Shown in pieces: positions 1-64,000 of a stretch of DNA of 64,000 nt. The notes beneath the pieces are model-generated. The model was given only the letters and a program-made list of their open reading frames with translations. It was not told where the DNA came from and did not search any database. This DNA is from Escherichia phage ALITA. How positions within the stretch are numbered: the first letter of the stretch is position 1; every line of letters starts with the position of its first letter. The stretch is from sequence record PP359570. One strand, written 5' to 3'. The translations under genes and the position numbers were made by a program.

Positions 1-1
1 A

Positions 2-1726
2 GCCACCCAGTTGAAAGATACAGATGGAGCAGAGTTAATAGGACATAGAAACGCTACGGTTGGCACTACTCTGGATTCAATTGCAGTCCGCTCAGATCAA
101 TTTTCTACTATTCAGGAATGGGCATCATACCCAGCAAAGCACAAAACTTTAGCAGGCGGAACATATACTCTGGACTCTACTCTCAGTGTTGAATGTGAAT
201 CACTGACCACTGAGGGTGTAGTTACTATAAATGCTTCTGGTTCATTCATCGCTATGTATTTTGGTACAAATCAGCGAGATTTACTAACCACTCTTAGCTC
301 TGATATTTCAAAAGGGATAACCAGTCTTACTGTCGATAATGTTCAGGAAGGAGATACTTTATGCTTTTATAATCCTTCTGATTTTTCATGGTCTGGATAC
401 CGGAATTATTATCGTAGTGGAGAGTTTGTTAAGGTTGTTAGATATTCAAATGGGATTGCACACTTCAATGGAGGGACGAAAGCCGCATACCCATCTGGGA
501 CTCAAGTTTACAAGCTAAAAACAAAAAAAGTTTCTGTAAGCGGGGCTTTTGTATTTAATTTTCCTTCATACGACAAAACTGCTATGGCTATGCAATTCGA
601 GCAGATAGCTGATGGTAACTTTGACAATCTCGTTGTCACATCTCACACCGCCCCTTATGCCGTTCAGTTTAAACGTTGTTTCAATCTTACCGGTAAGGGG
701 ATGCGTCTCACACAGGAATCTCCTTCTGTAAGTTTTGGCTTAGAATATGGTTGCTACATCTGCAATAGCCAGAATATTGATTTTGAAGGTATATTCTGTG
801 CAGAGCGCCATGCAGTCACTGTTACAGGTAATGATGAAATCTGCGGTATTGTTAACAGATTTGTCAGTGTTAACGCCAGCGGTGGCGGTGCAATCATGAC
901 CACAGGGCAAGGCAAGGTTGCAGCAGCAGACTGGCACGGAAACACTGAAAAGTGCAGGTATGGTGGATATATTCAAGGGCTTGCTTGTGGTGGGTCTAAA
1001 AATAGCGCACGTGGTGCTCATATCGACCACGTACCTAACACCCCGGCATGGCCTAACATACTCGCTACGGAACTTAAGTCAATTGAGTTTGATTTAAGCA
1101 ATATCCATGTTACAGGGATAGGTGATCCATCTTCAGTAAACAGAGGTTGTATTGATTTTGGAGGTAACTCCACTGCATTTGGAGCTAATACTGTAGAACC
1201 TGGCACTTTGAATCTTTCTGGGGCTGTTATTGATTCTCCCGCAAACGTGTTGATTGAGATAAGGAACAGGGGTTCATTGGCTGCTCACACCATAAATCTT
1301 AATGGAGTTACCGCTAATGCAGAGAGCGGTAAGTACACGGTCAGGATTGCGCCAATTGGAGAAGGTATTTCCCCTTCAGATGTTTACATGGCAGGATTTA
1401 AGATGCCTGACGGCAGTATCTCACAGATAAATAACCTGTCATCAGTGAACGTACACGGGGTGTCCAAAAAAGGTAGATCTTCTATAACCATACCAAGTGG
1501 GGCCAGTTCTGCGGAGTTAACCATCCCTTTCGATTCCACTGTACTTGGTGCTCCGAAATCAGTTCAGTTTAATCGGTCAGGGCTTGTTCCAGCGGCACAA
1601 GCAAGGATTGTATTCTCTGAACGAACTTCGTCACCAACAGGGTTTCGGGTTATCGCGGCAACAGCTAACGGTAATACGCTCTCAGCAGACCTTACTATAC
1701 CGTTCTCATGGCGTGCAGATTGGTAA
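2..1726 (+). CDS. Tail fibre/tailspike-like structural protein; frame is open to window edge, so probably 5'-truncated (ORF track start at 11 is TTG without SD)
   Basis: Long ORF at head of structural block; G/S/T-rich beta-rich composition typical of fibre proteins; no SD upstream of position 11. Confidence 0.55.
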   Translation, partial: ATQLKDTDGAELIGHRNATVGTTLDSIAVRSDQFSTIQEWASYPAKHKTLAGGTYTLDSTLSVECESLTTEGVVTINASGSFIAMYFGTNQRDLLTTLSSDISKGITSLTVDNVQEGDTLCFYNPSDFSWSGYRNYYRSGEFVKVVRYSNGIAHFNGGTKAAYPSGTQVYKLKTKKVSVSGAFVFNFPSYDKTAMAMQFEQIADGNFDNLVVTSHTAPYAVQFKRCFNLTGKGMRLTQESPSVSFGLEYGCYICNSQNIDFEGIFCAERHAVTVTGNDEICGIVNRFVSVNASGGGAIMTTGQGKVAAADWHGNTEKCRYGGYIQGLACGGSKNSARGAHIDHVPNTPAWPNILATELKSIEFDLSNIHVTGIGDPSSVNRGCIDFGGNSTAFGANTVEPGTLNLSGAVIDSPANVLIEIRNRGSLAAHTINLNGVTANAESGKYTVRIAPIGEGISPSDVYMAGFKMPDGSISQINNLSSVNVHGVSKKGRSSITIPSGASSAELTIPFDSTVLGAPKSVQFNRSGLVPAAQARIVFSERTSSPTGFRVIAATANGNTLSADLTIPFSWRADW

Positions 1727-1827
1727 ATATTTATACTAAAAACTAAGACCCCAAACTATGCCTTTATTTATACATATAAAGTTTATTGTTTGTACTACCC
1801 CCATAGGATAGTGGGTGTTATGTCTAG

Positions 1828-2019
1828 ATGTCTTTCAACATACTAAGTATTATCTATGATAAGGAGACGCAAAGGGCGTATTCCCTACCTGCTGATATTG
1901 CCCCAGGTATTACTGCCATTAGTCTTAGTGCTGCTGTACTTGTGCATTCAGCGGGTTCTGTAGACCTTGGGGAATTAGCTGTATATCGTGATTTAAAAAG
2001 TAATGAGAACGCACCATGA
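1828..2019 (+). CDS. Hypothetical small protein
   Basis: 63-aa ORF, no clear SD. Confidence 0.3.
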   Translation: MSFNILSIIYDKETQRAYSLPADIAPGITAISLSAAVLVHSAGSVDLGELAVYRDLKSNENAP

Positions 2020-2261
2020 GAAAATTTTTAATAGGTATGTTTTGTACATATCCTGATAATAAAGTCAGTTCTACTAAAGTTTGGAATGCTATTGGTATGA
2101 TTGTTATGTCCAGTATGTTTATTTATTTGGGAATTGACAAAGAAATTCCTGAATGGATGGGCTGGGCTTTTGTTTTTATGATCACACCATCCAGACTAAT
2201 GAAGAATTTAATAGATTTACGTTGGGGCAGATCACCTGCCCCTGATAAGGAGGATAACTAA
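2016..2261 (+). CDS. Small hydrophobic (membrane) protein
   Basis: 81-aa ORF with two hydrophobic segments; stop overlaps next start. Confidence 0.4.
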   Translation: MRKFLIGMFCTYPDNKVSSTKVWNAIGMIVMSSMFIYLGIDKEIPEWMGWAFVFMITPSRLMKNLIDLRWGRSPAPDKEDN

Positions 2262-3748
2262 TGGCAGATTATGGTTTAACAGATGCTGGTTTTGTCATTC
2301 CAACGTTTGATGATATTCTAAATAATTATATGACAGCATTGAAAAACACTTTCGGTGCAGATACAGCTACATCTGAAGATACAGTCTTTGGTCAACTGTT
2401 TCGTATTATTGCATATACAGATTACACCCTTTGGGAAGGTATGCAAGGTGTTTACAATACCCAAACCTTAGATGGTGCAGAAGGTATTTACCTTGATGAA
2501 ATCTTCTCTAAAAGAGGTTTTTATCGTAAAGCTGCTTCTGCTGGTAGTGGTTATGCTTATGTTAAATCTAACAATAAGGCAGCTTGGACTTATGAACTAA
2601 GCACAGATGTTTATTTTAATGCCGATAACGATTTGACATATTATGTCAGTGCACCAACAATGTTGAATGCTAAGATTGGAGCATATACCATTTCTAAAGC
2701 AAACGCAACAGCTTCTGGTGAAACTTCTATTACTTTCTACATTCAAAGTGCTATTGATGGTGGTCTTAACAGTAAAACACTAAGTCCTAGCAATACAAAC
2801 TTTATTGTAGATCTCACGAATTTCATTAAAGCTAACGTATCAACAACAGATCGTGCTTTAGTATGGAATGATGCTGGTAATGTTTATATGGGTTATAATC
2901 CAGAAGATAATGTTAACCCAATAGGTCTAGTAACACCCGTGAAATTTTATGCATCTATTGCCATTGGTACAAAATGGAGTGAAATTCCAGTTACGTGTTC
3001 AGACGTTGGTTATAATCCAGTAGGTACAGAAAGTATTACAGGTATTTCTTCAACGTTTACAGGCTTTTTAGATACAGGTAACTTCTATCCGTTCTCTCCA
3101 GGTACAGATGTTGAAACAGATGCAGAATTCCGTTCTCGTTTCAATGATAATATGGATGAAGCTAATGCTGCTACTCGTGCTGCTATTGTTAAAGCTCTAT
3201 TACTGACAGATGGTGTGACAAAGGTTAAGATTTACGATAACCCTACACTACACGATCAGGAACATGCTCCAGCTATGACATTCCAGACTATTGTGTATGG
3301 TGGTACAGCAGAAGAAGTTGCACAGGTTATTTATAATACTAAGCCTATTAACACATTAACTTATGGTACGACAGCAATTACTATCGTAACAGAAGATGGT
3401 GGTCAAGAAGTAATTCGTTTTTCTCCTGGTGATAATGCGGAATACTCACTTAAACTGGTATATCAAACTGGTAATGGTAGTGTGTTAAGTACAACAGAAA
3501 GAGAAAATATTGTTTCTGCTCTTGCAAACTTACAGGCTTATTTTGAATTAGGGTCAACAGTAACTAACGATCAGATAAAAGGTGTAATTTATTCTGCACT
3601 TGCGTTCGGACGCTTGACTTCTCTCCGTGTTTATGTTAAACTTAATACTGAGGATGACAGTAAATATAATGAGGGAGATATCACTCCAGCGTACAATGTT
3701 GTACCATCCTTTGACCTTGATAATATTTCCTACGAGTACGGAGTCTAA
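2261..3748 (+). CDS. Baseplate (J-like) structural protein
   Basis: 495-aa ORF with strong SD (AAGGAGG); position upstream of small baseplate-like protein and fibre genes as in P2/Mu-type baseplate modules. Confidence 0.5.
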   Translation: MADYGLTDAGFVIPTFDDILNNYMTALKNTFGADTATSEDTVFGQLFRIIAYTDYTLWEGMQGVYNTQTLDGAEGIYLDEIFSKRGFYRKAASAGSGYAYVKSNNKAAWTYELSTDVYFNADNDLTYYVSAPTMLNAKIGAYTISKANATASGETSITFYIQSAIDGGLNSKTLSPSNTNFIVDLTNFIKANVSTTDRALVWNDAGNVYMGYNPEDNVNPIGLVTPVKFYASIAIGTKWSEIPVTCSDVGYNPVGTESITGISSTFTGFLDTGNFYPFSPGTDVETDAEFRSRFNDNMDEANAATRAAIVKALLLTDGVTKVKIYDNPTLHDQEHAPAMTFQTIVYGGTAEEVAQVIYNTKPINTLTYGTTAITIVTEDGGQEVIRFSPGDNAEYSLKLVYQTGNGSVLSTTERENIVSALANLQAYFELGSTVTNDQIKGVIYSALAFGRLTSLRVYVKLNTEDDSKYNEGDITPAYNVVPSFDLDNISYEYGV

Positions 3749-3750
3749 AA

Positions 3751-4380
3751 ATGGCAGTGAGTGTTGACCATGTGACAACGTGGGATAGTATCAATGAAGA
3801 TGTTAAAGACCTACTGATTGAAGATTTTAAATCTTCTCCGAACATTGTCAAACTACTCTATATCATTTCTAGCGAAAAACAAAAGATAGATCAGGCAATG
3901 ATCTATCTTGCCAAACACCGCTTAATCTCTACTGCAACTGGTAAGTATTTAGATCTTATTGGTGAAGAGATGGGGATGGAAAGAAATGGTGCTACAGATG
4001 AAGAGTATCGTACAATATTAAAAATCAGGGCTTATCGTGTTGCGTCTTCTGGTACGCGAGATGATATCATTGATATGTTCGCTCGTTTTACAGGAACAGA
4101 AAAAGAAACGATTAATACATACGTTGGATTAAATAAAACATTCGACGTATTCTTTTATAATTTGTGTCTACAATCCGATCAGGCAGTAGCACAGTTACTT
4201 AACGTTTTCCCGATCCTAAGTAGTTATCGCTTAGGTGCGAAAGCGGGTGCAGCCTTTGGTTTCACTTCCTATTATGCCACAACTCCACCTCATGGTATAG
4301 GTGGTTTAGGTTCTCTTTACACAGAGGCTGAAGGAGATGATACAGGGCGAATGACTATGCTGATAGCTCAAATAGAATAA
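3751..4380 (+). CDS. Baseplate/tail-fibre-associated protein
   Basis: 209-aa ORF tightly coupled to upstream gene. Confidence 0.45.
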   Translation: MAVSVDHVTTWDSINEDVKDLLIEDFKSSPNIVKLLYIISSEKQKIDQAMIYLAKHRLISTATGKYLDLIGEEMGMERNGATDEEYRTILKIRAYRVASSGTRDDIIDMFARFTGTEKETINTYVGLNKTFDVFFYNLCLQSDQAVAQLLNVFPILSSYRLGAKAGAAFGFTSYYATTPPHGIGGLGSLYTEAEGDDTGRMTMLIAQIE

Positions 4381-4393
4381 GGAGTTACTCTTA

Positions 4394-5377
4394 ATGGCAA
4401 AGCCACAATACTACCCTGACTGGGCGACACAAACAGTAACCCTCCCAGGAACGGGAAACACAAACAAGATTAGACCAAAAGAAACCATCCGTAATGTTGG
4501 TATGGACTTTGGTCAGATTATGACTTGTGAAGAAATGAACTGGATCTTAAACAATATTGGGTCTTGGATTCGCTATATGCAAGATGAATTCTTCCCAACA
4601 TTGCCTACTACATATCTTCCTATAGTCGGTACTAAAATTACAATGGCAGGTGATGCTACAGGTGAAGTTACATGGAATGGTAATGCTGCTGTAACATTAT
4701 CTATTCAAGTCGTAGATAACAGCCATAATCACTTATCAGCTAACATTACAGACGCAACATCAAACCAAGTTGTAGGGAATGTCCTTGTTAAGCGTGATAA
4801 TGGTGGTGCTATCTATGCAGGCGATATTTATACCTGTGGTACAGGTGCTACAGATCCTGCAACATTATTTTTTAGAAACTACAACGGACAAACAGTAGGT
4901 AATATGTCCTCTGAACCAGGTGCAGGTGGTCAACTCTATATTTATAGAATGAACCCATCAACTGGAGGAACATCTTGTGCAGTCCGTTTATATGATGCAG
5001 GTTATGTTTTAATAGACAACCCTCGTTCTAATTCTGGTCAAGATACTGGTAATGGTAATGCTCTTGTAAGATTAGACTATCTTAACTCCAGACTAAACTC
5101 ATTGCAAAGCACACTGCAAAATAATATTAACAACGTTAATAGTAACTTGCAAGGCCAAATTAATAGCATTAACAATAGAGTTTCTTCTGTTGTGTCTGCT
5201 ATCCGTCTTGGAACACGTATCCAAGCTGGTGTGTCTGAGTCTCGTTTCTATGCTGGTCACGTGATCACAGGTTGGGGTTTTGGTGACAAGAAAGAACTTC
5301 GTGGTGCTTGGTATTGGTCAGCCCCGCTACAATATTATATTAATGGTAGCTGGATAACAGTAACCAACGTTTCGTAA
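4394..5377 (+). CDS. Tail fibre protein with C-terminal coiled-coil/N-rich repeat
   Basis: 327-aa ORF, SD AAGGAG; N/Q/S-rich heptad-like segment LNSRLNSLQSTLQNNINNVNSNLQGQINSINN. Confidence 0.55.
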   Translation: MAKPQYYPDWATQTVTLPGTGNTNKIRPKETIRNVGMDFGQIMTCEEMNWILNNIGSWIRYMQDEFFPTLPTTYLPIVGTKITMAGDATGEVTWNGNAAVTLSIQVVDNSHNHLSANITDATSNQVVGNVLVKRDNGGAIYAGDIYTCGTGATDPATLFFRNYNGQTVGNMSSEPGAGGQLYIYRMNPSTGGTSCAVRLYDAGYVLIDNPRSNSGQDTGNGNALVRLDYLNSRLNSLQSTLQNNINNVNSNLQGQINSINNRVSSVVSAIRLGTRIQAGVSESRFYAGHVITGWGFGDKKELRGAWYWSAPLQYYINGSWITVTNVS

Positions 5378-5386
5378 GGAGAGTCT

Positions 5387-5938
5387 ATGAAAAAAGACAT
5401 TATTTTTACAGGTTTTGAATTGTATGAACCAGAATTAACAGAAGAAAATATTCTTTATCTTTCTGTTGGTGGTGGTTTTTTGCAAGACAAAGATGGTAAC
5501 GACTGGTATCAGCTTCAAAAAACTTTGATGGTAGAATATCCCGACGCTTATTTTATTACCTTAGATGATAATAATATTGTACGTGGTGCTACTAAAGATG
5601 TTACTACCTATTTCCCTGCCGGACAATCTATTTTAGTTACATATAATGTACCAGATAAAATAGAAGATGAAAGTAATATTGGCTCTTGGCAATATGTTGA
5701 AGGTAAGTTTGTTCCTCACAATAATCTTGCTATTGAAGATGCTACTCTTAGGTTAGAAAAGGAGCTAACTTGGGCTACGAATCAAGTATCTGCGATTCAA
5801 GATTTAGAGGAATTACAAGGTTTATCTGAAGAACAAAAAGATTGGTTAGGAAAAGTTAAACTCTATCGTGCAACATTAATTCAAATTAACGTTGAAGATG
5901 CACCTAATATAACTTGGCCTACAAGACCTAAGAAATAG
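5387..5938 (+). CDS. Hypothetical structural/fibre-assembly protein
   Basis: 183-aa ORF with SD AAGGAG, in fibre cluster. Confidence 0.45.
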   Translation: MKKDIIFTGFELYEPELTEENILYLSVGGGFLQDKDGNDWYQLQKTLMVEYPDAYFITLDDNNIVRGATKDVTTYFPAGQSILVTYNVPDKIEDESNIGSWQYVEGKFVPHNNLAIEDATLRLEKELTWATNQVSAIQDLEELQGLSEEQKDWLGKVKLYRATLIQINVEDAPNITWPTRPKK

Positions 5939-5947
5939 GGGCAATGT

Positions 5948-6289
5948 ATGGAGCTAACAGAAGTATGGGATATCGCTAAAGAGGCGATTATCCCTCTTAT
6001 TGGCGTAATCTGGGTGGTCTTCAAACAGAAGATAGATGATATGGCAAGTGATTTGGATAAAATGGAAGACAAATACCGCGAACTAGAAAAGAAGTTGGTG
6101 TTTGTTGAATCCACTTATGCTACCAAAGCAGAACTTGCTCAAATGCTTAACCAGATCAACTCTACATTAATGGCAAATAATACTGCCTTAGAACAGAAGA
6201 TTGAAAAAATAATGGATTTAAAAAATGCTCCTGTTCAATTAATGCTAGAGGAGATTACAAAGCGCACACAAAGTAAGGACAAAAATTAA
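5948..6289 (+). CDS. Small membrane-anchored coiled-coil protein
   Basis: 113 aa; N-terminal hydrophobic helix then charged coiled-coil; stop overlaps next ATG. Confidence 0.45.
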   Translation: MELTEVWDIAKEAIIPLIGVIWVVFKQKIDDMASDLDKMEDKYRELEKKLVFVESTYATKAELAQMLNQINSTLMANNTALEQKIEKIMDLKNAPVQLMLEEITKRTQSKDKN

Positions 6290-8703
6290 TGGCGAATTTT
6301 CCAACATATCCTGCTACGACACTAGAACAAGGTGTTGATCTGGTTATATTCTCGTCTAACCAGATGCATGATGTTATTAATGGGGATGCTACAGCAACTG
6401 TAGAAACCGAAACAGGTTTAATACCTACACTGCGTAAAGCACTTGTTGATAACTTCTTCTTTAAGAGTCCTGTTGCTTGGTCAGCAGGATCAACTGAAAC
6501 TGTATTTAACCAGTTACGTTATTTTGAAAACGGTATCTTGAGTGGGTACTATTATGCCCCATCTGCCACTACTGCGAACCCTGTACCTATGCAGGGCACA
6601 CCTGTAGGGGACAGTAACTGGACTCTGTACGCTCTTAAAACTGAACAGTTAGCTTCAGATGTGTATCCTTGGTATTTTAAAGGTGCTACAGGATATGAAA
6701 CAGAAATCAGTCCTCCTTATATCTTTGATAATGCTATTGTCACCATTAACGGTGTAATTCAGATTCAAGGTGAAGCATTTACTATCAAAGATAGTAAAAT
6801 TATTCTGGCAGAACCATTAGGTTTAGATCCGTCTACTGGTCTACCTAACAAATTGTTTGCTTTTATTGGTAAAACAACAGCCTCTACTTCTTACGTAGAG
6901 AAAAACCTTTTGTCATCTACCACTGGTGCAGCAATGGTTGGTCTTCCATCTGGAGGCAACCTGTTACAAGCTCAATACTTTGTAACGCCTGAGCAGTTTG
7001 GTGCAATTGGTGATGGAGTTACCGATGATACTCAAGCAATTTTAAAAACTATTACTTTCGCTAACACGAATAACATTCAAGTACGTGCAGATAAGAATTA
7101 TAGATTCACAAGCTCAATTGCTATGTCTGGTATTCGTTGGTATGGTGGTACATTCACTGGTAACGGTGGAACAATGATTTCTACTGTGTCCTGTTGGATG
7201 GAAAACGTTCGCTTTGAAAAATGTTATGTTAAGATGTTAGGTGGTGATTGCCGATTCTATCGTAATATCTTCTCCAACGCAACATCTACAGCAGCATTCT
7301 TAATGCAAGCAATGACAAGTGAAGGTACGTTGGACTTCAGTTACAACGAAATGTATGGTTGTAAATATGCGATCCTGCAACAAGGTACTGGAGAAGTAAT
7401 GACCTACGGGCGTTACTCTAACAACTATATTCACGATATCAAAGGTGATGCTATTGAACTTAACGTAGTTCAAAAACACTACACTGAAGGTTTGATTATC
7501 GAGAATAACCACATTGCTAACGTAGATGCTTCTGGACAAGGTGCAAACTGGGGTATTGGTATTGGTGTAGCAGGTAGTGGCCCATATGGTGTTGATGTTC
7601 CTGATTCACAATATGTACGTAATTTCAGTATCGTTGGGAATAGGGTTTACAATTGCCGTCAATGTCTACACGTTGAAATGGGTAAAAACTTCACAATACG
7701 TGATAATGAAGTTTATCCTAACACAGCAGTTTCAACAGGTACAGGTTTAACTACTTGTGGTGTTGCATTATACGGATGCCAAGATTTTGAAGTTGATGGT
7801 TTAACTGGTTATCTGCTCAATGATCCGTCTGTTTCAACACGTATGGTCTTTATTGACTGGGGTGTTAACAGTGGAAGATATGCGGGGCCACCAATTAACT
7901 TTACAATTAAGAATTTGGATATTCCAGAATCTTCAATTGAGATTGCAACCTCTGGATCAGATGCTTGGGAAAACTCTACAATTGTTAGTAATATCAATTG
8001 TAATGTTTTTAAATGGCGTGGGCTACCATCTAGCTCTACTTTTAATAATATTCGTTGCCGTAGTATTGACTTTATTGGTCAACACGGAAGCGGAGAAGGA
8101 AGTGGTGGCGGTTTCTATACTCGCAGCCAATTCACGTATATGAAGTGGGTAGGATGTACAGCACTTAGCGGAGATGAAACAACAGTTTCTTTTGCTAAAA
8201 TCTACACTGATCGTTGCGATCAGGTTGGAAATAACTTTGGTGTTCCAACTGCTGTTGATGGTACAGGTCATCGTGGGCCAGTTTTAACTACTATTTCTGA
8301 ACAATATTTTACAGCTTATGATGAATTCCCAGGTGGGCGTGAATTCCCTACTGGAACAGTTATTCATTGTGCAAGCGGTAAAAAACATGTTGTTACAGTA
8401 GGTGGTGCTTTCTTTAGTGCCAACGAGAAAATAAAAGCAACTGTTACAGGTCAAACCTATCTACAGTCTAATGCTTTAAACTGGGCTAGTAATGGCTACG
8501 CTAAAGCAGCAGGTACTAAGATTGTTATTCCAGGTGCAGGTGCAAATGGCGGCGATCTTGTGACAACTATAGCACGTGCTACATATGTGACAAATAGTTT
8601 GTACACAATAGATATTGCAGATCCAATTGTAACACCTACAGCAGAGAATACACAAATTAAAGCTCTGAATCCTGTTACTTTTGTTACTGTCAACAATGCT
8701 TAA
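6289..8703 (+). CDS. Tailspike with pectate-lyase-like right-handed beta-helix (putative polysaccharide depolymerase)
   Basis: 804 aa; motif FGAIGDGVTDDTQAIL characteristic of pectate lyase superfamily tailspikes; followed by hairpin terminator. Confidence 0.8.
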   Translation: MANFPTYPATTLEQGVDLVIFSSNQMHDVINGDATATVETETGLIPTLRKALVDNFFFKSPVAWSAGSTETVFNQLRYFENGILSGYYYAPSATTANPVPMQGTPVGDSNWTLYALKTEQLASDVYPWYFKGATGYETEISPPYIFDNAIVTINGVIQIQGEAFTIKDSKIILAEPLGLDPSTGLPNKLFAFIGKTTASTSYVEKNLLSSTTGAAMVGLPSGGNLLQAQYFVTPEQFGAIGDGVTDDTQAILKTITFANTNNIQVRADKNYRFTSSIAMSGIRWYGGTFTGNGGTMISTVSCWMENVRFEKCYVKMLGGDCRFYRNIFSNATSTAAFLMQAMTSEGTLDFSYNEMYGCKYAILQQGTGEVMTYGRYSNNYIHDIKGDAIELNVVQKHYTEGLIIENNHIANVDASGQGANWGIGIGVAGSGPYGVDVPDSQYVRNFSIVGNRVYNCRQCLHVEMGKNFTIRDNEVYPNTAVSTGTGLTTCGVALYGCQDFEVDGLTGYLLNDPSVSTRMVFIDWGVNSGRYAGPPINFTIKNLDIPESSIEIATSGSDAWENSTIVSNINCNVFKWRGLPSSSTFNNIRCRSIDFIGQHGSGEGSGGGFYTRSQFTYMKWVGCTALSGDETTVSFAKIYTDRCDQVGNNFGVPTAVDGTGHRGPVLTTISEQYFTAYDEFPGGREFPTGTVIHCASGKKHVVTVGGAFFSANEKIKATVTGQTYLQSNALNWASNGYAKAAGTKIVIPGAGANGGDLVTTIARATYVTNSLYTIDIADPIVTPTAENTQIKALNPVTFVTVNNA

Positions 8704-8744
8704 TTAAAAAGGGGCGAAAGCCCCTTTATAAAAGGAGTAGTAAA

Positions 8745-10706
8745 GTGATTTTAACACGTCCAAATAGTGCCATTGCAGACATGGTAGAGTCTCGCTATAG
8801 AAAGCGTAGAAGTTTTGCAAGTGGTTTTACCTTAAGAGATGCTCGTGAAGCATTGCTCTTTGAAACTGACGGTAACTACTATCAGTGGAAAGGTTCTCTA
8901 CCTAAAGTTGTACCTGCTAACTCTACTCCTACATCTACTGGAGGGATTTCAGATACAGCTTGGAAAAATGTGGGTAATGCAGATGACATTGCTCAAATAG
9001 AATCAGAATTAGATGCTATTGAAGCTGAAATTGAAGATCTTAGAGAATCCATTCCAGAGGCTGGTAAATCAGCTTACCAGATTGCCGTAGACAATGGTTT
9101 CCAAGGTACTGAGACAGAGTGGTTGGCTTCTTTAAAAGGTGATCCAGGTGCTCCATTAAAGCTGCTAGGGACGCTATCTAATACCAACCAATTACCTACA
9201 ACTGGAAACAATGCAGGAGATGCATGGATTGTAGGCGAGAATATGTATGCTTGGGATGGTACGGCTTGGAGAAAAGTAAACTCACAGGGGCCAGAAGGTA
9301 AATCCGCTTATCAAGTTTGGCTTGCAGCAGGAAACCAAGGTACAGAACTAGATTATCTTGCTTCAATTAAAGGTGATAAAGGGGAGCCTGGCCCAGAGGG
9401 GCCACAAGGTGTGCCAGGTAACAATGCTAATGGTTTTGATTACCAAGGTGCAGCTAATTCCGTTTCAGATCTTCCTTCTGCATCTCCTGGAAACACATCT
9501 CAAGCATGGAGTATTGGTACATATCTATACGTGTCAAACGGTGTAGAATGGATCAATATGGGTGCTATAGTGGGGCCAAAAGGAGATAAAGGCGACAAAG
9601 GAGATAAGGGTAACACTGGTGATTCTGCTTATCAAGTCTGGTTAAATGCTGGTAACGTTGGTACTATTGACGAATATATTGCCTCTCTGAAAGGAGAAAA
9701 AGGTGATAAGGGAGACAAGGGTGATCAAGGTGAGCAGGGTATACAAGGCTTGACGGGGCCAACTGGTGCAGGGTTGACCATTATTGATATTCTGACTGAC
9801 ACTTCTGAACTACCAGGAACTGGAGAAGATGGTGATGGTTATCTGATCAATAATGAACTTTGGGTTTGGTTGCAAGGAGCCACACAGTGGACAAATGTTG
9901 GTCGTTTAGCTGGTACTCCAATCACTGCAAAAGGACACGTTGCGTCTGCAAGTGCACTTCCTCCTACATCCAATTACGGTGATGCTTATCTGACGGAAGA
10001 TACAGGTCATCTTTACATTTACACCTATGATGAACAAACTCAAACTGCTGAATATGTAGATATGGGTAGTTTGAAAGGTGATAAGGGTGAGAAAGGTGAC
10101 GCTGGTACTAACGGTACGGATGGTGCAACTTGGATTGTTAAAACAACAGATCCAATCTCTAGTGATGGTAAACAAGGTGATTATGCCTTTAATATCTCCA
10201 CTGGCGAGGTGTTCTTAAAAACATCTGCAACTGTCTGGACTTCTCAAGGTACACTACCTAGCATCACAGATGCACCTAGTGACGGTAAGATCTATGCTCG
10301 TAAAGATGGAGCATGGGAAGAACTCACTAGTTCTGTAGATGGTCAAGATATAGTTCCAACAAAAGTAACAACTAATTTTATAGAGGTTACAGCATACACC
10401 AACAACTCTGTTACAGGGGACTGGACACCTCCAGGAACACATAACATGAATGTGTTGAATCTTACTGGTAACTCTACTATAAAAGCATGGCCTGGTGTCG
10501 AAGATAGCACAAAACCTAAACCATTCTCTGCAATAGTTTATCTTATCCAAGATGCCACTGGGGGTCATACTGTTACTTTAGATCCATCTTACAAAGTAAT
10601 TGGTTCTAGTGATATTAATACAGATCCTAACGGAGTAACAATACTACAACTAACATATTGTGGTGTTGGTGATTACGTGGATGCTATTGTTGCTAAACGC
10701 ACATAA
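8745..10706 (+). CDS. Collagen-like tail fibre protein
   Basis: 653 aa, GTG start after SD AAAAGGAG; multiple G-X-Y collagen repeats (GDKGEPGPEGPQGVPG, GDKGDKGDKGNTG, GEKGDKGDKGDQGEQGIQG). Confidence 0.8.
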   Translation: MILTRPNSAIADMVESRYRKRRSFASGFTLRDAREALLFETDGNYYQWKGSLPKVVPANSTPTSTGGISDTAWKNVGNADDIAQIESELDAIEAEIEDLRESIPEAGKSAYQIAVDNGFQGTETEWLASLKGDPGAPLKLLGTLSNTNQLPTTGNNAGDAWIVGENMYAWDGTAWRKVNSQGPEGKSAYQVWLAAGNQGTELDYLASIKGDKGEPGPEGPQGVPGNNANGFDYQGAANSVSDLPSASPGNTSQAWSIGTYLYVSNGVEWINMGAIVGPKGDKGDKGDKGNTGDSAYQVWLNAGNVGTIDEYIASLKGEKGDKGDKGDQGEQGIQGLTGPTGAGLTIIDILTDTSELPGTGEDGDGYLINNELWVWLQGATQWTNVGRLAGTPITAKGHVASASALPPTSNYGDAYLTEDTGHLYIYTYDEQTQTAEYVDMGSLKGDKGEKGDAGTNGTDGATWIVKTTDPISSDGKQGDYAFNISTGEVFLKTSATVWTSQGTLPSITDAPSDGKIYARKDGAWEELTSSVDGQDIVPTKVTTNFIEVTAYTNNSVTGDWTPPGTHNMNVLNLTGNSTIKAWPGVEDSTKPKPFSAIVYLIQDATGGHTVTLDPSYKVIGSSDINTDPNGVTILQLTYCGVGDYVDAIVAKRT

Positions 10707-10745
10707 TCAAAGCCCCTTCGGGGGCTTATTGTTTAAGGAGATTAA

Positions 10746-12905
10746 ATGTATCCTATTCCTTTATTTATGTCAACAACATCAGCTTCAGTAGTAACAGCTA
10801 CATCTATAACTACTTCCTCTATTGGTATTGCAATAGTTGGTGGTAAAAAACAACTGACATACACAGTTACACCCGAAGATGGTGCGTTATTTGATATAGC
10901 TTTTTCATCTTCAGATGATACCAAAATGGTTATAGATAATAGTGGTATGATGGAGTTTGTTGCCGAAGGTGGTTTTGATGCAATAATGACAGCTAAAAAT
11001 AATTTAGGTGCTGTCTTAACTGATCAATCTGGTGGTTATGCTTCAGAATTAAGTGTGTACACTGAAAGTCTATCGGCTATGGATGTAGGCACTACTCAAC
11101 AGTTGGTTGCTACAATCAGTCCAGAAGGTGCTAAAGACCTTCCAGATATGGTAATTACATACACCACAACAGATCCAGAAGTAGCTACTGTAAGCCCTAC
11201 AGGGTTAATAACTGCTCTTAAAGATGGCGGTTGCCGTATAGGTTGTACTGCAACGTATCAAGGAACAGTTGTGGCCTCTGATAGTTCTTATTTAGGTGTT
11301 AATGCTATTCCTGTTATTTCTAATGTAACAGCCGTGGCAAACAGCTATGGAGACGTTCGTGTTGCTTGGGATGTAGCTGATCCGCTAGACGGTGATACTT
11401 ATACTGTAGAAGTATTAGATTTAAGTAATAATAGTGTTCAGTGGACTACAACAACCACGAATACTTACGCCTACTTTGATATCTCTGACTCTATTCCTCT
11501 TTATGGGTTTGCTCCAACATACCTTAAAATTAGCGTTAAGAGCACCAAAGCAGCAGCCGTTATCTTTAATAACTCAATAGCTACAGATGATTCGTTCATT
11601 AAAGAAGTTATTGTCTTTGCTGGACAAGATAACGTAAATGCACACTTTACAGAACTATCTGGTGCAAATAAAGCAGCAATGGGTAGCACAACAGCCCGTA
11701 ATGCATATGCTACGCAACGTGGTTTAGCAAATGCTGAAGTTCTTCCGTTAAATACAGCTTCTGGATCATCAGCAGCAGATAAATATGCTGACGATAAAGC
11801 TGGAACAGGTACACCAGATAACTACTGGTATGATTTGGATAACACAGCAGATGGGCCATGCTTAACTAACTTTATCACTAAAGTCACACCTTATGCAAGT
11901 AAGGTTAAAGCAATTATTTGGGGACAAGGTGAAAATGATGCTGTATCAGCATCTTCGACTGTTGCAGGTAGGTACAGTAACACTACACGTTACCATGATG
12001 CTACGATAGCTATCTTTGATAAGATGCGTACAATAGTTCCTGCTTCTCAAGCAAAAATTGTTTGGCAGATCCTAGGACGTTCTTATTTATATGGTGTAGA
12101 AGTTAATGGTGTGGATTGGCAGAAGTACAGAAATGTACAAAGAACCATCTCTACAGCACGTGATGATGTTATCATTGGTTCTTGGGTAGATGGTGCTGAA
12201 CGTTACAGTGGTTATGTTTATGAAGAAGGTATTGATGGTCGTATCCATTATGTTTCTTCTGTATACCAAACAGCAGCTACAAAACTTGCTAAATCAGCAG
12301 CAGACGGTACAGACTTAACATCAACGTCACCTGTTTGGGTTGATATGGCTGTTCCAACTGGAGCAACAGCTACTTCCCAACCTAATCAAGATACAATTTT
12401 AGCATGGGATGCTCAAGGCTATAGTAAACACTACTTCCGTAATATTAACGTCTTAACCGCATCTGTATTAACTGAACAAACGCTTAATACGAACAGTTAT
12501 ACGTTTACCTATGCAGATCAAGTAGAACAATATGGTTTTGCAGCAGGAACTACTATATTTGATGTTGCATATTATGACGAAGCAAATGATGTGTTATCTC
12601 CTTTAGTACGTTTTAATGTTAACGTTACAGCAGGAACCGTAGAAGATAAACCTGTCGTGATGGACTATGATTTGACGCAAGAAACTCTTCCATCAGATGT
12701 TAAGGTTAATGGTGGGAACTCTTTTGCTCGTGCTTCTGGAGATATACTTGTAGCCACTAACACCTTGGTTGCTCCGTTGGAGTATGTTGGTAATACCCCT
12801 GTAGGTAGACGTGTAACAGCTAACACAGCTTCACAAATTTTTGTCAACAACGCCTTAACAAGTGCAAGCCCGTGGGTAAAGACCAACTTAACTGTTGCAG
12901 CTTAA
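10746..12905 (+). CDS. Tail fibre/receptor-binding protein with Ig-like (Big_2-type) domains and SGNH/sialate-O-acetylesterase-like domain
   Basis: 719 aa; SD AAGGAG; Ig-like repeats near N-terminus; esterase-like blocks FAGQDNVNAHF and WGQGENDA. Confidence 0.7.
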   Translation: MYPIPLFMSTTSASVVTATSITTSSIGIAIVGGKKQLTYTVTPEDGALFDIAFSSSDDTKMVIDNSGMMEFVAEGGFDAIMTAKNNLGAVLTDQSGGYASELSVYTESLSAMDVGTTQQLVATISPEGAKDLPDMVITYTTTDPEVATVSPTGLITALKDGGCRIGCTATYQGTVVASDSSYLGVNAIPVISNVTAVANSYGDVRVAWDVADPLDGDTYTVEVLDLSNNSVQWTTTTTNTYAYFDISDSIPLYGFAPTYLKISVKSTKAAAVIFNNSIATDDSFIKEVIVFAGQDNVNAHFTELSGANKAAMGSTTARNAYATQRGLANAEVLPLNTASGSSAADKYADDKAGTGTPDNYWYDLDNTADGPCLTNFITKVTPYASKVKAIIWGQGENDAVSASSTVAGRYSNTTRYHDATIAIFDKMRTIVPASQAKIVWQILGRSYLYGVEVNGVDWQKYRNVQRTISTARDDVIIGSWVDGAERYSGYVYEEGIDGRIHYVSSVYQTAATKLAKSAADGTDLTSTSPVWVDMAVPTGATATSQPNQDTILAWDAQGYSKHYFRNINVLTASVLTEQTLNTNSYTFTYADQVEQYGFAAGTTIFDVAYYDEANDVLSPLVRFNVNVTAGTVEDKPVVMDYDLTQETLPSDVKVNGGNSFARASGDILVATNTLVAPLEYVGNTPVGRRVTANTASQIFVNNALTSASPWVKTNLTVAA

Positions 12906-13565
12906 TCTGATAAATCTCCGGCTGGAACTACTGCCAATGTATTCAAATTAACTCCGACTACAACCTCTGGTAGTCATATCTTAACTGCAACATATACTAA
13001 CGCGTACAACATATCTGCCGGACGTAACTGGTCTGCCTCTGTTTTCTTGAAAGCGAACGGGATCACTAAGGCCAAACTAAGATTAAAAGCAGGAACTGAA
13101 GTTAATGAGGGTACTTTTGATTTAGCAGCAGGTACATTCACAGGAAGTGAAGCTAATATTATATCTATGGGCAACGGTTGGTATCGTGCTATTCTGCATA
13201 AAACAGGGATAGCCAAACAGTCCTCCATAAGTTTTGAAATAATTGCCTTGGATGCAACTGGTGCGGAGATTTTCGCTGGAGATGGTACTAGTAACCTTGC
13301 AGTTTGGTTGCCACAGCTTGAAGGTGCTTCTACAGGAGAAACATCAAAAGCTGGATCGCCTTATGTCTGCACATATCCTGGAAATTTAGGAGGAGTATCC
13401 TTCACTATACCAAGGAACGGACATACTGGTGTGGATGTTTACTATTCCAACGGAGACGTTGTTCGTGACGTATTCTCTGGTACGGCATCTACTTGGACAA
13501 TAAACTACTCCAGCTTGTACGATTGGGGATCAGTCTTTATTACAGGTTTGAAATATTACGACTAA
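12906..13565 (+). CDS. In-frame continuation of the preceding fibre gene after a single TAA (putative C-terminal distal domain; readthrough, pseudogene or error)
   Basis: Same reading frame as 10746-12905, no ATG or SD for 140 nt after the stop; ORF track start at 13047 is TTG. Confidence 0.4.
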   Translation, partial: SDKSPAGTTANVFKLTPTTTSGSHILTATYTNAYNISAGRNWSASVFLKANGITKAKLRLKAGTEVNEGTFDLAAGTFTGSEANIISMGNGWYRAILHKTGIAKQSSISFEIIALDATGAEIFAGDGTSNLAVWLPQLEGASTGETSKAGSPYVCTYPGNLGGVSFTIPRNGHTGVDVYYSNGDVVRDVFSGTASTWTINYSSLYDWGSVFITGLKYYD

Positions 13566-13598
13566 TAAAAAAGGAGCCATTAGGCTCCTTTTCTTTTA
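13566..13598. terminator. Bidirectional intrinsic terminator between convergent operons
   Basis: AAAAAAGGAGCC-ATTA-GGCTCCTTTTCTTTT hairpin flanked by A/T tracts. Confidence 0.7.
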
Positions 13599-13600
13599 TC

Positions 13601-14032
13601 TTAGTCAGTGAAAATTACGCTTACATCTTCTTTAGAAAAGAGTTTATGATCTTCACCTTTTGTCTCAAGAGTTTCATACAGATTAAGAAGTTCTGAAACA
13701 TCTTTCTCTACCAGTTTCTTCAATGTTGCAATTTTCTGTTTGCGACTCTTAATACGTTCAGCTACAACCTTACGCTGGTATCCGGCAGTACGATAACCTG
13801 AGAAAGTTACACCAGTAAGGCTTGCAGTCACAGGATCGTAGTGACGTTCAATCTGAAACTTATTAAAAGGTACAGCGTCATCACGAATAATCTTACCGCC
13901 ATTACTTACCTGACGAAGACCAGTAACTTGCTCCAGTCGTGCCATAGAAATCTTTGGAGACAGACCAGAGTCCAGGTTCATACCATTGTTAATCAGTGCT
14001 TTCAGGGTGATTTTGCTGTTCAGTGTACTCAT
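13601..14032 (-). CDS. Hypothetical protein co-transcribed with methyltransferase
   Basis: 143 aa; SD GGAGG 9 nt upstream; start overlaps end of MTase gene. Confidence 0.55.
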   Translation of the reverse strand: MSTLNSKITLKALINNGMNLDSGLSPKISMARLEQVTGLRQVSNGGKIIRDDAVPFNKFQIERHYDPVTASLTGVTFSGYRTAGYQRKVVAERIKSRKQKIATLKKLVEKDVSELLNLYETLETKGEDHKLFSKEDVSVIFTD

Positions 14033-14720
14033 TTAGTCGTTCCTCCGCTTGCTTAAAAATATTTACATCGGCTTCACAGCCTAAGTATTCTCTACCTGTT
14101 AAAAGTGCCGCAACTTGTGTTGTTGCACTTCCAGAGAAGAAGTCTAAGACTACATCTCCTTCGTTGGTGTGTATATTAATAAGGTCACAAAACAAAGTCA
14201 AGTGTTTTTGTGTTGGATGAAAACGATCTGCTCCTTGATAGATAGGATACTCAAACACACCCTTATGGTAGGAAGCATTGAAGGTTGGCTTCGAACCTTT
14301 AACACAAACAATAGCCATCTCTTTAGCGTTACTAAGGTAGTTAACACCACTGTTGATGGGTACAGGGTTTGTTTTAATCCATTCGATAGTACGGAACATA
14401 CGAAAACCAAGCGGTTCAAGGATTTCACGTAGCTCCTGGATCTTCCAGATATCATACCAAACTATGCAAGTACCACCTTTTCTAAGCACCCTGTAGGCTT
14501 CTTTGAATACTTCTTTAAAGTAAGGAATATCTACAACATCCCAATCACCGAAGTTGTAAGATACACGGAATCTATCCGTATCTTTTCCAGTCGGCTCTCC
14601 AGATTGAAAATTTGTGTCACGAGAAATAGCATATGGTGGGTCAGTAAGAATCAAATCTACACTATTGCTTTCGAGGGTTTGCAGGTAGTTTAATGCGGTG
14701 TTGTTTACAAATTCGCTCAT
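13989..14720 (-). CDS. DNA methyltransferase, beta-class amino-MTase (N6-adenine or N4-cytosine)
   Basis: 243 aa; DPPY catalytic motif near N-terminus and SAM-binding FFSGSATT near C-terminus (beta-class order); strong SD AAGGAGAT. Confidence 0.85.
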   Translation of the reverse strand: MSEFVNNTALNYLQTLESNSVDLILTDPPYAISRDTNFQSGEPTGKDTDRFRVSYNFGDWDVVDIPYFKEVFKEAYRVLRKGGTCIVWYDIWKIQELREILEPLGFRMFRTIEWIKTNPVPINSGVNYLSNAKEMAIVCVKGSKPTFNASYHKGVFEYPIYQGADRFHPTQKHLTLFCDLINIHTNEGDVVLDFFSGSATTQVAALLTGREYLGCEADVNIFKQAEERLNEYTEQQNHPESTD

Positions 14721-14736
14721 TATATCTCCTTCAAAG

Positions 14737-14758
14737 AAAAGGAGCCGTTAGGCTCCTT
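14737..14758 (-). terminator. Hairpin terminator, near-identical copy of the 13566 hairpin
   Basis: AAAAGGAGCC-GTTA-GGCTCCTT followed on minus strand by TTTTCTTTG. Confidence 0.6.
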
Positions 14759-14780
14759 ATATTCACACAATATTTAACTA

Positions 14781-15728
14781 TTAGAAACAGTGCAGGAAGT
14801 TTCGACCATACTGCAAACCAATAGGAGCAAATGGGATATCATCATCGAAATCTTGAACAACAGGTTCTGGTTCTTTCGGTGCTGGCTCTTTCTTCTCTAC
14901 TTTTTTAGTTTCTTTCTTAACTTCTTGTACCGGGGTAGACATTCCACGGATAGCAGCAGCTACTTTATCAGACAAAGCAAGAACTTCACGAGCAGCTTCA
15001 ATAATCTCTTCTGCCGTTACAGTTTTACCTGTATGATCACGACAAGCGTTAAGAATTGCGTGTCCAACTGAAGCACCAAGATCATAGTCAGTTACATCAA
15101 CGCCACGATCTTTAGCAATTTCTGCTTTCAGAGTAACAGTTGCAGATTGTACCACACCAGCCAAGTCGAAAGCATCACCTTTCACACCAGCACGTAGAAG
15201 CTCCAGAGCGCCGTTTACAGCGTGTCCTGTTTCAATCCCTACGGTATCACGTTTTTTGTAGTTAGGCTTGCTACCTTCGTTATTAGATGGCTTATTTCCA
15301 CCTTTTGAAGAAGATTGTGCTTGCTGAACACCTTCTGTTGAAAGAATAGTGATTTTACCTTTAGAGGAATTGTAGTATGTTTTGCCATTCCATTCAGAAG
15401 GTTTAACATCCATAGTTAGTTCTACACCTTTTTCGATAGTAACCCACTTATCACCATCTTTAACTTGCAGGTTTTCATGTTCTGGGTGCAGTTTAACTTC
15501 ACCTAGGCTAACCCAAACACCTTTATCATCAGCACCAGCACCTTTCTCTTTAATAAGCAGGGATGCTTTGTGAGTTGATTCAATTTTCTTATCTGGCTGA
15601 CCTGCAACCTTAATATAAGAAACTTTCATTTCATCAAACTTATCTAGTTTGACATATTCAACGATACCTTCAGCCCAGAATGCTTCTTTTTTAGTACGAC
15701 GGTCGATTTCAGAATTAATTACTGGCAT
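14781..15728 (-). CDS. Single-stranded DNA-binding protein-like
   Basis: 315 aa; acidic DFDDDIPF motif (as at bacterial SSB C-terminal tip) 15 residues from the end; G/S/N-rich linker; position beside replisome genes. Confidence 0.55.
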   Translation of the reverse strand: MPVINSEIDRRTKKEAFWAEGIVEYVKLDKFDEMKVSYIKVAGQPDKKIESTHKASLLIKEKGAGADDKGVWVSLGEVKLHPEHENLQVKDGDKWVTIEKGVELTMDVKPSEWNGKTYYNSSKGKITILSTEGVQQAQSSSKGGNKPSNNEGSKPNYKKRDTVGIETGHAVNGALELLRAGVKGDAFDLAGVVQSATVTLKAEIAKDRGVDVTDYDLGASVGHAILNACRDHTGKTVTAEEIIEAAREVLALSDKVAAAIRGMSTPVQEVKKETKKVEKKEPAPKEPEPVVQDFDDDIPFAPIGLQYGRNFLHCF

Positions 15729-15744
15729 AAATTCTCCTCTATAA

Positions 15745-16143
15745 TTACATTACTTTAACACAAAACTCTCGTAAAAGAGTAGCGTCAGTTTCTTCCAACA
15801 GGTATTTACCAAGACCAATACCAAATCCTATTTCACCACTTTCGAAATGGAGGATTTGTATCTTTTCTCCACCAAGGTTAATTACTTTTGCTTTTCCAGG
15901 ATTATCCAAAACATCTCGTATTGTATCCTGTAGTAGCATTAGTTCACGTTTTGTGATAGTGGTTTCAGATATCTCTTTGTTTTCTACTCTCACTGTTAAA
16001 CGGTTGTATCCACCAAAGAGACATAGTATTTGAATAAAAAAGGTATTATCTTGAGGTTCAACATCTTTTTTAGTTAGTTCAAGACGATTAGTTTCTCTAC
16101 TATAGAACGTCTCGACTAAGATTTTAGAACGATTATCTGTCAT
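15745..16143 (-). CDS. Hypothetical protein
   Basis: 132-aa ORF in replication block. Confidence 0.45.
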   Translation of the reverse strand: MTDNRSKILVETFYSRETNRLELTKKDVEPQDNTFFIQILCLFGGYNRLTVRVENKEISETTITKRELMLLQDTIRDVLDNPGKAKVINLGGEKIQILHFESGEIGFGIGLGKYLLEETDATLLREFCVKVM

Positions 16144-16186
16144 TCAAGTCCTCATAATAACACATAATTATAATGTTTGTCAACAC

Positions 16187-16780
16187 TTAAATTTTAAATT
16201 CTTCACTGTTAAATGAATCCAGTGTACGTACTTCTGGTTCTTTGGGAATGAAAACATCTTTTACAAAGCGGAACATAGGGAAACGTTCTGCCATTTTACG
16301 GACGTGTGCTTCTTTACCTGTGTATCGGTGATTAATAGTACAAATATTAGTTTTCAGTGCAAATTCAAAATCTGGATGATATACATAATTTTGACCGTCC
16401 CAGTAACACAGGCAAATAGCTACATCAAAGTTCCATACGATTTCACTGCGTACACCTTCTTCCATGATCATAAAGTTAAACTTAAGATCTTTATAGTATG
16501 CTTCAAATACCCATTTCAAATGTGGTAGTTCGGCATAAGTGTGTTCTGTTTGCTTAGTAAGTTGTTTAACATTACGTGCACCAACACCCAACATCAAAAA
16601 TTTCTCTACTAATACGAGTGTATTGTGGTTAGGCATACGCAAGTAAATGTCAATATCTTGCGCAGGTTTCTCTAATCGCCAGTCACGTACAGCGCCGCCA
16701 GCTACAATTGCAAACGGATCTACCAGTTGGCACATACGTAATACTTCTAAAGCTCGTACTTTTTGATCTTCAATATTCAT
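16187..16780 (-). CDS. Nucleotidyltransferase (pol-beta-like head domain; CCA-adding/poly(A)-polymerase family-like)
   Basis: 197 aa; motif FAIVAGGAVRDWRLEKPAQDIDIY resembling GGAVRD...DxD of tRNA nucleotidyltransferases. Confidence 0.55.
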   Translation of the reverse strand: MNIEDQKVRALEVLRMCQLVDPFAIVAGGAVRDWRLEKPAQDIDIYLRMPNHNTLVLVEKFLMLGVGARNVKQLTKQTEHTYAELPHLKWVFEAYYKDLKFNFMIMEEGVRSEIVWNFDVAICLCYWDGQNYVYHPDFEFALKTNICTINHRYTGKEAHVRKMAERFPMFRFVKDVFIPKEPEVRTLDSFNSEEFKI

Positions 16781-16815
16781 ATTTTCTCCTATCTCTTATG
16801 GTCTTTGCGTTATTC

Positions 16816-16833
16816 TAGATGTTCAAACATCTA
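16816..16833. promoter_or_regulatory. Perfect 8-bp-arm palindrome (candidate operator) upstream of nucleotidyltransferase gene
   Basis: TAGATGTT-CA-AACATCTA. Confidence 0.3.
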
Positions 16834-16919
16834 ATTATGAAATAGTTTAAAAGTGCGGAACAACCTTGGCAATCACAGATTGTTCCACATAAAAACTCCT
16901 TATAAAACAATATGTTAGA

Positions 16920-19499
16920 CTAATGACAAGACGCCCATGAGTTACCAACATCGTAACCAGCAGTGAGAGGTACATTAAGATTGTAATACTCACCAGCTTT
17001 ATTAACAGCGATAGATGCTAATTCTCCAGCACGACTGTAGGCTGTAAACCAACCACCTTTCGGAGATTCATGTACGTTAGCCCAAATCTTGCCAGTACGT
17101 TTCTCTTCCTCTTCTTTCCAGGCATTAACCTTATCCAAACATTCTTTATCAATTTTCTTTTGTTCTTCTGGATCATCAACTTGAGTCCAACCTAAAGATT
17201 CTTTAGAGAACCATTTAAAATGCACCAGATCACGAGTTACTTCAAGCTGTGCTTCATCGTGATATGCAATCATTTGTTGAACGAATGACTTATTTTTCCA
17301 GTCATCAACAAAAAAGTCAACAGCTAATCCTTCTTCTTCGATAAGATCGTCGTAGATAACCATTGCTCTTTTTGCACAAATAACACCACCACTCTGGAAC
17401 AGAGAGTTAAGTATTGCGTGTGCAGATCGTGTAGGTACTTTCCTACCATCAATACCAAGAATGTATTTCTTACCTGTTTTAACCCAAAAATCATGCAGAC
17501 GTTCTTTAAGAAGCGCAAGAGGTTTTGCAGCTTCCCAGAAAGCATCGTATACAAGCTGTCCTGTATACATATCACTACCTATAGTTTTTGCTACTTTTGC
17601 AGCTTGAGCACCATAAGTAATACCATACTTAACAGATTTAGCAGGGCTTCGTTCAAACTTACGACCAATAGTGTCAGAAATACGTCGAGCCATCATTGTA
17701 TGAACATCATTAGGTTTTTCCAATAATAGAGCATTACAATATTCGTGTGGTTCCTGCTCGTACCGCCAACAGTAGTGTGATTCTATTTTTGCCTCAAGAG
17801 AATCAAAGTCATAACCAATTTGGAAGTATTTTGGAACTTCTACACCAAATAAGTTACGCATTTCATATCCGTACAGAGATGTTACACGTGGGATATTTGC
17901 TACTAACCTATGTTTCATACGAGACGTAGCTGCATCACACGTTGCAGCAGGAGTTGGTATACGACCATCAGCCCTTACTGCTGCCAGATAACCTTTATCG
18001 TAATCCTCTTCATCTTCTTCCCAATCAGCACCACCCCCTAGAATAGAGTTCCTACGGTGTTTATACGTAAGATACTGCACAATCTGCGTAGCATAAGGAA
18101 ACTTTTCACCTAGTGCTTCCAAGTTAGGACAAATATCTTTCTCTTGCCCTTTTGTAAAGGAAGGGTTAGTAAGCACTTTAACACCACGACCTTTAGCTTT
18201 AGCAATACGATCTCTTAGTTTCCATTCCAAAGTTTCTGGTGTGCACTCCAGATGATCACATCTGTCCTGGCAGAAGTTAGATGCTAACGTTTGATCAACA
18301 TAGTCACGAATAGCTTTCTCCATCTGTGCTTCATCTTTCTTAATCTTAGTGCCAGATTTAAGAGTGATATCTTTATCTTTATATTCAGATGGACTCCAAC
18401 CTAAACCAACTAACCAATTTTTAATATGTGTAGTGTCGTCTAAAGTAGCAGGTACTGTAGGATCACAAATAGGTTCTTCTGCTGGAATAGGCAGTTTAAA
18501 CTCTTTACCTAATGCAAATAACCACCAACCATCTTCTTTTTGTACAAGTTCACCAGAATGTTTCTCTGCAAACTTTATCATGTTACTTGAAGGTTCACCA
18601 TTCTTTTTAAACTGTAGTTTAGGTGGAATGAATGATTTCAAATAACCTTTAGTAGCAGGTTTAGGAGGTAGCACAGGTTCTGCCTCTAAACGACATGCTT
18701 CCATTCGAGCATCCAGATCACGAATATTATCTTCTGCTTGCTTCATATTGAAAGCAAAGCCACGGTGCTCTTGACGTGTAATAATATCAGCTACACGTTG
18801 TTCTAAGTTAAATGGTTCAGACCACTTATTATAATCACCCCACTCTTCCATCAAATAACGGAACACTGCGGTGTTAGCTTTGTTATCGTAAATACAGTAA
18901 TACAGCATATCTGCTGCAAATGTTTTAAATCTTTCAGTTTCAGGGATGTTTTTTCTAAAATCAATTTTAACATCCCCTCCAGCTTTCTTAGATAACTCTG
19001 CCAGACTATGACCACCGAAGCGATCAGGGTTTAGTGTCTTACTTAAGATCATAGTATCACAAATTTCAATGTTACTATTACCCCAAGTATTGTACTTAAT
19101 ACTGTAGTTGAGTTTAAAAAATAATTTAATTGCCAGTAAGTCAAAGTTAATGATGTTATGTCCAACTACTTTGGTAATTTTATAGTTTGAATTACCTTTA
19201 AATTTACCTGTTCCATTTACAAAATCAGGAAAATCTTTAAGAGGGAAATGGGTATATTCTAAATGCTCATATTCCTCCAGTCGGTATTCATACTTTCCGT
19301 CAGTCTCAATATACGGACGACCATCGAAAAGATATTTATCACCATCATGGAAAGCAATAATCTCTCCAGTATCATGACTTTCGCACACAATACAGTGCAT
19401 TGCAAAACTATCTTTTAAACGATATGGACTTGCCAAGTAATCTACACTTTCGTCATTAAGCAAGTTGTTACTTTCAATGTCGAAAGTAAAAGCTCCCAT
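16920..19499 (-). CDS. DNA polymerase, family A (T7 gp5-like)
   Basis: 859 aa; motif A GYDFDSLEAKI, motif B RSPAKSVKYGITYG, motif C YHDEAQ; C-terminus ...NSWASCH like T7 ...NWAICH; SD AAGGAGG. Confidence 0.95.
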   Translation of the reverse strand: MGAFTFDIESNNLLNDESVDYLASPYRLKDSFAMHCIVCESHDTGEIIAFHDGDKYLFDGRPYIETDGKYEYRLEEYEHLEYTHFPLKDFPDFVNGTGKFKGNSNYKITKVVGHNIINFDLLAIKLFFKLNYSIKYNTWGNSNIEICDTMILSKTLNPDRFGGHSLAELSKKAGGDVKIDFRKNIPETERFKTFAADMLYYCIYDNKANTAVFRYLMEEWGDYNKWSEPFNLEQRVADIITRQEHRGFAFNMKQAEDNIRDLDARMEACRLEAEPVLPPKPATKGYLKSFIPPKLQFKKNGEPSSNMIKFAEKHSGELVQKEDGWWLFALGKEFKLPIPAEEPICDPTVPATLDDTTHIKNWLVGLGWSPSEYKDKDITLKSGTKIKKDEAQMEKAIRDYVDQTLASNFCQDRCDHLECTPETLEWKLRDRIAKAKGRGVKVLTNPSFTKGQEKDICPNLEALGEKFPYATQIVQYLTYKHRRNSILGGGADWEEDEEDYDKGYLAAVRADGRIPTPAATCDAATSRMKHRLVANIPRVTSLYGYEMRNLFGVEVPKYFQIGYDFDSLEAKIESHYCWRYEQEPHEYCNALLLEKPNDVHTMMARRISDTIGRKFERSPAKSVKYGITYGAQAAKVAKTIGSDMYTGQLVYDAFWEAAKPLALLKERLHDFWVKTGKKYILGIDGRKVPTRSAHAILNSLFQSGGVICAKRAMVIYDDLIEEEGLAVDFFVDDWKNKSFVQQMIAYHDEAQLEVTRDLVHFKWFSKESLGWTQVDDPEEQKKIDKECLDKVNAWKEEEEKRTGKIWANVHESPKGGWFTAYSRAGELASIAVNKAGEYYNLNVPLTAGYDVGNSWASCH

Positions 19500-19567
19500 T
19501 CTCCCTCCTTAAAATATTTCTAAAGTCTTAATTTGTTAATACTGTACCACAAATTAATTGTTTTGTA

Positions 19568-19589
19568 AAGGGGCTTTCGCCCCTTCTTG
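19568..19589 (-). terminator. Hairpin between small gene and DNA polymerase gene (attenuator or processing site)
   Basis: AGGGGC-TTTC-GCCCCT stem-loop; weak U-tract. Confidence 0.4.
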
Positions 19590-19986
19590 TTATTTATTGT
19601 CAGCACTTAGTTGTACTTTAATAAGGCAATTAGGGACACCATTGGTATTTCTCAAGCCTACACGTTCAATTTTAACAGTGCCTGTCAAACCATTAAAAGT
19701 GGAAACAATGTTATTAATGTTTTCATCCTTACTAGTGATATCAAGAATAACTTTATCACTGACATTTTTCAACATACGATCTACAAGCTCTCCCACAAAA
19801 CCACTGGTAGTTTGAATGAGAAGGTATAGACAACCATCCTCAAACCACAAATGTTCACCATAAGCATAACCGTATGGTTCTAATTCTGATCCGTCTTGAA
19901 ATTTAAACTTAGCAATAGTTTTCGTATAATCATACGCTAAAGCAGAAGGGCATACCCCATAGAGGATGTTTTCGTTGTCTTTCATA
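19590..19986 (-). CDS. Hypothetical protein
   Basis: Start reassigned to internal ATG with SD GGAGAAA (MKDNENIL...); 132 aa. Confidence 0.45.
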
Positions 19987-19995
19987 TTTTTCTCC

Positions 19996-21768
19996 TTAAT
20001 AAGAACCAGCAGAAATATTTTCTGGGTTACTTGTGTATTGATCGTAATCGTGAAGTGTAGCTGTTTTAATCTCATAGAAGAAACTACCTGCTGCACCAGT
20101 CTCTGAGAACTCACGGTTCTTTAGAATGTAGCAATATGTGCGGTTACGTTCCATAGGATCTTCAGCTTGTTTATCACGCTCCAGCGCAATTGTGATACCA
20201 GCACCTTTAGCAAGGAAGCTACTACCCATTGCATCATCTTCTACAATATGTTCATTACTATTGTTAGAAGACTTTTTAACGTGTGAAATTACAACAATGG
20301 TTATTGCATACTCTTTCATAATGCGTTTCAGCCACGTCGCAAGTTCCTCTTGTTGTGACACGTCCATACCAGAAAGCAAATCAGAATAAGGGTCGATAAC
20401 AAGAATGGTTACTCCGAAATAAATAATCATTTCCAGAACCTTCTCTTTAATCACATCTACGTTAGCTCCACGATCATCACAAACATAGAAACGTGGTGTT
20501 CCATCTTCTCGTTCGTAAAAATCACGAATCTTTTCTTCATTATCTTTTAAAATCTTTTCCTTCTCTTCTTTCGTTTTACGGTGAAGAGGGATATGCAAGA
20601 ATGAAGACAGTAAGTTACGAGAATACTTCTTATACGTTGCCTCCAAAGATAAAATACCAAGAGTATGTTCTGGGTGTGCAAGAATAATGTGTTTCGTAAT
20701 CTCGTTAACCAACAGTGTCTTACCGATACTTGTTTTTGCAAGTATAACAGTAATTTCTTCTTCTACCAAGCCTCCACCTAACATATTCGAAGCAACACGC
20801 ATGAATGGAGGAAGGGTGATCATTTTAGCTTCCAGGCATTCCAAGGCTGCTTCATATAGTACGTTAGAAGCGTAAACACCAGCAGGTGTGTACAGTTTAG
20901 CTTTGAAAAAGCGATCAATAAAATGATCAATTTTTCCTTCTACTAGTGCCTGGTTAGGATCTTTAACATCCGTTAGTTCCATCACGTAAACTTTATTACG
21001 TGGTAAGATTTTAACACATTTCTCAACTGCTGCACGTCCAGCTTCATCATTATCCATACATAGAACAATCTTTTTAAATTGATCTAAGAATTTATAACGA
21101 TGTTGAAGCTGCTTATGCAGAGATGTTTCGCCACAAGTACCAGATACTACAGCAGGAACAGGATATTTACCACCCTTGTTATAATCTTTTAGCATCTGTG
21201 TTGCAGCCAGCATATCGTGTTCACCACCAACGATTAGAATAGTACCGCTGTGGTTACGATATTTAAACTCCCCAAAAAGATCACAATCCTTTCCTGTTTC
21301 ACCGATAGGATGTGAGAAATCTTTTGGATCGATACGTTGTTTATACCCAGCAATATTGTAATCTTTAGTTGTAGGGTATAGTGTTGAAATTACTTCGCCA
21401 GTAGCTTCATCGTACATATAACGTACACCGAAAGGCTTAGAGATATCTTCACGAATACCGCGATAACCTTTTGGATTAGTTCCAGTGCTGGCTTTTAGTT
21501 TATCATGTACTTCTGGATTAAACTCACTACCCAAGATATCCTCCTCTTCAATTTCTTCGCCGTGTGCATTTAACCATTTTTGATCAGGGATAGTAAAGCC
21601 ACAAGAAAAACAATGTGCGCCTCGATGGTCTTCATCGGCATCTAAGCCATATACCATCAAATTGTTTTGTGATCGATCACGCCCTCCTTTCATACAACGA
21701 GGACACCCAGTATGTCCTTCTTGACTTAGATCAATGTTATACCCATATTTATTTACAACATAAGACAC
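19996..21768 (-). CDS. Primase-helicase (T7 gp4-like)
   Basis: 590 aa; N-terminal zinc ribbon CPRC...CFSCGF, then DnaB-like helicase with Walker A LAKTSIGKT. Confidence 0.9.
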   Translation of the reverse strand: MSYVVNKYGYNIDLSQEGHTGCPRCMKGGRDRSQNNLMVYGLDADEDHRGAHCFSCGFTIPDQKWLNAHGEEIEEEDILGSEFNPEVHDKLKASTGTNPKGYRGIREDISKPFGVRYMYDEATGEVISTLYPTTKDYNIAGYKQRIDPKDFSHPIGETGKDCDLFGEFKYRNHSGTILIVGGEHDMLAATQMLKDYNKGGKYPVPAVVSGTCGETSLHKQLQHRYKFLDQFKKIVLCMDNDEAGRAAVEKCVKILPRNKVYVMELTDVKDPNQALVEGKIDHFIDRFFKAKLYTPAGVYASNVLYEAALECLEAKMITLPPFMRVASNMLGGGLVEEEITVILAKTSIGKTLLVNEITKHIILAHPEHTLGILSLEATYKKYSRNLLSSFLHIPLHRKTKEEKEKILKDNEEKIRDFYEREDGTPRFYVCDDRGANVDVIKEKVLEMIIYFGVTILVIDPYSDLLSGMDVSQQEELATWLKRIMKEYAITIVVISHVKKSSNNSNEHIVEDDAMGSSFLAKGAGITIALERDKQAEDPMERNRTYCYILKNREFSETGAAGSFFYEIKTATLHDYDQYTSNPENISAGSY

Positions 21769-21780
21769 AGGATTCTCCTA

Positions 21781-22050
21781 CTAAAATGATTCGTTTGTCT
21801 CCATAATATATTGCATTTCCAAATCTTCCATATGTTTCTTAAATTGGTAAACAATTTCCGATGGGGAAATATCTATATCAAAAAGTTCTTTTGTACCAGA
21901 ATAAAACCTAATACCATCAACAATAAGACCACCATAATAATCCCAATCACTTTCTCGTGAGAAAGGGTTAGGTTCTTCATAATAGTAATCTACTTCAACA
22001 ATAATAGGTTCTTTATTATCTTGTTTATACTCAAAATCAAAAGTGTGCAT
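21781..22050 (-). CDS. Hypothetical protein
   Basis: 89 aa, SD GAGGA. Confidence 0.45.
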   Translation of the reverse strand: MHTFDFEYKQDNKEPIIVEVDYYYEEPNPFSRESDWDYYGGLIVDGIRFYSGTKELFDIDISPSEIVYQFKKHMEDLEMQYIMETNESF

Positions 22051-22985
22051 TATAAATCCTCGATAAGCAGTCTGCGGGTTTCATTTAAATTGTAGTTATC
22101 TCTTACATACTTAGCAAGAGCCAATCCTTTCTCAATACAAACATCAGGGGATTCGATTAAGTATTCTACAATATCTTTCCACTCTTTAACTGAATCAGCA
22201 AAGAAGATTAGATCTTTAAATTCTTCAGTATAATAGTTCTCTCGTGGCGAACAAACGAGTGGCAAACCTTTAGCACCAGCTTCAAGAATTTTTAAATTAC
22301 TTTTGGCATTATTAAAATGATTATTTACTAATGGAGCTATGGAGATTTGATGACCATCGTATGCTTCCATATAACACTCATAAGGACGAATACCTTCATA
22401 AACACAATCTGGTTGAATATTTTCTTTAATTTGCAACCATTGAGCACTACTTAACTCTTCGTGATCTCTACGAAATCCACATAAAGTTAAATCTTTACCA
22501 AAATCAGGAAGAATTGCTAAATCATGTTTATGTGTTTCACTTCCCGCCCAAACCAGTGGACTTTTAGAATAACGATCTTTAGTAAGAACAAACTGTCCTT
22601 CATCAAAAGGTAGTCCGTTAGGCACAATATGTACATTATCATTGTATTGGCTTAATTCAACCTTTAATGCCGGAGTTGTTGTAGTTACAAGATCACTTCT
22701 TTCAAGGAACCATTTTAGGTCATCTCGGATTTGATTTTCAAATAATCCTTCAAGCATATGCCCTTCAGGAATAATTAAAGAATCATCCAGATCCATTACC
22801 AATTTAAACCCAAGTTGTTTAAGAGCCAGGAAACCTGGCTTTCCACGTGTTGGTACTCCATTGAACACAAAAATATTATGCTTAGGATTAATTGTCAGTT
22901 TGCGTTTATATGGCAAAATGATTCTATGAAAATCACATACACTATACTTTTCATTTCCGCGTGTGTCAAGAATAATATTAGGCAT
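22050..22985 (-). CDS. Glycosyltransferase (GT-B fold, group-1-like)
   Basis: 311 aa; C-terminal motif ISIAPLVNNHFNNAKSNLKILEAGAKGLPLVCSP; paralog of next gene. Confidence 0.65.
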   Translation of the reverse strand: MPNIILDTRGNEKYSVCDFHRIILPYKRKLTINPKHNIFVFNGVPTRGKPGFLALKQLGFKLVMDLDDSLIIPEGHMLEGLFENQIRDDLKWFLERSDLVTTTTPALKVELSQYNDNVHIVPNGLPFDEGQFVLTKDRYSKSPLVWAGSETHKHDLAILPDFGKDLTLCGFRRDHEELSSAQWLQIKENIQPDCVYEGIRPYECYMEAYDGHQISIAPLVNNHFNNAKSNLKILEAGAKGLPLVCSPRENYYTEEFKDLIFFADSVKEWKDIVEYLIESPDVCIEKGLALAKYVRDNYNLNETRRLLIEDL

Positions 22986-22996
22986 ATATCTCCTTG

Positions 22997-23971
22997 TTAA
23001 AGACTTTCAATAACTTGACGACGCAGTTCATTGGCATCTGCAAGATTATAATTAAGACGAACGTGTTCTGCAAGCATCATACCACGATCTTCTGTGTATC
23101 TAGGGTTCCTCATTAGCTTGACAACTTCATAATGCCAAGATGCTTTAGAGTCTGCATAGATAACAGCCTTTGCATCTACCGGATTGAAGTACGGCAGCAC
23201 AGGAGAACAGATAATAGGAAGACCCTTTGCACCTGCTTCCAAAATCTTCAAATTGCTTTTACAGTTGTTGAAGTCATTATCTACCAGGGGAGCAATTGCA
23301 ATACTGTGACCGTCATACACAGACATATACTCACCTAAATTTTTAATAGCTGGTTTATACTGTGCATTTGGAATCTTACGTTTTATTTTAACCCACTCCG
23401 CAGTAGTTAGATACTGACTATTATTTCCAACAGGTGCAGAAGGATACACTTCATACCCTGCAATTGTCAATAGTGTATCATCAAATGTATTAGCTACAAG
23501 AGATAAATCAGGTTCGTGGCTTGCTCCTCCAGCCCAGATAATAGGCGTGTCAGAATTACGGTCTTTTGTCAAAGTAAATTGACCTTCGTCGTAAGGTAGT
23601 GCGTTTCTAATAACGACAACATTACGATTTAAATGACGAATTTTGTAAGCTAGGTATTCTGTTGTTACAGTAACAACATCTGCTAACTTGACCATCTCTA
23701 CAATAGTCTTTGAGTGATTAGTAAATACGCCAGCCATATAATGTTCAGGATTAAGTGAATAAAAATCATCTAAATCAACAATAATCTTAACACCTTGTGC
23801 CTTCAGGCGTTTAACCTCGTCTGCTCCACGAGAATACACTCTATTAAAAACTAAAACGTCTTTCTTAGGTTTAAACGTATTTCCAGCAAATGGCATTACA
23901 ATACGATGGTAATCACAACCACTGCCTAACTTATTATCACACTTAAGTACAGGAGTATTAGGATTTACCAT
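22997..23971 (-). CDS. Glycosyltransferase (GT-B fold), paralog
   Basis: Start set at ATG with SD AGGAGG (MVNPNTPVL...); motif IAIAPLVDNDFNNCKSNLKILEAGAKGLPIICSP. Confidence 0.65.
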   Translation of the reverse strand: MVNPNTPVLKCDNKLGSGCDYHRIVMPFAGNTFKPKKDVLVFNRVYSRGADEVKRLKAQGVKIIVDLDDFYSLNPEHYMAGVFTNHSKTIVEMVKLADVVTVTTEYLAYKIRHLNRNVVVIRNALPYDEGQFTLTKDRNSDTPIIWAGGASHEPDLSLVANTFDDTLLTIAGYEVYPSAPVGNNSQYLTTAEWVKIKRKIPNAQYKPAIKNLGEYMSVYDGHSIAIAPLVDNDFNNCKSNLKILEAGAKGLPIICSPVLPYFNPVDAKAVIYADSKASWHYEVVKLMRNPRYTEDRGMMLAEHVRLNYNLADANELRRQVIESL

Positions 23972-24644
23972 ATTTTTGAGCCTCCTCATAAGAGATAAAA
24001 GTTTTACCATTGCGAAGATCCTCCAGTGATTGTTTATATTGTTCCCAGTTTACACCAATCCCCTGTTCTTTCTCTTCTTTTGACAGATTCGCAAAAGGTA
24101 AAGGATTATCTCCAAATACATCATCAGGATGGATAAACGCCATAATTCGAATAGGACATGGCACGCCTTGAATACCTCGGTTCAAACCTGCCAGTGGAAC
24201 GCGATGAATCCACTCTGCATCTTCATATCCATAACCGTGGGTGTATGAGCGGAAATAGCCAGCTTTCTCAATAACTGCACGGGAATACATACCAAACTGG
24301 CACATACCTAGTTCCCAAATAACCACTTCCCCTTCAATACCTTTTACTTTATCTTTAAAGTATTCAGGCATACCAAAGAAATCCCAACCATTTTCCTTCG
24401 CCTGTTTTACAAAATATGTTTCCCAACCTTGAACAACAGGATAGCAATCATCATCAAAAATAAACCAGTAATCATACCCTTCATCATAAAACTTTTTCAT
24501 CAGTTCATTACGAGCATATGCAACACCTTTTCGTTCCCGATCATACTGTACAACAAAAGTAGCATTAGGATCAGTCACAAGATAATCTTTAAGAGGACGC
24601 TTACCTACAGTAATAACACCAACACCAATTTTTGTATTTTCCAA
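23958..24644 (-). CDS. Glycosyltransferase (GT-A fold, DxD)
   Basis: 228 aa; YWFIFDDDCYP DxD-type motif. Confidence 0.6.
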   Translation of the reverse strand: MENTKIGVGVITVGKRPLKDYLVTDPNATFVVQYDRERKGVAYARNELMKKFYDEGYDYWFIFDDDCYPVVQGWETYFVKQAKENGWDFFGMPEYFKDKVKGIEGEVVIWELGMCQFGMYSRAVIEKAGYFRSYTHGYGYEDAEWIHRVPLAGLNRGIQGVPCPIRIMAFIHPDDVFGDNPLPFANLSKEEKEQGIGVNWEQYKQSLEDLRNGKTFISYEEAQKYGKS

Positions 24645-24653
24645 AATAACTCC

Positions 24654-25217
24654 TTAAATAATTTTATTCATGTCTTGACAATGTAAAAGGTGTGAAATAG
24701 CTTTTCTAGGATCATCATTACCTAAACGGTATGTGTGAAATAAATATAACCCACGTAGTAAACCTAGCCTTTTATTGTTAGCGTGCAATGCTTTAGAGAA
24801 AATTATATCAAACTGTATTGATCTTTCCTCAAAAGGGATTTCATTCCACAGACTCTTACGAAAGAGAAGAAAGAATCCTGCTAAGATAGCATCTGTAGGT
24901 ACTTCCTCTATTGAGTTTCCCCATTCTAGATGTGCTCTTTTTGCAATCTCAATGTGGTGTAATATATTCGGATCTTCACTTCTTTCATTATTAAATAATT
25001 GATATGTTGATCCCAATCTATTACAAGATGCACCAAGAACATCAAAATCAGGATTTGAACGGACTATTGATTCCAGCCAAGCAGGTTGTTCTGGAAGAAG
25101 AAACATTGTATCAATGTCTCTTAGGCAAATCCAACTATCTTCTGGTAAGACACTTATTGTGTCATTGATACCTTTTCCAATATCTCCAGAAAGATAGGGA
25201 GTTATGTGAAATATCAT
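24654..25217 (-). CDS. Putative glycosyltransferase-like protein
   Basis: 187 aa; CLRDIDTMF acidic motif; adjacent to three GT genes. Confidence 0.4.
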   Translation of the reverse strand: MIFHITPYLSGDIGKGINDTISVLPEDSWICLRDIDTMFLLPEQPAWLESIVRSNPDFDVLGASCNRLGSTYQLFNNERSEDPNILHHIEIAKRAHLEWGNSIEEVPTDAILAGFFLLFRKSLWNEIPFEERSIQFDIIFSKALHANNKRLGLLRGLYLFHTYRLGNDDPRKAISHLLHCQDMNKII

Positions 25218-25274
25218 ACTCCCTCCGTATTATTACTTTAGCATTTTTAGACTAAAAAGTCCAAATGGTTTTAC

Positions 25275-25469
25275 CTATTGATTACGTTTTGCGAGTTCCA
25301 TTTGGATAGCTAAACTGTGATCTCGTGCTTCCATATACTCTTTATATGTTTCATTAAGATGATCACGACAAACATCACGCAGTTTAATCAGTTTATCTGT
25401 AGGGATACCACTAAGATCATCCCAAGATTTTACAACTTCACCAGTATCATTGATCCCAATGGTTTTCAT
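25275..25469 (-). CDS. Hypothetical small protein
   Basis: 64-aa ORF. Confidence 0.4.
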   Translation of the reverse strand: MKTIGINDTGEVVKSWDDLSGIPTDKLIKLRDVCRDHLNETYKEYMEARDHSLAIQMELAKRNQ

Positions 25470-25677
25470 CTACAACCTCCTTAATTGCTACAGCACAGTT
25501 TTTGCAGATACACTGCCCTTTACCTTTAGAAATCTGGATGTAAGGTTCATTTTCATTTTCGCCCTTACGTGAGTCATATATTACAGTATTGAAGCACACA
25601 ACGCAAATATTTTTTAAGATTGTATACTTATCAACTTTCTTTTTTGTTTTAAAGTTAACTTCAATAACATCAGCCAT
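25447..25677 (-). CDS. Small Cys-rich (zinc-ribbon-like) protein
   Basis: Start at internal ATG (MADVIEV...); CxxC...CxxC. Confidence 0.4.
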   Translation of the reverse strand: MADVIEVNFKTKKKVDKYTILKNICVVCFNTVIYDSRKGENENEPYIQISKGKGQCICKNCAVAIKEVVDENHWDQ

Positions 25678-25955
25678 CAGTGTAACACTCCCAGTATGTT
25701 GCTTTGTGACATAACCATAGAACATTCAACATTATCGTGACTACGTGAAAAACGTTCCCAAACATCTTCATCGACTCGTAAAGCTATACAAGGATAGACG
25801 TTATCATTGATCATTTCAATTGAATAAACATCCATATTGTCTTCGTCTTCGATGAACATCATTGCAAACTGTTCTAAATGTTTCCTAATGTAATGTACAT
25901 CCTCTTCTGTAAGACCAATAACAAGATAACTTGCAACGATAACGCCATCTTTCAT
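25677..25955 (-). CDS. Hypothetical protein
   Basis: 92-aa ORF. Confidence 0.45.
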   Translation of the reverse strand: MKDGVIVASYLVIGLTEEDVHYIRKHLEQFAMMFIEDEDNMDVYSIEMINDNVYPCIALRVDEDVWERFSRSHDNVECSMVMSQSNILGVLH

Positions 25956-25965
25956 CTATATCTCC

Positions 25966-26475
25966 TTAGCGATAAAATTGATGTTCTTTGTAGCGGTACA
26001 CTAGAACCATATCTTTTTCCCAGTGTGCTCTTATTGTAGATTTTTTAAAGTATAATGCTCCTTTTGTAATATCTAATGCAATTCGTAATTCTGGAAAATG
26101 CGTATCGAGATAAAGTAGACGTTCTGCTATAGCCTTAGCTTCCTTCCACTTATCACGTTCCATAACGTTGAATGTCTTTGTGTAAGAGAATTGTCCTTTT
26201 TGAAACAAAACTTCTTTTATAGTATCAGGGAAATATGAATCTCTAGCCCTATTCAATACTACATTACCAACAGCAGACATACCGCGCTTTCCTTGATTAC
26301 GACTTTCTGCATAGATTGCACAAGCTAATAGATTTTCTTTACTATCACGCTTTGTACACTTGTGAACTACTTTAGCAGTTTTTACGTTTGCAGCTTCGGC
26401 TTGCGCCACAACAGGTGTAAATGTAAAAGCAGTTAAGGATAGTAACGCAATTGCGACAAAGGTTTTTATTGACAA
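25966..26475 (-). CDS. Cell wall hydrolase (SleB/Hydrolase_2 family) with N-terminal signal peptide; putative secreted endolysin
   Basis: 169 aa; signal peptide MSIKTFVAIALLSLTAFTFTPVVAQA; motif AIYAESRNQGKRGMSAVGNVVLNRAR. Confidence 0.75.
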   Translation of the reverse strand: MSIKTFVAIALLSLTAFTFTPVVAQAEAANVKTAKVVHKCTKRDSKENLLACAIYAESRNQGKRGMSAVGNVVLNRARDSYFPDTIKEVLFQKGQFSYTKTFNVMERDKWKEAKAIAERLLYLDTHFPELRIALDITKGALYFKKSTIRAHWEKDMVLVYRYKEHQFYR

Positions 26476-26538
26476 ACTTGCCTCCTATTTTGTTAAACGA
26501 ACTTTTATTGTAACACAGAAGAGGCTGTTTTGCAAGTG

Positions 26539-26558
26539 GAGGGGGATAATCCCCCTCT
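26539..26558 (-). promoter_or_regulatory. GC-rich hairpin between genes (attenuator/processing site)
   Basis: GGAGGGGGAT-AA-TCCCCCTC. Confidence 0.35.
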
Positions 26559-26567
26559 TACATTCTG

Positions 26568-27170
26568 TTAGATGTTGTAAACCTTTGTATGAGTTACTAC
26601 ACCATCTTCTACAAAATCAATACGTTCTTGATCCGTAACTAGTGCAGACAATACTTTAAATTTAATTGTTACACGTTCAAAAGCTGGTTGACCATCTTTA
26701 AGATAATTATGTTCGGTTGTCACTGTCTTGTTTACAAAATCAACTTTCGCTTTACCGTTTTCGCGCAAGTGGAATGTTTTTCCTGCTTTATACACAATTT
26801 CAACATTACCTTCGAGAGTAATTCCTTCAAAAAGTTCACCCTCTTCTTCATTTTCTTCGCTTTTGAACAGACGACGAAACTCTTCCATATCAAGATAAAC
26901 AACATCTTCAGAATAACTATCAGTAAGGTATGTCTTACCATCCATTAACCCGAAATATTGCCAGATCGCAGAATAAACATCACTAGTTGATCCAAGGGTT
27001 TCTCTGAGTTTAGTTCCACGGATTACTTCATAAACTTCAAAATTGAAACCAGACTGCAAAGCATTAAACAGTACATCACTAACTTCTAAAGCATAATCTT
27101 CATTGTTGTCAATATCCACAAGAAAATTACCGCTGCGAATAAGTTTTTGACCTTCTAAAGTAATACCCAT
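26568..27170 (-). CDS. Hypothetical protein
   Basis: 200-aa ORF. Confidence 0.5.
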   Translation of the reverse strand: MGITLEGQKLIRSGNFLVDIDNNEDYALEVSDVLFNALQSGFNFEVYEVIRGTKLRETLGSTSDVYSAIWQYFGLMDGKTYLTDSYSEDVVYLDMEEFRRLFKSEENEEEGELFEGITLEGNVEIVYKAGKTFHLRENGKAKVDFVNKTVTTEHNYLKDGQPAFERVTIKFKVLSALVTDQERIDFVEDGVVTHTKVYNI

Positions 27171-27197
27171 TGTTTTCTCCTCTTCTATTTAAAATAT

Positions 27198-27213
27198 GCG
27201 CCCCGAAGGGCGC
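27198..27213 (-). terminator. Intrinsic terminator closing the Ter-like operon
   Basis: GCGCCC-CGAA-GGGCGC; on minus strand followed by ATATTTTAAAT. Confidence 0.6.
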
Positions 27214-27222
27214 TATGATTTA

Positions 27223-27819
27223 TTACTCGAACCAATCGTCGCCAGCGCCAAACGCTTTAACTACATCATAAATGTCAAGTCCAGCTTTACCTACACCATA
27301 TGCTTTCAGTTTCCATTCGCTATCTTCCCGCACCAGGGAGGCAACGTGGCAAATGGTATTACCTGCAAGTTCTGGAGCCAAGAAGTCAAAATCCAGCAGT
27401 TCAACGTTACGTTCATCATCGAAGATTTTAAGGAAACCTTCGGTAGCGTGACCAAGGCGTTTCTTACCCGTTTCGTCATCAATAGTGATTACGAATGCAA
27501 TTTCCTGTGCTTCAGCAGAGATATTATCCAGTGTAACATCAATCTGCTCCATTTGTCCTACACCGTCACGAACATCTTCACCTGCAAAAGTAGAACGTTC
27601 AGGATCAAATTTCTGTGCGTAGCATACCAGGTGGCGAGGAGACAACAGTTCCGGCAGACCAGATGCATTGTGTCGGCAAATCAGAGCACTAACATCCAGA
27701 TCCAGTTTTTCGTTAGATTTCCAAGAGAATTCCAGACGAATGCGTTTCAGTGCTGGTGCAATCTTTTTCAGAGAAACTTTTTCGCTAGAACCTTTTTTCA
27801 GGGAAATTTTCTGAGTCAT
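27223..27819 (-). CDS. TerD-family protein (tellurium-resistance/stress-response TerD domain)
   Basis: 198 aa; alignable by eye over full length to E. coli TerD (MTQKISLKKG..VSLKK, LDLDVSAL, IAFVITIDD, EWKLKAYGVGKAGLD). Confidence 0.85.
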   Translation of the reverse strand: MTQKISLKKGSSEKVSLKKIAPALKRIRLEFSWKSNEKLDLDVSALICRHNASGLPELLSPRHLVCYAQKFDPERSTFAGEDVRDGVGQMEQIDVTLDNISAEAQEIAFVITIDDETGKKRLGHATEGFLKIFDDERNVELLDFDFLAPELAGNTICHVASLVREDSEWKLKAYGVGKAGLDIYDVVKAFGAGDDWFE

Positions 27820-27891
27820 AATTTATTATCTCCTTTGTTGTTAATTTACGTTGTCTATTTTACTAATCTTTTCTACAAAGTCAAGCGTTTT

Positions 27892-28686
27892 TTACGCTTT
27901 TGCTCCAAATTTTTTAACCCACTCGCCAAACTCTTCGGATAGCAGTTTATCGTAAAGTTCTTCGTCAGACAAGGACAAATCTGCAATACCGATAAAATCA
28001 ACGTTATCGTATTCTTTTGCCAAGTCTTTCAGGAATTTAAAGTTTGCATTACCTACACCAACCATAAACCAGTAAACAGGAGTGTTGCGGTGTTTGTTCA
28101 GCAAACTACGTACTGCTGAAGTATCCATGTTCTCCCCGTCAGTTTGGAAGAAAATCATTGCAGGAGTACGATCAACTTGTGCATCAGTATCTACAACCTG
28201 TTCTACAACAGTACGTGTAACTTCTACACGTTCTTTTTTACCAGTTAGTTTAGCAAGGAAACCCTTAGCCGGAACTTCTTCATACTCAACGACTTCGCGT
28301 GTAATATTTTTCATAGGTACACTACCGAAGTATGTATCATAGATCTCTTGCATTACTGGAGCATAAGCTGTACCACCATTGATGCAAACATTAGACATAC
28401 AAGAGCCGACATAATCATCATATACATCAGCCGTTGCAGGAGGCAGTTCAAAAGAAGAACTATTGAAAGCCCACATGTCAATCTGTGCATTATCATCAAA
28501 CTTCATACCAAACGGCAGCAGCTTACCTACAAAATCACTAACAGTGCCATCACGATACAGCTCACACATACTACCCGAAATATCTAAGGCGCTACCGACA
28601 CGAAGAACAACATCGTTAATCTTTTTCTTACGCAGAGATACGGTAAGAGTTTCTTGACGTTTTTTAAGACTGATTTTATTGGACAT
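27892..28686 (-). CDS. von Willebrand factor A (vWA) domain protein, TerY-like
   Basis: 264 aa; MIDAS motif DISGSM; adjacent to TerD. Confidence 0.7.
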   Translation of the reverse strand: MSNKISLKKRQETLTVSLRKKKINDVVLRVGSALDISGSMCELYRDGTVSDFVGKLLPFGMKFDDNAQIDMWAFNSSSFELPPATADVYDDYVGSCMSNVCINGGTAYAPVMQEIYDTYFGSVPMKNITREVVEYEEVPAKGFLAKLTGKKERVEVTRTVVEQVVDTDAQVDRTPAMIFFQTDGENMDTSAVRSLLNKHRNTPVYWFMVGVGNANFKFLKDLAKEYDNVDFIGIADLSLSDEELYDKLLSEEFGEWVKKFGAKA

Positions 28687-28687
28687 A

Positions 28688-28957
28688 TTATTTCTCCTTT
28701 CTGAGTGTAATGTTAGTAACTTCTAAATCCACTTCTACCACTTCTGTATCATATAAAATACAGTTAAGTTGACCTCTTTGTGAACCGTTCAGACACATTG
28801 CTTGGTTTGTATTAACCTTAATAAACACTAAGTTTCTGAACGTATCTAAACCAGCATCTTGATAGGCAACATAATATACGAATGTATCACCTGTGTCAAG
28901 TTCTCCAAAACATTTAGGTTCATCTGATTTGTCGTCTTTGATATTAAATTTAAGCAC
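28688..28957 (-). CDS. Hypothetical protein
   Basis: 89-aa ORF. Confidence 0.45.
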   Translation of the reverse strand: MLKFNIKDDKSDEPKCFGELDTGDTFVYYVAYQDAGLDTFRNLVFIKVNTNQAMCLNGSQRGQLNCILYDTEVVEVDLEVTNITLRKEK

Positions 28958-29513
28958 TGTCTTCTCCTTTACCTGCTCTCAAGCCTAAATAGAAAGCCTC
29001 TCTGGTGATCTTTTGCAACTCGTTTAAAGAGATAGTTACAACTAAATCATCTTCAATTTCTAGCTTTGAGTCTTCTTCTGTCTCAATGCAAGTATTATGC
29101 ACTTTGTGGTAAGGATTGTCAACACGTTTAAATTTATTATTTTCAGTGCTGAAGAAGCAATCTGGATCTTCTTCCCCATCACCCCAACCCTGGTTAGGAT
29201 CTTCTTCAGATCTTTCTGTTGGGATCTCGCCTGTAAAGTGCTCTTCTAATACCAGAGCAATCCCATCTCCAAGATCGGAAGAGAACATCAAATTACAAAC
29301 TTCTTCCCAAGGCATAGACCACTTAAATCTTTTACGATTGCCATGTTTATCTTCTTCGTTAGAGAAAACACTACCATAGCTATCATAATTCCCATACATC
29401 TCTTCGACAACCTTACCACCTTTCAAAAGAAATAGGTAGCAAGGAGAGCCATCGAAAGAGGTAGAAAGAGCAGCATTACCAGACTCTTTGCACAAGAAAC
29501 TAAAACACCCCAT
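28950..29513 (-). CDS. Hypothetical acidic protein
   Basis: 187-aa ORF. Confidence 0.5.
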   Translation of the reverse strand: MGCFSFLCKESGNAALSTSFDGSPCYLFLLKGGKVVEEMYGNYDSYGSVFSNEEDKHGNRKRFKWSMPWEEVCNLMFSSDLGDGIALVLEEHFTGEIPTERSEEDPNQGWGDGEEDPDCFFSTENNKFKRVDNPYHKVHNTCIETEEDSKLEIEDDLVVTISLNELQKITREAFYLGLRAGKGEDSA

Positions 29514-29713
29514 TATACACCAGCCTTAAGATCAATTAAAGCCAAAGTTGTTTCAGAGTGTGTTTGCTCGTCTACAGGTGCAGTCATATGATAATACAAA
29601 AAATCTTCGGCATCATACCAATCTGATTCTTGACCTTGTTTCCAACCATCAATGAAAGCATCTTCCATAATGGTTTGCAATTCTTCACGAGTTAAGTGAA
29701 TATCTTTACTCAT
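29513..29713 (-). CDS. Hypothetical small protein
   Basis: 66-aa ORF. Confidence 0.4.
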   Translation of the reverse strand: MSKDIHLTREELQTIMEDAFIDGWKQGQESDWYDAEDFLYYHMTAPVDEQTHSETTLALIDLKAGV

Positions 29714-29919
29714 TACACATTCTCCTCTTTTACCAATTCCATTGTTGAATTGTCAAAACCATCTTTAGAAGAATAGGTATAGACAGCACGTAGTTCTCGC
29801 AGGACAGTGAATACATTAGGATCATCTAACCAAGCATCCTGGAGGAGAACATAACGATCTTCATTGTCATACTGGACAGCAATCATAGAGCCAGACAGTT
29901 TGTAAATTTTAATATTCAT
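29713..29919 (-). CDS. Hypothetical small protein
   Basis: Start at internal ATG with SD AAGGAG (MNIKIYK...). Confidence 0.4.
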   Translation of the reverse strand: MNIKIYKLSGSMIAVQYDNEDRYVLLQDAWLDDPNVFTVLRELRAVYTYSSKDGFDNSTMELVKEENV

Positions 29920-29932
29920 AATATATTTCTCC

Positions 29933-31036
29933 TTAAAGTAGACCACGTTTAACAGTTTGAATCATACCATCTTCAAGAGATTGCACTTCTTGAATGTAAT
30001 CAATACGAGCAGCACGGGCTTCAGTGTTGATTCGGTTAGTTTCTTCCAACATTTTAACTAAGTTTTCTTGATCACGACGCAATGTTTCAATATCCAATAC
30101 TTGACGATTAGCAAGTTGTGTAGCTTCAATCTGGTTTTGTGCAGCCAGATCACTACCCATTGCAATAGCAGCATTAAATTCATTCAGTACGTTGTTCTGT
30201 GTATCGGCTGCTTTCTTCTGGCGCAGACTTTCAATATACATAGAAAAGTTTGCAGAGTAAGCAGGAATAACATTGTTCACAATATTACGGGCTGATCGCA
30301 TCAAACTTGCAGATACTTTCTGCATACTTTGTACACGTGGCCCCATCTGAACGCACAGTAAGCGTAAGGCTTTCAGGTCTGCAATACGAATTTCAAGCAG
30401 ATCCATAGTGTCACGAGTACGTTGACGCTCTTCTACTTCATTTTCAGGTAGTGTATTAAGGCGAACTTCTTCTTTTTCATAAGTAGCTGTTAGAAGCTCT
30501 ATATCCCTGTTTAAGCTAAGAGCATATTTTGCAATAGCCTCCTCTAAACGTTGCAGATATCGTAAAGAATCTTCTTCTTTTTTCAAGTCTGTTTGGAGTG
30601 TCTTTACCAAACCCTCAATACGATTATTGATGGTGTCAAATTCTCCAAACAAATCTTCTTTCATACCTAATACTTTCTTAACTAACTTACCTAAACCTTT
30701 AGATTGTTTAATAGAATTAGGATCAAGTTGCTTTGCTTGCTTAATAAGTGCAGTTAAACGTTCACTCATTTCATCTCCCTGAGATGAACGCTGGTGTTTA
30801 AGCACTTCAGCATTAAGGTTACGAAGAGTAAGTCCTGCATCAGCACCAACTTGTTCAATCTCTTCACGAGACATTGGAGGCAGCATTTGTACAGGTCGTG
30901 CAACAGCAGGGGCATATACAGGACTTGCATCCATAGCACTTGGAGCAAACAAAGACTTACTTTTTTCTGTTGTTGCCGTGAATACACTCATTTCAGACGG
31001 TTTGCTTTTTACGGCACTGATAAAAGGACTGGACAT
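29933..31036 (-). CDS. TelA-like (toxic anion resistance family) coiled-coil protein
   Basis: 367 aa, extended alpha-helical/coiled-coil architecture and length typical of TelA/KlaB; context with TerD/TerC. Confidence 0.55.
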   Translation of the reverse strand: MSSPFISAVKSKPSEMSVFTATTEKSKSLFAPSAMDASPVYAPAVARPVQMLPPMSREEIEQVGADAGLTLRNLNAEVLKHQRSSQGDEMSERLTALIKQAKQLDPNSIKQSKGLGKLVKKVLGMKEDLFGEFDTINNRIEGLVKTLQTDLKKEEDSLRYLQRLEEAIAKYALSLNRDIELLTATYEKEEVRLNTLPENEVEERQRTRDTMDLLEIRIADLKALRLLCVQMGPRVQSMQKVSASLMRSARNIVNNVIPAYSANFSMYIESLRQKKAADTQNNVLNEFNAAIAMGSDLAAQNQIEATQLANRQVLDIETLRRDQENLVKMLEETNRINTEARAARIDYIQEVQSLEDGMIQTVKRGLL

Positions 31037-31104
31037 TCAATTTCCTCCATATTCTTTAGTAGATGGTGATACCTCTGTACCACCATCATAACACAAATTA
31101 AGTA

Positions 31105-31956
31105 TTAAACAAACATATCTAAATAATTTGTAGTAATAAATGCTCCATCTGCTTCCAGATTAACATAACCAGTAGCATTAGTGGTTAAGAAATCCAGATC
31201 GAAGGACTCTTTAACACCCCGTACCTCAACACGAGAGATATCGAATACAGGTAGTGTAACAGCCTCTTCGTGCAATACCGTACCTTTGTAGGTTGCCTTA
31301 ATGATAAACTTGATATTACCCGTTCCAGCATCATACAAAACACTTTCAAACCCTTTGAGAGTATATTTATCACCAGAAGTGAAGTGCAAAGTTGCTTTGT
31401 TTACAGTACGTTTTTTACGAGGAGTTCCTTTCACACGTTTATGATCACTACGTTTTTTGTATTTAGGAATGAATACAAACGATACACTCTCAAGAAAGGT
31501 ATCAACATCAAGGATTTTAATATCCTCTGTTGCAGCAAATTTTGAAGTCGTTGCATCAAAATGCTTTTCCCTGCGATCATACATAAAGATATCAAACCGA
31601 TCTTCTAAATCAAACAAATTATGTATTTTAATTTCAGAATGCTTGCGCATTGCAGCAACCTTGAACTCTTCAAAACGTGGGTGTTCTACAAGTTCTTCAA
31701 GTTTTACACCAAAGACAGTATATTGCTTCGAAGTCTTTTCTGGTGTTGGCATTACAGAAGCATAATCACCGATTGCGCTCTTAAAGCAAAATTGTTCTTG
31801 ACCTGTATTTTTACCAACGAATTTACAGTATTCGTCATTGTGCATACTTTCCTTAGTAGTACCAACAAACTCAAAACCATCTTTATTCTTCTCAAGGATT
31901 TCTTGATTAAAGATCCAACCTTCCAGGCGATATACTTTACCAACTTCTAGTTTCAT
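31105..31956 (-). CDS. Hypothetical protein
   Basis: 283-aa ORF. Confidence 0.5.
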   Translation of the reverse strand: MKLEVGKVYRLEGWIFNQEILEKNKDGFEFVGTTKESMHNDEYCKFVGKNTGQEQFCFKSAIGDYASVMPTPEKTSKQYTVFGVKLEELVEHPRFEEFKVAAMRKHSEIKIHNLFDLEDRFDIFMYDRREKHFDATTSKFAATEDIKILDVDTFLESVSFVFIPKYKKRSDHKRVKGTPRKKRTVNKATLHFTSGDKYTLKGFESVLYDAGTGNIKFIIKATYKGTVLHEEAVTLPVFDISRVEVRGVKESFDLDFLTTNATGYVNLEADGAFITTNYLDMFV

Positions 31957-31991
31957 CTGTTTCTCCTTCTTATTTAATCTGTATTAAATTA

Positions 31992-32582
31992 TTAACGACG
32001 ACGTGAGCTACTAAAACTACGTTTCGACGAAGAATAACTTTTCGAAGACTTACTATAAGAGCTAATAGGGCTTGAGTAAGACTTACGAGCAGAGTAATCA
32101 CTATTCACTTTTGTTGTTGACGGGCGTGAATACGTTTGTACACTTTGCTGCTTAATTGTGTTTTGTTTAGTGGTTGTATATTTATTTCCTTGTTTATCAT
32201 AAAAACTATGCTTTTGTGTTGTATATGCTTTACTGTTAGTTGTAGGAGCAGCGTTGTTATTAATAATTGTTGTACTGCTACCACCATCTCTATAACCGCC
32301 ACCGCCACTATTACCACTCAACATATGACCAAGAAGCATACCTGTAGCAAACTCACCTACACCAGAAGAACCACTGCCGCCTCCTTGCACAACAACTGTT
32401 GAAGGTTGTGCAGGTGCTGCTTGAACAACTTGAGGTGCAGGTTGATTTACATATTGTTCATCTACCATCTGATTTGGTGTTTGTTGGTAACGTTGATTTT
32501 GTACATTTTCAGAATCATCACAACCTACCAGCAATGCACTACCTAATACAACTGCAACAATAAAAGATTTAATGTTTTTCAT
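31992..32582 (-). CDS. Lipoprotein with glycine-zipper segment and S/Y/K-rich low-complexity tail
   Basis: Signal peptide plus lipobox LLVGC; GGGSGSSGVGEFATGMLLGHML glycine zipper; start set at MKNIKS. Confidence 0.55.
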   Translation of the reverse strand: MKNIKSFIVAVVLGSALLVGCDDSENVQNQRYQQTPNQMVDEQYVNQPAPQVVQAAPAQPSTVVVQGGGSGSSGVGEFATGMLLGHMLSGNSGGGGYRDGGSSTTIINNNAAPTTNSKAYTTQKHSFYDKQGNKYTTTKQNTIKQQSVQTYSRPSTTKVNSDYSARKSYSSPISSYSKSSKSYSSSKRSFSSSRRR

Positions 32583-32775
32583 TTGTAACCCTCTCATTTA
32601 AAGTCTCAACACAATTTTTAAAATCCCTAGAGAAACAATACATCTGTTCTCCGTTCCTGTTGATAGTAATTGTATGGTTATCAATATATGTTGTCAAGAT
32701 AAAAATCAAACAAAACAACCCTAGAGCAAAACAAATATTTTCAAACAGAATCCAAAGAACACGTAAAACCACCAT
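32569..32775 (-). CDS. Small membrane protein
   Basis: 68 aa, one hydrophobic helix. Confidence 0.4.
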   Translation of the reverse strand: MVVLRVLWILFENICFALGLFCLIFILTTYIDNHTITINRNGEQMYCFSRDFKNCVETLNERVTNEKH

Positions 32776-32790
32776 CAGATCACCTCAACA

Positions 32791-32808
32791 AAGCCCCCGA
32801 AGGGGCTT
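32791..32808 (-). promoter_or_regulatory. Intra-operon hairpin (partial terminator) after TerC gene
   Basis: AAGCCCC-CGAA-GGGGCTT. Confidence 0.4.
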
Positions 32809-32814
32809 AATGAA

Positions 32815-33792
32815 TTAAGCAACAGTCTGGTCTTCTTTTTCAGGGAAGATTAAACTTGCAATAACACCCAACCCAAGAGTACCTAACACAATATACATAC
32901 TGATCGTCGGATCAATGTGTGCTGGCAGGAAACTCACTTTTGCGTGCAGAGTTTCTGCAAACGGATGATACATCAGTTTTACACCCACAAACACCAGGAC
33001 TACGATAACTGCTTTCTCCAGATGAACCAAATACTTCAGTGCAACACTAAGAACAAAGAACAGAGCACGTAAACCTAAGATTGCACAAAGCATCGAAGAG
33101 AACACCAGCAGAGGTTCTTGTGTCACTGCAATTACTGCTGGAACAGAGTCTACTGCAAAGATTACGTCTACCATTTCCATTACAAACACACAAACCAGAG
33201 CCGGAGTTGCTACACGAACACCATTTTTGATTGTGAAGAACTTCTCACCATCCATCTGATCAGATACAGGGAACAGCTTACGAACAATACGAGTAGCCCA
33301 GTGTTTAGAGTAATCAATTTCTGCATCATTATCCCCAGCGAATACCATTTTAGCCGCACAGAAAAGGATGACAGCACCGAAGAAGATATTAACATACCAG
33401 CCCAAACTCAACAAGTAAGTACCTACTGCTACAAACACACCTCGGAAGACAATTGCACCTGCAATACCCCAAAGTAGAATCTTGTGCTGCAAGTGTGTGC
33501 TTTTAATACCAAAACTTGCGAAGACTGCCACAAATACTACTAAGTTATCTACAGAAAGAGATTTCTCCAACACATAACCACTCAAGAACAAGCTCGCAAA
33601 ATCAGCACCGTGTTGGAAGTATACAAAACCATAGTAGGCTAATGATACCCCAATCCAGAAAATTGACCAGCCAATTGCAGATTTAAATGAGATCTCTTTG
33701 TTTTCTCTGTGTCCAAAGAAGTCAATACAAATCGACAAGACTAAAATACCCACTAAAACAACCACATCAATAATTGGGAAACCCAGTTGCAT
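32815..33792 (-). CDS. TerC-family integral membrane protein
   Basis: 325 aa, multi-pass; motifs EKSLSVDNLVVFVAVF and IFAVDSVPAVIAVTQEPLLVFSSMLCAILGLRALFF. Confidence 0.85.
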   Translation of the reverse strand: MQLGFPIIDVVVLVGILVLSICIDFFGHRENKEISFKSAIGWSIFWIGVSLAYYGFVYFQHGADFASLFLSGYVLEKSLSVDNLVVFVAVFASFGIKSTHLQHKILLWGIAGAIVFRGVFVAVGTYLLSLGWYVNIFFGAVILFCAAKMVFAGDNDAEIDYSKHWATRIVRKLFPVSDQMDGEKFFTIKNGVRVATPALVCVFVMEMVDVIFAVDSVPAVIAVTQEPLLVFSSMLCAILGLRALFFVLSVALKYLVHLEKAVIVVLVFVGVKLMYHPFAETLHAKVSFLPAHIDPTISMYIVLGTLGLGVIASLIFPEKEDQTVA

Positions 33793-33810
33793 TCTTTTCT
33801 CCTCTTTAAT

Positions 33811-33829
33811 GCGGAGGACAATCCTCCGC
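33811..33829 (-). promoter_or_regulatory. Hairpin upstream of TerC gene
   Basis: GCGGAGGA-CAAT-CCTCCGC. Confidence 0.35.
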
Positions 33830-33869
33830 TCTATGTCTTATACTATAAACTGTTTTTAAAGAAAGTCAA

Positions 33870-34118
33870 CTAGTTCAGTTCTGTAATTTTAAGTTTATCT
33901 TCTTTGTTAATGATAGGGAAAGCTACAGCATCACCTACGTCATCAATAAAGCAAATAGCAATACCACCTTCCACTTTGCTAATCTGACCATTAAAGGCAT
34001 GATACGGGGCAGGAACTTGATCTCCATCTTCAAGGAGAATAGCCTCGTAAACCTTGCCGATAGTACAATCACGAGTGTTTCTAAATTTTTCAAGCACTTC
34101 AACATTTACTTTACGCAT
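33870..34118 (-). CDS. Hypothetical protein
   Basis: 82-aa ORF. Confidence 0.45.
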   Translation of the reverse strand: MRKVNVEVLEKFRNTRDCTIGKVYEAILLEDGDQVPAPYHAFNGQISKVEGGIAICFIDDVGDAVAFPIINKEDKLKITELN

Positions 34119-34132
34119 ATAAAAATCCTCTC

Positions 34133-34339
34133 TTATTTGTTAGATTGAAAGATACCACGAAGTACCGCAAGAATGAACGTCACACAGACTACACTCCAAA
34201 ACGTTACAGGAACATGATGCCAGTCTAAACCGATAATGTCAATCATATAGTTGTATGCTAAAAGCAGTAGCCAACTAGGGATTAACACAATCAAGAACAC
34301 AACAATAAAACAACCTAATACTGCTAAAACACCTGCCAT
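34133..34339 (-). CDS. Small two-helix membrane protein
   Basis: 68 aa, two TM segments. Confidence 0.45.
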   Translation of the reverse strand: MAGVLAVLGCFIVVFLIVLIPSWLLLLAYNYMIDIIGLDWHHVPVTFWSVVCVTFILAVLRGIFQSNK

Positions 34340-34348
34340 ACTTTCTCC

Positions 34349-35065
34349 TTATTTCAGTTTGTAAACAATTACATTTAAACCTTTGTTCACTAGAGTTTCT
34401 TCGATCATAAGTTTTACAATATTCCAAGAACCTCCAGCCAAACCACAACCAAGCATTGGTAAACCTACAATTTTACCGCCTGAAGATACAACATCGTCTC
34501 CCATACTATCTAACGCATTGTAGATAGCTTCATAATTCAGGTCACGCTTACCTTCCTCACGACGACTATAACCATATTGTCCATATAAATTATAAATTGT
34601 CAAATTGTTTTCTGTATATTTGGTAAACGTACCTAATTTTTTATAATCACCACGTTTAGTGGCACAATCTGCTTTAAACGCACCAGGCCACTTGCTTTTA
34701 ATTTTTGGTGCAATACCACTACCCATAGTGCAAAAACAGTTACAGCAGTGTGCTATAGCGTCTATATCGCCTCTCTCGGCTGCTGCTAAAAGATCACCGT
34801 ATACCTCAATGATACCTGCCGGATAACTTGTTACAATTTCATCTTCCCAATACATTTTCTCTACACCACCGATCAGTGCAAAGTTTTGTGTAATGCGATC
34901 ATCAATATAGTTAAGACCTGAAACATACACAGCGTATTCATCCTGTGCTGTAATACCTTGCACACGAATTCTTAAGACACCATCTTTATCTGTTGCTACA
35001 CGCCCAAAATCTTTTTCTGTAATATTGGTGATAGGATCTCCGAAAGTCATTACTTTATTAGACAT
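34349..35065 (-). CDS. Macro-domain-like protein (putative ADP-ribose/nucleotide-derivative processing)
   Basis: Start at ATG with SD AAAGGGG (MSNKVMTFGD...); DAIAHCCNCFCTMGSGIA resembles macro DAIVNAAN..GGGV block; later GLPMLGCGLAGG. Confidence 0.45.
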   Translation of the reverse strand: MSNKVMTFGDPITNITEKDFGRVATDKDGVLRIRVQGITAQDEYAVYVSGLNYIDDRITQNFALIGGVEKMYWEDEIVTSYPAGIIEVYGDLLAAAERGDIDAIAHCCNCFCTMGSGIAPKIKSKWPGAFKADCATKRGDYKKLGTFTKYTENNLTIYNLYGQYGYSRREEGKRDLNYEAIYNALDSMGDDVVSSGGKIVGLPMLGCGLAGGSWNIVKLMIEETLVNKGLNVIVYKLK

Positions 35066-35915
35066 AATAATCCCCTTTAACATTAGGTTTGTTGATAATG
35101 TTGCTTTCAAAAAATTGACGTAGGAAATCAAAGTTCTCTTTGTATTTTTCAATGTTATTGTAACCTTCTGCAAGGCAACCAAAGAACAGTTGTTCTACAT
35201 AATACAAAGGAAGTTGTGAAAGTGCAATTTTAAAATCAACTTCGCTTTGACTCATTAGATACTTAATAGGACGAACCAAACATTTAGCATCAGCTTCTTG
35301 CTTAATCATTTTAATAAAAGCTGCCAGATTATTGATATAGTTGAAGTTAAGTGCAGCTTCGGTGTTGGCTTCTGTACCTTCATACTTTGCAAAGTACAGG
35401 AAAAACGTATCGTTTTCAACACCTTCTTTGTCTAAAATTTCAATAAGTTTTTCTTCGTGTGTTCCTGTAATATTAACATCATCAATGAAAATCAGAGTTT
35501 TATTACCCCAGAAATCACGATTGATAGAGAAAGTGTCACCATCGATCAAAGCCTTACGATCTTCTTTGCTAAGAAATCCATAATCATTGATATAGCTCAC
35601 TTTACGATGAACGATATCCCACTCCACTGGTTTACCACCTTTGATAGAGATTAGGTAGTTGAGGTGATCTACAAAATGTTCAGATAACACTGTAGCTGCA
35701 TTTTTCACATAGTTATATGGAGATGGAATAACAACAAAACTTTCATTTACCAGTCGTTCTTCATACTTAGAAAAGAAACTTTCAGCCAGAATGCGCCCCA
35801 TTCTTTTTGCTGCCTGGTTACTACCAAACTTTAGTTTGGAATAATCTGCAATGTTAAATTTTGCTTCCTTCAGGTTAGTAAAAGTATTAGCAAAATGTTG
35901 AATTTGATTACGCAT
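35058..35915 (-). CDS. Phosphoribosyltransferase (PRTase) family protein
   Basis: 285 aa; PRPP-binding-type motif LIFIDDVNITGTH. Confidence 0.7.
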   Translation of the reverse strand: MRNQIQHFANTFTNLKEAKFNIADYSKLKFGSNQAAKRMGRILAESFFSKYEERLVNESFVVIPSPYNYVKNAATVLSEHFVDHLNYLISIKGGKPVEWDIVHRKVSYINDYGFLSKEDRKALIDGDTFSINRDFWGNKTLIFIDDVNITGTHEEKLIEILDKEGVENDTFFLYFAKYEGTEANTEAALNFNYINNLAAFIKMIKQEADAKCLVRPIKYLMSQSEVDFKIALSQLPLYYVEQLFFGCLAEGYNNIEKYKENFDFLRQFFESNIINKPNVKGDYYV

Positions 35916-36564
35916 TAATAAGTTCCTCTTTTTTAAGTTTAGCCAACAAGTCTTCTGGATTAATAATATGACAGAACTTCATCCCTATGTCAACAGCTTT
36001 TCCATCATAAATCAAACTATCTCCAACGTGTAAAATCTCTTCTGGTGCGAGATCAAACGTCACCATTTCATCAAAAGAGAGTTTAAAAAACCTAGGATCT
36101 GGTTTACACAAGCAAAACTCGTCAGAAAAATGCATAAAGTCAAATGGTAATTTTGTTAAGCCAGAATATACAGCTAAGAAACTACCTGGTACAAAATTAG
36201 TATTGCTCTTAATACTCAAAGAGTAGGTTGAACTTAGCTCTTCCAACTTCTTGCAAAGTTCAGGATTCAATGTTGGAGGATGTTTTATAAACATTGCCAA
36301 ACAATCTCTTTTTAACCCATCCACTTTATCAAGATCAATGTTCAAACGAGTAGAAAGTGTTACCCAAGCATCCTTAGACGTTCCACAAATGCCTTTTTCT
36401 GCTTTTAAATCCAAGAAAGTTTTTACCTCTTTGTATACGGTAGCTGCTTCTGCCTCAGAGCAAGAGGCATACTCGGCAATAACCTTGTTGCGCTCTTCTG
36501 CATACAAAGGGTTAGCAGTAATAAGAGTATTCCATACATCAAAAGAAATATGCTTAACAGTCAT
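35908..36564 (-). CDS. HAD-superfamily hydrolase (phosphatase-like)
   Basis: Start at ATG with SD GGAGG (MTVKHISFDVWNTL); HAD motif I FDVWNTL and motif IV HVGDSLIYD. Confidence 0.6.
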   Translation of the reverse strand: MTVKHISFDVWNTLITANPLYAEERNKVIAEYASCSEAEAATVYKEVKTFLDLKAEKGICGTSKDAWVTLSTRLNIDLDKVDGLKRDCLAMFIKHPPTLNPELCKKLEELSSTYSLSIKSNTNFVPGSFLAVYSGLTKLPFDFMHFSDEFCLCKPDPRFFKLSFDEMVTFDLAPEEILHVGDSLIYDGKAVDIGMKFCHIINPEDLLAKLKKEELINA

Positions 36565-36566
36565 TT

Positions 36567-36722
36567 TTAATCCTCCGTCCAAAAGAATATCATCTGCTTA
36601 ATTTTATTGATTTCTTGATGTAGTAACTTTCCAGCATGTGATTGATCTTTAATATTGACAGCAAGAATTTCAAGTTCCGTTAGTTTTTCTTGGATAGCTT
36701 TATATTCATCATCTGTAAGCAT
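36567..36722 (-). CDS. Small hypothetical protein
   Basis: 51 aa (below ORF-track cutoff); SD AAGGGGAAG; stop 2 nt before HAD gene start. Confidence 0.3.
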   Translation of the reverse strand: MLTDDEYKAIQEKLTELEILAVNIKDQSHAGKLLHQEINKIKQMIFFWTED

Positions 36723-36733
36723 TTTCTTCCCCT

Positions 36734-36925
36734 TTAGAATGGTAATCTTTGTATGTCACTTATCCCCACACCAAGAAGTCTAGCAATATCCTTATCTAAA
36801 AGCAACTCTTTTTGTTCTAAAATGTTAATCAGATCTCCTAATACTTCTTTAATGTCACGATCATTTTTAGCAACGTGACCACCTGCTGTATCAACTTTAT
36901 CTTTAAAAACAAAGTAATGATCCAT
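36734..36925 (-). CDS. Small hypothetical protein
   Basis: Start at ATG with SD GGAGGG (MDHYFVF...). Confidence 0.4.
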   Translation of the reverse strand: MDHYFVFKDKVDTAGGHVAKNDRDIKEVLGDLINILEQKELLLDKDIARLLGVGISDIQRLPF

Positions 36926-36944
36926 AATACCCTCCATATAAATA

Positions 36945-36966
36945 AAGGAGGCTTTCGCCTCCTTTT
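36945..36966 (-). promoter_or_regulatory. Hairpin between AAA ATPase gene and downstream genes
   Basis: AAAGGAGGC-TTTC-GCCTCCTTT. Confidence 0.4.
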
Positions 36967-36971
36967 ATCAC

Positions 36972-38132
36972 TTAGTAAGAACGACCACCAAACACATACT
37001 CTGTGTAGTTTTTACGTTCTTTGTTTTTAATAACAACTTCAATGTTGTTGCCTTTATCATCGGTGAACACAAAGTGATAACCGTCACCACCCATTGTACG
37101 GATGTGTTTTTCATCATACGTCAGCAAGATACGGTCTACACCCCAGTAGTAGTCACCTTCTTCATCTTTGTCTTCTACTGTAACGACCCCTTCCATTTCA
37201 GGAAGATGCTCTTCTCCTAGCTTATGGTCTACAGCTACAACATAACGATTACCGCTAAACAAACCCTGTGCTGTCATACCGTCAATATCGGTATCTGCCG
37301 AAACATCTCCTGTACGATCTACACCGTTAACTTTCAGGAGTTTAACTTCTTTTGCAGCATAGCGGTGTTCAGTAATACTGATACCCATTAATGCAAGTGC
37401 ATCAGAGAATTTGTCATTAGGGTAACGGTTAAGTTCTTCTACTAGTGACTGAACAATATCAAAGTTCAAGTCCACGGAAAGATTATAAAGCGTTTCAAAA
37501 TCTGGTAAAAAGGCTTTGTTCTCCAGATTTTTAGCCAGATAGTCATCCATAGTAGCTTTAGGTAGTTTCTTATAGCTAAAACTGTAGAAAATACGGCTAG
37601 GACGATTACGCAAAAATTCTGATACATAACCATCATTTTTAGTCAATACAAACAGCTTGTCATAGCCACCTACACCATCCAGCAGAGTAAGCAAACCATC
37701 CTGTGCATCTTTTTCAGCATACAGTTTATCAAATTCATCGATCATAATCATCACAGGTTGTGTGATTTTAGACATAAAATTGATAAAGCCTTCGCCATTA
37801 AAAGCACTACCGATAGAAATAGTAGGAATACCCATTTCACGAAGAGCAGAAGACAGCATTTTAGCTTGCAAAGTTTTACCACTACCCTTCGTACCCTCAA
37901 GGAGAACACCTGTGTTTTTACCTTTGCGGCTAAGGAACGTCTTGATAATACGTTCTGATTTATCATCAGTATCACCGTATGTTACTGAAGGGACTTCCAT
38001 ATCGTTTTTAGGATACAGGAAGAACTCACCACTTTGAGTAACACCTACACCAAAAGTTCCTGCTGGAATTTCTTCAATATCTGTACCAGATTTCTGACGC
38101 AGGAAGATTTGATTGCCGAATACTGTAAACAT
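36972..38132 (-). CDS. P-loop AAA-type ATPase (paralog of 53127-54254)
   Basis: 386 aa; Walker A LLEGTKGSGKT, Walker B MIMIDEFDK. Confidence 0.75.
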   Translation of the reverse strand: MFTVFGNQIFLRQKSGTDIEEIPAGTFGVGVTQSGEFFLYPKNDMEVPSVTYGDTDDKSERIIKTFLSRKGKNTGVLLEGTKGSGKTLQAKMLSSALREMGIPTISIGSAFNGEGFINFMSKITQPVMIMIDEFDKLYAEKDAQDGLLTLLDGVGGYDKLFVLTKNDGYVSEFLRNRPSRIFYSFSYKKLPKATMDDYLAKNLENKAFLPDFETLYNLSVDLNFDIVQSLVEELNRYPNDKFSDALALMGISITEHRYAAKEVKLLKVNGVDRTGDVSADTDIDGMTAQGLFSGNRYVVAVDHKLGEEHLPEMEGVVTVEDKDEEGDYYWGVDRILLTYDEKHIRTMGGDGYHFVFTDDKGNNIEVVIKNKERKNYTEYVFGGRSY

Positions 38133-38152
38133 AGTTTTCTCCTCTATTTAAT

Positions 38153-38623
38153 TTAGTCAGATTCCCAAATGTTGTCTTTCTTAACCCACATTCGTTGATT
38201 ATCTGAACCTCTATAACGTTTCGTTGTTGGTTGATTCATATCATACTTACCATCTATCACTATGTCAACCAGTTTTTTAATTTTCTCTGGAATTTCTTCA
38301 AAAAGATATCCTGTATATAAGACAATATCTTTTTTGTTTCCAAAACAATCTCTTACCTTCTCAAGAACATACTCTACAGTGTCAATGTTCTCTTTGTCAA
38401 GAGGTTCACCACCTAAAACTGTTAATCCTTTAATGAAAGGTCGAGATAAATCTTCCAAGATAAGATCTAATGTTTCAGTAGTGAACTCTTGTCCGTAGTT
38501 ATACGACCAGGCTTTCTGGTTAAAGCAGCCACGGCAACCGTGGCTACAACCGCTCACCCACAAAGAGCATCTTACACCATCACCGTTGAGCATGTCAACA
38601 GGTTCATATCCGGCGTAATTCAA
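38153..38623 (-). CDS. nrdG: Anaerobic ribonucleotide reductase activating protein (radical SAM)
   Basis: 156 aa; CSHGCRGCFN CxxxCxxC cluster; immediately downstream of NrdD. Confidence 0.85.
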   Translation of the reverse strand: MNYAGYEPVDMLNGDGVRCSLWVSGCSHGCRGCFNQKAWSYNYGQEFTTETLDLILEDLSRPFIKGLTVLGGEPLDKENIDTVEYVLEKVRDCFGNKKDIVLYTGYLFEEIPEKIKKLVDIVIDGKYDMNQPTTKRYRGSDNQRMWVKKDNIWESD

Positions 38624-40419
38624 AAATGTTTCTCCCTTTCTAGTACCTCTTGCATTTTACCTTTATTATAAGGGCGAGAGTTAGGGGCAGAAAGGTATCC
38701 TGACACTCTTCTGATTACAGATATAGATTCTTCCTCATGATTGCCACAACTTGGACACTCGAAGCCTTTAGCTGTTGCCTTAAATTCACCATGAAAACCA
38801 CATTTGAAACACTGATCTACAGGTTGGTTCACGCCAAAATAAGGAATTTTGTTGTAGGCATAATCTACAAGAGTTTCCAGTGCTTGCAAGTTATTTTTAA
38901 GGTTTGGTGTTTCTACATAACCTATGTTCCCACCGTTACTGATTTGTGCAAAACCTTCCTCATAATCCCACTTTTGGAACGGGGTAGTGTGCATCCACAC
39001 AGGTTGATGGAAAGAGTTTGTCAAGTAGTCACGATCAATAGAACCAGGATAGCGATCATTTAATGCTTTGGCAAATTTATAGCACAAGGATTCTGCTGGT
39101 GTTCCATACAAACTAAAAGCTAAACCAGAACGTTCTTTAAATGTGCCACAGATATCCTTCATATATTGAAGGATGTTTTTACCCATTGCTTTTGGATTGG
39201 TGTTACCTGGGTATAAAATCTCCATAGCTTCTGCTAAACCTACATAACCGATACTAATAGAGGCATAACCACCTTCAAATAGTTTACCAATCTCTTCATT
39301 AGCTTCTAGTCGAGCTAAAGCCCCTTCCATAAACAATGTAGGGTTTTGAGATGCTTTGGTATGTCTAATACGGTTAACACGTAGCATATGTGCCTTATAC
39401 GCCACCTCCATATGTTGTTCCAACAGTTCAGTAAATAAGATGCCCTTTTCACGGGACTCTGCTGCAATGATAGGTAAGTTTAAAGAAACTACGCCTAAGT
39501 TGAAACGACCATCATATTTTTCACCTTGCTCTGTTGCATAGTATGACAAGAAGCTACGGCAACCCATGCTTGTGACGCGACCATCTGAAGATCCTGTAAC
39601 TTCTTTATTTAAAGGTACAGAGATAAAATCAGGATAAATGCGTTCAGCACAACACTCCATTGCCAGTTGCTTCAAATCATAGTTTGGATCGCCAGCTTTC
39701 ATGTTAACACCATCTTCCAAGAAGAAGATAACTTTAGGAAACACAGGAGTTACCCTATCTTTTCCCAATCCTTGTTTGTGCACCATTAGGTAGTTTTTAG
39801 TGATCATTCTACCAAAAGCAGAGGTATCCAAACCTAAACTAATTGTTATAAAAGGTGACTGACCATTTACACTCATTAGAGTGTTCACCTGGTAGATTAA
39901 AGTTTGCATTGCATCATAGACCTGTTTATCTACCATACGCATAGCAATATCATAATCGCCAACATCGGCATATATTTTATTAAAACTTGCTTTAACGTAT
40001 TGACTAAGCCCAGTATCAACATGTGCACAAGTTTGTCCACCATATTGGCTAGAAGCTACTGCTTGAATAATTTGAGTTAGGACAGTAGTCGCTACACCGA
40101 TAGATTTTGGTTTTTCAATATGTGCATTACCAATACGGAAACCGTTCTCAAGCATATCTTGGTAATTTACCAGGCAACAATTAGTTAAAGGTGAGAGTAA
40201 ATAATCTAAATCGTGAATGTGACCATACCCACTTTTATGCCATTCTGCCAGATCTTCCGGTAAAATATGGGTCATTGCCATGTGCTTGCTTAGGATACCT
40301 GCTAGTAAGTCTCGGTGAGTATTAACAATCATTGCAGGTTTGTTTGCATTTTCACGAGTAAATTCTTCGGATGTTTGTTCGAGGAATCCGATTACATCCT
40401 CATATAGTTTTTGGGTCAT
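38620..40419 (-). CDS. nrdD: Anaerobic ribonucleoside-triphosphate reductase
   Basis: C-terminal zinc ribbon CFKCGF...CPSCGN and glycyl-radical motif RRVSGY; start set at ATG with SD GGAGG (MTQKLYEDV). Confidence 0.9.
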   Translation of the reverse strand: MTQKLYEDVIGFLEQTSEEFTRENANKPAMIVNTHRDLLAGILSKHMAMTHILPEDLAEWHKSGYGHIHDLDYLLSPLTNCCLVNYQDMLENGFRIGNAHIEKPKSIGVATTVLTQIIQAVASSQYGGQTCAHVDTGLSQYVKASFNKIYADVGDYDIAMRMVDKQVYDAMQTLIYQVNTLMSVNGQSPFITISLGLDTSAFGRMITKNYLMVHKQGLGKDRVTPVFPKVIFFLEDGVNMKAGDPNYDLKQLAMECCAERIYPDFISVPLNKEVTGSSDGRVTSMGCRSFLSYYATEQGEKYDGRFNLGVVSLNLPIIAAESREKGILFTELLEQHMEVAYKAHMLRVNRIRHTKASQNPTLFMEGALARLEANEEIGKLFEGGYASISIGYVGLAEAMEILYPGNTNPKAMGKNILQYMKDICGTFKERSGLAFSLYGTPAESLCYKFAKALNDRYPGSIDRDYLTNSFHQPVWMHTTPFQKWDYEEGFAQISNGGNIGYVETPNLKNNLQALETLVDYAYNKIPYFGVNQPVDQCFKCGFHGEFKATAKGFECPSCGNHEEESISVIRRVSGYLSAPNSRPYNKGKMQEVLEREKHF

Positions 40420-40436
40420 TAATCCTCCGTGGAAAA

Positions 40437-40460
40437 TAAAAGCCAGCATTAAGCTGGCTT
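40437..40460 (-). terminator. Hairpin terminator upstream of nrdD
   Basis: AAAAGCCAGC-ATTA-AGCTGGCTTT. Confidence 0.5.
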
Positions 40461-40508
40461 TAGGGTGGATCTTTATTTTAAATCTTTTTCGTAAGATTGT
40501 CCTTGATC

Positions 40509-41459
40509 TTAGTCAAGGTTTTTGGTAATACGTGTACAACCATCAGAAGTCAAACCGTCAACTTGAGTTTCCCAAGTGCCATGAATATTTCGGAACAATG
40601 TTGTTACACCTTTTGGTTCATTAATAATGATTGCCATAACAAGTTTAGGATCGATAACAGACATAATCTTTTCCTCAATACCCTCTGTAATAACATTATT
40701 ACGCACAATATTAATTACATCTTCTTGTACAGAAAGGGTACTTACGTTCTTAAGAGTATATACCTGCTGCGTAGTGTAAATGATACGAACATAACTTACA
40801 GAACGAGTAGGCACAGGTTTACGCGGTCGGCGAAAACGTGGTTTTGGTGAAGATTCAGTCTTACTTTCATTTTTTGAATAATACTCCTCAAACAGTTTAG
40901 TAAATGTTTTTACATCAACTACAAACCGATCTTTCCTATATGGAGAATTCTTATGTGCACCATTAATACCACTGTTTTCATCGAAGAAAGTAATGTTTTC
41001 TTCAGTTGAATATGTTAGATAATGGTCTGCATCTTTCCAATGTGGTTGTGGACAATGCGGATTACAAACGGAAAGCAGATAACTAATATCTTCTTCCGTT
41101 GCACTAGTATCCAGGAAACACGTATTATGCACAGTCAGTTCTACTTTTGCAACCATATCCATTTCTTTATCCTCGTTGGCAAGATATTCAGTACGAATAA
41201 TCTCCAGAAAACCTTCAGGTGTTACTTCCATAAATGTGTATTCAGGGTGAAGTTCCATATATTCAAATCCACAACCATCTAATTGCTGTAGGAAGTTAGG
41301 ATAGAAGAACAAATCATTAACACTGTGAATCAGATCATTGATTTCTGCTTCAGTTGTGTAACCAAAACTCTTGTGAATTGCTTCGTTAAGAATATGCAGG
41401 ATACCCATCTCTTCTGCTGCTTTTTTAACTTCCAGTTTATTAGCGTAAAATGCAATCAT
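40509..41459 (-). CDS. Hypothetical protein
   Basis: 316-aa ORF. Confidence 0.5.
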   Translation of the reverse strand: MIAFYANKLEVKKAAEEMGILHILNEAIHKSFGYTTEAEINDLIHSVNDLFFYPNFLQQLDGCGFEYMELHPEYTFMEVTPEGFLEIIRTEYLANEDKEMDMVAKVELTVHNTCFLDTSATEEDISYLLSVCNPHCPQPHWKDADHYLTYSTEENITFFDENSGINGAHKNSPYRKDRFVVDVKTFTKLFEEYYSKNESKTESSPKPRFRRPRKPVPTRSVSYVRIIYTTQQVYTLKNVSTLSVQEDVINIVRNNVITEGIEEKIMSVIDPKLVMAIIINEPKGVTTLFRNIHGTWETQVDGLTSDGCTRITKNLD

Positions 41460-41476
41460 TATGTTCTCCTTCTAAA

Positions 41477-41911
41477 TTAGTTTAAAATTTCTTTTGCAAT
41501 GGTAGAAGCAAGTTTTCCATCATATTGATTCGGATACTCTGCTTTAAGGTGTTTCATCATATCTGGCATTTTCTTGCCTGTCAAGGCAAATTCTTCAGCA
41601 ATAGCTCGAAGATCATCTTCAGATAGCATTTCTGGCAAATATTTTTCCAGAGTGGTGATATCACGCATAGCTCGCTCACACTTGCTAATGGAGGCATTAA
41701 CTTTCTTAAGCGAGTCTAGTTCCTCTTTAGCGTGTGCAATACCAATCTTAACAATGTTAATCATAATATCGTCTTCTGATTTGTTTAGATTTGCCTTTTG
41801 AGTACGAGCAAGGTCAAACTCACCAATAATATTAGTTAACAAAGCAAAAGCACCTTTATCGGTTGTACGTGCTAAGATACGATCTGCTTTCATTTGTGTC
41901 ACAATAGACAT
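41477..41911 (-). CDS. GatB/YqeY-domain protein
   Basis: 144 aa; alignable to B. subtilis YqeY (LEKYLPEMLSEDDLRAIA; YDGKLASTIAKEIL). Confidence 0.7.
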   Translation of the reverse strand: MSIVTQMKADRILARTTDKGAFALLTNIIGEFDLARTQKANLNKSEDDIMINIVKIGIAHAKEELDSLKKVNASISKCERAMRDITTLEKYLPEMLSEDDLRAIAEEFALTGKKMPDMMKHLKAEYPNQYDGKLASTIAKEILN

Positions 41912-41923
41912 TCTATTCTCCTC

Positions 41924-42496
41924 TTATTTGCTAATGCTTTGAATCTTATTTACAACACGGTTTATTGCCAGTGAAGCCCTAGGCTCCGCAATACCTGTTG
42001 CATAGATATAAGGATGACCTCTTGGAGACTCCCTCATACCGAATGAACCTAATTCTAAACCATATTTATCCTCTACGTCAACCCCAATATTAGTGGGTAC
42101 TAAATATGTTTTAACTCCATAATAAGTAGAGAAGAAACAGCGCATAGCGTTAGCATACTCTTCAATTGTAGCATCAGGGTAGAACTCAATCAACTCCAAT
42201 TTCAAGAAAATATTGAAATGAGTGTCATCTAAATTTTCTTCTGTACGGTAACATGGTGTTAGTGCCATATAAGGATTACCTGCTGCAAATTCAAAACCAT
42301 CCTTCTCCATTTGCAGGAAAGATTGTTCTGCACTGGCTACATAGTATTTACCGTTAGGATGCCCTAATGGGCGATCCTCTTTATTTTCTGGTAGTGTGTA
42401 CGCCAGTATATCAGCATCCACGAGATATGGAACTTCCAACATTTGTGCAAACCGACCATAGTAATCAATAGCTTGAGCTATTACTTCAACATTCAT
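41924..42496 (-). CDS. Class II aminoacyl-tRNA-synthetase-like catalytic-core fragment (function unknown)
   Basis: 190 aa; motif-2-like CYRTEENLDDTHFNIFLKLELIEF and motif-3-like GLELGSFGMRESPRG. Confidence 0.45.
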   Translation of the reverse strand: MNVEVIAQAIDYYGRFAQMLEVPYLVDADILAYTLPENKEDRPLGHPNGKYYVASAEQSFLQMEKDGFEFAAGNPYMALTPCYRTEENLDDTHFNIFLKLELIEFYPDATIEEYANAMRCFFSTYYGVKTYLVPTNIGVDVEDKYGLELGSFGMRESPRGHPYIYATGIAEPRASLAINRVVNKIQSISK

Positions 42497-42744
42497 GAGC
42501 GACCTCCATTGCGGAATGCACGTTTAGTAATGTTCGACATAGTGATCAAATCTTGAAGCGTCATATCAGGAAAATGCTGTTCAAGAACACCTTCAACAGC
42601 GCCTACAATATCTGATAACTCAATAAGTTGCATCAGCTTGCAATCTTGATCAATAGCATCCTGAAGTTCATAAAGCTCTTCTTGAATTTTAGCAATAGAA
42701 CCATATTCCTCTTTGCTAATCTCCTTCAAATGATACCCTGCCAC
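42493..42744 (-). CDS. MazG-like nucleotide pyrophosphohydrolase (small)
   Basis: 83 aa; EExxE-type acidic helices (EEYGSIAKIQEELYELQDAI). Confidence 0.45.
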   Translation of the reverse strand: MAGYHLKEISKEEYGSIAKIQEELYELQDAIDQDCKLMQLIELSDIVGAVEGVLEQHFPDMTLQDLITMSNITKRAFRNGGRS

Positions 42745-42754
42745 TTTAACCCCC

Positions 42755-45529
42755 TTAGTTTACCAGTTTATTTATATCTGGTAAAAGATTTATTTCACCT
42801 AAGAAATCACCTTCACCTTCCTCTAGCCAACTCTCATATGCTTGTGCATGATTATAGTTACCATCAAAAGAATCTGCAACAAATTTTTCTACAGTTTTTC
42901 GAGATGTGCCAGCACCAAATACACCAAGTTTAATACCATTGATCGGTAAAGTGGTGCTTGTGGGTACTTTCTCTGTTGCAACACGGTTGATATCTATAAT
43001 CTCCTGTACGGTTGTGTTCCATTGTAAGCATTTAACACAACGGGTATGCGCTACATACAGTAGGTTTCGCTCTGCCTCTTCCAGTCCTACCCATTCACCA
43101 GTCTTTTTATCATAGTTGGAAGGAAAATCATTAGCAACAATAACCTGATCCCACTCCAAACCTTTAGACTTGTGTGCTGTAGTCAGTGTGACTTTTGCTG
43201 TAGGAGAATTTCTATGCGTTCTAAGTGTATGTGCTATAGTGTTTGCCTTACCAGAAACTACGATGTTTAACAAGCGTTTAGCATCTGGATCAGCCTCTGC
43301 ACACTCAACAAATTCATCCCAGTCTGCGTAAGGTAATACAGTTTCATGTTTTACTTTCTCAATATCTCCTCTCCGAAGAGCATTAACACTATCTACCATA
43401 GAGATAAAATCCCTGGTATCTACGTTAATAATAATTTCTTCCCCATCTGCAATACGATCCATTGCCTCCATAAGCAAGGTTAAATTCTTGCGAAAGATGA
43501 TAGTGTAAGGTTTTGTATAGTCTACAACATCTGATTTGTAGCTACCTACTACAGTATCAAAGCCTTTACCAACCAAAGGATGACGCAAAGGTTCTTTATC
43601 GCTTAAAATCATATTGGCAATGTTTGCCACTTTGGGGCCAAAACGGAAGCAAGCAGTTAATGGAAGTTCTGCCCCATACTTAGCTGTTTCAATCATCATA
43701 TTAGAGCTACCTCTAAATTGATAAATGCAGTTGTGGCTAAGAATTTCATTGCCAAAGAAGTTAGCAGTATCCTCTACTTCAATATCATAATAGATACCCT
43801 CACTATCTACAATGTCCACAATCTCTTCTGCCGTTACAGTATCACCATCTTTTACCAACACAGACATGCCTTTAAACAAACCCGCTGCCGGAATTAAGTT
43901 ATATTTGGCACTGTTCACAGAGGACATGCATTCTTTTAAAGATGCAAACGGAACTATTTCAAGGATCTTTTGTGCAAAACTCAATGCTTCACGATAAGAA
44001 TTGAAATATTTACGTACACGGTAACGACCTTCCAATTTAGCAGCACTTACGCTTACACCTGCTTTAATCAGTGAAGAATAGATCGGCATTTCACTTTCTG
44101 TCCACTCAAAACTAACTTGTGTTCCTTTACAACCTTGTGCTCGCAAAGTCACTGTTAGCATTTTTCTTTCATCTACTGCACAATTGATGCTGTGCCAGTG
44201 TGGATAAGCAAAATGATAATCTTTATCCTCTAAAAGTTTAAAACCATTTTGTCCGAATTGTTCAAAGATGTTATTGATCCTTTCTTGATTAATGCCGCGT
44301 GAACTTGCTTCAAATACACAAGTAGGAATGCCATATTGTAAACTGTAAGCCATTTCTTTTTCCATAGCAGCTTCACGGTTTTCAACAATATCCAACACCC
44401 ATAATTTCTGTGCTTTTTCAGAACGTGTACGTTGCCCCAGTTTAGAAAAACCTTCTTTATCATCGAATTTGTTAGTGATCCCTACTCGGAAACCTAAATC
44501 TTTCCTCCACATTAGGTATACCACCATCTGATCATCTTTCAGAACATAGGATGAAGCCCAAATACGATGGTTATGTGTCATATCTAAAGTTTTACCTGTG
44601 GCAGTAATAATATTCCTACCTTTTGTACGTGTAGATAAAGTCTTATTTGTTACTTTTCTAAATGTAACTTTACCATTAGAATAAGACTCTACCTTATCAC
44701 CGATTTGCAGGTCTTTCATTGTAACCTGACCATTCTCGGTATTAAGTACCGTGTTTTCCGACACACATTGGAATTCATCGCCCACTACCACAATTTGTTT
44801 TGCAGATTTAGCATTTCGCAGAATAGACAAGAATGCAGGGTTAACATCCTGGAATTCATCACCAAAAATAATATCATAACCAAGATCAGCACCAGACAAT
44901 TCAAACAATTTTACATAGGTGTCATGCGTCATTAAAGTATCTGTGTTAGGATCGATGCGCTCTCGCCACAATTGTTTTGCATACTTAACTACTTCTGTAA
45001 TTAGTTTGTGTTCGTTAATACCTTTTCTTTTAATATCTGCAAGATGTACACTAGGAAAATGTTTACGGCTGATAAAAGGATCATCCGAAAATTCAAACTT
45101 ACCTACGGTTTGCTTGATCATTAAACCGATCATAGCACGAGTTAAAAGTGTTTTACCTCGTTTATCAATAAGATTATTAATCTTAAATTTCTTTGCTATC
45201 TCACTACCTGTACCTGCAACGTTAACATACTGTCCTTCTGGTCGTGACAGTTTTGCACGTAAACGATGATCCAGGAATTGATAGCAAATAGAATGCAATG
45301 TACGGCATTCTACATTTAGTGGCATCTTACGTCGTGCTTCTTCTGCCATGCTTTTATTGAAAGCTAAGTAAAGAATGCGATCTTCTGTACTGTTAGCCAG
45401 CAAATAAAGTGTTGACGTTTTGCCTGATCCAGATTTAGCTTGGATAGTTAAAAAGCGATGGTCTGGAAAAGCCTCCTTAATAGCTGTTTGCTCTTCTGTT
45501 GGAGTGAAGCTCAACTCTTTCTTAGCCAT
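42755..45529 (-). CDS. UvrD/Rep-family SF1 helicase interrupted by an intein
   Basis: Walker A AKSGSGKTS; motif II IFGDEFQDVN; motif III split as VVVGDEFQ | intein | CIYQFRGS; start set at ATG with SD (MAKKELS). Confidence 0.85.
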   Translation of the reverse strand: MAKKELSFTPTEEQTAIKEAFPDHRFLTIQAKSGSGKTSTLYLLANSTEDRILYLAFNKSMAEEARRKMPLNVECRTLHSICYQFLDHRLRAKLSRPEGQYVNVAGTGSEIAKKFKINNLIDKRGKTLLTRAMIGLMIKQTVGKFEFSDDPFISRKHFPSVHLADIKRKGINEHKLITEVVKYAKQLWRERIDPNTDTLMTHDTYVKLFELSGADLGYDIIFGDEFQDVNPAFLSILRNAKSAKQIVVVGDEFQCVSENTVLNTENGQVTMKDLQIGDKVESYSNGKVTFRKVTNKTLSTRTKGRNIITATGKTLDMTHNHRIWASSYVLKDDQMVVYLMWRKDLGFRVGITNKFDDKEGFSKLGQRTRSEKAQKLWVLDIVENREAAMEKEMAYSLQYGIPTCVFEASSRGINQERINNIFEQFGQNGFKLLEDKDYHFAYPHWHSINCAVDERKMLTVTLRAQGCKGTQVSFEWTESEMPIYSSLIKAGVSVSAAKLEGRYRVRKYFNSYREALSFAQKILEIVPFASLKECMSSVNSAKYNLIPAAGLFKGMSVLVKDGDTVTAEEIVDIVDSEGIYYDIEVEDTANFFGNEILSHNCIYQFRGSSNMMIETAKYGAELPLTACFRFGPKVANIANMILSDKEPLRHPLVGKGFDTVVGSYKSDVVDYTKPYTIIFRKNLTLLMEAMDRIADGEEIIINVDTRDFISMVDSVNALRRGDIEKVKHETVLPYADWDEFVECAEADPDAKRLLNIVVSGKANTIAHTLRTHRNSPTAKVTLTTAHKSKGLEWDQVIVANDFPSNYDKKTGEWVGLEEAERNLLYVAHTRCVKCLQWNTTVQEIIDINRVATEKVPTSTTLPINGIKLGVFGAGTSRKTVEKFVADSFDGNYNHAQAYESWLEEGEGDFLGEINLLPDINKLVN
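43730..44767 (-). mobile_element. Intein (~346 aa) inserted in helicase motif III, with a central putative homing-endonuclease region
   Basis: N-terminal Cys (CVSENTVL), block B TxxH (LDMTHNH), C-terminal ...FFGNEILSHN followed by extein Cys. Confidence 0.7.
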
Positions 45530-45530
45530 T

Positions 45531-46007
45531 TCAACCTCTCTTAATTTGTTTAACAAGCATAGGAACAAAGTCTCGTTTTAAAATTTGTTCAATAATATGA
45601 TCAGGTAGCTGTTGGAAATTATAATTAAAAGCTACTGTCTCACCTTTAGGCGTTTCTACCCGCACATATAACATGTTACGAAGTTTATCAACTTGTGCTG
45701 TATATTCTAAACCATGTAATTGATGTAATGCAAACATCAAATCATCAGTTTCAGTTTGGAATCTATCCCTTCCCTGCATCAAGGACAAGGAAAAAGGTAG
45801 ATTTTCCCTAAGAGCCACCTTCTTAGGAACTAGTGAAGGAAAATACTCACCAATAACTTCCTGTGTAAGCTGGATACACTCTTTTTCAAGTTGGTTTTGT
45901 TCCTTAAGTTCACAAACACTTTTTTGTAAAGTGTTAACCTCTTTTTGCAAAGCTGCTAGTTGAGCACTTAACTTTCTTTTTTGATTACGACCAAAACGTT
46001 TAGACAT
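45531..46007 (-). CDS. Hypothetical coiled-coil protein
   Basis: 158-aa ORF. Confidence 0.5.
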   Translation of the reverse strand: MSKRFGRNQKRKLSAQLAALQKEVNTLQKSVCELKEQNQLEKECIQLTQEVIGEYFPSLVPKKVALRENLPFSLSLMQGRDRFQTETDDLMFALHQLHGLEYTAQVDKLRNMLYVRVETPKGETVAFNYNFQQLPDHIIEQILKRDFVPMLVKQIKRG

Positions 46008-46015
46008 ATTTCCCC

Positions 46016-46531
46016 CTAGTAAAACCCTTTAACAATCTGTATTAACTCGGCACAACGGTTGACCAACTTTTCCTCATACAATACACGTTGTGGCATATGT
46101 TGTATAATATACTCCATTTGCTCATGCCATGTCCACTTTTCTTTTTTGTCTGGGATAACATCACTAGCACGAGAATTATCTTTTAATGTTTGTATAATCC
46201 AATTGCTTGGAAAGTGCTCTCCACCTTTCTTAAATGGTTTATAGTGGCCTAGAGTGAATTGAGAATCCCCTGTTAGAGCACCCAATTTATTTAGATGGAT
46301 AATCAAACTACGAAACACGTAGTATTCATAGATGTTATCCACCGTATAGCAAGCATAATATTTCAAGATGCCCTTATCTCGCGGATACTTACCAACATCC
46401 AGATTACACCAGTTGACATTTTCTGGATCATAGTTGTGTTCCTTAAGCCATATTTCTCTTTCATCAAAGTCTGGGTATATTACCGCCCTGCTTACAGAGT
46501 CAACAAGTGGAGATTGAGCATCAAAAAACAT
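46016..46531 (-). CDS. Hypothetical protein
   Basis: 171-aa ORF. Confidence 0.5.
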   Translation of the reverse strand: MFFDAQSPLVDSVSRAVIYPDFDEREIWLKEHNYDPENVNWCNLDVGKYPRDKGILKYYACYTVDNIYEYYVFRSLIIHLNKLGALTGDSQFTLGHYKPFKKGGEHFPSNWIIQTLKDNSRASDVIPDKKEKWTWHEQMEYIIQHMPQRVLYEEKLVNRCAELIQIVKGFY

Positions 46532-46552
46532 TATATTTTCCTTATTGGTTTA

Positions 46553-46915
46553 TTAAACGTTTTCTAAATCTTTTAAGGCATTACCCAACGTTAGAACAAT
46601 AACATCGTTTGCTGCCTCTTCCCCATTGATATTGGTGAAATTTGGTGTGACAAAAGTAACCATATAAAACTCGTCCACCTGGAAGACAGCAATAACACCA
46701 TCCATCTTAACATCTTGACGAAAGGAAAAACCAATCATCTTCTCTTGCAAAGGCATATCCCCTTCCTTCATTACTGCCAGGGAGTTTTCAGGAATGTTAT
46801 ATTTATCTGCTCCGATGTAGATGTACGTAATGTTATCTTTATCGTGATGATACAGGGTTGCTTTTTCCATATCTAAACCTGACAGATCAAATACGTTAAT
46901 TTCTTGTGTAGTCTT
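46553..46915 (-). CDS. Hypothetical protein
   Basis: Start moved to internal ATG to avoid overlap. Confidence 0.4.
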   Translation of the reverse strand, partial: KTTQEINVFDLSGLDMEKATLYHHDKDNITYIYIGADKYNIPENSLAVMKEGDMPLQEKMIGFSFRQDVKMDGVIAVFQVDEFYMVTFVTPNFTNINGEEAANDVIVLTLGNALKDLENV

Positions 46916-47282
46916 CATAAATATCCTCCCAAATCCAATAATCATCTGTGTAAGTAGGATGCCTTTTATCCCACTCTGTTCTAGCCCAAGCAACCGCTGC
47001 TACCAACACATCACCATGACAAGGTTGAGGTGAGCAGAAGCAAACTAAATCTTTCCCTTCTAATTCTAACAAATCTTCAAGAGTGATTTTACCACAACGA
47101 ATTTGCTCCCACAACCACTCTTTATATCTTTGTATAGTTGATCCTCGTGGTTCATCATCCTTTAACTTAAAAGGATTTGCAAACTTTGAGGCTTTTAACC
47201 CCATATGAGGCATAGCTCTGCCAATGTACACTGCACCTTCAGGTATTACTTTACCTAAATGGTAGAAATTTAATACTTTCAT
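46896..47282 (-). CDS. DUF4326-like protein
   Basis: Start at ATG (MKVLNF...) one nt after upstream stop; motifs VYIGR, ANPF, LVCFCSPQPCHGDVL. Confidence 0.5.
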   Translation of the reverse strand: MKVLNFYHLGKVIPEGAVYIGRAMPHMGLKASKFANPFKLKDDEPRGSTIQRYKEWLWEQIRCGKITLEDLLELEGKDLVCFCSPQPCHGDVLVAAVAWARTEWDKRHPTYTDDYWIWEDIYEDYTRN

Positions 47283-47283
47283 A

Positions 47284-47634
47284 TTAACCCAAACACATCT
47301 GTGCAATCAAGCCCTGTATAAATTTATTAGCTTCTTTACTGTCGTAATCAGTTTCTTCTGGATATCCATCTTCATCGTACACAACTGTACCTTCAATATA
47401 CCCTGCCTCAATTAAGGCACGGATCATATCAAATTGCCAGCATGAGTTACCAAATGGACGTTTACCATTAAAACACTCTTCTTCTCTCCATAACGTAGAG
47501 AGTAGTTGTCGGAAATATTCCCGTACAGTGACAGTACCAAGATCTGAATCCTCAAACATAACATCCAGGGCATCAGGATTGCTTTTCTCTACATAAGGAA
47601 TATATTTAACACCATTAATAGTTACATCAAGCAT
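47284..47634 (-). CDS. Hypothetical protein
   Basis: 116-aa ORF. Confidence 0.5.
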   Translation of the reverse strand: MLDVTINGVKYIPYVEKSNPDALDVMFEDSDLGTVTVREYFRQLLSTLWREEECFNGKRPFGNSCWQFDMIRALIEAGYIEGTVVYDEDGYPEETDYDSKEANKFIQGLIAQMCLG

Positions 47635-47997
47635 TTATTTCTCCTTATCATCATATTCTAGGAACATATCTGCACGATATGCTTTACGCTCTTCAAACTT
47701 AGCAGGATCTACAACAATAAGCAATACAAGGTTAACATCTAAATACTTCTTAACAAATAGAAATAAATCTTTTCCACAGTTAAAACCTACACCAGTATAG
47801 GCATCCCCATATTGATCTACTGATTTAATCTTCTTACTAACCGTACATTCTATGCTATTCTTTTCTTCTTGGTATAAGGCTTTCCCACCCCAATATGTAA
47901 AGAATTTAGTACCGTCAGCACCAAGTTTAAAACCTTCTGTTGCATGCCCAGCAAATGAAAGTAAACATAACCAAGTGATCATCAGGTACTTTAGCAT
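47635..47997 (-). CDS. Secreted/periplasmic hypothetical protein
   Basis: Start at MLKYLMITW with SD GGTGG; signal-peptide-like N-terminus ending AGHA. Confidence 0.45.
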   Translation of the reverse strand: MLKYLMITWLCLLSFAGHATEGFKLGADGTKFFTYWGGKALYQEEKNSIECTVSKKIKSVDQYGDAYTGVGFNCGKDLFLFVKKYLDVNLVLLIVVDPAKFEERKAYRADMFLEYDDKEK

Positions 47998-47998
47998 T

Positions 47999-48481
47999 TT
48001 AACCACCCAATTGCAAATGTTTAGAAAGAACAATATCCCACTGATCACCACAACCGTTATCTATGCGGAACATAATGTACGTATCATCTTCTTCTACAAC
48101 ATATAACACCTCATAGGAATTACAACAGCCTTCCCAATTTTTAACAGCCTCTGGTGTGTCATGTGTAAAAATTTCATTACCATCATACGACCAAAACAAA
48201 GGGGTGAGGTTTTCGAACGTCAGTGAAGTAGGGTTCACTTCATCTTTAACTGCTTCCTCATACTCCTTATGCGTTTGTACTGCTTTAGTTAGTGTACTCA
48301 TGTCTATCTCCTTTTCTCCTTCTTGACTATGGAGGATAGCGAACTCTCTAAACTCCACTTCACGCCATGTTTTTAGGTAGTGCTTTATAATTTTATCAAC
48401 ATCTGCCTGTTCAACATTACTTTTCAAGCAATAGTAATCATGGTCTTCGCCCATTCTACCCCATATGCTATACCTTGTCAT
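47999..48481 (-). CDS. Hypothetical protein
   Basis: 160-aa ORF. Confidence 0.5.
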   Translation of the reverse strand: MTRYSIWGRMGEDHDYYCLKSNVEQADVDKIIKHYLKTWREVEFREFAILHSQEGEKEIDMSTLTKAVQTHKEYEEAVKDEVNPTSLTFENLTPLFWSYDGNEIFTHDTPEAVKNWEGCCNSYEVLYVVEEDDTYIMFRIDNGCGDQWDIVLSKHLQLGG

Positions 48482-48749
48482 CTGATTGATCCTTTACATT
48501 GCTCTTGGTATACACAGGAATAACATCGTGTTGATCTTTATTACTTTCATCTGTTAAAGCCCAAAACAACTTACCTGCTGGATGTTTAAAGATATAGGCA
48601 ATAGGTTCCTCTTCCTGTGCTTCTTTGCTACGGATACCATCCCTCCAGGCAAGCCAAGTGTAGATCATCACTTCTTGACGTTCTTCTTCGTTAGGCCACA
48701 TATGTGGTGGGAAGGTTTTATCAAACCATTGCTTAAATTCTTCGGTCAT
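48468..48749 (-). CDS. Hypothetical protein
   Basis: 93-aa ORF. Confidence 0.45.
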   Translation of the reverse strand: MTEEFKQWFDKTFPPHMWPNEEERQEVMIYTWLAWRDGIRSKEAQEEEPIAYIFKHPAGKLFWALTDESNKDQHDVIPVYTKSNVKDQSDDKV

Positions 48750-48759
48750 AATCTACTCC

Positions 48760-48924
48760 TTAGCGTACAAAGTTAACTTCTGCTTCTTTCAGCTTTGACA
48801 CTTCTACATAACCACCATGATCATCTTTAATCCATTCTTTTCCTTTACGGATGATAACAGGGTATGTAGAGTGAGTAAGTTTAGGTACAGATCTTTTTGT
48901 TTTAGTGATAGAAATGTTTTGCAT
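48760..48924 (-). CDS. Small hypothetical protein
   Basis: 54 aa, below ORF-track cutoff; SD GGAGAC. Confidence 0.3.
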   Translation of the reverse strand: MQNISITKTKRSVPKLTHSTYPVIIRKGKEWIKDDHGGYVEVSKLKEAEVNFVR

Positions 48925-48984
48925 AGTAGTCTCCTTAGTAAATTTTACATAGAGTCTAGATTATTTAGTAGATAGAGTCAATAA

Positions 48985-49251
48985 CTAATTACTGTTAGAT
49001 CTGTATTCTGTCTTCCATTCGCAATGGTAAACTTCAACAGGTTCTAACTTCCAGTGTTCAGGAACTAATTCAGGGCAATATCTACAAAAGAGAAATAGAT
49101 AGATAATTAAGACAGGTATTAAATAGTAAAATGGTATACGATCATAACCATACTTACGAGATAACATGTAGACATATAGATAGGGTATAACAATTAATCC
49201 TATAACTATAAGTAAGAAGAGAAGTATAAACCTTAGTGTAGTAACATCCAT
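48985..49251 (-). CDS. Small membrane protein
   Basis: 88 aa, two hydrophobic helices. Confidence 0.45.
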   Translation of the reverse strand: MDVTTLRFILLFLLIVIGLIVIPYLYVYMLSRKYGYDRIPFYYLIPVLIIYLFLFCRYCPELVPEHWKLEPVEVYHCEWKTEYRSNSN

Positions 49252-49415
49252 AGTATTCTCCTATACAGTAATATACTCTGTTCCTGCCCCTCCATGAGTG
49301 ACAGGAACAATATCTATAGAGAATACTAACTCGCTTCGCTCGTCACCTTTCAGGTTTAGGGTAGCATGTTTTTCTGAAAAAGTCAATACTCTCCACAAAA
49401 CTTTACAAAATACTT

Positions 49416-49688
49416 TTACATAGGTACAACAGAGTCTGTTTTGAAGTCGTACATATGATTTACACCTGTGATTTTTGACATAGAGATTGCACGTTTAGCA
49501 CCTGCAATTACCTGGTCTGTCTTCTTAATCTCTTCACGGAAATTACGTACAGTTAGAGAGAAGAAACGATGATCCATCCATTGACGATTCACACGATCAC
49601 GCTTGAAGTGACGGAAATCTTCAATCTGTTTATTGCGCAATCGGCGCAGTACATGCAATAATTTATAGTAAGGGTGTTTATTTTTCAT
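49416..49688 (-). CDS. Hypothetical basic protein
   Basis: 90-aa ORF. Confidence 0.45.
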   Translation of the reverse strand: MKNKHPYYKLLHVLRRLRNKQIEDFRHFKRDRVNRQWMDHRFFSLTVRNFREEIKKTDQVIAGAKRAISMSKITGVNHMYDFKTDSVVPM

Positions 49689-49691
49689 AAT

Positions 49692-50120
49692 TTATTCTCC
49701 AAATCGAAAATCGTCAATATCATCAAACCATACACAATGGCGAGTCCTTTCTTTTTCTGTTGCAGACATTGTTTCAACAGCTTTAGGACTAAGCACAACA
49801 GGAATGTAACGAACAGGTCGTTCATAATAGTAGCCATACTTTTCTGTATTAGCTGCCTCAAAGACTTTACGGCGTTCTTCAAGATCTTCTATGGTGAATC
49901 CTACCATATAACCATCATGTTTGCTACCCCATCCTTCCTCACTTTCAACAATCGGGATATAAAAGCCGTTACGCGTCCCTGACGCTGGTTCTTCTTGAGC
50001 CTGAAGGCAAGCCTCCCATCCTGCTTTAAAGACGTTATAGAGCGATTTACGCACGTTATGAGTGCCGCTTTCGCTTGCTGGATAGAGTTCATTAAATTTA
50101 TCTTGGATTTGTTGCGTCAT
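49692..50120 (-). CDS. Hypothetical protein
   Basis: 142-aa ORF. Confidence 0.5.
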   Translation of the reverse strand: MTQQIQDKFNELYPASESGTHNVRKSLYNVFKAGWEACLQAQEEPASGTRNGFYIPIVESEEGWGSKHDGYMVGFTIEDLEERRKVFEAANTEKYGYYYERPVRYIPVVLSPKAVETMSATEKERTRHCVWFDDIDDFRFGE

Positions 50121-50263
50121 ACTCGCCCCTTAGTGATTATTTGACCAGCTAAACAAATAGCTTGCAGTACAGTAAAGAAGTAGCCTAATTTTACACTACC
50201 TAATACCCAGAATGCAATGTTTGCAAACAAACAGAAAGCAATATTAAGTCTAAAGAATAACAT
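50117..50263 (-). CDS. Small hydrophobic protein
   Basis: 48 aa; SD AAGGGG; ATGA overlap with downstream gene. Confidence 0.3.
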   Translation of the reverse strand: MLFFRLNIAFCLFANIAFWVLGSVKLGYFFTVLQAICLAGQIITKGRV

Positions 50264-50530
50264 TTAATCCCCTTCGTATTTAGGTAAAGGCATATATGCC
50301 ACAATAGGAGGGTAATCAAAGTGAAAATGATGGTTCACCACAATAATCTTACCAGACATACTTTTATGCACTTCACAATACCCTTTTCCACCATCTTCCA
50401 TTACCACCACATACTCACCTAGTGGGATATCGTATGGATCTTCTACTTTTACCCATTCTGTCATTTTGTAAACTCCTCGTAGTAAGGTAAAGCCTTGATC
50501 AGTTGTTCTGAAGTGCCATTTTGCACCCAC
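50264..50530 (-). CDS. Hypothetical protein
   Basis: 88-aa ORF. Confidence 0.45.
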   Translation of the reverse strand: MGAKWHFRTTDQGFTLLRGVYKMTEWVKVEDPYDIPLGEYVVVMEDGGKGYCEVHKSMSGKIIVVNHHFHFDYPPIVAYMPLPKYEGD

Positions 50531-50596
50531 GTAACACCATTGTCAACAGAAACATACCCTTTTTTGTCAATAAATTTACGCAGACAGCCAGTGAAC

Positions 50597-50776
50597 TTAT
50601 TTTTGTAGATCATTTCTTCTTTCCTTTTTGATTACAGCCCCATCACTCCCTTGCCAAACTTCCGATCTGAATTCCATCTCAAACCACTCACCACCGCAAA
50701 AACGGCTATGTTCAACACGTCTATCTTCCTTCATTGCTTCTTTAGCTTCGATAGAAGTTAGTTCGATGTTTTGCAT
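50597..50776 (-). CDS. Small hypothetical protein, first gene of minus-strand block
   Basis: Start at ATG with SD AGGAGA (MQNIELTS...). Confidence 0.4.
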   Translation of the reverse strand: MQNIELTSIEAKEAMKEDRRVEHSRFCGGEWFEMEFRSEVWQGSDGAVIKKERRNDLQK

Positions 50777-50807
50777 TTGTTTTTCTCCTTTCATTTGGTA
50801 TGCGCTA

Positions 50808-50835
50808 ATCTTAACAAAATAAAAATGTATGTCAA
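50808..50835 (-). promoter_or_regulatory. Sigma70-like promoter for minus-strand block
   Basis: TTGACA-16 nt-TAAGAT on minus strand. Confidence 0.45.
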
Positions 50836-50894
50836 TACTTGATTTGAAATTAGTTTCTGGTACTCTGTGTGTATCGTAACAAAAGAGGTTAGAT

Positions 50895-51185
50895 ATGAAC
50901 ATCACACTAGCAACTAAGAATATTACAGAAACTTTTGATGGTTTTGGCATTATTATTGCTGTTCATGGGCATAACGAAAAATGGTTAGCCTCTTTTGAAG
51001 AGGACAAAGAACGCAATGTACGTTTGAATGCACCAATCAAAGTTTTACACCAGGTAGGTGAGAATAAGAAACAATGGAGATCATACAAAGAGTGGAACAT
51101 TACGAACGAGTTAATACACAAACTTGACAAAGTGATAAACATGTTCGACAATGCACCAAGCAGTGCAAAACGTGTTTTACTATAA
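50895..51185 (+). CDS. Hypothetical early protein
   Basis: 96 aa, SD AAGAGG. Confidence 0.5.
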   Translation: MNITLATKNITETFDGFGIIIAVHGHNEKWLASFEEDKERNVRLNAPIKVLHQVGENKKQWRSYKEWNITNELIHKLDKVINMFDNAPSSAKRVLL

Positions 51186-51196
51186 AGGAGAGTGAT

Positions 51197-51550
51197 ATGA
51201 AAATTGTACACGATGAAATTCAATTTGAAGACAGTGATCTTCTTGATCTGGATGTGACACTAAGTAAACTGATCTACAACGCACTTTCTGCATATCGTGC
51301 AAAAGTGATAGCCACAAACAATGTTAAAATTCCTAGTGGGTTACTTCGTCGGATGTACCCACACGCTAAAGGTGACTATCTACCTTATATGGAAGAACGA
51401 GCAGCAGAACACTGGTTAGAAATTCTTGAAAAAATGGAGTCCTCTTTTAAAGATTCAACTCCACCGGAAGAAGTTAATGAAAAACAACGGCAAGAGCGTT
51501 TAGAAGGTCGTATTTTGTTTGCTAAGTATTTCCATAATTTGTGGAGCTAA
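51197..51550 (+). CDS. Hypothetical protein
   Basis: 117 aa, SD AAGGAG. Confidence 0.5.
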   Translation: MKIVHDEIQFEDSDLLDLDVTLSKLIYNALSAYRAKVIATNNVKIPSGLLRRMYPHAKGDYLPYMEERAAEHWLEILEKMESSFKDSTPPEEVNEKQRQERLEGRILFAKYFHNLWS

Positions 51551-51626
51551 ACATATCTGGTAAAATCACTTATATGTTCTTAGTATACTTGTGTAAAGAA
51601 GTTATCGGTCTAATTAAGGGGAAGAT

Positions 51627-51878
51627 ATGATTCAGTTTCAAAAAGGTCAAAAGATGACAGTTCACAATGCAGAGGAAATGGAATTTGCACTTAAACTTCT
51701 CGAAAATGCTGGGTTTGTGTGGATCAACGGTGGAGAGAAGCCTACAGCTTGGCTTCCACATGAGAAAATAGCCAACCACACCTTTCCTGATAGTATCAAT
51801 TGGCATTCTGATGGTAAGATTTGCCGTGGAAGTTACCCAACAGGTGTTGAGTGGACTATTAAATTAGGAGGGCTTTAA
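51627..51878 (+). CDS. Hypothetical protein
   Basis: 83 aa, SD AAGGGG. Confidence 0.5.
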   Translation: MIQFQKGQKMTVHNAEEMEFALKLLENAGFVWINGGEKPTAWLPHEKIANHTFPDSINWHSDGKICRGSYPTGVEWTIKLGGL

Positions 51879-51879
51879 T

Positions 51880-52218
51880 ATGTTTAGTAAAGAAATGAGA
51901 GAAGTAATTGCCACTTTGGTAGTTGATCATGGTGTTGAAGTTGAGCGTCACGTTTGGAACGATGAACCTCCTTTCTTCGATTTGGCATCACGAGCTAAAA
52001 GTCATATGCACCTGCTGGAAGACGGTAATGAGTTTGTTCTCCGTATGCGTTATGATCGAGAGTTTCGAATTCCGCTTGACACTGAACCAGATGGTGTAGT
52101 AATGTGGTTGGCAGAACATTTCGCATACGATGCACTACATGGAAGAAGTTTTGGTAATGAGCGTTGGGATGCCATTTGTCGTAAGCATAATATTGAACCA
52201 GAGTACGGGAGTATGTAA
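51880..52218 (+). CDS. Hypothetical protein
   Basis: 112 aa, SD AGGAGG. Confidence 0.5.
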   Translation: MFSKEMREVIATLVVDHGVEVERHVWNDEPPFFDLASRAKSHMHLLEDGNEFVLRMRYDREFRIPLDTEPDGVVMWLAEHFAYDALHGRSFGNERWDAICRKHNIEPEYGSM

Positions 52219-52469
52219 TGTTAAGTATCAAACCTAAAATGATAACGGAAGATGAAGCAGACTTTATTTTCAAATGTGGACGTGTATGGAGAGAATTCAC
52301 AAAAGGAAATGAAGTGGTTGTTGTTGTCGAACACAAGATATCTATCCAGGATCTGTTTGGACAATATGTTGATGTTATTAAATTAGGTATTGACAAGGGT
52401 TTAGTTGAGGTGTTAACATTAGATCAAGTTGAAGCAGAGCACCTCGATAAAGTAGTGGTTGAATTTTAA
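52218..52469 (+). CDS. Hypothetical protein
   Basis: 83 aa, TAATG overlap. Confidence 0.5.
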   Translation: MLSIKPKMITEDEADFIFKCGRVWREFTKGNEVVVVVEHKISIQDLFGQYVDVIKLGIDKGLVEVLTLDQVEAEHLDKVVVEF

Positions 52470-52489
52470 AATACAGACGGGAGAAAGGT

Positions 52490-52663
52490 ATGAGTTTCTT
52501 TGTTACAGTATTTATGGCTATCTGGATTGTAGTCTCACTCGTTCTTTTCCTGGTGGGTTGTCTGGAAGAGATTAAGAAAGCGGTTATTTGCGGTTTCTTT
52601 GGCTTTATTATCTCTCCTGCCTGGATGTGGTTCTTCATTATGATTGGTTTCCTTAAAAGGTAA
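52490..52663 (+). CDS. Small membrane protein
   Basis: 57 aa (below ORF-track cutoff), SD GGGAGAAAGG, two hydrophobic helices. Confidence 0.35.
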   Translation: MSFFVTVFMAIWIVVSLVLFLVGCLEEIKKAVICGFFGFIISPAWMWFFIMIGFLKR

Positions 52664-52677
52664 GTGAGGAATAAAGA

Positions 52678-53115
52678 ATGAGTAAAACAAACGCAATTGC
52701 AGATAAAGCAACGGATGTACTTCTGAACATGGTTAACGTCACTATTCAAACAATGAGTGATGTTGTAGAGTTTGGAAAACAACAAATTCCAGAAGTAATC
52801 CATCAATTATTAGTGTGGAAAGCAGTATCCGCAGGTTTATGGCAACTTTTTAGTATTTGCTTTATGTTTATTACTTTTATTGCTGTGCGGAACCTCGTAA
52901 AAGCAATTAAAGATAAAGAATGCCTGTGGTCACGAGATCGCTATGGTGAAGTATCTGCTTTACCTATTGTTGGTCTTGTTGTCTGTGCTTTCTTTTTCTT
53001 TTTAGGATTTGTTATTTTCTTTTCGAATTTTGATTGGCTAAAAATCATTATTGCACCAAAAGTGTATCTGATTGAATTTGCTGCTGATTTAATTCGTTCA
53101 TCTCAACAAAAATAA
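52678..53115 (+). CDS. Membrane protein
   Basis: 145 aa, SD GAGGA, hydrophobic helices. Confidence 0.5.
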   Translation: MSKTNAIADKATDVLLNMVNVTIQTMSDVVEFGKQQIPEVIHQLLVWKAVSAGLWQLFSICFMFITFIAVRNLVKAIKDKECLWSRDRYGEVSALPIVGLVVCAFFFFLGFVIFFSNFDWLKIIIAPKVYLIEFAADLIRSSQQK

Positions 53116-53126
53116 AAGGGGTTAAA

Positions 53127-54254
53127 ATGAAATACACGATTTATGGTGATATTGTAAGTGTAAATAAAGATATGGGCGTGGAATCTAACTATCTTCCACC
53201 TGGATTCTATACTGTTAGTCGTGATCCCCTTGGCAATTATTTTTTAAGCCGTGGTAATCTAACAGGTGTACCGGATGTTTTGTATGGTGAAACAGAAAAA
53301 CGAGCAAATCACGTTATCCGTACATTCCATCGCCGGAGTGCACAAGGTAAAAACACAGGCTTGCTTCTGACAGGAACTAAGGGCAGTGGTAAAACTATGT
53401 TAGCCAAACTCATTAGTCGTGACCTTGTAGAAGAAGGTATTCCAACTATTATGGTTACTCAAGCCTACAGCGATGCTAATTTCATTGAACTTATTAGCAA
53501 GATCACCGACAAAGCAGTGATTATTTTTGACGAGTTTGATAAAGTATATGAGAAGAAACAAGATCAAGAAGCACTTCTCACTTTGTTAGATGGTACTGGG
53601 AGTGGTAATAAACTGTTTATTCTAACTAAAAACAGTGGTTTTATCTCTGAATTCTTTTTAAATCGTCCTAGTCGTGTGTTTTATAATTTTAATTATGATA
53701 AAATCTCACTAGAAACTATGATTGACTATTTAGATAAAAACTTGGATAACAAAGCACACTTTGATAATTTCCAAAGGCTTTGGGATGTAAGTTTAGAGTT
53801 GTCCTTTGATGTGATCCAAGGTATAGTAGAAGAACTTAATTTCTACCCTGATTTATCCTTTAAAGAATGCATCTCTATGATGGGCGTTTCTTTGGGTGGT
53901 GGTAATAAATGGGATATCAGCAGCGTTGTTATTAATGGAAAACTTCAGAAAGTTAGCTGGGTATCTAGTTGGCATAACTTCACACCTGCAATCTTCTTAG
54001 GTGGCTCGTGCACACTAGACGTGTACTTGTCATCTCCAAGTGATGCAGACTCTAAAGAAGCCCTTGCTAATAGCTCTTACGTGGTTTTTGATGATGAAGG
54101 CGATGCTCGAATTCCATTGAATGCGACAAAAATGAAAGCAGATCTTATTACAGGCGGTAAAATCGTTGTGTTTAGTGATGATCCAGAAGATTCTTTCCGT
54201 ATTGTTCTGGAACCAACTATCACCAATGGTGCAACTTTGGCAAGCGTGTTTTAA
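53127..54254 (+). CDS. P-loop AAA-type ATPase (paralog of 36972-38132)
   Basis: 375 aa; Walker A LLTGTKGSGKT, Walker B IIFDEFDK; co-linear similarity to the minus-strand paralog. Confidence 0.75.
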   Translation: MKYTIYGDIVSVNKDMGVESNYLPPGFYTVSRDPLGNYFLSRGNLTGVPDVLYGETEKRANHVIRTFHRRSAQGKNTGLLLTGTKGSGKTMLAKLISRDLVEEGIPTIMVTQAYSDANFIELISKITDKAVIIFDEFDKVYEKKQDQEALLTLLDGTGSGNKLFILTKNSGFISEFFLNRPSRVFYNFNYDKISLETMIDYLDKNLDNKAHFDNFQRLWDVSLELSFDVIQGIVEELNFYPDLSFKECISMMGVSLGGGNKWDISSVVINGKLQKVSWVSSWHNFTPAIFLGGSCTLDVYLSSPSDADSKEALANSSYVVFDDEGDARIPLNATKMKADLITGGKIVVFSDDPEDSFRIVLEPTITNGATLASVF

Positions 54255-54268
54255 GTAAGCCAGCAAAT

Positions 54269-54295
54269 AAAAACCCGCTTCGGCGGGTTTTCTTG
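54269..54295 (+). terminator. Intrinsic terminator
   Basis: AAAAACCCGC-TTCG-GCGGGTTTTCTTG. Confidence 0.75.
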
Positions 54296-54328
54296 TATTG
54301 ATACCAGATTTAATAAGAGGAGTAATAG

Positions 54329-55735
54329 ATGCCAGCACCAAAATCATGGGAACAATATAAAGAAGAATTAACACCCCTTGCTAAAAATCACAACATTCAG
54401 ATTCTGGGTTATATTGGTGAATGGAAAGGGAGCAAGACTAAACTTAAGCTATCTTGCTCTGATCATGGGGAGTGGGAAAGTACCATAATCAATAGCTTTA
54501 AAACTAAAGGCGGTAAATGTTGCCCCGATTGCAATGGTCGTAGAAAAGTAACAGAAGAAAAGGAATGTATTTCCCTTGTTGATGTTGCTAAAGAAAGAGG
54601 GTTTACTTTTATAGGTCTTGCCGAAGAGTGGCGAGGTGTGCTAACAAAAATCCGCATAGTTTGCCCTAAACATGGAGAGTGGAACACCACGACCATTAGT
54701 GGTTTTAGGAAGGGACGTGGTTGTCCGGCATGTGCAAGTAATAAGCCGTTAACATGGGAAACAGAATTACCGATCTTGGAAGAGATAGCACAGAAGAAGG
54801 GGTATCAGGTGTTAGGGTACGTGGGAGAATGGAAAGGGATTGATACAAAACTTGATTTGTTGTGTCACTGTGGTAACAGATGGGATACTACAAGTATTAA
54901 CAGTTTTAAACATGATCATGGTTGTCCTTTATGTGGGTATGAGAATACAAGGAAGGCACAAACAATACCCGACGATCAACATATTGCAGATTTCTTTTCT
55001 ACAGGGAAATTTAAGGAAGGCACTATCTTTACCAATACAGGGAAACGTAGTTGTAGTAAAAACAAGGACATTATCTGGATGATCGAATGTCCTGTTTGCT
55101 CTCATGATGAGTATGTGCAAGCAGGTGTATGTGATGGTAAGTTTTATATGACACGTAGCGATCTTAAGGCTGGACACTTGCCCTGCCGCTGTGCAACTAA
55201 CTCTCATTATACAGAAAATCAGATTACCTACAGGGTAAAAAAGGAAGTAGAAGGGAGAGGGTATGTCTGGGTAGGTTGGATCGGTAAACCGTCTATAAGA
55301 CTGGGTAATTTTAAATATCTTTGTCTTGTTCATGGGGAACAAATTGGTAGTGCTTATCGCTTACTATATCAGGATAATGGTTGTCCACAATGTGCAGGTC
55401 ATAGTCAGCAGCAATTGTATGTTAATGTTGTTAAAGATAATGGTATTATAGTTGCTCTTAAGTTTGGTATATCTAAAGATAGTGCTAGGAGATTAAACAT
55501 TCAAAATAGGCGTAATATGTTTTTTATGGAGCGTATTTGTTTATATGATTTTAGTACAGTGAAGCAGTGTAAGGCTGCTGAAAGAGCTATAAAGAAAAAA
55601 TTAAAAACTGGTATCTTAACAGCAAGAGAGTTGAAAGATGGTTATACAGAAACAGTAAGTGTTTCTGATTTGGAAAATCTTCAAAAAATTATTACACAAT
55701 ATGGTGGCAAATTAGTATACAGTAAGGAGGTGTAA
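54329..55735 (+). CDS. Zinc-ribbon repeat protein with C-terminal T5orf172/GIY-YIG-like domain
   Basis: 468 aa; four or more repeats of C..HGEW...F...GCP.C; C-terminal LYVNVVKDNGIIVALKFGIS...RRL block. Confidence 0.55.
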   Translation: MPAPKSWEQYKEELTPLAKNHNIQILGYIGEWKGSKTKLKLSCSDHGEWESTIINSFKTKGGKCCPDCNGRRKVTEEKECISLVDVAKERGFTFIGLAEEWRGVLTKIRIVCPKHGEWNTTTISGFRKGRGCPACASNKPLTWETELPILEEIAQKKGYQVLGYVGEWKGIDTKLDLLCHCGNRWDTTSINSFKHDHGCPLCGYENTRKAQTIPDDQHIADFFSTGKFKEGTIFTNTGKRSCSKNKDIIWMIECPVCSHDEYVQAGVCDGKFYMTRSDLKAGHLPCRCATNSHYTENQITYRVKKEVEGRGYVWVGWIGKPSIRLGNFKYLCLVHGEQIGSAYRLLYQDNGCPQCAGHSQQQLYVNVVKDNGIIVALKFGISKDSARRLNIQNRRNMFFMERICLYDFSTVKQCKAAERAIKKKLKTGILTARELKDGYTETVSVSDLENLQKIITQYGGKLVYSKEV

Positions 55736-56287
55736 ATGCGGATTACTGATAAGTATGTGTTCTTCTTCTCGGCAAAAGATGAATTTAGCAACTGGTATCT
55801 ATCATCTTTTATTGAACCTTTAGCTCCCAAGTATAATAATTCTATTACAAGTTCTGTTGAATTTACTTGTGTGGAACAATATATGATGTGGAGAAAAGCA
55901 TGTTTGTTTTATGATTACAGTATTGCATCTTCTATTTTAACCGGAGATCTAAGATATACAGGAGAAAAAGAACAAGCATATTATAAACGACTAGGCAGAT
56001 TAGTTAAAGATTATGATGAAGATACCTGGGCTTCTTTACGGGAGAAGATTGTCAAGCGTGGTTTGTATCTTAAATACACACAAAATGAAGATCTCAAAAA
56101 TAAACTTATCGCTTACGCAGATAAGGAGTTCGTAGAGGCAAGCCCCTATGATTCTATTTATGGTATCAAAATGGGGATGTGGGATCGGGACGTGGAAAAT
56201 AAGGATTGTTGGAAAGGGCAAAATCTTTTAGGAAAATGGCATACAGACCTTGCTGTTTATCTAAAATCACAATCTGATATTTCCTGA
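55736..56287 (+). CDS. NADAR (YbiA/DUF1768)-family protein
   Basis: 183 aa; strong SD AAGGAGG; blocks FFFSAKDEFSNW, VEQYMMWRKACLF, LGRLV, FVEASPYDSIYGIKMG alignable to E. coli YbiA. Confidence 0.75.
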   Translation: MRITDKYVFFFSAKDEFSNWYLSSFIEPLAPKYNNSITSSVEFTCVEQYMMWRKACLFYDYSIASSILTGDLRYTGEKEQAYYKRLGRLVKDYDEDTWASLREKIVKRGLYLKYTQNEDLKNKLIAYADKEFVEASPYDSIYGIKMGMWDRDVENKDCWKGQNLLGKWHTDLAVYLKSQSDIS

Positions 56288-56506
56288 TATTTTGAAAATT
56301 TTTATTTTTATAAAAAGGGGTGTGGGTTTCATGTACGGAAATCCACCCTCTGAATAATATATCCAGAGTAAGTAGTATTCTGTACTCTGTTAATAAAGTA
56401 TTTAATTTGTTTGTTGGATTATGGTGGCTGATCTTTAAAAGGCATACTATCTCTTAACTACTACTTATAACAAAACAGTAAAATCCTTTTTATAAAAGTA
56501 CAAAAT

Positions 56507-56703
56507 TATTTAAAGTTTTTACAGATTTTCGGGTACAAATTTTGAAAATGAAAAGTTCAAGTTTGGTCAAAATTATTTAAAGTTTTTGTACGTATTTCTG
56601 TCCAGATTTTGAAAATGAAAACTTCAATTTTTTAAAAATTCCCCAGTTTATTTAAAGTTTTTTTGCCTTTTTCCGTAGAAAAATCAAAAATGAAAAGTTC
56701 AAT
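56507..56703. repeat. Three tandem direct repeats (~55-60 bp) in noncoding region
   Basis: Each unit starts TTATTTAAAGTTTTT and ends GAAAATGAAAAGTTCAA with a variable centre. Confidence 0.8.
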
Positions 56704-56724
56704 TTCGTGTTTTTATAGGTGTGT

Positions 56725-56841
56725 TAATGAGAATCATTTTCGTTTGTAAATGAGAATCATTATCATTTAACTATGTAAGTGATAATCATTCTCAGTAAGA
56801 GAATGAGAATCATTAGCAAATGAGAATTTTTCTCATTTACA
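56725..56841. promoter_or_regulatory. Cluster of five palindromic sites with Fur-box-like core (candidate repressor sites or origin iterons)
   Basis: AATGAGAATCATT variants; AATGAGAATCATTATCATT and GTGATAATCATTCTCAG; last copy is perfect inverted repeat AAATGAGAA-TTT-TTCTCATTT. Confidence 0.6.
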
Positions 56842-57098
56842 GAATAACGCGCAGGGGCGGTGTTTGTCTCGCGCTCCCGTGTCCCCTCGCCATACAATAA
56901 GAATAGCATAACCAATAACAAAAGCAAGCGATTATTTTTATCTTTACATTTCTTTACAAATTTATTTTAGACGAGCTACCGGCGATCAACCTTCCAACCA
57001 GTGCCCCCTGGTATGTTAGCCCCGCCTTTACGCCGTGGGGTGGCGTTTCCTCTTCTGTATGTAAAACAGTATAAGCCCGATCCCTGGGCTTGTCAAGA

Positions 57099-57365
57099 TT
57101 ATTTTTTGTTTTCTTGCCAGGATAGGACACCTAACCAAAAATACATGTCGCCCCGCGCCCCTGGTGGGATCTTGCTTTCCCCGCCGCCACTGCAAGCCCA
57201 TAAATAACCATCAGCGAACGGATCAAAGTGATCTATCTCTTCCACCTTATGATCGCCCAGGTTGAGAACGGTTTCAACCTTTAAGCCCGTTGCGCTTGCT
57301 ACCTGGTGCACCGTGCCGCCTTGCCAGCCCAGTGAGTGCATGAGATGTAAAGAAGTATTTGTCAT
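57099..57365 (-). CDS. Hypothetical protein, divergent from early array, GC-rich codon usage
   Basis: 88-aa ORF; hairpin AGCCCAGGGATCGGGCT downstream. Confidence 0.4.
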   Translation of the reverse strand: MTNTSLHLMHSLGWQGGTVHQVASATGLKVETVLNLGDHKVEEIDHFDPFADGYLWACSGGGESKIPPGARGDMYFWLGVLSWQENKK

Positions 57366-57736
57366 GGTATCGCCCTTTCTTTGTTGTGCGCCCTGGTTGG
57401 CGCGGTAGAAAGATGATAGCCGTTTCCTTCATATATAGCAAGCAAAAAAGAAATGAAAAAAAGATTAAAAAATGGTTGACGTTCCTCACCTGGTAGCGTA
57501 GTATTCATCTTGTCGAGGGGGGCAAGACACAACGACAATAAACAATAGGCGGGTGCAATGCAAGACGGGCAAAGGTGAGGATCTCCACAATCCACCGTCA
57601 CAATAACATTACTTATAAAAGGTTGATAACGATGATCAAGAAAGAAAATAGCTTGACGGTTGGAACGATTAACGCTATCATTCTTGCCGTTCCATTTTGG
57701 ATTGTAGTTGCGGTTATTATTTTCTAAAAAAATATT

Positions 57737-57764
57737 CTTGACAACGTTTTTTAATCTGATAAGA
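57737..57764 (+). promoter_or_regulatory. Sigma70-like promoter
   Basis: TTGACA-16-TAAGAT, followed by leader hairpin 57775-57794. Confidence 0.6.
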
Positions 57765-57817
57765 TGTATCACATAGGGCGGCAATAGTGCCGCTCATAAC
57801 AGAAGAGAGAAATAATC

Positions 57818-58090
57818 ATGGCATCATATAGCGCATCAATGATTGTAAAGGGTATCACTGGTAAACCTATGCGCGGTGGCGGATCTTTCGCTAACATCAA
57901 TATTGATGGACGTTTATCCCTGGACGCAGCGATCACAGTGGCACGGGAAACATTTAAAAAAGAATGTAATTTCAATAAACAAGATTATCTCGGTTTTGCT
58001 ATTGAAAAAACCGCGCGCTTTGTGGATTATAAAAGCCCGAAAATGATCGACACTACACTAAAAGCGCAAGATGTAGCGTTTTTGCTTTAA
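57818..58090 (+). CDS. Hypothetical early protein
   Basis: 90 aa; promoter-hairpin-SD unit upstream. Confidence 0.55.
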   Translation: MASYSASMIVKGITGKPMRGGGSFANINIDGRLSLDAAITVARETFKKECNFNKQDYLGFAIEKTARFVDYKSPKMIDTTLKAQDVAFLL

Positions 58091-58093
58091 GAC

Positions 58094-58122
58094 TTGACAC
58101 TGAAAAATAATTTGATAATATA
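58094..58122 (+). promoter_or_regulatory. Sigma70-like promoter
   Basis: TTGACA-17-TAATAT, leader hairpin GGCGGGGAAATGGTTTCCCGCC at 58133-58154. Confidence 0.6.
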
Positions 58123-58176
58123 TACCACATAAGGCGGGGAAATGGTTTCCCGCCAAATCAAAGAAAGGGTAATGCA

Positions 58177-58539
58177 ATGAGCAAGCAAATCAATACTATC
58201 ATGTTTAATCTGGTATCTTTCCGCGATGACGTGAAAAACCTTTCGCGTGATGCAGTGGATGCACGGATCGAAAGCTATCGCACACAGATCGCAACGTTAC
58301 CGCTGAAACGTGATCAACATGCCGCTAATATGATGCTTGATGCTATGATTAAAAAGATGATTCAATGTGATCTTACCCTGGCTTATGAATATGCTGGCGA
58401 TCTCTTTGTAACATATAGCAAGCCCGTTCCAGGTATGAGCACCACGGAAGAATTGCATGCCTTAAATCTGCGACAAGATGCATGGGATAACATGCGCCGT
58501 GTTATGGTATGGGTAGAAAGCGGTAAAATTTACGAATAA
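58177..58539 (+). CDS. Hypothetical early protein
   Basis: 120-aa ORF. Confidence 0.55.
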   Translation: MSKQINTIMFNLVSFRDDVKNLSRDAVDARIESYRTQIATLPLKRDQHAANMMLDAMIKKMIQCDLTLAYEYAGDLFVTYSKPVPGMSTTEELHALNLRQDAWDNMRRVMVWVESGKIYE

Positions 58540-58545
58540 AAACGG

Positions 58546-58573
58546 TTGACATTGCACTAAAACCTGATAAGCT
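58546..58573 (+). promoter_or_regulatory. Sigma70-like promoter
   Basis: TTGACA-16-TAAGCT, hairpin AGCGGGAATAGTTCCCGCT 58581-58599. Confidence 0.55.
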
Positions 58574-58617
58574 ATCTTAAAGCGGGAATAGTTCCCGCTT
58601 ACATAGGATAAAACTTT

Positions 58618-58764
58618 ATGAAACAATATGTAATGAGTATTCACACCAAAAACGGCGCTACTGTTACGACTCCGGCACGGTTTGCACTTGTAAACCGTTG
58701 CAAGAGACTAAAACGAGAGCTAAAAAACAACCGTGCAACGGGCTTTAAACGCTGGGGAGGATAA
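58618..58764 (+). CDS. Small basic protein
   Basis: 48 aa, below ORF-track cutoff. Confidence 0.35.
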   Translation: MKQYVMSIHTKNGATVTTPARFALVNRCKRLKRELKNNRATGFKRWGG

Positions 58765-58766
58765 TC

Positions 58767-59027
58767 TTGTTTTTTCTAAAAGTTTTTGATAATGTGATCG
58801 CTTTTGAACATGCTACAACGTTCGACCTGGCGAGATACGCTATCAGGTTTAAAGATAATGTTTATCCCCGTGCTGGCGGCGGTTACACTATTTTTAATCA
58901 TCGCAACGCGCAACTAACTGATATAACTAATCCAGATCCTGGAGTGTATCGGATAGGCTGGCTACCGTCAAAAGATGCGGCAAGCATGTTTAAGGTATGT
59001 AAACTACTAACAGAAGAGGCGAACTAA
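58767..59027 (+). CDS. Hypothetical protein (TTG start)
   Basis: 86 aa; SD GGGGAGG 9 nt before TTG; coupled to upstream small ORF. Confidence 0.4.
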   Translation: MFFLKVFDNVIAFEHATTFDLARYAIRFKDNVYPRAGGGYTIFNHRNAQLTDITNPDPGVYRIGWLPSKDAASMFKVCKLLTEEAN

Positions 59028-59028
59028 C

Positions 59029-59583
59029 ATGGGGCGTGAATATGTGATCCAGTCCTGGGTAAAGCATGATGCTAATGATCCGCGCATAATACCAGATGAC
59101 ATGATCGATCACATGGTAGGGTATAGCGGGGAGCAGATAGGAAATCGAGCGGCAAAGAGCAACGGCAACACCAGGACGCGATCCGTTCGCCCTGGATGGC
59201 TGGCAAATGGTAACGCTGACATTGCAAGCGCCGCAGATCCAAGCGATGACGCTAAAAATAATCCCTTATACAGTATTGATCCGGCTTTTAAGGTGTTGGA
59301 AGAGTATCCCGCTAAATTAGCCGCACTAGATAAAGCATACGAAGAAAAACGGGTGGCATGGACTGTATACAACACCGCTAAAATGGTGCTAGATGCAAAA
59401 TTGATTAAAGCCCAGGAGAAGATCAATAAACTTGTTACCATAGCGCAAGAGGAAGACCAGGACGACCAGGAGGAAGAGGAAGAAATCATGCCTAACCTGG
59501 AAGAGGAAGAGATCCAGCCATACACGCCGACAGAAGAGGAAAAAATACAAGCCTTAAAAAATTATAAAAATTGTATTGTGTAA
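59029..59583 (+). CDS. Hypothetical protein with acidic D/E-rich C-terminal tail
   Basis: 184 aa; EEDQDDQEEEEEIMPNLEEEE. Confidence 0.5.
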   Translation: MGREYVIQSWVKHDANDPRIIPDDMIDHMVGYSGEQIGNRAAKSNGNTRTRSVRPGWLANGNADIASAADPSDDAKNNPLYSIDPAFKVLEEYPAKLAALDKAYEEKRVAWTVYNTAKMVLDAKLIKAQEKINKLVTIAQEEDQDDQEEEEEIMPNLEEEEIQPYTPTEEEKIQALKNYKNCIV

Positions 59584-59586
59584 GGC

Positions 59587-59615
59587 TTGACATATGCAAA
59601 CAAGCCCCGTAATAT
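59587..59615 (+). promoter_or_regulatory. Sigma70-like promoter
   Basis: TTGACA-17-TAATAT. Confidence 0.5.
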
Positions 59616-59663
59616 GTACCACATAGAGCGGGGCAACCCCCTCAAAGGTGAAATAAAAATCAC

Positions 59664-59691
59664 TTGACAACTGAAATCAGTAAGCTATAAT
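59664..59691 (+). promoter_or_regulatory. Sigma70 consensus-like promoter
   Basis: TTGACA-16-TATAAT. Confidence 0.65.
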
Positions 59692-59728
59692 GCTTATATA
59701 AATTAAAGCGTTACTAAGGAATAAAATC

Positions 59729-60094
59729 ATGGCTAAAAATATCAATGTTTCTGCTTATGCTACCCTGGCTAACACTGCTAAAATTGAACTATCCAGCATT
59801 GAAGCGGTACATATTAGCGCCCGTCGCTGGTTTCAAAAGTCTTATGGTAATACTTATTTCTCTTTGATGGTTGACGTTGAGATCGGCGGTAAACTGATTG
59901 AAGTCGTTAACGTTCCGTTTCAATATGGTTATGGTGATCATTTTGATACCGTTGCCCTAGAAGAGTTTAGCAAGGTTATCAACCTGGAAGGTAAAGACTT
60001 TTCAAATTATGCTTACCTTTCCCGTTTTTGCCGTGATAATGGGATCGCTGTATACAGTCATGCAAGCGATGTTAAACGTAAAAAAGATTTATAA
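59729..60094 (+). CDS. Hypothetical early protein
   Basis: 121 aa, SD AAGGA. Confidence 0.55.
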   Translation: MAKNINVSAYATLANTAKIELSSIEAVHISARRWFQKSYGNTYFSLMVDVEIGGKLIEVVNVPFQYGYGDHFDTVALEEFSKVINLEGKDFSNYAYLSRFCRDNGIAVYSHASDVKRKKDL

Positions 60095-60100
60095 AAAGTA

Positions 60101-60128
60101 TTGACAGCACGAATAAAAAGCGTAAAAT
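60101..60128 (+). promoter_or_regulatory. Sigma70-like promoter
   Basis: TTGACA-16-TAAAAT, hairpin GGGGGAACGGTTTCCCC 60144-60160. Confidence 0.6.
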
Positions 60129-60183
60129 GTTTTATATCAGGACGGGGGAACGGTTTCCCCTCCTAACAAAGAGAGAAATAAAA

Positions 60184-60366
60184 ATGGCTAAATGCACTAT
60201 CTGTAAGAAAGAAATAGTATTAGTTCCAAGCGCCCGTGAACGTGCCGCTAAGTTTGGTGGCAAACCGTCAGACTATACAAAAATGTTCACTACCCATGCA
60301 GCTTGCCAGGTAGCGAAACGTTCACAAGAAAGCGTAGAATTAATGCGTAAACTTTCCAAAAAATAA
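60184..60366 (+). CDS. Small Cys-containing protein
   Basis: Start at ATG after SD (MAKCTICKK...), 60 aa. Confidence 0.5.
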   Translation: MAKCTICKKEIVLVPSARERAAKFGGKPSDYTKMFTTHAACQVAKRSQESVELMRKLSKK

Positions 60367-60368
60367 TA

Positions 60369-60396
60369 TTGACAAAGTATTTTATTACTATATAAT
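60369..60396 (+). promoter_or_regulatory. Sigma70 consensus-like promoter
   Basis: TTGACA-16-TATAAT, hairpin GCGGGAATAGTTCCCGC 60411-60427. Confidence 0.65.
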
Positions 60397-60451
60397 GGTT
60401 TACATCGAGAGCGGGAATAGTTCCCGCCTCACTGAAAAAGAGATTAACATC

Positions 60452-60691
60452 ATGGCTAAATCTAAAATGTACAACGGTCACAAAAACAAAACTCATTGGA
60501 ATGTAAGCCTTTGGATCAACAACGATGAAGGTTTTTATAATCTTGCGCGTGAATTTATCGCAGCTAACACCAATAAGAATGACGCAGCGCGGGATATGAT
60601 GTTATTTCTTGAAAGTATGGATCAAGATAAAACGCCAGACGGTTACAAGTTCAGTAAAACTGCAATCCGTGCCGCTATGGTTGGAATGTAA
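60452..60691 (+). CDS. Hypothetical early protein
   Basis: 79-aa ORF. Confidence 0.55.
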   Translation: MAKSKMYNGHKNKTHWNVSLWINNDEGFYNLAREFIAANTNKNDAARDMMLFLESMDQDKTPDGYKFSKTAIRAAMVGM

Positions 60692-60786
60692 AGGAGACAT
60701 AAAAATGAAACATCGTTCGACCTATCTGACAAAACGTTTTAGCTTAGATCATAAATTAGGCTATTACGGAAGAAATAGAAAATAAT

Positions 60787-60814
60787 TTGACAACGTTTAA
60801 AATTAGTGTAAGAT
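60787..60814 (+). promoter_or_regulatory. Sigma70-like promoter
   Basis: TTGACA-16-TAAGAT, hairpin GGGCGGGAAATGGTTTCCCGCC 60826-60846. Confidence 0.6.
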
Positions 60815-60868
60815 GTATCACATAGGGCGGGAAATGGTTTCCCGCCAAATCAAAGAAAGGTTATCATT

Positions 60869-61096
60869 ATGGCTATCGTTATTGTTCGCGTATCCGGTAC
60901 GGTTGGGATCTCCCAGGTAGTAGCAGTTATCACCGAGAAGAAAGGAGATGATCTTCACTCCTCCTTGAATAGCTGGGCGGTCGCTAACTTTGGGCAATGG
61001 TCGAGCGTTGAGTACATCGAATCCTACCAGGTGCCAACGATTAGCCTAACCGATCTAAATGTTGATCGCTTGTTGTGCCTGGATCAATTAAACTAA
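60869..61096 (+). CDS. Hypothetical early protein
   Basis: 75-aa ORF. Confidence 0.5.
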   Translation: MAIVIVRVSGTVGISQVVAVITEKKGDDLHSSLNSWAVANFGQWSSVEYIESYQVPTISLTDLNVDRLLCLDQLN

Positions 61097-61104
61097 AAAT
61101 AATA

Positions 61105-61132
61105 TTGACAAGATAACTAAAATCAGTAAAAT
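61105..61132 (+). promoter_or_regulatory. Sigma70-like promoter
   Basis: TTGACA-16-TAAAAT, hairpin GGGCGGCAATAGTGCCGCTC 61143-61162. Confidence 0.6.
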
Positions 61133-61183
61133 GTAATGCATAGGGCGGCAATAGTGCCGCTCCTAGTGAGAGAGATTATCAAG

Positions 61184-61399
61184 ATGGCTAATATCCGCAC
61201 ACTGTTAAAAAATGCAAGTCAAGTTTTATTTTCAGATGACGAGTATTTCAACAAAGACATTACAGGCGTGAAAAATTTAAAAGACGTGAAGGATGTTATC
61301 GGTATCCGTGGATCTTTACGTAAAGGTGACATATACGGTAACAAGGTGCAATATAAACTGTCAAAAGATTATGATTTTACTTTGACATTTATTTCATAA
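61184..61399 (+). CDS. Hypothetical early protein
   Basis: Start at ATG after SD (MANIRT...), 71 aa. Confidence 0.5.
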   Translation: MANIRTLLKNASQVLFSDDEYFNKDITGVKNLKDVKDVIGIRGSLRKGDIYGNKVQYKLSKDYDFTLTFIS

Positions 61400-61405
61400 A
61401 ACCGC

Positions 61406-61433
61406 TTGCAATACTGCAAAAATAAAGTAAACT
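61406..61433 (+). promoter_or_regulatory. Sigma70-like promoter
   Basis: TTGCAA-16-TAAACT, hairpin GGCGGTGGAATAGCCCACCGCC 61446-61467. Confidence 0.45.
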
Positions 61434-61489
61434 GTATTCATCAAGGCGGTGGAATAGCCCACCGCCTAACAAAGAGAAGAGGAAACATC

Positions 61490-61660
61490 ATGATCACTTT
61501 CGCTACCCGTGAAGCCGCTCGCAACGTTGCACGTAAAGTTAACGCCGCCAACCTGGGCGCTACGCTTAAAGCCCCGGTAAAAGATGAATCAGGTAAATGG
61601 ATCTTCCCTGGTCTGCGTCACGCTGATAAGCTGGGAACGTTAACGCTAAAAAATAAATAA
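61490..61660 (+). CDS. Small basic protein
   Basis: 56 aa. Confidence 0.45.
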   Translation: MITFATREAARNVARKVNAANLGATLKAPVKDESGKWIFPGLRHADKLGTLTLKNK

Positions 61661-61667
61661 AATCCGC

Positions 61668-61696
61668 TTGACAGTAGCATCATTTATAAGTAAAGT
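61668..61696 (+). promoter_or_regulatory. Sigma70-like promoter
   Basis: TTGACA-17-TAAAGT, hairpin GGCGGGAAATGGTTTCCCGCC 61706-61726. Confidence 0.5.
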
Positions 61697-61746
61697 AACA
61701 ACAACGGCGGGAAATGGTTTCCCGCCATCAATAAAGAGATAAGATC

Positions 61747-62106
61747 ATGAAATCAGTAAAAGCAATTAAAACTTACATTGTGTCGGCTATTTCTTTTGAT
61801 GGTACTACAACCGAAAAAGAAAAGATCACCGAACTGATGCGCCGTTTTAACTCTGAATACTGGTATCCCGATAATCAAAAACGTTACAATTATAACGTGA
61901 TCAAGGCAATAGCCTCATGGTTACAAGGTTTACCGTCAGAAATCAATATTGCTTTTGATTATAACGAGATCGATCACTTGTTAATTGAATGGAAGTACAT
62001 AAAAGAAACAAGCAAAGAAACAACCGTTACCCGTGAGCGGGAAAATTATTGGTTATATATTGCAAGCATGATCGTAATCCTGGCAAAACAGCATAACGCG
62101 GCGTAA
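61747..62106 (+). CDS. Hypothetical early protein
   Basis: 119-aa ORF. Confidence 0.55.
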   Translation: MKSVKAIKTYIVSAISFDGTTTEKEKITELMRRFNSEYWYPDNQKRYNYNVIKAIASWLQGLPSEINIAFDYNEIDHLLIEWKYIKETSKETTVTRERENYWLYIASMIVILAKQHNAA

Positions 62107-62120
62107 TTAAGAGGAAAAAA

Positions 62121-62258
62121 CATGAACGCATCACAGCAGATCGAAAAATTCAACCGCAGCAAGGCGCGTAAAGATTGGAACGAAGAGATCACCAAAAAAG
62201 GCGACAAGCGGAACAAAACAAAAAGAGATCGCAGCACAAAAAGATACTGGAACGAATA
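62121..62258 (+). CDS. Small highly basic protein
   Basis: 45 aa, K/R-rich, SD AAGAGGA; followed by terminator. Confidence 0.35.
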
Positions 62259-62260
62259 AC

Positions 62261-62289
62261 AAAAAGGGCGCAATAAGCGCCCTTTTAGC
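62261..62289 (+). terminator. Intrinsic terminator
   Basis: AAAAAGGGCGC-AATA-AGCGCCCTTTTAGC. Confidence 0.8.
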
Positions 62290-62376
62290 TTATATAGAGG
62301 CTTGTTACCCATAGGCAATGGTAACGCCAGGGCAAGCCTATAAATCAACGTTAGACGGCTTTACAGGAGCTTTAAA

Positions 62377-62559
62377 ATGAGATTAGAAGAAATAAGCAAG
62401 GCACTAGCCCAGGGGCAAAGGTTAAACGCCCGTTATCGTGATCAATATGGCTTCATAACTAGCGGCGTGATCCTGGGGATTGAAGGCAATAAGATTTTTA
62501 TTGACACGTTGAAAAACGTTGTATATAGTGACAATATAATCTCAATAAAACATATATGA
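62377..62559 (+). CDS. Hypothetical small protein
   Basis: 60 aa, SD CAGGAGC. Confidence 0.4.
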   Translation: MRLEEISKALAQGQRLNARYRDQYGFITSGVILGIEGNKIFIDTLKNVVYSDNIISIKHI

Positions 62560-62567
62560 GGCAAGAA

Positions 62568-62969
62568 ATGAAAAAATTATTGATCGCTGGTTTAATCTCT
62601 TTTGGCATGGTTGGAACATCTAGCGCGGCGATATCCTCCACAGTAGCAGAATTAAGCGCCGTTGATGCAATGGAAAACGTCATGCTTATTAATAATGCGA
62701 TCCCCGATGAAATCATGGAGGATTCACACATGATCGCTTATGGTGCTGTTACACAACTAACGGCAAAAATAGATAAATCTATTGTTAATGGCTTAAATGA
62801 AGATGTACCATGTGAAATTATTACCAGTGTGCTCACTACTCAAAATTTTACGCCGTGGTTAAAAAGTATTCAAAAAGTACACAGTACAGCCGCAGATCGT
62901 AGCAATGAAAAACTAGTGTCAGCACTTGCAACGTATACCCTAGCAAAATGCACTGAAATAAAAGATTGA
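62568..62969 (+). CDS. Secreted/periplasmic small protein
   Basis: Start at MKKLL after SD GAGG; signal peptide LIAGLISFGMVGTSSAAIS. Confidence 0.5.
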   Translation: MKKLLIAGLISFGMVGTSSAAISSTVAELSAVDAMENVMLINNAIPDEIMEDSHMIAYGAVTQLTAKIDKSIVNGLNEDVPCEIITSVLTTQNFTPWLKSIQKVHSTAADRSNEKLVSALATYTLAKCTEIKD

Positions 62970-62994
62970 CAGCATAGAAAGCACGTTATAAGAT
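62966..62994 (+). promoter_or_regulatory. Sigma70-like promoter
   Basis: TTGACA-17-TAAGAT. Confidence 0.5.
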
Positions 62995-63016
62995 ACACAC
63001 AACAAAGGAGAACTAC

Positions 63017-63319
63017 ATGAACGGCATAGCTAAAACGTTTTTTCTTTTTTCTGGTGTAAATGATCCATCAATAAAAGTCGATAGTGTAAAAGAAAACAAT
63101 ACTATCACCGCTAAATTGTTTCAAGATGAAACAAATAACGTGCTAATCATTAATCTTAAAGAAATAACTAAAGGTTATTATACTATTGCTTACCATGCGA
63201 TCTATCATGCTGGTACTAGCGAGGAAGTGCAAACAAGCAACAACGAAAGCGCGGCGCTACCTGGTGATCTGGTGCTGGGTGTTATTAGTTTAATTGTCAA
63301 TGATTTTTTTAAGGAGTAA
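63017..63319 (+). CDS. Hypothetical protein
   Basis: 100 aa, SD AAAGGAG. Confidence 0.5.
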   Translation: MNGIAKTFFLFSGVNDPSIKVDSVKENNTITAKLFQDETNNVLIINLKEITKGYYTIAYHAIYHAGTSEEVQTSNNESAALPGDLVLGVISLIVNDFFKE

Positions 63320-63577
63320 AACCATGCCCTATTTACATTTATTTTTCGGGATCTTATTGTCAGGATCTTTTTTCTTCTGTATGCTTGTTTCTATTGTAAA
63401 CCACGTTTTAAGACATTAAGGAAACAGCATGAAAATTATTCCCGTACAATATAGCGTAATAAATCCAGCATATGAGGAAGGAAGGAAAACAAGCATGGCT
63501 TTATGTTGTATTGTTACTATAGCCATGTTGTTATATATTGTGTTTTAATAGGTTTTATAGTTGTACGCTTTAAAGGC

Positions 63578-63605
63578 TTGACAATTTTTTGTTATGCTTT
63601 AAAAT
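63578..63605 (+). promoter_or_regulatory. Sigma70-like promoter
   Basis: TTGACA-16-TAAAAT. Confidence 0.5.
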
Positions 63606-63648
63606 ATATCTTGAAAACGGCAAAGGCCGCAAACAAAAGGGTAAAATT

Positions 63649-63972
63649 ATGAAATCTGTGATCGGTGTTTATTTGGATAACTCTGATTTTTTCTATCATC
63701 GCGCGCGTTTACTTGATGCTATTGAAATGATAGAATCAGGCTTTAAAGAGTATCGCCTTGCACATGATGACCTGGAAGCATTACAGGGCAATAGTGTTTT
63801 TACATTGCAAGCGAAAGCACTATGCAAAAGCCGGATCGAGATTGCAAGTAAAAAGATAGAGCGCGGCATGTCCTGGTTACGCACCGCAGAAATCAACATG
63901 GGGCAATGGTACGGCAAAAACTTAGAAAATAAACATGCTTTTGTAAATGTAGAAAATATTGAAGATTATTGA
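63649..63972 (+). CDS. Hypothetical protein
   Basis: Start at internal ATG (MKSVIGVY...) downstream of promoter. Confidence 0.45.
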   Translation: MKSVIGVYLDNSDFFYHRARLLDAIEMIESGFKEYRLAHDDLEALQGNSVFTLQAKALCKSRIEIASKKIERGMSWLRTAEINMGQWYGKNLENKHAFVNVENIEDY

Positions 63973-64000
63973 TTGACAGCACACCTGATAAGGAGTATAT

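Follow-up and report, generated by a model that had tools for sequence, protein, structure and literature searches.

Five closely spaced palindromic sites lie in an untranslated control region of Escherichia phage ALITA, and they raise the question of whether they are bound by the Fur protein of the host and, if so, what such binding would do on phage DNA. The window analysed here comprises 64,000 nucleotides (64 kb) of sequence record PP359570, and coordinates refer to this window unless stated otherwise. The best match to positions 56300-57100 among the 150 phage records matched was Escherichia phage vB_vPM_PD114 (99.0%), and many Justusliebigvirus genomes (phi92-like, Stephanstirmvirinae) matched the same segment at 95-98%; the window belongs to a phi92-like phage of the genus Justusliebigvirus. 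Phages of this genus are virulent myoviruses of approximately 146-150 kb. The sites are located between the NADAR gene, which ends at 56287, and the next gene, which starts at 57818, in an untranslated stretch flanked on both sides by small plus-strand genes of early type arranged in a long run (Table 1). From left to right, this stretch contains three direct repeats, five boxes, a GC-rich block, a leftward promoter, an 88-aa ORF, and rightward promoters, and the GC content of the local stretch with the repeats and the array is 26%. Records of related phages annotate the array as a mere 'repeat_region' or as a spurious 'hypothetical protein'. The rV5 genome paper marks a 'non-coding' box to which no function is assigned (PMC3606486) and which may correspond to this region. 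A 468-aa protein (54329-55735), encoded two genes ahead of the untranslated region on its upstream side, contains four CapR-homology domains and a weak T5orf172 match (PHROG 'endonuclease'); HNH endonuclease genes occupy the equivalent place in phages FBKp34 and SSE121, and the gene for the 468-aa protein is likely a mobile nuclease gene beside the untranslated region.

Table 1. Elements of the untranslated control region and of the box array, with window coordinates and matrix scores.
Feature	Position	Strand	Remarks
Untranslated control region	56288-57817		1.5 kb, among plus-strand early-type genes
Three direct repeats of ~70 bp, iteron-like	56487-56705		Start-to-start spacing 67 and 75 bp
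Secondary site of box 1	56720-56738		10.3 bits
Fur-like box 1, AATGAGAATCATTTTCGTT	56726-56744		23.9 bits; 9-1-9; core TGAGAAT-C-ATTTTCG
Secondary site of box 2	56743-56761		11.3 bits
Fur-like box 2, AATGAGAATCATTATCATT	56749-56767		28.2 bits; top site of the window
Secondary site of box 3	56772-56790		12.3 bits
Fur-like box 3, AGTGATAATCATTCTCAGT	56778-56796		18.5 bits
Secondary site of box 4	56796-56814		14.5 bits
Fur-like box 4, AATGAGAATCATTAGCAAA	56802-56820		20.6 bits
Fur-like box 5, AATGAGAATTTTTCTCATT	56819-56837		22.2 bits; closest to the conserved block; perfect 9-3-9 inverted repeat at 56818-56838
Conserved GC-rich non-coding block	56842-57060		Invariant GGTGTTTGTCTCGCG, CTACCGGCGAT, AAGGT, and others
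Leftward sigma70-type promoter	57068-57096	-	TTGACA-17-TATACT; 11/12 consensus matches
88-aa leftward ORF	57099-57365	-	Matches phrog_19316 (unknown function)
Rightward promoters restarting the gene series	57653-57765	+	Promoter scan

The initial annotation had described five palindromic sites at 56725-56841 that share a core and resemble the Fur box, and the sequence agreed with this description with small corrections only. The common core, TGAGAATCATT, which is reportedly also that of the primary aerobactin iucA operator (de Lorenzo et al. 1987), is exact at 56728, 56751, and 56804 and inexact in sites 3 and 5. Site 3 contains the core with one mismatch on either strand (TGATAATCATT on the plus strand and TGAGAATGATT on the minus strand), and the version in site 5, TGAGAATTTTT, differs from it at two positions. 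Five matches to the core with at most one mismatch occur in the 64-kb window, all of them inside 56728-56814. Two sites that had been named individually, box 2 and GTGATAATCATTCTCAG (56779-56795), were found as stated, and so was the perfect inverted repeat AAATGAGAA-TTT-TTCTCATTT in box 5. The centres of the five main sites, which are separate from each other, are spaced by 23, 29, 24, and 17 bp, and an inverted-repeat finder revealed a dense net of mutually complementary arms over 56722-56841.

A scan with a Fur position weight matrix had been proposed as a check on these sites. A symmetric, 19-bp matrix was derived from 16 footprinted or gel-shifted E. coli K-12 Fur sites (fecI, fecA, entC, fepD-entS, fepA-fes, fhuF, cirA, sodA, ryhB, fhuA, exbB, gpmA, yoeA, tonB, fur, and fepB), with site coordinates from Chen et al. 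2007 (PMC2189734) and promoter sequences from NC_000913.3. This matrix closely reproduced published information values (27.8 bits for gpmA and 28.0 for yoeA, compared with 27.4 published). The five sites were the top five positions of the 64-kb window, at 28.2, 23.9, 22.2, 20.6, and 18.5 bits, and the runner-up scored 16.5 bits; the 16 known K-12 sites span 11.5-28.0 bits, and box 2 equals the best training sites, yoeA and gpmA. The phage sites match the Fur box both as the 19-bp inverted repeat GATAATGATAATCATTATC and as the 7-1-7 motif TGATAAT-N-ATTATCA, with scores in the range of proven sites. Because the five sites score like proven host sites, the objection that they might score no better than random AT-rich sequence, named in the initial annotation as one that would undo its reading, does not hold.

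A chance resemblance could have been expected from a repeat-rich region with 26% GC, and shuffled sequences give the measure of it. Dinucleotide-preserving shuffles of the window (n = 200) contained a mean of 0.23 sites of at least 18 bits, with a maximum of 2, and shuffles of the local 26%-GC stretch (n = 2000) contained a mean of 0.0115 such sites, in comparison with the five observed. The clustering of the sites is far beyond chance and, in addition, high-scoring boxes are conserved across six genera (see below). Chance resemblance is effectively refuted by these data.

The array also shows the internal organization of Fur-bound clusters. Fur clusters consist of overlapping sites offset by 6 (or 3) bp, in arrays of hexamers (Chen et al. 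2007, PMC2189734), and boxes 1-4 are each accompanied by an overlapping secondary site located exactly 6 bp upstream, with scores of 10.3-14.5 bits. The multi-box operators of iucA, fhuF, fecI, and entC have in common with the phage array the 19-bp 9-1-9/7-1-7 motif of NAT(A/T)AT hexamers and the overlapping sites at 6-bp offsets, on which Fur dimers are placed side by side. On the other hand, the phage array is made of separate main sites in a virulent phage, and its summed score per 120 bp (161.8 bits) is about twice that of the densest of the twelve K-12 Fur-regulated loci sampled (fhuF, 79.5 bits). A motif obtained de novo by EM from the phage arrays alone correlated with the E. coli matrix at one offset (r = 0.914) and at no other offset above r = 0.41, and the same procedure selected site pairs 6 bp apart. 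In Fur-DNA crystal structures, base readout involves one G and one or two T's per half-site, and recognition also uses the narrow minor-groove shape of AT-rich DNA (PMC4506495). All five boxes retain these contacted bases, and TGA...TCA (or GCA) is present in each of them. Given the scores, the 6-bp signature, and the kept contact bases, the sites are first-rate Fur boxes by sequence.

One position departs from the host pattern. At position 4 of the heptamer, G is the preferred base in the phage (TGAGAAT), and in host sites this position is T in 54% and G in 19% of cases; the TGAGAAT/ATTCTCA half-site is also present in strong host operators (ryhB, fhuA, gpmA, exbB, and fecI). Possible reasons for this preference are the avoidance of the -10-like sequence GATAAT in boxes located outside promoters, or a different binder. 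Because of the preference for G, a protein of similar specificity other than Fur has to be considered, and it is weighed below together with the distribution of the motif.

The initial annotation had gone further in proposing that host Fur, through these sites, might tie early transcription to iron status. The first part, host Fur as the binder, is strongly supported in silico by the scores, the 6-bp signature, and the correlation of the two motifs, and the link to early transcription is not supported as stated. Host Fur operators overlap the -35/-10 elements of the regulated gene. In contrast, the phage boxes have no associated promoter or gene: a promoter scan of both strands found no sigma70-like promoter within 56725-56841, and no overlap with the -35/-10 of an iron-regulated gene was observed; within the 1.5-kb untranslated region, the array leads into no gene on either side. 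A classical early-gene operator is therefore unsupported. A rightward candidate promoter over the proximal box in Vequintavirinae (TTGAAT-18-CAGAAT) was rejected as a conserved element, as the second base of its '-10' varies among A, G, and T and its -35 is missing in the window phage.

Transcription may nevertheless reach the array from the right. The array lies ~220 nt downstream of the leftward promoter, which is a strong one, the predicted transcript would cross the GC-rich block first, and a terminator scan found no intrinsic terminator between the promoter and the array. The -35/-10 pair is readable at the same place, with a different spacer, in FBKp34, locus L044, SSE121, pEa55, and FV3. 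In an alignment spanning two subfamilies, the mean column identity of the GC-rich block is 75% and long runs are invariant, which is unusual for non-coding DNA; the indels of the block are not multiples of 3, and no convincing coding signal was found. No Rfam family matched the block or the palindromes at gathering score, and miRNA/snoRNA-type matches obtained at the E-value threshold were discarded as spurious, since they were caused by the palindromes. A structured RNA on either strand was also rejected (covariation terms of +0.21 and -0.83 kcal/mol, folding z-score of -1.5). The block contains at 56942-56961 a tandem 10-bp direct repeat, CTTTACATTT CTTTACAAAT, that is kept in all aligned lineages and resembles the tandem half-site of a winged-helix response regulator, or two -35-like hexamers. 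The 88-aa ORF is labelled hypothetical in phages inny and alia and has no Pfam family, and SSE121 has another small ORF at its position. The approximately 35 N-terminal residues of the 88-aa product are conserved in FBKp34 and look helix-turn-helix-like by eye, and a hairpin is found right after the stop codon of this ORF, inside the spacer of the leftward promoter.

The same architecture is conserved well beyond the genus. A distant search found the region in 181 records, and 359 records were obtained with Salmonella phage SSE121 as query; the carriers are Justusliebigvirus, Phapecoctavirus, Klebsiella FBKp34-like phages, and Vequintavirinae (genera Seunavirus, Vequintavirus, Mydovirus, and Henunavirus). 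Within the rV5 supergroup, six genera share the layout of repeats, boxes, conserved block, and leftward promoter, with one to five boxes, and the order of repeats, boxes, and block is identical in every genome inspected. The three direct repeats lie immediately to the left of the array, and exactly three repeats, spaced by 65-75 bp, occur at the same position in SSE121, FV3, Mydo, and pEa_SNUABM_55. The repeats partly share sequence with those of the relatives (TTTTNAAAATNGAAAAC ... GTATTTTCTGTC); a phage protein presumably binds to them, and they may belong to an origin or to a packaging element. SSE121, EspYZU08, and pEa_SNUABM_55 have a single box, either AATGAGAATCATTCTCATT (26.7 bits) or a one-base variant of it; Mydo and FV3 have two each (counted by eye, with no matrix score), FBKp34 three, phAPEC8 and L044 four, and the window phage five. 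In FV3, a short module of box plus block is present in two copies.

Within this layout, the sequence of the boxes changes and their quality does not. Homologous boxes vary at several positions between genera while high scores persist, as in the boxes at offset -99 of different genera, AATGATAATGATTCGCATT (24.6 bits), AATGATAATCATTATCGTT (26.7), and AATGAGAATGGTTCTCGTT (21.1). The box 1 homologue of phage alia, TATGATAATCATTCTCATT, has several substitutions and the score is held (25.8 bits). The comparison covered 13 genomes, and in 10 of them the start of the last box is 41 nt ahead of the invariant GTGTTTGTCTCGCG. The proximal box of alia (~4520-4540 of L002), inny, and L064 has lost one nucleotide of its central run of T's (AAATGAGAA-TT-TTCTCATTT), which leaves a perfect palindrome but destroys the 7-1-7 register of Fur; this box is therefore dispensable for Fur binding in the genus. 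The boxes of phAPEC8, L044, and FBKp34 are spaced by 28-29 bp, a spacing that suggests growth of the array by tandem duplication. Furthermore, phage alia (MN850632) has in the same early-gene run a second untranslated gap of 1.8 kb (88121-89940 of the record, L271 4122-5941), beyond the limits of the window, in which a further four strong boxes score 25.8, 18.4, 18.9/18.3, and 27.8 bits at 88.3-89.5 kb.

Such a number of boxes could serve to titrate Fur. According to this explanation, the main rival, the boxes would have no target in cis and, once the phage DNA has been replicated to hundreds of copies, would soak up Fur, derepress host iron uptake, and in this way feed the di-iron ribonucleotide reductase. 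In the Fur titration assay, one box on a multicopy plasmid is sufficient, and by the same logic about ten strong boxes on a replicating genome would relieve the repression of host iron uptake. None of the 12 sampled host loci is as dense as the array, which has about nine sites when primary and secondary ones are counted, to which at least four strong boxes in the second gap are added; box number expands from one to five, by duplications of roughly 29 bp, in some lineages; and the alia genome encodes a class Ia ribonucleotide reductase (NrdA and NrdB) and a glutaredoxin. However, the proximal box holds a fixed distance to the conserved block in all genera, which argues for a role in cis rather than for titration, and Vequintavirinae get by with one or two boxes. 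In T5, moreover, the array is carried on first-step-transfer DNA and host DNA is degraded early (PMC/bioRxiv abstracts), so that derepression of host genes cannot be the purpose there. We consider titration unlikely as the main function, although it could coexist with an effect in cis.

The motif is not restricted to the rV5 supergroup. The distant search also matched T5-like phages, exactly over the array: T5_ev219 and VAH1 have an isolated perfect palindrome (26.7 bits) together with four to six arrayed boxes that score 18-28 bits. All of these are located in the untranslated region that closes the left terminal repeat (L003 2150-2700 in T5_ev219 and L005 2100-2650 in VAH1), where they adjoin DnaA boxes and a family of 13-bp repeats, and the element is present in 557 T5-like records. 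This part of the genome is known in T5 as Repeat Region 3, which belongs to the injection-stop region and comprises the DRC repeats and the palindromes palE-palJ. Davison considered the function of these elements impossible to guess and did not mention Fur (bioRxiv 10.1101/866236). Repeat Region 3 is similar to the region of the window in having an array of the same motif, within a large untranslated and repeat-rich region, beside other direct repeats; it also has the isolated perfect palindrome. In contrast to the T5 region, a terminal repeat with paired DnaA boxes beside the palindromes, the region of the phage array shows no sign of a terminal repeat and no DnaA box (TTWTNCACA) in 56288-57817. 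Since it has no DnaA box and its flanks are unrelated to those of T5, the resemblance lies at the level of the motif. Elsewhere in the window, a perfect DnaA box, TTATCCACA (minus strand, 44199-44207), adjoins a 15.6-bit Fur-like site at 44212-44230 within a minus-strand ORF of 937 aa; this pair (44199-44230) is probably a coincidence.

A still broader distribution was observed in viral contigs, in which perfect palindromes of the Fur-box type were strongly enriched. At least 120 IMG/VR contigs contain the exact 19-mer AATGAGAATCATTCTCATT, with at least 69 groups of unrelated flanks, whose GC contents range from 27 to 65%, and the canonical AATGATAATCATTATCATT occurs in 82 contigs, compared with none for a composition-matched scrambled palindrome (loci L070-L187 and L188-L267; for example L123 5560-5730, L133 1810-1888, and L202 10812-11322). 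In several flank groups the palindrome is placed ~10 nt downstream of a perfect sigma70 promoter, that is, in operator position. Some of these palindromes form arrays of three copies at 30-bp spacing, and one contig end has seven copies, five of them at 89-bp spacing. When 5,426 E. coli genomes were searched by BLAST with the 136-bp array, only seven weak matches of 26-32 nt were obtained, mostly on small plasmids, and the search was uninformative.

This distribution bears on the identity of the binder. The initial annotation had offered operators for a phage repressor as an alternative to Fur, and in a wider form the boxes would be operators for a phage-encoded protein with a specificity resembling that of Fur, whether an early repressor or an origin or packaging protein. 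The bias towards TGAGAAT instead of the TGATAAT preferred by the host, the proximity of the iteron-like repeats and of a small conserved ORF, and the operator position of the palindrome in some unrelated contigs would all be accommodated by such a protein. On the contrary, T5-like and rV5-like phages, which are unrelated, have the motif in common, the exact palindrome recurs among so many unrelated flanks over a wide range of GC contents, SSE121 keeps it without the 88-aa ORF, and the searches of Pfam and PHROGs found no Fur-like or other DNA-binding family in the neighbouring ORFs. The presence of the motif in unrelated T5-like phages and in at least 69 contig groups points to a conserved host factor, and its breadth is easier to reconcile with a host protein as conserved as Fur than with a phage protein confined to one lineage. 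Phage operators are thus the less likely alternative, and we regard them as distinctly improbable.

A further explanation dispenses with Fur and considers the palindromes as structural elements, either hairpin terminators of leftward transcription or cruciform or unwinding elements of an origin or packaging site. Box 5 is indeed a perfect inverted repeat closing a conserved transcribed block, and origin-like features (iterons, 26% GC, and a promoter) are near. However, the stems would be weak, with nine A/U-rich pairs including two G-C and no proper U tract, and the terminator scan found no terminator at the boxes; boxes 1-4 are imperfect, and their conserved positions follow the Fur matrix and not maximal pairing, with a 1-nt indel in the centre being tolerated in some genomes. 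As regards an origin, the region is devoid of DnaA boxes, and the cumulative GC-skew minimum, which was rejected as an origin marker for the array, is at ~51 kb, at a point of divergent transcription away from it. We therefore consider purely structural palindromes very unlikely.

The explanation that we favour, with a probability of roughly 0.55, is that the five sites are genuine high-affinity sites for host Fur-Fe2+ that would act in cis as an iron-dependent barrier. We infer from the sequence that Fur-Fe2+ would occupy them in iron-replete cells; each main site would take one Fur dimer, boxes 1-4 would take a second one on the overlapping site, so that a stretch of 112 bp would be covered by Fur when iron is plentiful and cleared of it when the cell is starved of iron. 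A barrier in cis is favoured because no promoter or gene is attached to the array, and its nature is our guess. In a roadblock version, RNA polymerase moving leftward would pass the conserved block and meet the array ~220 nt on, where a row of Fur dimers, five to nine of them, would halt or reduce transcription ahead of the three repeats; in iron starvation Fur would be lost and leftward transcription would get through to the repeats. We know of no established mechanism of roadblocking by Fur. In another version, alternative or additional to the first, the array would bound the spread of H-NS from the 26%-GC repeat DNA.

The second version has a relative in the host. Upstream of ftnA, several distal Fur boxes act as an H-NS antagonist (Nandal et al. 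2010, as summarized in PMC3788343). In that account, the ftnA array resembles the phage array in having several boxes distal to any promoter within AT-rich DNA, and Fur occupies DNA instead of occluding RNA polymerase, as would be the case in the phage. The phage array has multiple boxes, flanks with 26% GC, and promoters located 230-900 bp away. In contrast to ftnA as described there, no target promoter was identified for the phage array, and H-NS is presumed to bind the phage repeats on the strength of their 26% GC.

Precedents exist for Fur boxes as such, for operators with several of them, for distal antirepressor arrays, and, in temperate phages, for boxes at cargo-gene promoters. The stx1 promoter carries a Fur box on a temperate phage. 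Lambdoid phages with sitABCD likewise have a host Fur site on phage DNA (PMC6969025). These temperate-phage sites are single boxes at promoters of cargo genes, whereas the array described here is gene-less and belongs to a virulent phage. In our literature search, prophage sitABCD was the only case of this kind, and Fur boxes had not been described for T5-like or rV5-like phages; nor had a conserved gene-less array of them been described for any untranslated control region of a virulent phage, that of the T5 injection stop included. As Fur boxes the sites are ordinary, and it is their context that is unexpected and broadly conserved. A more general proposal, which we regard as improbable at present, is that Fur-box arrays are a widespread and hitherto unrecognized cis-element of virulent phages (rV5 supergroup, T5-like phages, and many uncultured lineages), in which Fur would be an iron-gated structural protein on phage DNA that controls a step at the level of DNA, for instance the firing of an origin, packaging, or the first-step transfer stop of T5, and not gene repression.

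If Fur occupies these boxes, a large group of virulent coliphages in therapeutic use (phi92-, phAPEC8-, rV5-, and PVP-SE1-like) would sense or exploit the iron of the host. The iron status of laboratory media is sharply different from that of the gut or of an infection site, where iron is limiting, and this could affect the performance of the phages in vivo. Occupancy by Fur would also provide a testable handle on the 'non-coding' box of rV5-like phages and on the palindromes arrayed in the T5 injection-stop region, a puzzle that has stood open since the 1960s, and host iron sensing may then reach phage DNA in a way that has not been described.

Follow-up and report, generated by a model that had tools for sequence, protein, structure and literature searches.

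A conserved cassette, predicted to be transcribed leftward, with a structured non-coding RNA element in the GC-rich patch of Escherichia phage ALITA

Layout and composition of the GC-rich patch

The sequence analysed here is a stretch of 64,000 nucleotides (the window) from Escherichia phage ALITA, a virulent, Justusliebigvirus-like E. coli myophage of the phi92/rV5-like type. A GC-rich patch is located between two rightward operons of this window, while its own features are all found on the minus strand. The features of the patch and of the AT-rich region that follows it are listed below in the order of leftward transcription.

57413–57441, minus strand: candidate promoter P0 for orf88, TTGCTA-17-TATCAT, 9/12 (promoter scan only)
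57099–57365, minus strand: orf88, a gene of 88 aa, phrog_19316 (ORF list, homologues, dN/dS, AlphaFold2)
57068–57096, minus strand: predicted promoter P1, −35 TTGACA at 57096–57091, 17-nt spacer, −10 TATACT at 57073–57068 (scan)
57075–57091, minus strand: terminator-like hairpin AGCCCAGGGAUCGGGCU, then UAUACUGUUUU (terminator scan)
56968–57063, minus strand: structured non-coding RNA element of ~95 nt (covariance model R1, covariation, alignability), made up of a purine-rich leader, then S1, S2, H1 and the invariant tail
57046–57042 with 57034–57030, minus strand: stem S1, interleaved with S2
57040–57037 with 57023–57020, minus strand: stem S2, interleaved with S1
57015–56995, minus strand: hairpin H1, with a strongly covarying stem
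56993–56976, minus strand: 18-nt tail AAGGUUGAUCGCCGGUAG / AAGGUnnAUCGCCGGUAG, directly after H1 and the same in every homologue
56941–56958, no strand assigned: pair of direct repeats TCTTTACA (minus-strand reading TGTAAAGA), nearly invariant in the alignments
56900–56927, minus strand: predicted promoter P2, −35 TTGCTT at 56927–56922, 16-nt spacer, −10 TATTCT at 56905–56900 (sequence level only)
56849–56893, minus strand: GC-rich hairpin H2, GGCGAGGGG...CCCCUGCGC, located where the predicted P2 transcript begins (from sequence)
56723–56841, no strand assigned: five Fur-box-like palindromes, TGA(G/T)AAT-N-ATT(C/A)TCA (consensus and 7-1-7 motif)
56487–56705, no strand assigned: three AT-rich tandem repeats of 67–75 bp, 23–25% G+C (family D1), downstream of the leftward promoters

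The initial annotation had pointed to a sharp change in composition at this place, which was confirmed by sliding-window analysis of G+C. The most GC-rich 400 nt of the 64 kb (57001–57400, 52.0%, z +4.3) lie beside the most AT-rich (the 400-nt window from 56391, 24.0%, z −4.3), and the biggest jump between neighbouring 300-nt windows (+0.213) falls at 56791. As a whole, positions 56850–57500 contain 47.6% G+C, compared with a mean of 38.0% for the window. This excess can be traced to the GC-rich helices of the RNA, to terminator hairpins and to a single small gene rich in G+C at third codon positions. GC skew ranges from −0.15 to −0.22 over 56800–57300, and minus-strand RNA is G-rich. The sequences quoted earlier were all found in place, including GCGCAGGGG...CCCCTCGCC at 56849–56891, CCCCGCC...GCCGTGGGG at 57020–57040 and AGCCCGATCCCTGGGCT at 57075–57091.

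The only gene proposed for the patch, an 88-aa minus-strand ORF, was found at exactly 57099–57365, and both homologues and purifying selection speak for it as a real gene. Homologues include 21 database relatives together with tblastn matches, sharing 40–97% identity and occurring in these phages or phage-like contigs only, and their alignment contains 17 invariant columns. The dN/dS values range from 0.05 to 0.36, and no second-position changes are seen among close relatives. Judged from these alignments, orf88 is a real protein-coding gene under purifying selection. Its predicted fold is all-helical (AlphaFold2 pLDDT 93.4) and may include an N-terminal helix-turn-helix; a search for structural relatives with this fold found none. 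The candidate promoter P0 and the first early promoter of the rightward direction (57476–57504) point away from each other, and the hairpin at 57075–57091 is predicted to end the orf88 transcript inside the P1 spacer. orf88 was also considered as an obligatory partner of the RNA element and rejected, as it lies upstream of the RNA in 18 loci only, corresponding to about one quarter of the core-motif loci, some of which are chance matches. The codon usage of orf88 had been described as host-like. Its third-position G+C is 0.53, while 42 long ORFs taken from the window have 0.29 ± 0.07, so that the atypical composition was correctly noticed; a host-like origin is not supported.

Such codon usage belonged to a broader proposal, in which the patch is a recently and horizontally acquired GC-rich island marking a module boundary. 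The composition jump, the biggest in the window, the deviating third positions of orf88 (0.53 versus 0.29 for the phage) and the fact that the segment does separate two transcription units are what this proposal would predict. Nevertheless, a blastn comparison of the segment with 5,426 complete E. coli genomes gave zero matches, orf88 relatives are confined to these phages and phage-like contigs, and the RNA core does not occur in any of 185,579 bacterial and archaeal species, each represented by one genome. Moreover, the segment is conserved and syntenic across two phage subfamilies and occupies the same position in 126 phage records at ≥80% coverage; in Justusliebigvirus genomes the region is 95–97% identical and unannotated. 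Horizontal acquisition is already contradicted by this evidence and is almost certainly wrong. We read the patch as a conserved early control cassette that is native to the phage and predicted to be transcribed leftward, not as captured host DNA. We put the probability that its anatomy comprises a real conserved non-coding RNA gene and a real small gene, rather than host DNA, at roughly 0.7.

Structure and strand of the RNA element

A structured non-coding RNA had been suggested as another explanation of the patch, and this suggestion is borne out at 56968–57063 on the minus strand by a covariance model, by compensatory changes and by a conserved promoter directly upstream. Model R1, built from homologues, matches the element with 105.9 bits (E ~1e−31); a search of the window together with 116 kb of phage alia gave this single match. 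No known family accounts for the element, as Rfam 15 returned nothing at gathering score anywhere in the window and, at E ≤ 10, nothing overlapping 56845–57100. Weak matches to miRNA and snoRNA families merely reflect AT-rich palindromes at 56716–56853. In agreement with the earlier remark that no tRNA could be folded, ARAGORN finds neither tRNA nor tmRNA in the whole window or in six homologous loci, nor does it reproduce the tRNA-Met and tRNA-Ile features placed here in record OY978796, which look spurious. Coding ORFs over the RNA (56954–57130 and 57001–57207) were also dismissed, because they contain P1 or the terminator and because the loop-length indels of the element are not multiples of three.

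Promoter P1 scores 11/12 in the scan, with a predicted start at 57060–57062. Among 34 distinct homologues, 33 have a P1 of at least 9/12, whose −10 hexamer ends 0–4 nt before position 1 of the model. The spacers are unrelated in sequence among homologues; in all lineages they hold a GC hairpin, which varies in sequence and frequently has a GNRA loop. By position and motif, P1 is thus predicted to be a conserved-position sigma70 promoter.

In 40 distinct sequences, the proposed helices are paired in 82.4% of cells, compared with 17–39% when the partners are slid by 1–3 columns, and nine pairs are altered on both sides. The covariation score is 0.182 versus at most 0.037 for slid partners and was reached by none of 500 shuffles. 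As alignment A6 was fitted to the model, it leans towards the structure; an independent MAFFT alignment gave the same outcome for covariation. For instance, pair 52–74 of H1 is A-U in 27 sequences and G-C in 13, pair 29–44 of S2 is C-G in 29 and A-U in nine, and the S2 pair that follows occurs in all four types (A-U, C-G, G-C and U-A). Thermodynamic stability was uninformative, since the predicted folding energy over 225 nt does not surpass that of shuffled sequences (z +0.4 for the minus and +0.5 for the plus strand). Stem S1, of 4–5 bp, is nearly invariant, its sole compensatory change being an A-U exchange in locus L021, so that the case for a pseudoknot rests on the covariation of S2, two pairs of which are broken in L058, and on geometry. 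On the minus strand, loops L1 (1 nt), L2 (1–2 nt) and L3 (6–7 nt, A-rich) fit an H-type pseudoknot, a geometric argument from loop lengths in the sequence. Together these features suggest that S1 and S2 form a pseudoknot-like interleaved pair of stems.

The strand of the RNA can be judged from several features. Within the internal helices, three wobble pairs fit the minus strand only and none the plus strand only, and for 24 of 27 sequences the minus-strand version of H1 is the more stable one; the shortest versions of H1 have GNRA loops on this strand only. Counted over all pairs the wobbles tie at 14 versus 14, owing to fringe pairs that favour the plus strand. These fringe pairs of S1 and S2, G.U on the plus strand only in 12 sequences, would fit an RNA of opposite polarity that is repressed by Fur, starts at about 56850 from a promoter overlapped by the last Fur box and acts as an iron-responsive RNA in the style of RyhB or as an antisense to the P1 and P2 RNAs. 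Such an RNA would end at about 57055, after the hairpin ACGCCGUGGGGUGGCGU and a U/C-rich tail. A terminator-like site at 57030–57046, followed by TTCCTCTTCT, is indeed present; in several lineages TTGAAT-18-CAGAAT has a Fur box exactly within its spacer, and in some the cis anticore copies described below mean that the tail could be masked by its complement. However, the promoter candidate reaches at most 8/12, and several lineages do not have the conserved A at −11. The window itself has no such promoter at this place, its best score being 7/12 at another position. Being weak and inconsistent among lineages, the Fur-overlapped promoter was rejected. Furthermore, L3 would be a single nucleotide on the plus strand and would have to cross a helix of 4–5 bp, so that plus-strand stems could only be alternative hairpins, and the internal wobble pairs, the GNRA loops and the higher stability of H1 all belong to the minus strand. 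A functional plus-strand RNA is therefore unlikely.

It could also be argued that the invariant 18 bp act as a DNA-level site, used by a phage recombinase, terminase, primase or replication initiator, and that the hairpins are incidental or fold in single-stranded DNA. The block consists of 18 contiguous invariant bp with GATC and CCGG, retained across very divergent phages; inverted second copies occur in L047 and L067, and the conserved direct repeats TCTTTACA adjoin it. Nevertheless, the compensatory changes of H1 and S2 directly abut the invariant block, indicating selection on a folded single strand. In addition, the block lies at a constant distance from a conserved promoter that would read into it, and the inverted copy is followed in some lineages by a U-run, which looks terminator-like. 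A DNA site is hence quite improbable, whereas a fold adopted by single-stranded DNA rather than by RNA is conceivable.

Distribution and possible roles of the RNA element

The RNA element is spread over Stephanstirmvirinae, Vequintavirinae and metagenomic relatives, with one copy per genome. In distant genera, including Seunavirus, Mydovirus, Certrevirus and others, positions 56819–57065 are the only part of an 8-kb query that can be aligned, at 72–85% identity. No description of this RNA, or of its architecture of putative pseudoknot, hairpin and invariant tail, was found in the literature; the RNA gene is previously undescribed and strongly conserved.

What follows the element differs among lineages. 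In L021 and L010, it is succeeded by its own hairpin and U-run, and the Fur or AT-repeat module is missing, whereas in L054 about 270 nt separate it from that module. In L050, L054, L058 and L067 the tail is followed by a complementary "anticore" and a U-run, and L047 and L067 have a second, inverted copy of the invariant 18 bp; the window has neither a second copy of the tail nor an anticore. Since a canonical terminator is absent after the tail in the lineage of the phage itself, the RNA may be processed, end at H2 or run into the AT-rich repeats.

Phage small structured RNAs made by host RNA polymerase include RNA C and D of T4, oop of lambda and the sRNAs of Pseudomonas phage PAK_P3. Like these, the element is a short non-coding gene of an early region; it has a predicted sigma70 promoter of its own and a fold rich in G+C, and some lineages add an intrinsic terminator. 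Unlike them, it matches no Rfam 15 family, and no counterpart of its architecture was found. Another comparison is offered by the operator of T4 gene 32 mRNA, in which a 5' H-type pseudoknot precedes an unstructured A/U-rich tract that nucleates protein binding. The element similarly has a compact putative 5' pseudoknot with an A-rich third loop and a downstream A/U tract with repeated UAAA (57046–56930, minus strand), but a hairpin and the invariant G/C-containing tail are inserted between the two, no coding sequence follows, and no link to a gene for a single-strand-binding protein was seen. As a promoter-proximal stem-loop RNA it could, by analogy, act on the transcribing polymerase, as does the put RNA of HK022 in cis-acting antitermination; here, however, no similarity is evident and nothing downstream obviously needs antitermination.

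At the level of sequence, host RNA polymerase with sigma70 is predicted to initiate at P0, to transcribe orf88 and to terminate at the hairpin within the P1 spacer. P1 would then make a non-coding RNA consisting of the purine-rich leader, the interleaved GC stems, H1 and the invariant tail. It may be tentatively proposed, at somewhat less than even odds, that this P1 RNA is a small RNA of early infection that is made as a discrete species and acts in trans via its invariant tail. The pseudoknot and hairpin would provide a stable scaffold, and the single-stranded tail would be the active part, binding a conserved partner of the host or phage, either protein or RNA. Two kinds of target for the tail were rejected. 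As an SD-like or 16S-complementary sequence, its duplex energies with rrnH 16S, 23S and 5S rRNA and three tRNAs were no better than those of shuffled tails; in the phage genome, scanned as the window together with 116 kb of phage alia, shuffled queries gave complementary runs equally often; those of the tail, among the matches listed, measured at most 14 nt and had many G.U pairs.

Fur-box-like palindromes, AT-rich repeats and a possible replication origin

About 60 nt past the tail and in the same direction as P1 lies P2, with a predicted start at about 56893. The TTG of its −35 corresponds to the invariant CAA of CAAGCG in alignment A1, and its −10 hexamers have A2 and T6 at one column in all lineages inspected; this pattern argues that P2 is a second conserved promoter. 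The two repeats TCTTTACA, spaced by one helical turn, immediately precede the −35 of P2 and are also contained in the A/U-rich tail of the predicted P1 transcript. P2 would fire leftward through H2 into the Fur-box-like palindromes and AT-rich tandem repeats. The hairpin H2 encloses a block, GAGACAAACACCG, that is conserved in 29 distinct homologues. Seven sequences had hinted at an outer stem with minus-strand wobble pairs, but RNAalifold on all 29 finds no consensus fold, both strands being similar, and a conserved fold of H2 is thus not claimed.

Matches to the 19-bp Fur consensus GATAATGATAATCATTATC (≤3 mismatches) number four in the window, three of them in the array within 95 bp, whereas 0.03 are expected in 64 kb, and the array contains five 7-1-7 sites. 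In homologous loci, sites of the Fur type at a fixed distance reach 5.64 per kb versus 0.147 per kb elsewhere, a 38-fold enrichment, and arrays of putative Fur boxes recur in another long non-coding stretch of the genome. The palindromes resemble the Fur operators of Enterobacterales and of Fur-controlled small RNAs such as RyhB in matching both consensus and 7-1-7 motif, and the string AATGAGAATCATT of the array is an exact entry in published Fur-box lists. They differ in that the putative sites lie 45–170 nt downstream of P2, not over a strong promoter, and belong to a virulent phage. No report of Fur boxes in these phages was found in the literature. The AT-rich tandem repeats are a candidate unwinding or regulatory region; analogous repeats exist in related phages and are GATC-rich in some genera. 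The module of P2, Fur boxes and AT repeats is probably a separable neighbour of the RNA element that puts leftward transcription or an origin under Fur control.

The main rival to a trans-acting RNA is a transcription-primed or transcription-activated replication origin, in which P1 and P2 fire into the palindromes and AT-rich repeats and the G-rich structured transcript forms an R-loop or primer. Transcription-dependent origins are represented by the primary origin of T7, which combines tandem promoters with an AT-rich region, by oriF and oriG of T4 and by RNA II of ColE1. The locus shares with them tandem promoters directed towards AT-rich repeats, a structured G-rich transcript and the absence of a downstream ORF. 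The two conserved co-directional promoters face 56487–56841, the stretch of lowest G+C (24%) with its tandem repeats, the RNA of the minus strand is rich in G, and the leftward transcripts have no ORF to express. In addition, the AT-rich repeats of Klebsiella and Salmonella relatives have clustered GATC sites and A/T tracts, which we take to be reminiscent of the 13-mers of oriC. These phages also encode a T7-type primase-helicase (annotation; PMC3606486). Where replication of rV5-like phages begins is still to be located, the group having no experimental origin mapping (PMC3606486), and no description of an origin in these phages was found in the literature.

Unlike the known origins, however, the element occurs without the AT module or terminates before it, depending on the lineage. 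The RNA of L021 and L010 is followed by a terminator of its own, with neither AT repeats nor a Fur module downstream, and L054-type phages have a terminator-like stem and U-run between RNA and AT repeats; the RNA element is accordingly not obligatorily coupled to the AT-rich region. Furthermore, there is no GC-skew switch at the region (the skew of rV5 follows transcription only; PMC3606486) and no adjacent initiator gene. A transcription-primed origin is therefore possible but rather unlikely, although the module of P2, Fur boxes and AT repeats could serve as an origin alone. Nevertheless, no better candidate is available at present for the replication origin of the group, which is still to be mapped.

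A more speculative idea, which we hold to be doubtful, is that rV5/phi92-like virulent phages wire the host Fur protein into an early control hub, with conserved arrays of high-quality putative Fur boxes beside P2 and the RNA as well as in the second non-coding region. If true, the arrays would make leftward transcription or origin firing iron-responsive or, alternatively, titrate Fur as the genome amplifies and de-repress the host iron regulon, and the RNA with the invariant tail would be the effector or primer of the switch. Should Fur bind the arrays, a strictly lytic phage would be sensing or altering the iron status of its host, which is rarely seen and has relevance to the iron-limited gut and to infection.

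Myophages related to rV5, phi92 and PVP-SE1 are widely used in therapy and biocontrol, and their early region is mostly unannotated. Model R1 could annotate the element in hundreds of genomes that now carry spurious ORFs and, in one record, spurious tRNAs. With one promoter, one hairpin and an 18-nt tail, the RNA element provides a testable handle. Across two subfamilies and several host genera it is better conserved than any neighbouring protein gene, indicating that the RNA is likely central to these phages, with host takeover, replication and regulation as candidate functions.

Genomic setting and composition of the GC-rich patch

Genomes of Justusliebigvirus, a genus of phi92-like E. coli myophages (about 146 kb; subfamily Stephanstirmvirinae) that includes Antha, alia, inny and VEcB, match the 1.5 kb around the GC-rich patch at 95-97% identity. 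The patch is flanked on the left by a NADAR-domain gene (55736-56287) and on the right by the next rightward genes (from 57818). Most of this interval is without annotation in Justusliebigvirus records, which carry there at most one minus-strand 'hypothetical protein', 'repeat_region' features or a string of tiny ORFs.

The GC-rich patch is a real feature. The sharp change in composition described in the initial annotation was confirmed, with G+C at 47.6% over 56850-57500 vs 38.0% over the window and the largest G+C step anywhere in the sequence at 56791. The 400-nt stretch from 57001 is the maximum of the window (52.0%, z +4.3) and the stretch from 56391 its minimum (24.0%, z -4.3). The hairpin sequences quoted there and the 88-aa minus-strand ORF (57099-57365) lie exactly where they were placed, and ARAGORN likewise found no tRNA. 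Horizontal acquisition, also proposed there, proved wrong: blastn of 56840-57500 gave no match in 5,426 complete E. coli genomes, and by this comparison the patch is not host DNA. The same query was covered to at least 80% by 126 phage records. From distant genera (Seunavirus PVP-SE1/GAP31, Mydovirus, Certrevirus CR3/CR9, Henunavirus, and Pectobacterium, Serratia and Proteus phages) only its left 125-267 nt could be aligned, at 70-88% identity and with no annotation underneath. With an 8-kb query, 56819-57065 was the sole DNA-level stretch common to the distant genera and this phage. A non-coding stretch that outlasts every gene around it is the hallmark of an RNA or DNA element with a function.

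Several records and genes around the patch deserve mention. 'Campylobacter phage' GenBank records with C. jejuni as host (MG065639, MG065650 and others) are 93-96% identical to this coliphage group over the region, which suggests mislabelled hosts or contaminating coliphages. A 56-nt match (96.5% identity) between window 57445-57500 and Enterococcus phage heks (MT119359, 958-1013) underlies a 'cytidine deaminase' CDS; heks belongs to the wastewater study series that also yielded alia and inny, and the match may reflect a chimeric assembly or chance A-rich similarity. The gene at 54329-55735 encodes a 468-aa protein with four CapR-homology repeats and DUF723 and T5orf172-like regions (PHROG 'endonuclease'); lengths of 990, 1173 and 1398 nt in close relatives fit a mobile homing-endonuclease-like gene. 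Three rightward sigma70-like promoters follow in series (57476-57504, 57738-57790, 58094-58150), each with a short GC hairpin at the transcript start before small early genes; two belong to the repeat family CTTGACA..N..TGATAAGAT/TAATAT..CACATAGGGCGG. Between the first and the next lies a 50-aa ORF (57575-57727) with a hydrophobic C-terminal half (AIILAVPFWIVVAVIIF), without annotation in alia and inny.

Layout of the cassette and the upstream gene

Homologues were collected by fetching annotated loci and then by pattern scans with the invariant core, the 18-nt block 3' of hairpin H1. The scans added 23 viral and about 25 metagenomic contigs, all true homologues, while the pattern had only three chance-like matches in 185,579 bacterial and archaeal species, one genome each. 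The parts of the cassette were resolved from the alignments, on the minus strand and from right to left.

Parts of the cassette, right to left
57099-57365, minus strand: orf88, the 88-aa gene
57096 to 57068, minus strand: P1, predicted sigma70 promoter TTGACA(57096)-17-TATACT(57068), score 11/12, with embedded GC hairpin
57063-56968, minus strand: conserved RNA element, 94 positions
Left of the element: A/U-rich tract with two direct repeats TGTAAAGA
56927-56922 (-35) and 56905-56900 (-10), minus strand: P2, predicted promoter; TTG of the -35 is the invariant CAA of CAAGCG
Left of P2: GC-rich hairpin around conserved block GAGACAAACACCG
Leftmost: Fur-box-like palindromes, then AT-rich tandem repeats

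Judged by its conservation, orf88 is a real gene. Its homologues (40-97% identity) occur in these phages only and share the invariant motifs LM..LGWQGGTVHQVA..TGL.V..L.L at the N terminus and FW.GV at the C terminus. dN/dS lies between 0.05 and 0.36, close relatives show no change at second codon positions, and the AlphaFold2 model is a confident one of five helices (pLDDT 93.4). GC3 is high. Since orf88 precedes the RNA in some lineages only, it is not an obligatory partner of it. The -10 hexamers of P2 share one alignment column (TATTCT, TATATT, TATTAT, GATAAT, CATAAT). An exact 11-mer, ATTTTGAAAAT, occurs three times: directly 3' of the NADAR stop codon (56289-56299), in the first AT-rich repeat (56539-56549) and in the second (56606-56616). 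In Klebsiella phage vB_Kpn_K45PH128C2 (OY978796), tRNA-Met and tRNA-Ile are annotated over the Fur-box/GC-hairpin part (1362-1515 of the extracted locus, L004); ARAGORN found no tRNA in that region, and these features therefore look like annotation errors.

Fold, covariation and strand of the RNA element

Read on the minus strand, the element comprises a leader ACAUACAGAAGAGGAA, ACGCC-A-CCCC-AC-GGCGU-AAAGGC-GGGG and CUAA, followed by CA-U-ACCAG-[GGGGCA]-CUGGU-UG and AAGGUUGAUCGCCGGUAG. H1 is found in every homologue with varied stems (CCAG/CUGG, CCGGGC/GCCAGG, CCC/GGG, CUU/AAG, GC/GC, GCC/GGC) and loops of 4-12 nt. In a MAFFT alignment of 22 sequences, 82.9% of the cells of H1 and the interleaved stems S1 and S2 are paired vs 18-39% with slid partners; nine pairs change on both sides, and none of 500 shuffles reached the covariation score. 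A covariance model built from this alignment has one match per genome; that in the window scores 105.9 bits and is the sole one in the window and the remaining 116 kb of phage alia. Among known families (Rfam 15), the GC-rich part matched none at gathering score nor at E<=10. In 40 sequences, whose alignment was fitted to the model and so leans towards its structure, the corresponding figures are 82.4% vs 17-39%, again with nine pairs changed on both sides, and the covariation score is 0.182 vs at most 0.037 for slid partners. At H1 pair 52-74, 27 sequences have A-U and 13 have G-C, and pair 57-70 varies among A-U, C-G, G-C, U-A and G-U. At S2 pair 29-44, 29 sequences have C-G and 9 have A-U; its neighbour is A-U, C-G, G-C or U-A among minority lineages. 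S1 hardly varies, showing a single exchange. Most sequences have a mismatch at the fourth S2 pair, where a slip by one C/G is possible instead, and one lineage (L058) has two broken S2 pairs. The 18-nt tail, AAGGUnnAUCGCCGGUAG, is invariant except at two n positions. The earlier suggestion of a structured non-coding RNA was thus right, and by these comparisons the RNA is a family not previously described, in a compact promoter-terminator cassette adjoining a conserved Fur-box array. Two metagenomic contigs (L047, L067) carry a divergent AT-rich class without pseudoknot, in which a long hairpin precedes the invariant tail.

The strand was judged from several lines. Counted over all pairs, wobbles tie (14 G.U vs 14 A.C) because fringe pairs of S1/S2 favour plus and those of H1 minus; internal pairs give 3 to 0 for minus. 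Of 27 sequences, 24 have the more stable H1 on the minus strand, and the loops of its two shortest versions read GCAA and GAAA on that strand only. If read on that strand, S1 and S2 would make an H-type pseudoknot whose loops (1 nt for L1, 1-2 nt for L2, 6-7 nt for the A-rich L3) are sterically normal; in the plus-strand reading the third loop shrinks to 1 nt, so that the two stems could only be alternative hairpins. Predicted P1 is kept (at least 9/12) in 33 of 34 distinct upstream sequences, with 0-4 nt between the end of its -10 and the conserved block, and its 17-18 nt spacer contains a GC hairpin, different in sequence between homologues, then a T-rich run. This conservation around differing hairpins is the strongest evidence for the strand read. 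A plus-strand antisense RNA, possibly Fur-controlled, is a rival: a terminator-like site is present on that strand, but the promoter candidate that overlaps the last Fur box reaches no more than 8/12 and is inconsistent, and the window lacks it. Internal wobbles, H1 stability and loops, P1 and loop geometry together point to a minus-strand RNA.

In every lineage the terminator hairpin of the upstream gene (window 57075-57096) is nested in the P1 spacer, with the P1 -10 region doubling as its T-rich tail; the stems covary and the loops are often GNRA.

Fur-box-like sites and possible role of the RNA

The interval 56723-56841 contains three (0.03 expected) of the four places in the window that match the 19-bp Fur consensus, as well as five 7-1-7 sites, of which two are perfect. 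Their core string is found in published Fur-box tables. Across 28 representative loci, the density of such sites is 5.64 per kb in the 330 nt that follow the RNA core vs 0.147 per kb elsewhere; many lineages have the first one +129 to +133 from the core, and in several the further ones are spaced about 29 bp apart. Fur may bind here. No site overlaps a convincing promoter in the window, and a literature search turned up no description of such boxes in a virulent phage. About 11 kb right of the patch, outside the window, a second long AT-rich region without annotation (1.8 kb; alia MN850632 88,121-89,940, L074 7122-8941) has four more near-perfect sites, e.g., AAATGATAATCATTATCAG; it may be the 'non-coding' box of the rV5 genome map.

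Promoters aimed at an AT-rich region are an established arrangement in T7, T4 and ColE1. The window's two tandem promoters point at its AT-rich repeats in the same way, and its own lineage has no canonical terminator 3' of the tail. The RNA could accordingly be a primer or activator of an adjacent replication origin, which we regard as rather unlikely; the origin of rV5-like phages is unmapped in the literature (PMC3606486). Other lineages show that the RNA element and the P2/Fur/AT module are separable. In L021 and L010, a GC hairpin and U-run lie 50-80 nt after the tail, then convergent coding sequence, without Fur boxes or AT repeats downstream. In L050, L054 and L058 the tail is followed by an anticore, a segment complementary to it, and a U-run; in L054 a gap of about 270 nt with AT-rich repeats lies between these and the module of TGTAAAGA, P2, block and Fur boxes. 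L067 and L047 have two convergent copies whose mutually complementary tails form a stem of the tail/anticore type. A partner of the tail was sought among rrnH RNAs and in the phage genome, and none was found. What several lineages carry resembles a discrete small RNA with a terminator; this resemblance and the separable modules rank a trans-acting RNA above an origin primer or activator. In these phages the element may therefore tentatively be regarded, with a probability of about 40%, as a trans-acting early RNA that would work through its invariant tail.

Follow-up and report, generated by a model that had tools for sequence, protein, structure and literature searches.

A repeated promoter-hairpin cassette in the immediate-early region of phi92-like coliphages: putative 5'-UTR stem-loops and probable sites of gene exchange

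INTRODUCTION

The closest described systems are the PeSL (promoter-early stem-loop) cassettes of the T4-like phages RB49/phi1, PST/T4, and nt-1/KVP40 (Arbiol et al. 2010, PMC2839356; Comeau et al. 2014, PMC4122927). In all five published PeSL subclasses, the stem lies at or before the start site, i.e., in the AT-rich region, the -35 element, the spacer, the -10 element, or just before +1, and a PeSL stem-loop cut expression of a downstream lacZ as strongly as rrnB T1 did (PMC2839356). PeSL cassettes also form mini-circles (Arbiol 2010, PMC2839356). In the literature searched, the term PeSL occurs only in T4-related papers, and neither the rV5 paper nor the BME3 paper mentions the hairpin element described here.

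The leaders of Escherichia coli ompA and papA and of phage T7 gene 10 offer a second comparison. The gene 10 leader begins with a stem-loop. Stabilization of mRNA by 5'-terminal stem-loops is an established principle (Emory, Bouvet and Belasco 1992; Bouvet and Belasco 1992; cited in PMC3997798).

Here we describe a hairpin family in Escherichia phage ALITA (PP359570), a phi92-like myovirus of the genus Justusliebigvirus; the window is the stretch of 64,000 nucleotides analyzed. We propose, with a probability of roughly one half, that the hairpins form the 5'-UTR part of an early-gene cassette of ~90 bp and stabilize mRNA 5' ends, and that the cassettes are also recombination sites.

RESULTS

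Ten GC-rich hairpins span 57776 to 61726 on the plus strand, and all were relocated where the first-pass annotation had placed them. Its sequence variants recur in the numbers given there: GGCGGG(G)AAATGGTTTCCCGCC three times (58133, 60826, and 61706), GCGGGAATAGTTCCCGC twice (58582 and 60411), GGGCGGCAATAGTGCCGCTC twice (57776 and 61143), and GGCGGTGGAATAGCCCACCGCC once (61445). The remaining two (59626-59643 and 60139-60164) have weaker, bulged stems. What had been overlooked is that the hairpin is one component of a repeated cassette of ~90 bp that runs from promoter to start codon. The family also reaches past this range, with an eleventh unit on the minus strand (hairpin at 33829-33811). 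The units and associated features are as follows.

Unit 1, 57738..57817, plus strand: promoter TTGACA-16-TAAGAT (57738-57765), CACATA, hairpin GGGCGGCAATAGTGCCGCTC (57776-57795), A-rich leader and SD, ORF 57818-58090
Unit 2, 58094..58176, plus strand: promoter TTGACA-16-TAATAT (58094-58121), hairpin (58133-58154), ORF 58177-58539
Unit 3, 58546..58617, plus strand: promoter TTGACA-16-TAAGCT (58546-58573), hairpin AAGCGGGAATAGTTCCCGCTT (58580-58600), ORF 58618-58764
Unit 4, gene-less remnant, 59587..59663, plus strand: promoter TTGACA-17-TAATAT (59587-59615), imperfect hairpin GAGCGGGGCAACCCCCTC (59626-59643), model R1 E = 0.16
Hairpin-less promoter 3' of Unit 4, 59664-59691, plus strand: followed by ORF 59729-60094
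Unit 5, 60101..60183, plus strand: promoter TTGACA-16-TAAAAT (60101-60128), bulged hairpin (60139-60164), ORF 60184-60366
Unit 6, 60369..60451, plus strand: promoter TTGACA-16-TATAAT (60369-60396), hairpin GAGAGCGGGAATAGTTCCCGCCTC (60407-60430), ORF 60452-60691 (DUF7249)
Unit 7, 60787..60868, plus strand: promoter TTGACA-16-TAAGAT (60787-60814), hairpin GGCGGGAAATGGTTTCCCGCC (60826-60846), ORF 60869-61096
Unit 8, 61105..61183, plus strand: promoter TTGACA-16-TAAAAT (61105-61132), hairpin (61143-61162, extendable to 61138-61167), ORF 61184-61399
Unit 9, 61406..61489, plus strand: promoter TTGCAA-16-TAAACT (61406-61433), hairpin AGGCGGTGGAATAGCCCACCGCCT (61444-61467), ORF 61490-61660
Unit 10, 61668..61746, plus strand: promoter TTGACA-17-TAAAGT (61668-61696), hairpin (61706-61726), ORF 61747-62106
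Unit 11, outside the first-noted range, 33790..33869, minus strand: promoter (33869-33842), CATAGA, hairpin GCGGAGGATTGTCCTCCGC (33829-33811), SD, ATG at ~33792
Canonical bidirectional terminator, 62262..62286, no strand assigned: AAAAGGGCGC-AATAA-GCGCCCTTTT, ends the array

The order of elements in the cassette is TTGACA-16/17-TAnnnT, CAYRTAG, hairpin, A-rich leader, SD, and ATG(GCT). The promoters are near-consensus sigma70 promoters with TTGACA in 9 of 10, a spacer of 16 to 17 nt, TAnnnT, and A/T-rich upstream sequence, while the hairpin has a GCGG/CCGC base that is invariant or nearly so and a covarying inner stem, with a total stem length of 7 to 10 bp and a short loop. The distance of about 10 nt from the -10 element reported initially is correct for nine copies (gap of 9 to 11 nt), but the copy at 58580 begins 6 to 8 nt past it. 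Similarly, nine copies end 16 to 22 nt before an ATG, within the 15 to 25 nt first given. The exception, 59626-59643, is not a gene leader: the second, hairpin-less promoter follows it, and the next ORF is 85 nt away. Among 55 units from six phages, the gap between the -10 element and the stem is mostly 9 to 11 nt and that between stem and ATG is mostly 17 to 23 nt. Assuming a start 7 nt past the -10 element, 0 to 5 nt (median of 4) would be unpaired 5' of the stem, and the SD and AUG are predicted to be mostly open. Four early promoters nearby lack a hairpin (59664, 62501, 62966, and 63578).

Predicted RNA stabilities of the hairpins range from -10 to -18.7 kcal/mol. Eight of the 10 array hairpins and the minus-strand copy were more stable than all 200 dinucleotide shuffles; those at 59625 and 60137 were not. 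Promoter and perfect hairpin occur together seven times in the window, compared to a mean of 0.03 and a maximum of 1 in 100 dinucleotide shuffles. No promoter-less copies were found in the window with a covariance model, and the Rfam 15 covariance models gave no relevant match at E ≤ 1 between 55000 and 64000.

An A-rich tail in place of a U-tract was the ground on which the first-pass annotation had denied that these hairpins are intrinsic terminators, and both statements hold. Tail composition is 60% A and 11% T, with 0 to 2 T in the 10 nt past the stem, unlike the phage's own terminators, which consist of A-tract, stem, and T-tract with GNRA or UUCG loops and one of which (62262-62286) closes the array. 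The likeness to Rho-independent terminators extends to a GC-rich stem of 7 to 10 bp and a short loop, but not to a plus-strand U-tract. In a simple terminator scan, 1 of the 10 hairpins passed, on the minus strand only, and no minus-strand genes converge on the array. No strong canonical terminators were found between 57.7 and 62.26 kb, and therefore read-through is expected. The record of phage Paula labels these hairpins as Rho-independent terminators on the opposite strand; genome annotation currently mislabels the cassette hairpins as terminators.

The stem is conserved in sequence and in pairing. In 38 sequences from several genera, the four GCGG/CCGC pairs are invariant in 36 to 38, most loops read (A)AT(A/G)G, and CAYRTAG forms the 5' flank; inner stem length (2 to 5 pairs) and loop size (3 to 6 nt) vary. 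In register, 94.3% of helix cells are paired, compared to 42 to 59% in slid registers, and 5 of 9 helix pairs have changes on both sides. The covariation score was 0.293, a value reached by none of 500 shuffles, versus 0.156. Arm-swapped chimeras fold at -9.4 kcal/mol versus -13.3 kcal/mol for the native hairpins, and none of 1,000 permutations reached the native mean. Pairing is retained across 25 distinct 5' arms from several genera. Because the hairpins are conserved in related phages with covariation, the objection of non-conservation that the first-pass annotation had anticipated does not apply. In the model alignment, 20 cells are of the G.U type and 7 of the A.C type; these cells are not independent events, and the excess of G.U leans towards pairing in plus-strand RNA. 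A first, strand-neutral mismatch count gave six C.A and one internal G.T; C.A mismatches, which fit only opposite-strand pairing, are thus also present. MAFFT alignments A1 and A3, in which the 3' arm is out of register, were left out of the pair counts.

Justusliebigvirus, Phapecoctavirus, and Citrobacter phage Tr1 all contain the cassette, and a few copies are present in Vequintavirinae. It is restricted to the immediate-early block and clusters at its start. In the complete alia genome, 12 to 15 copies are present, all confined to the initial ~8 kb of the early block, and another precedes a TerC-like gene; Unit 11, which lies upstream of the TerC-like membrane-protein gene, is conserved in alia. 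The loci around gp231 homologues at 30 to 40% identity (L005-L080) do not have the cassette architecture. A module scan of IMG/VR gave 83 matches, mostly by chance. Eight of them were real units, of which seven are on phi92-like contigs and one is on a contig of 16.5 kb.

The genes behind the cassettes are ten small ORFs of 48 to 184 amino acids without known function, ORFans from ten different PHROG families. When the window was compared with Paula, alia, and the loci L002 and L004, the junctions of gene gain, loss, and replacement all fell in or at the edge of units, in a region where intergenic DNA is almost all cassette. Paula and alia have an additional 180-nt ORF at the site of Unit 4 and lack the Unit 5 cassette. 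The promoter of Paula gp232 is chimeric, and the crossover maps to the spacer of the promoter or to the ATG, outside the stem. These comparisons suggest that the cassettes probably serve as crossover points for the exchange of genes between phages, by homologous recombination because they are similar to each other. The only degenerate hairpin copy is the gene-less remnant, Unit 4, which is what would be expected were the stem under selection only in front of a gene.

DISCUSSION

By sequence comparison, the phi92-like cassettes match PeSL cassettes in organization and evolutionary behavior and differ from them in sequence and hairpin position. Both join a consensus sigma70 early promoter and its AT-rich upstream DNA to a stable GC stem-loop and end with the SD and start codon of a small ORFan. 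Both also cluster in a plastic early region, and where close relatives differ by an indel or a replacement, the breakpoints are inside the modules. PeSL phages belong to the Straboviridae, whereas the cassettes described here are from Stephanstirmvirinae and Vequintavirinae, and the matches of model R1 in RB49 are not at its PeSLs, whose stem sequences are unrelated. In RB49, the stems occupy -23 to -5 or -13 to +6, counted from the end of the -10 element. PeSL stems are upstream of the start, whereas the phi92-like stem begins mostly 9 to 11 nt past the -10 element, inside the predicted transcript, where it would occupy about +3 to +25. PeSL stems have been described as terminators or attenuators, while phi92-like stems have A-rich tails.

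The most likely role of the hairpin, judged from this arrangement, is that of a 5'-terminal stabilizing stem-loop. Host sigma70 RNA polymerase would start ~7 nt past the -10 element, within the conserved CAYRTAG, and because of this placement we infer that the hairpin is part of the mRNA. The first ~25 nt of the early mRNA would then fold into a stable GC hairpin with about 0 to 5 unpaired nt before the stem, followed by an open A-rich leader with SD and AUG. Such a hairpin would shield the 5' end from 5'-end-dependent decay by RppH and RNase E, and it may also insulate the translation-initiation region from upstream sequence during read-through from the preceding promoter. Protection may be incomplete where 3 to 5 nt are unpaired, because RppH is said to need only 2 to 3 unpaired nt. 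With a start at this site, the phi92-like leaders would resemble those of ompA, papA, and T7 gene 10 in having a stable hairpin a few nucleotides from the predicted 5' end, an unstructured leader, and a strong RBS. However, those three leaders are single, unrelated, and without shared sequence, whereas the phi92-like hairpins are a sequence-conserved, promoter-coupled family with ~10 to 17 members per genome. Of the functions that the first-pass annotation had listed (5'-end stabilization, nuclease processing, and binding of an RNA-binding regulator), the geometry favors the first. Homologous recombination between similar cassettes would allow single ORFan genes to be added, removed, or replaced.

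The best placed of the alternatives, albeit an unlikely one, is a role like that attributed to PeSLs, in which the hairpin acts on upstream transcripts by attenuating or terminating them or by blocking 3' exonucleases, keeping units monocistronic and limiting the build-up of transcription. Both PNPase and RNase II can be halted by a stable hairpin. The read-through expected across the array would give such a device work to do, and the lacZ reduction by a PeSL stem-loop provides a precedent (PMC2839356). However, the tail is A-rich with no U-tract, the phage terminates with a different, canonical hairpin type, and the fixed distance from the -10 element is left unexplained. Furthermore, an efficient terminator would abort the cassette's own gene because the hairpin lies in the cassette's own predicted transcript.

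Next in plausibility, and doubtful, is that hairpin and flank are bound or cleaved by a sequence-specific RNA-binding protein that co-regulates immediate-early genes, e.g., for post-early shut-off, by analogy to T4 RegA and RegB. The element is confined to one temporal gene class, and conservation of GCGG/CCGC, loop, and CAYRTAG across several genera exceeds the needs of pairing. With the same low odds, CAYRTAG-GCGG...(A)AURG...CCGC could group the immediate-early mRNAs of phages of the phi92 and rV5 types into a single post-transcriptional regulon under a dedicated RNA-binding factor, of phage or host, that might protect early mRNAs during host mRNA shut-off or silence them at the early-to-middle switch. 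However, no candidate protein was identified, the variable inner stem (2 to 5 pairs) and loop (3 to 6 nt) are awkward for rigid recognition, and cassette duplication with gene conversion can account for the conservation.

It is improbable that the element acts as DNA, either as a palindromic operator for an early-promoter repressor at about +3 to +25 or as a recombination-promoting cruciform. The palindromes, which are perfect or nearly so, occupy a classical operator position, C.A mismatches are tolerated, and crossovers fall within units, but the mapped crossover avoids the stem. The distance from GCGG to CCGC varies by several base pairs, and inner arms differ within one genome, which is incompatible with one dimeric DNA-binding protein. 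The loop is asymmetric and has the same orientation to transcription in all copies, including the one on the minus strand, and G.U exceeds A.C. Least probable of all is a functionless hairpin, a passenger in a promoter cassette that duplicates and recombines as it spreads: relatedness among the units is clear and they recombine, and some early promoters work without a hairpin, but pairing has been retained through two-sided changes in 25 distinct 5' arms, and the single degenerate copy is the gene-less remnant.

Several candidates were rejected by reasoning. The stems (7 to 10 bp) are too short for RNase III sites; boxB/nut-like antitermination, as in lambda, does not fit genes that each have their own promoter or loops that are not GNRA-like pentaloops; and an N4-type DNA hairpin promoter is contradicted by the sigma70 promoter, and this phage group is not known to have a virion RNA polymerase. 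Srd of T4 is a stimulator of RNase E. In the rV5 paper, gp11 is described as Srd-like; a link to Srd was discarded since no homologue was present in the window or the complete alia genome.

If the proposed reading holds, gene-shuffling cassettes that combine a promoter and a stem-loop are not peculiar to T4-like phages and would have arisen independently, with the hairpin placed differently, in another large group of coliphages that are candidates for therapy (phi92, phAPEC8, and rV5 relatives). A hairpin inside the mRNA would make this a testable case of a virus giving a whole class of takeover genes a standard, 5' cap-like protection. As compact, very strong, self-contained expression units, the cassettes are possible parts for phage engineering.

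Strong conservation of the GCGG/CCGC base, of the A-A-U-R-G-type loop, and of the CAYRTAG flank goes against a pure stabilizer, for which the particular sequence is immaterial. This conservation could reflect recent common descent together with gene conversion, or a sequence-specific partner.

The promoter-hairpin array

Reading and scanning of the sequence confirmed ten GC-rich hairpins at 57776-61726, each preceded by a near-consensus sigma70 promoter (-35 of TTGACA in 9/10 and TTGCAA in 1/10; spacer of 16 to 17 nt; TAnnnT at -10). Between the -10 and the first paired base lie 9 to 11 nt in 9/10 copies and 6 to 8 nt in the copy at 58580, and 16 to 22 nt separate the stem end from the ATG in 9/10, much as the first-pass annotation had placed them. 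Its count of ten leaders holds for nine but not for the hairpin at 59626-59643, which is separated from the next ORF by a second promoter. A further unit was found on the minus strand and is conserved in alia.

59664-59691: second promoter, without hairpin, after hairpin 59626-59643 and followed by the ORF at 59729
promoter from 33869, hairpin 33829-33811, minus: eleventh unit, preceding a TerC-like membrane-protein gene
62262-62286: classical terminator closing the array

Predicted stabilities range from -10 to -18.7 kcal/mol. None of 200 shuffles folded as well as the minus-strand copy or 8/10 array hairpins; the exceptions are the two bulged stems at 59626 and 60139. Under strict criteria (promoter followed by a perfect stem), the window has 7 occurrences versus a mean of 0.03 in 100 dinucleotide shuffles. 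The promoter-hairpin feature is real, regular, and conserved. At the 59626-59691 site, Paula and alia carry an extra ORF of 180 nt.

The hairpins had been described as followed by A-rich sequence and therefore not terminators, and the ten nucleotides past the stems are indeed 60% A and 11% T. ALITA has at least 10 classical terminator hairpins, with an A-tract, a GC stem, a GNRA or UUCG-type loop, and a T-tract. In the Paula record (LR865361, locus L001, 1928-5535), the leader hairpins are entered as terminators on the strand that carries none of the genes. These labels are probably an artifact of automatic terminator prediction; only 1/10 leader hairpins passed a simple terminator scan of the opposite strand, and no genes converge on the array from that strand. 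Rfam gave no match to the hairpins.

Anatomy and distribution of the module

Listing the units in related phages and aligning them with the covariance model showed that the hairpin is one component of a repeated module of ∼90 bp, ordered as an A/T-rich upstream region, -35, -10, a conserved CAYRTAG, stem, A-rich stretch, SD, and ATG. The four basal stem pairs, GCGG/CCGC, are invariant in 36 to 38 of 38 distinct sequences, while the inner stem has two to five pairs that vary among copies (C-G, G-C, A-T, or T-A) and the loop is (A)AT(A/G)G in most. The ATG that closes the module is often part of ATGGCTAA. Unrelated small ORFs downstream of cassettes at 59729, 60184, 60452, 60869, and 61184 open with ATGGCTAA or ATGGCTAT (Met-Ala-Lys/Asn/Ile), and the similarity between cassettes therefore extends into the first codons. 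CAYRTAG is also missing from the neighboring hairpin-less early promoters (59664, 62501, 62966, and 63578). The last three lie past the terminator and are equally strong, so the early block contains at least two promoter-leader classes.

The array region opens a block of small hypothetical genes on the plus strand, ∼22 kb long. Positions 57700-61800 correspond to gp226-gp236 of phi92 and are 95 to 97% identical to the Justusliebigvirus phi92-like myoviruses VEcB, BME3, inny, alia, and Paula. Within the 64-kb window, the covariance model found no copies lacking a promoter. The complete alia genome has 12 to 15 copies, all at 78.25 to 86.55 kb, plus one at 55.3 kb, and the model found none in the structural and replication modules. 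Other phages carry ∼17 copies in 29 kb (ESCO13, Phapecoctavirus), ∼9 (Citrobacter phage Tr1), 4 to 5 (FV3, Vequintavirus), or a few (F1M1E, Certrevirus); the element is absent from the more distant loci compared. In a module scan of IMG/VR, nearly all real units were on phi92-like contigs. Seven to nine records titled as Campylobacter phages (A145, A110a, A141, and A13b; GenBank MG065645, MG065689, MG065672, and MG065677; ∼141 to 146 kb) match this coliphage family at 82 to 88% and contain several cassettes; their host label looks doubtful.

The downstream proteins are 48 to 184 aa long and fall into ten PHROG families, none with a known function; one protein has a DUF7249 match. The 71-aa ORF at 61184-61399 (alia gp113) carries the name phosphoribosylpyrophosphate synthetase in several records, that of alia included. 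The name is probably an over-annotation, because the only match is to a PHROG of unknown function and there is none to a Pfam family.

Cassette shuffling and relationship to PeSL

When the window was compared with Paula, alia, and three IMG/VR relatives, several differences between phages broke at the units. An ORF present in Paula and alia is missing from the window, with a shared ATGGCTA as the junction. An extra cassette in the window (about 60194-60460) lies between leader repeats of 71 bp. In the related locus L004, a cassette has been replaced over the stretch from the upstream edge of promoter 1 to the -10 of promoter 2. A further difference is an 87-bp indel, which stops 8 nt short of the -35 of unit 7 (promoter from 60787). 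The location of breakpoints is by itself weak evidence, because almost all intergenic DNA here is cassette. It is the leader of Paula gp232 that argues strongly for cassette shuffling: base-level alignment matches its -35 and spacer to unit 5 of the window (promoter from 60101) and its -10, hairpin, SD, and ATG to unit 6 (promoter from 60369). This chimera is a promoter-to-promoter crossover that removes or adds exactly one gene. Being mutually similar, the cassettes would serve as recombination sites.

The closest described system is PeSL, the promoter-early stem-loop cassette of T4-like phages (Arbiol et al. 2010, PMC2839356), in which a consensus early promoter, a stem-loop, and SD/ATG precede ORFans in hyperplastic regions. 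PeSL mediates modular shuffling, and its stem-loop is a terminator or attenuator, lying at or before the start site in all five published subclasses. A direct check placed the RB49 stems from -23 to -5 or from -13 to +6, counted from the end of the -10; their sequences are unrelated to the cassette hairpins and not matched by the covariance model. The units thus share the organization and evolutionary behavior of PeSL but differ in stem position and sequence, and they occur in a phage group outside the T4-like phages. We regard them as a PeSL-like cassette family (probability about 0.85). The rV5 and BME3 papers do not describe the units; the phi92 genome paper was outside our coverage, and a prior description is possible.

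Structure and possible role of the hairpin

Conservation in related phages, which the first-pass annotation had left to covariation analysis, was borne out by a helix that covaries across six phages. In a model-derived alignment of 38 distinct copies, standard pairs filled 94.3% of cells versus 42 to 59% when the 3' partner was slid by 1 to 3 columns, and in 5/9 pairs both partners had changed (29 cells). The covariation score was 0.293 versus 0.156 in shuffles and was reached by 0/500; these numbers lean towards structure because the alignment is model fitted and the copies are related. An alignment-free control, in which the 5' half of one hairpin was joined to the 3' half of another (25 distinct 5' arms), agreed with this. 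The chimeras averaged -9.4 kcal/mol versus -13.3 for native hairpins, a mean reached in 0/1,000 permutations.

If the start is, as usual, 7 nt past the -10, transcription would begin at the A residues of CAYRTAG and the first base of the stem would be at about +3 to +6. Folds of the full 5'-UTR on that assumption leave 0 to 5 nt unpaired at the 5' end and the SD/AUG largely open. Only a few unpaired nucleotides ahead of a stabilizing stem are reportedly tolerated (Emory et al. 1992; Bouvet and Belasco 1992). The predicted leaders resemble 5'-terminal stem-loop stabilizers in geometry (references in PMC3997798). On start position, folds, and geometry together, we adopt 5' stabilization, tentatively, as the main role of the hairpin. 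On this reading, every immediate-early ORFan would owe to its cassette a very strong promoter, protection of the 5' end, and a ribosome-binding site kept open and insulated. An attempted link to an Srd-like RNase E activator failed.

The hairpin might instead act on read-through transcripts, or be the site for a sequence-specific RNA-binding regulator. A third alternative is a DNA operator or cruciform. The asymmetric loop faces the same way relative to transcription in every copy, that on the minus strand included. Within one genome, the distance between GCGG and CCGC is not constant, which speaks against a dimeric DNA-binding protein. G.U-type cells outnumber A.C-type cells (20 versus 7); because these counts are not independent and C.A mismatches occur in the hairpins, we take the sequences to favor, and only to favor, a function at the RNA level. 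Finally, the hairpin might merely hitchhike in the cassette.

The upstream repeat region

A noncoding, repeat-rich region precedes the early block; it is a possible replication origin or may have a regulatory role. The counterpart in alia is annotated with repeat_region features.

56300-57740: noncoding region of ∼1.4 kb with iteron-like repeats, directly upstream of the array
56487-56705: three direct repeats of ∼70 nt
56706-56839: four copies of a 41-nt unit of the GAGAATCATT type
56745-56768 / 56818-56841: 24-nt inverted repeat among these copies
57096-57068, minus: near-consensus promoter TTGACA-17-TATACT with hairpin AAGCCCAGGGATCGGGCTT in its spacer

The minus-strand promoter, with its hairpin inside the spacer, has a geometry like that of RB49 PeSL and is directed leftwards into the repeats. 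Over 18 nt, its upstream/-35 segment repeats, in inverted orientation, the corresponding segment of unit 1, the first cassette of the array (57090-57107 versus 57727-57744).
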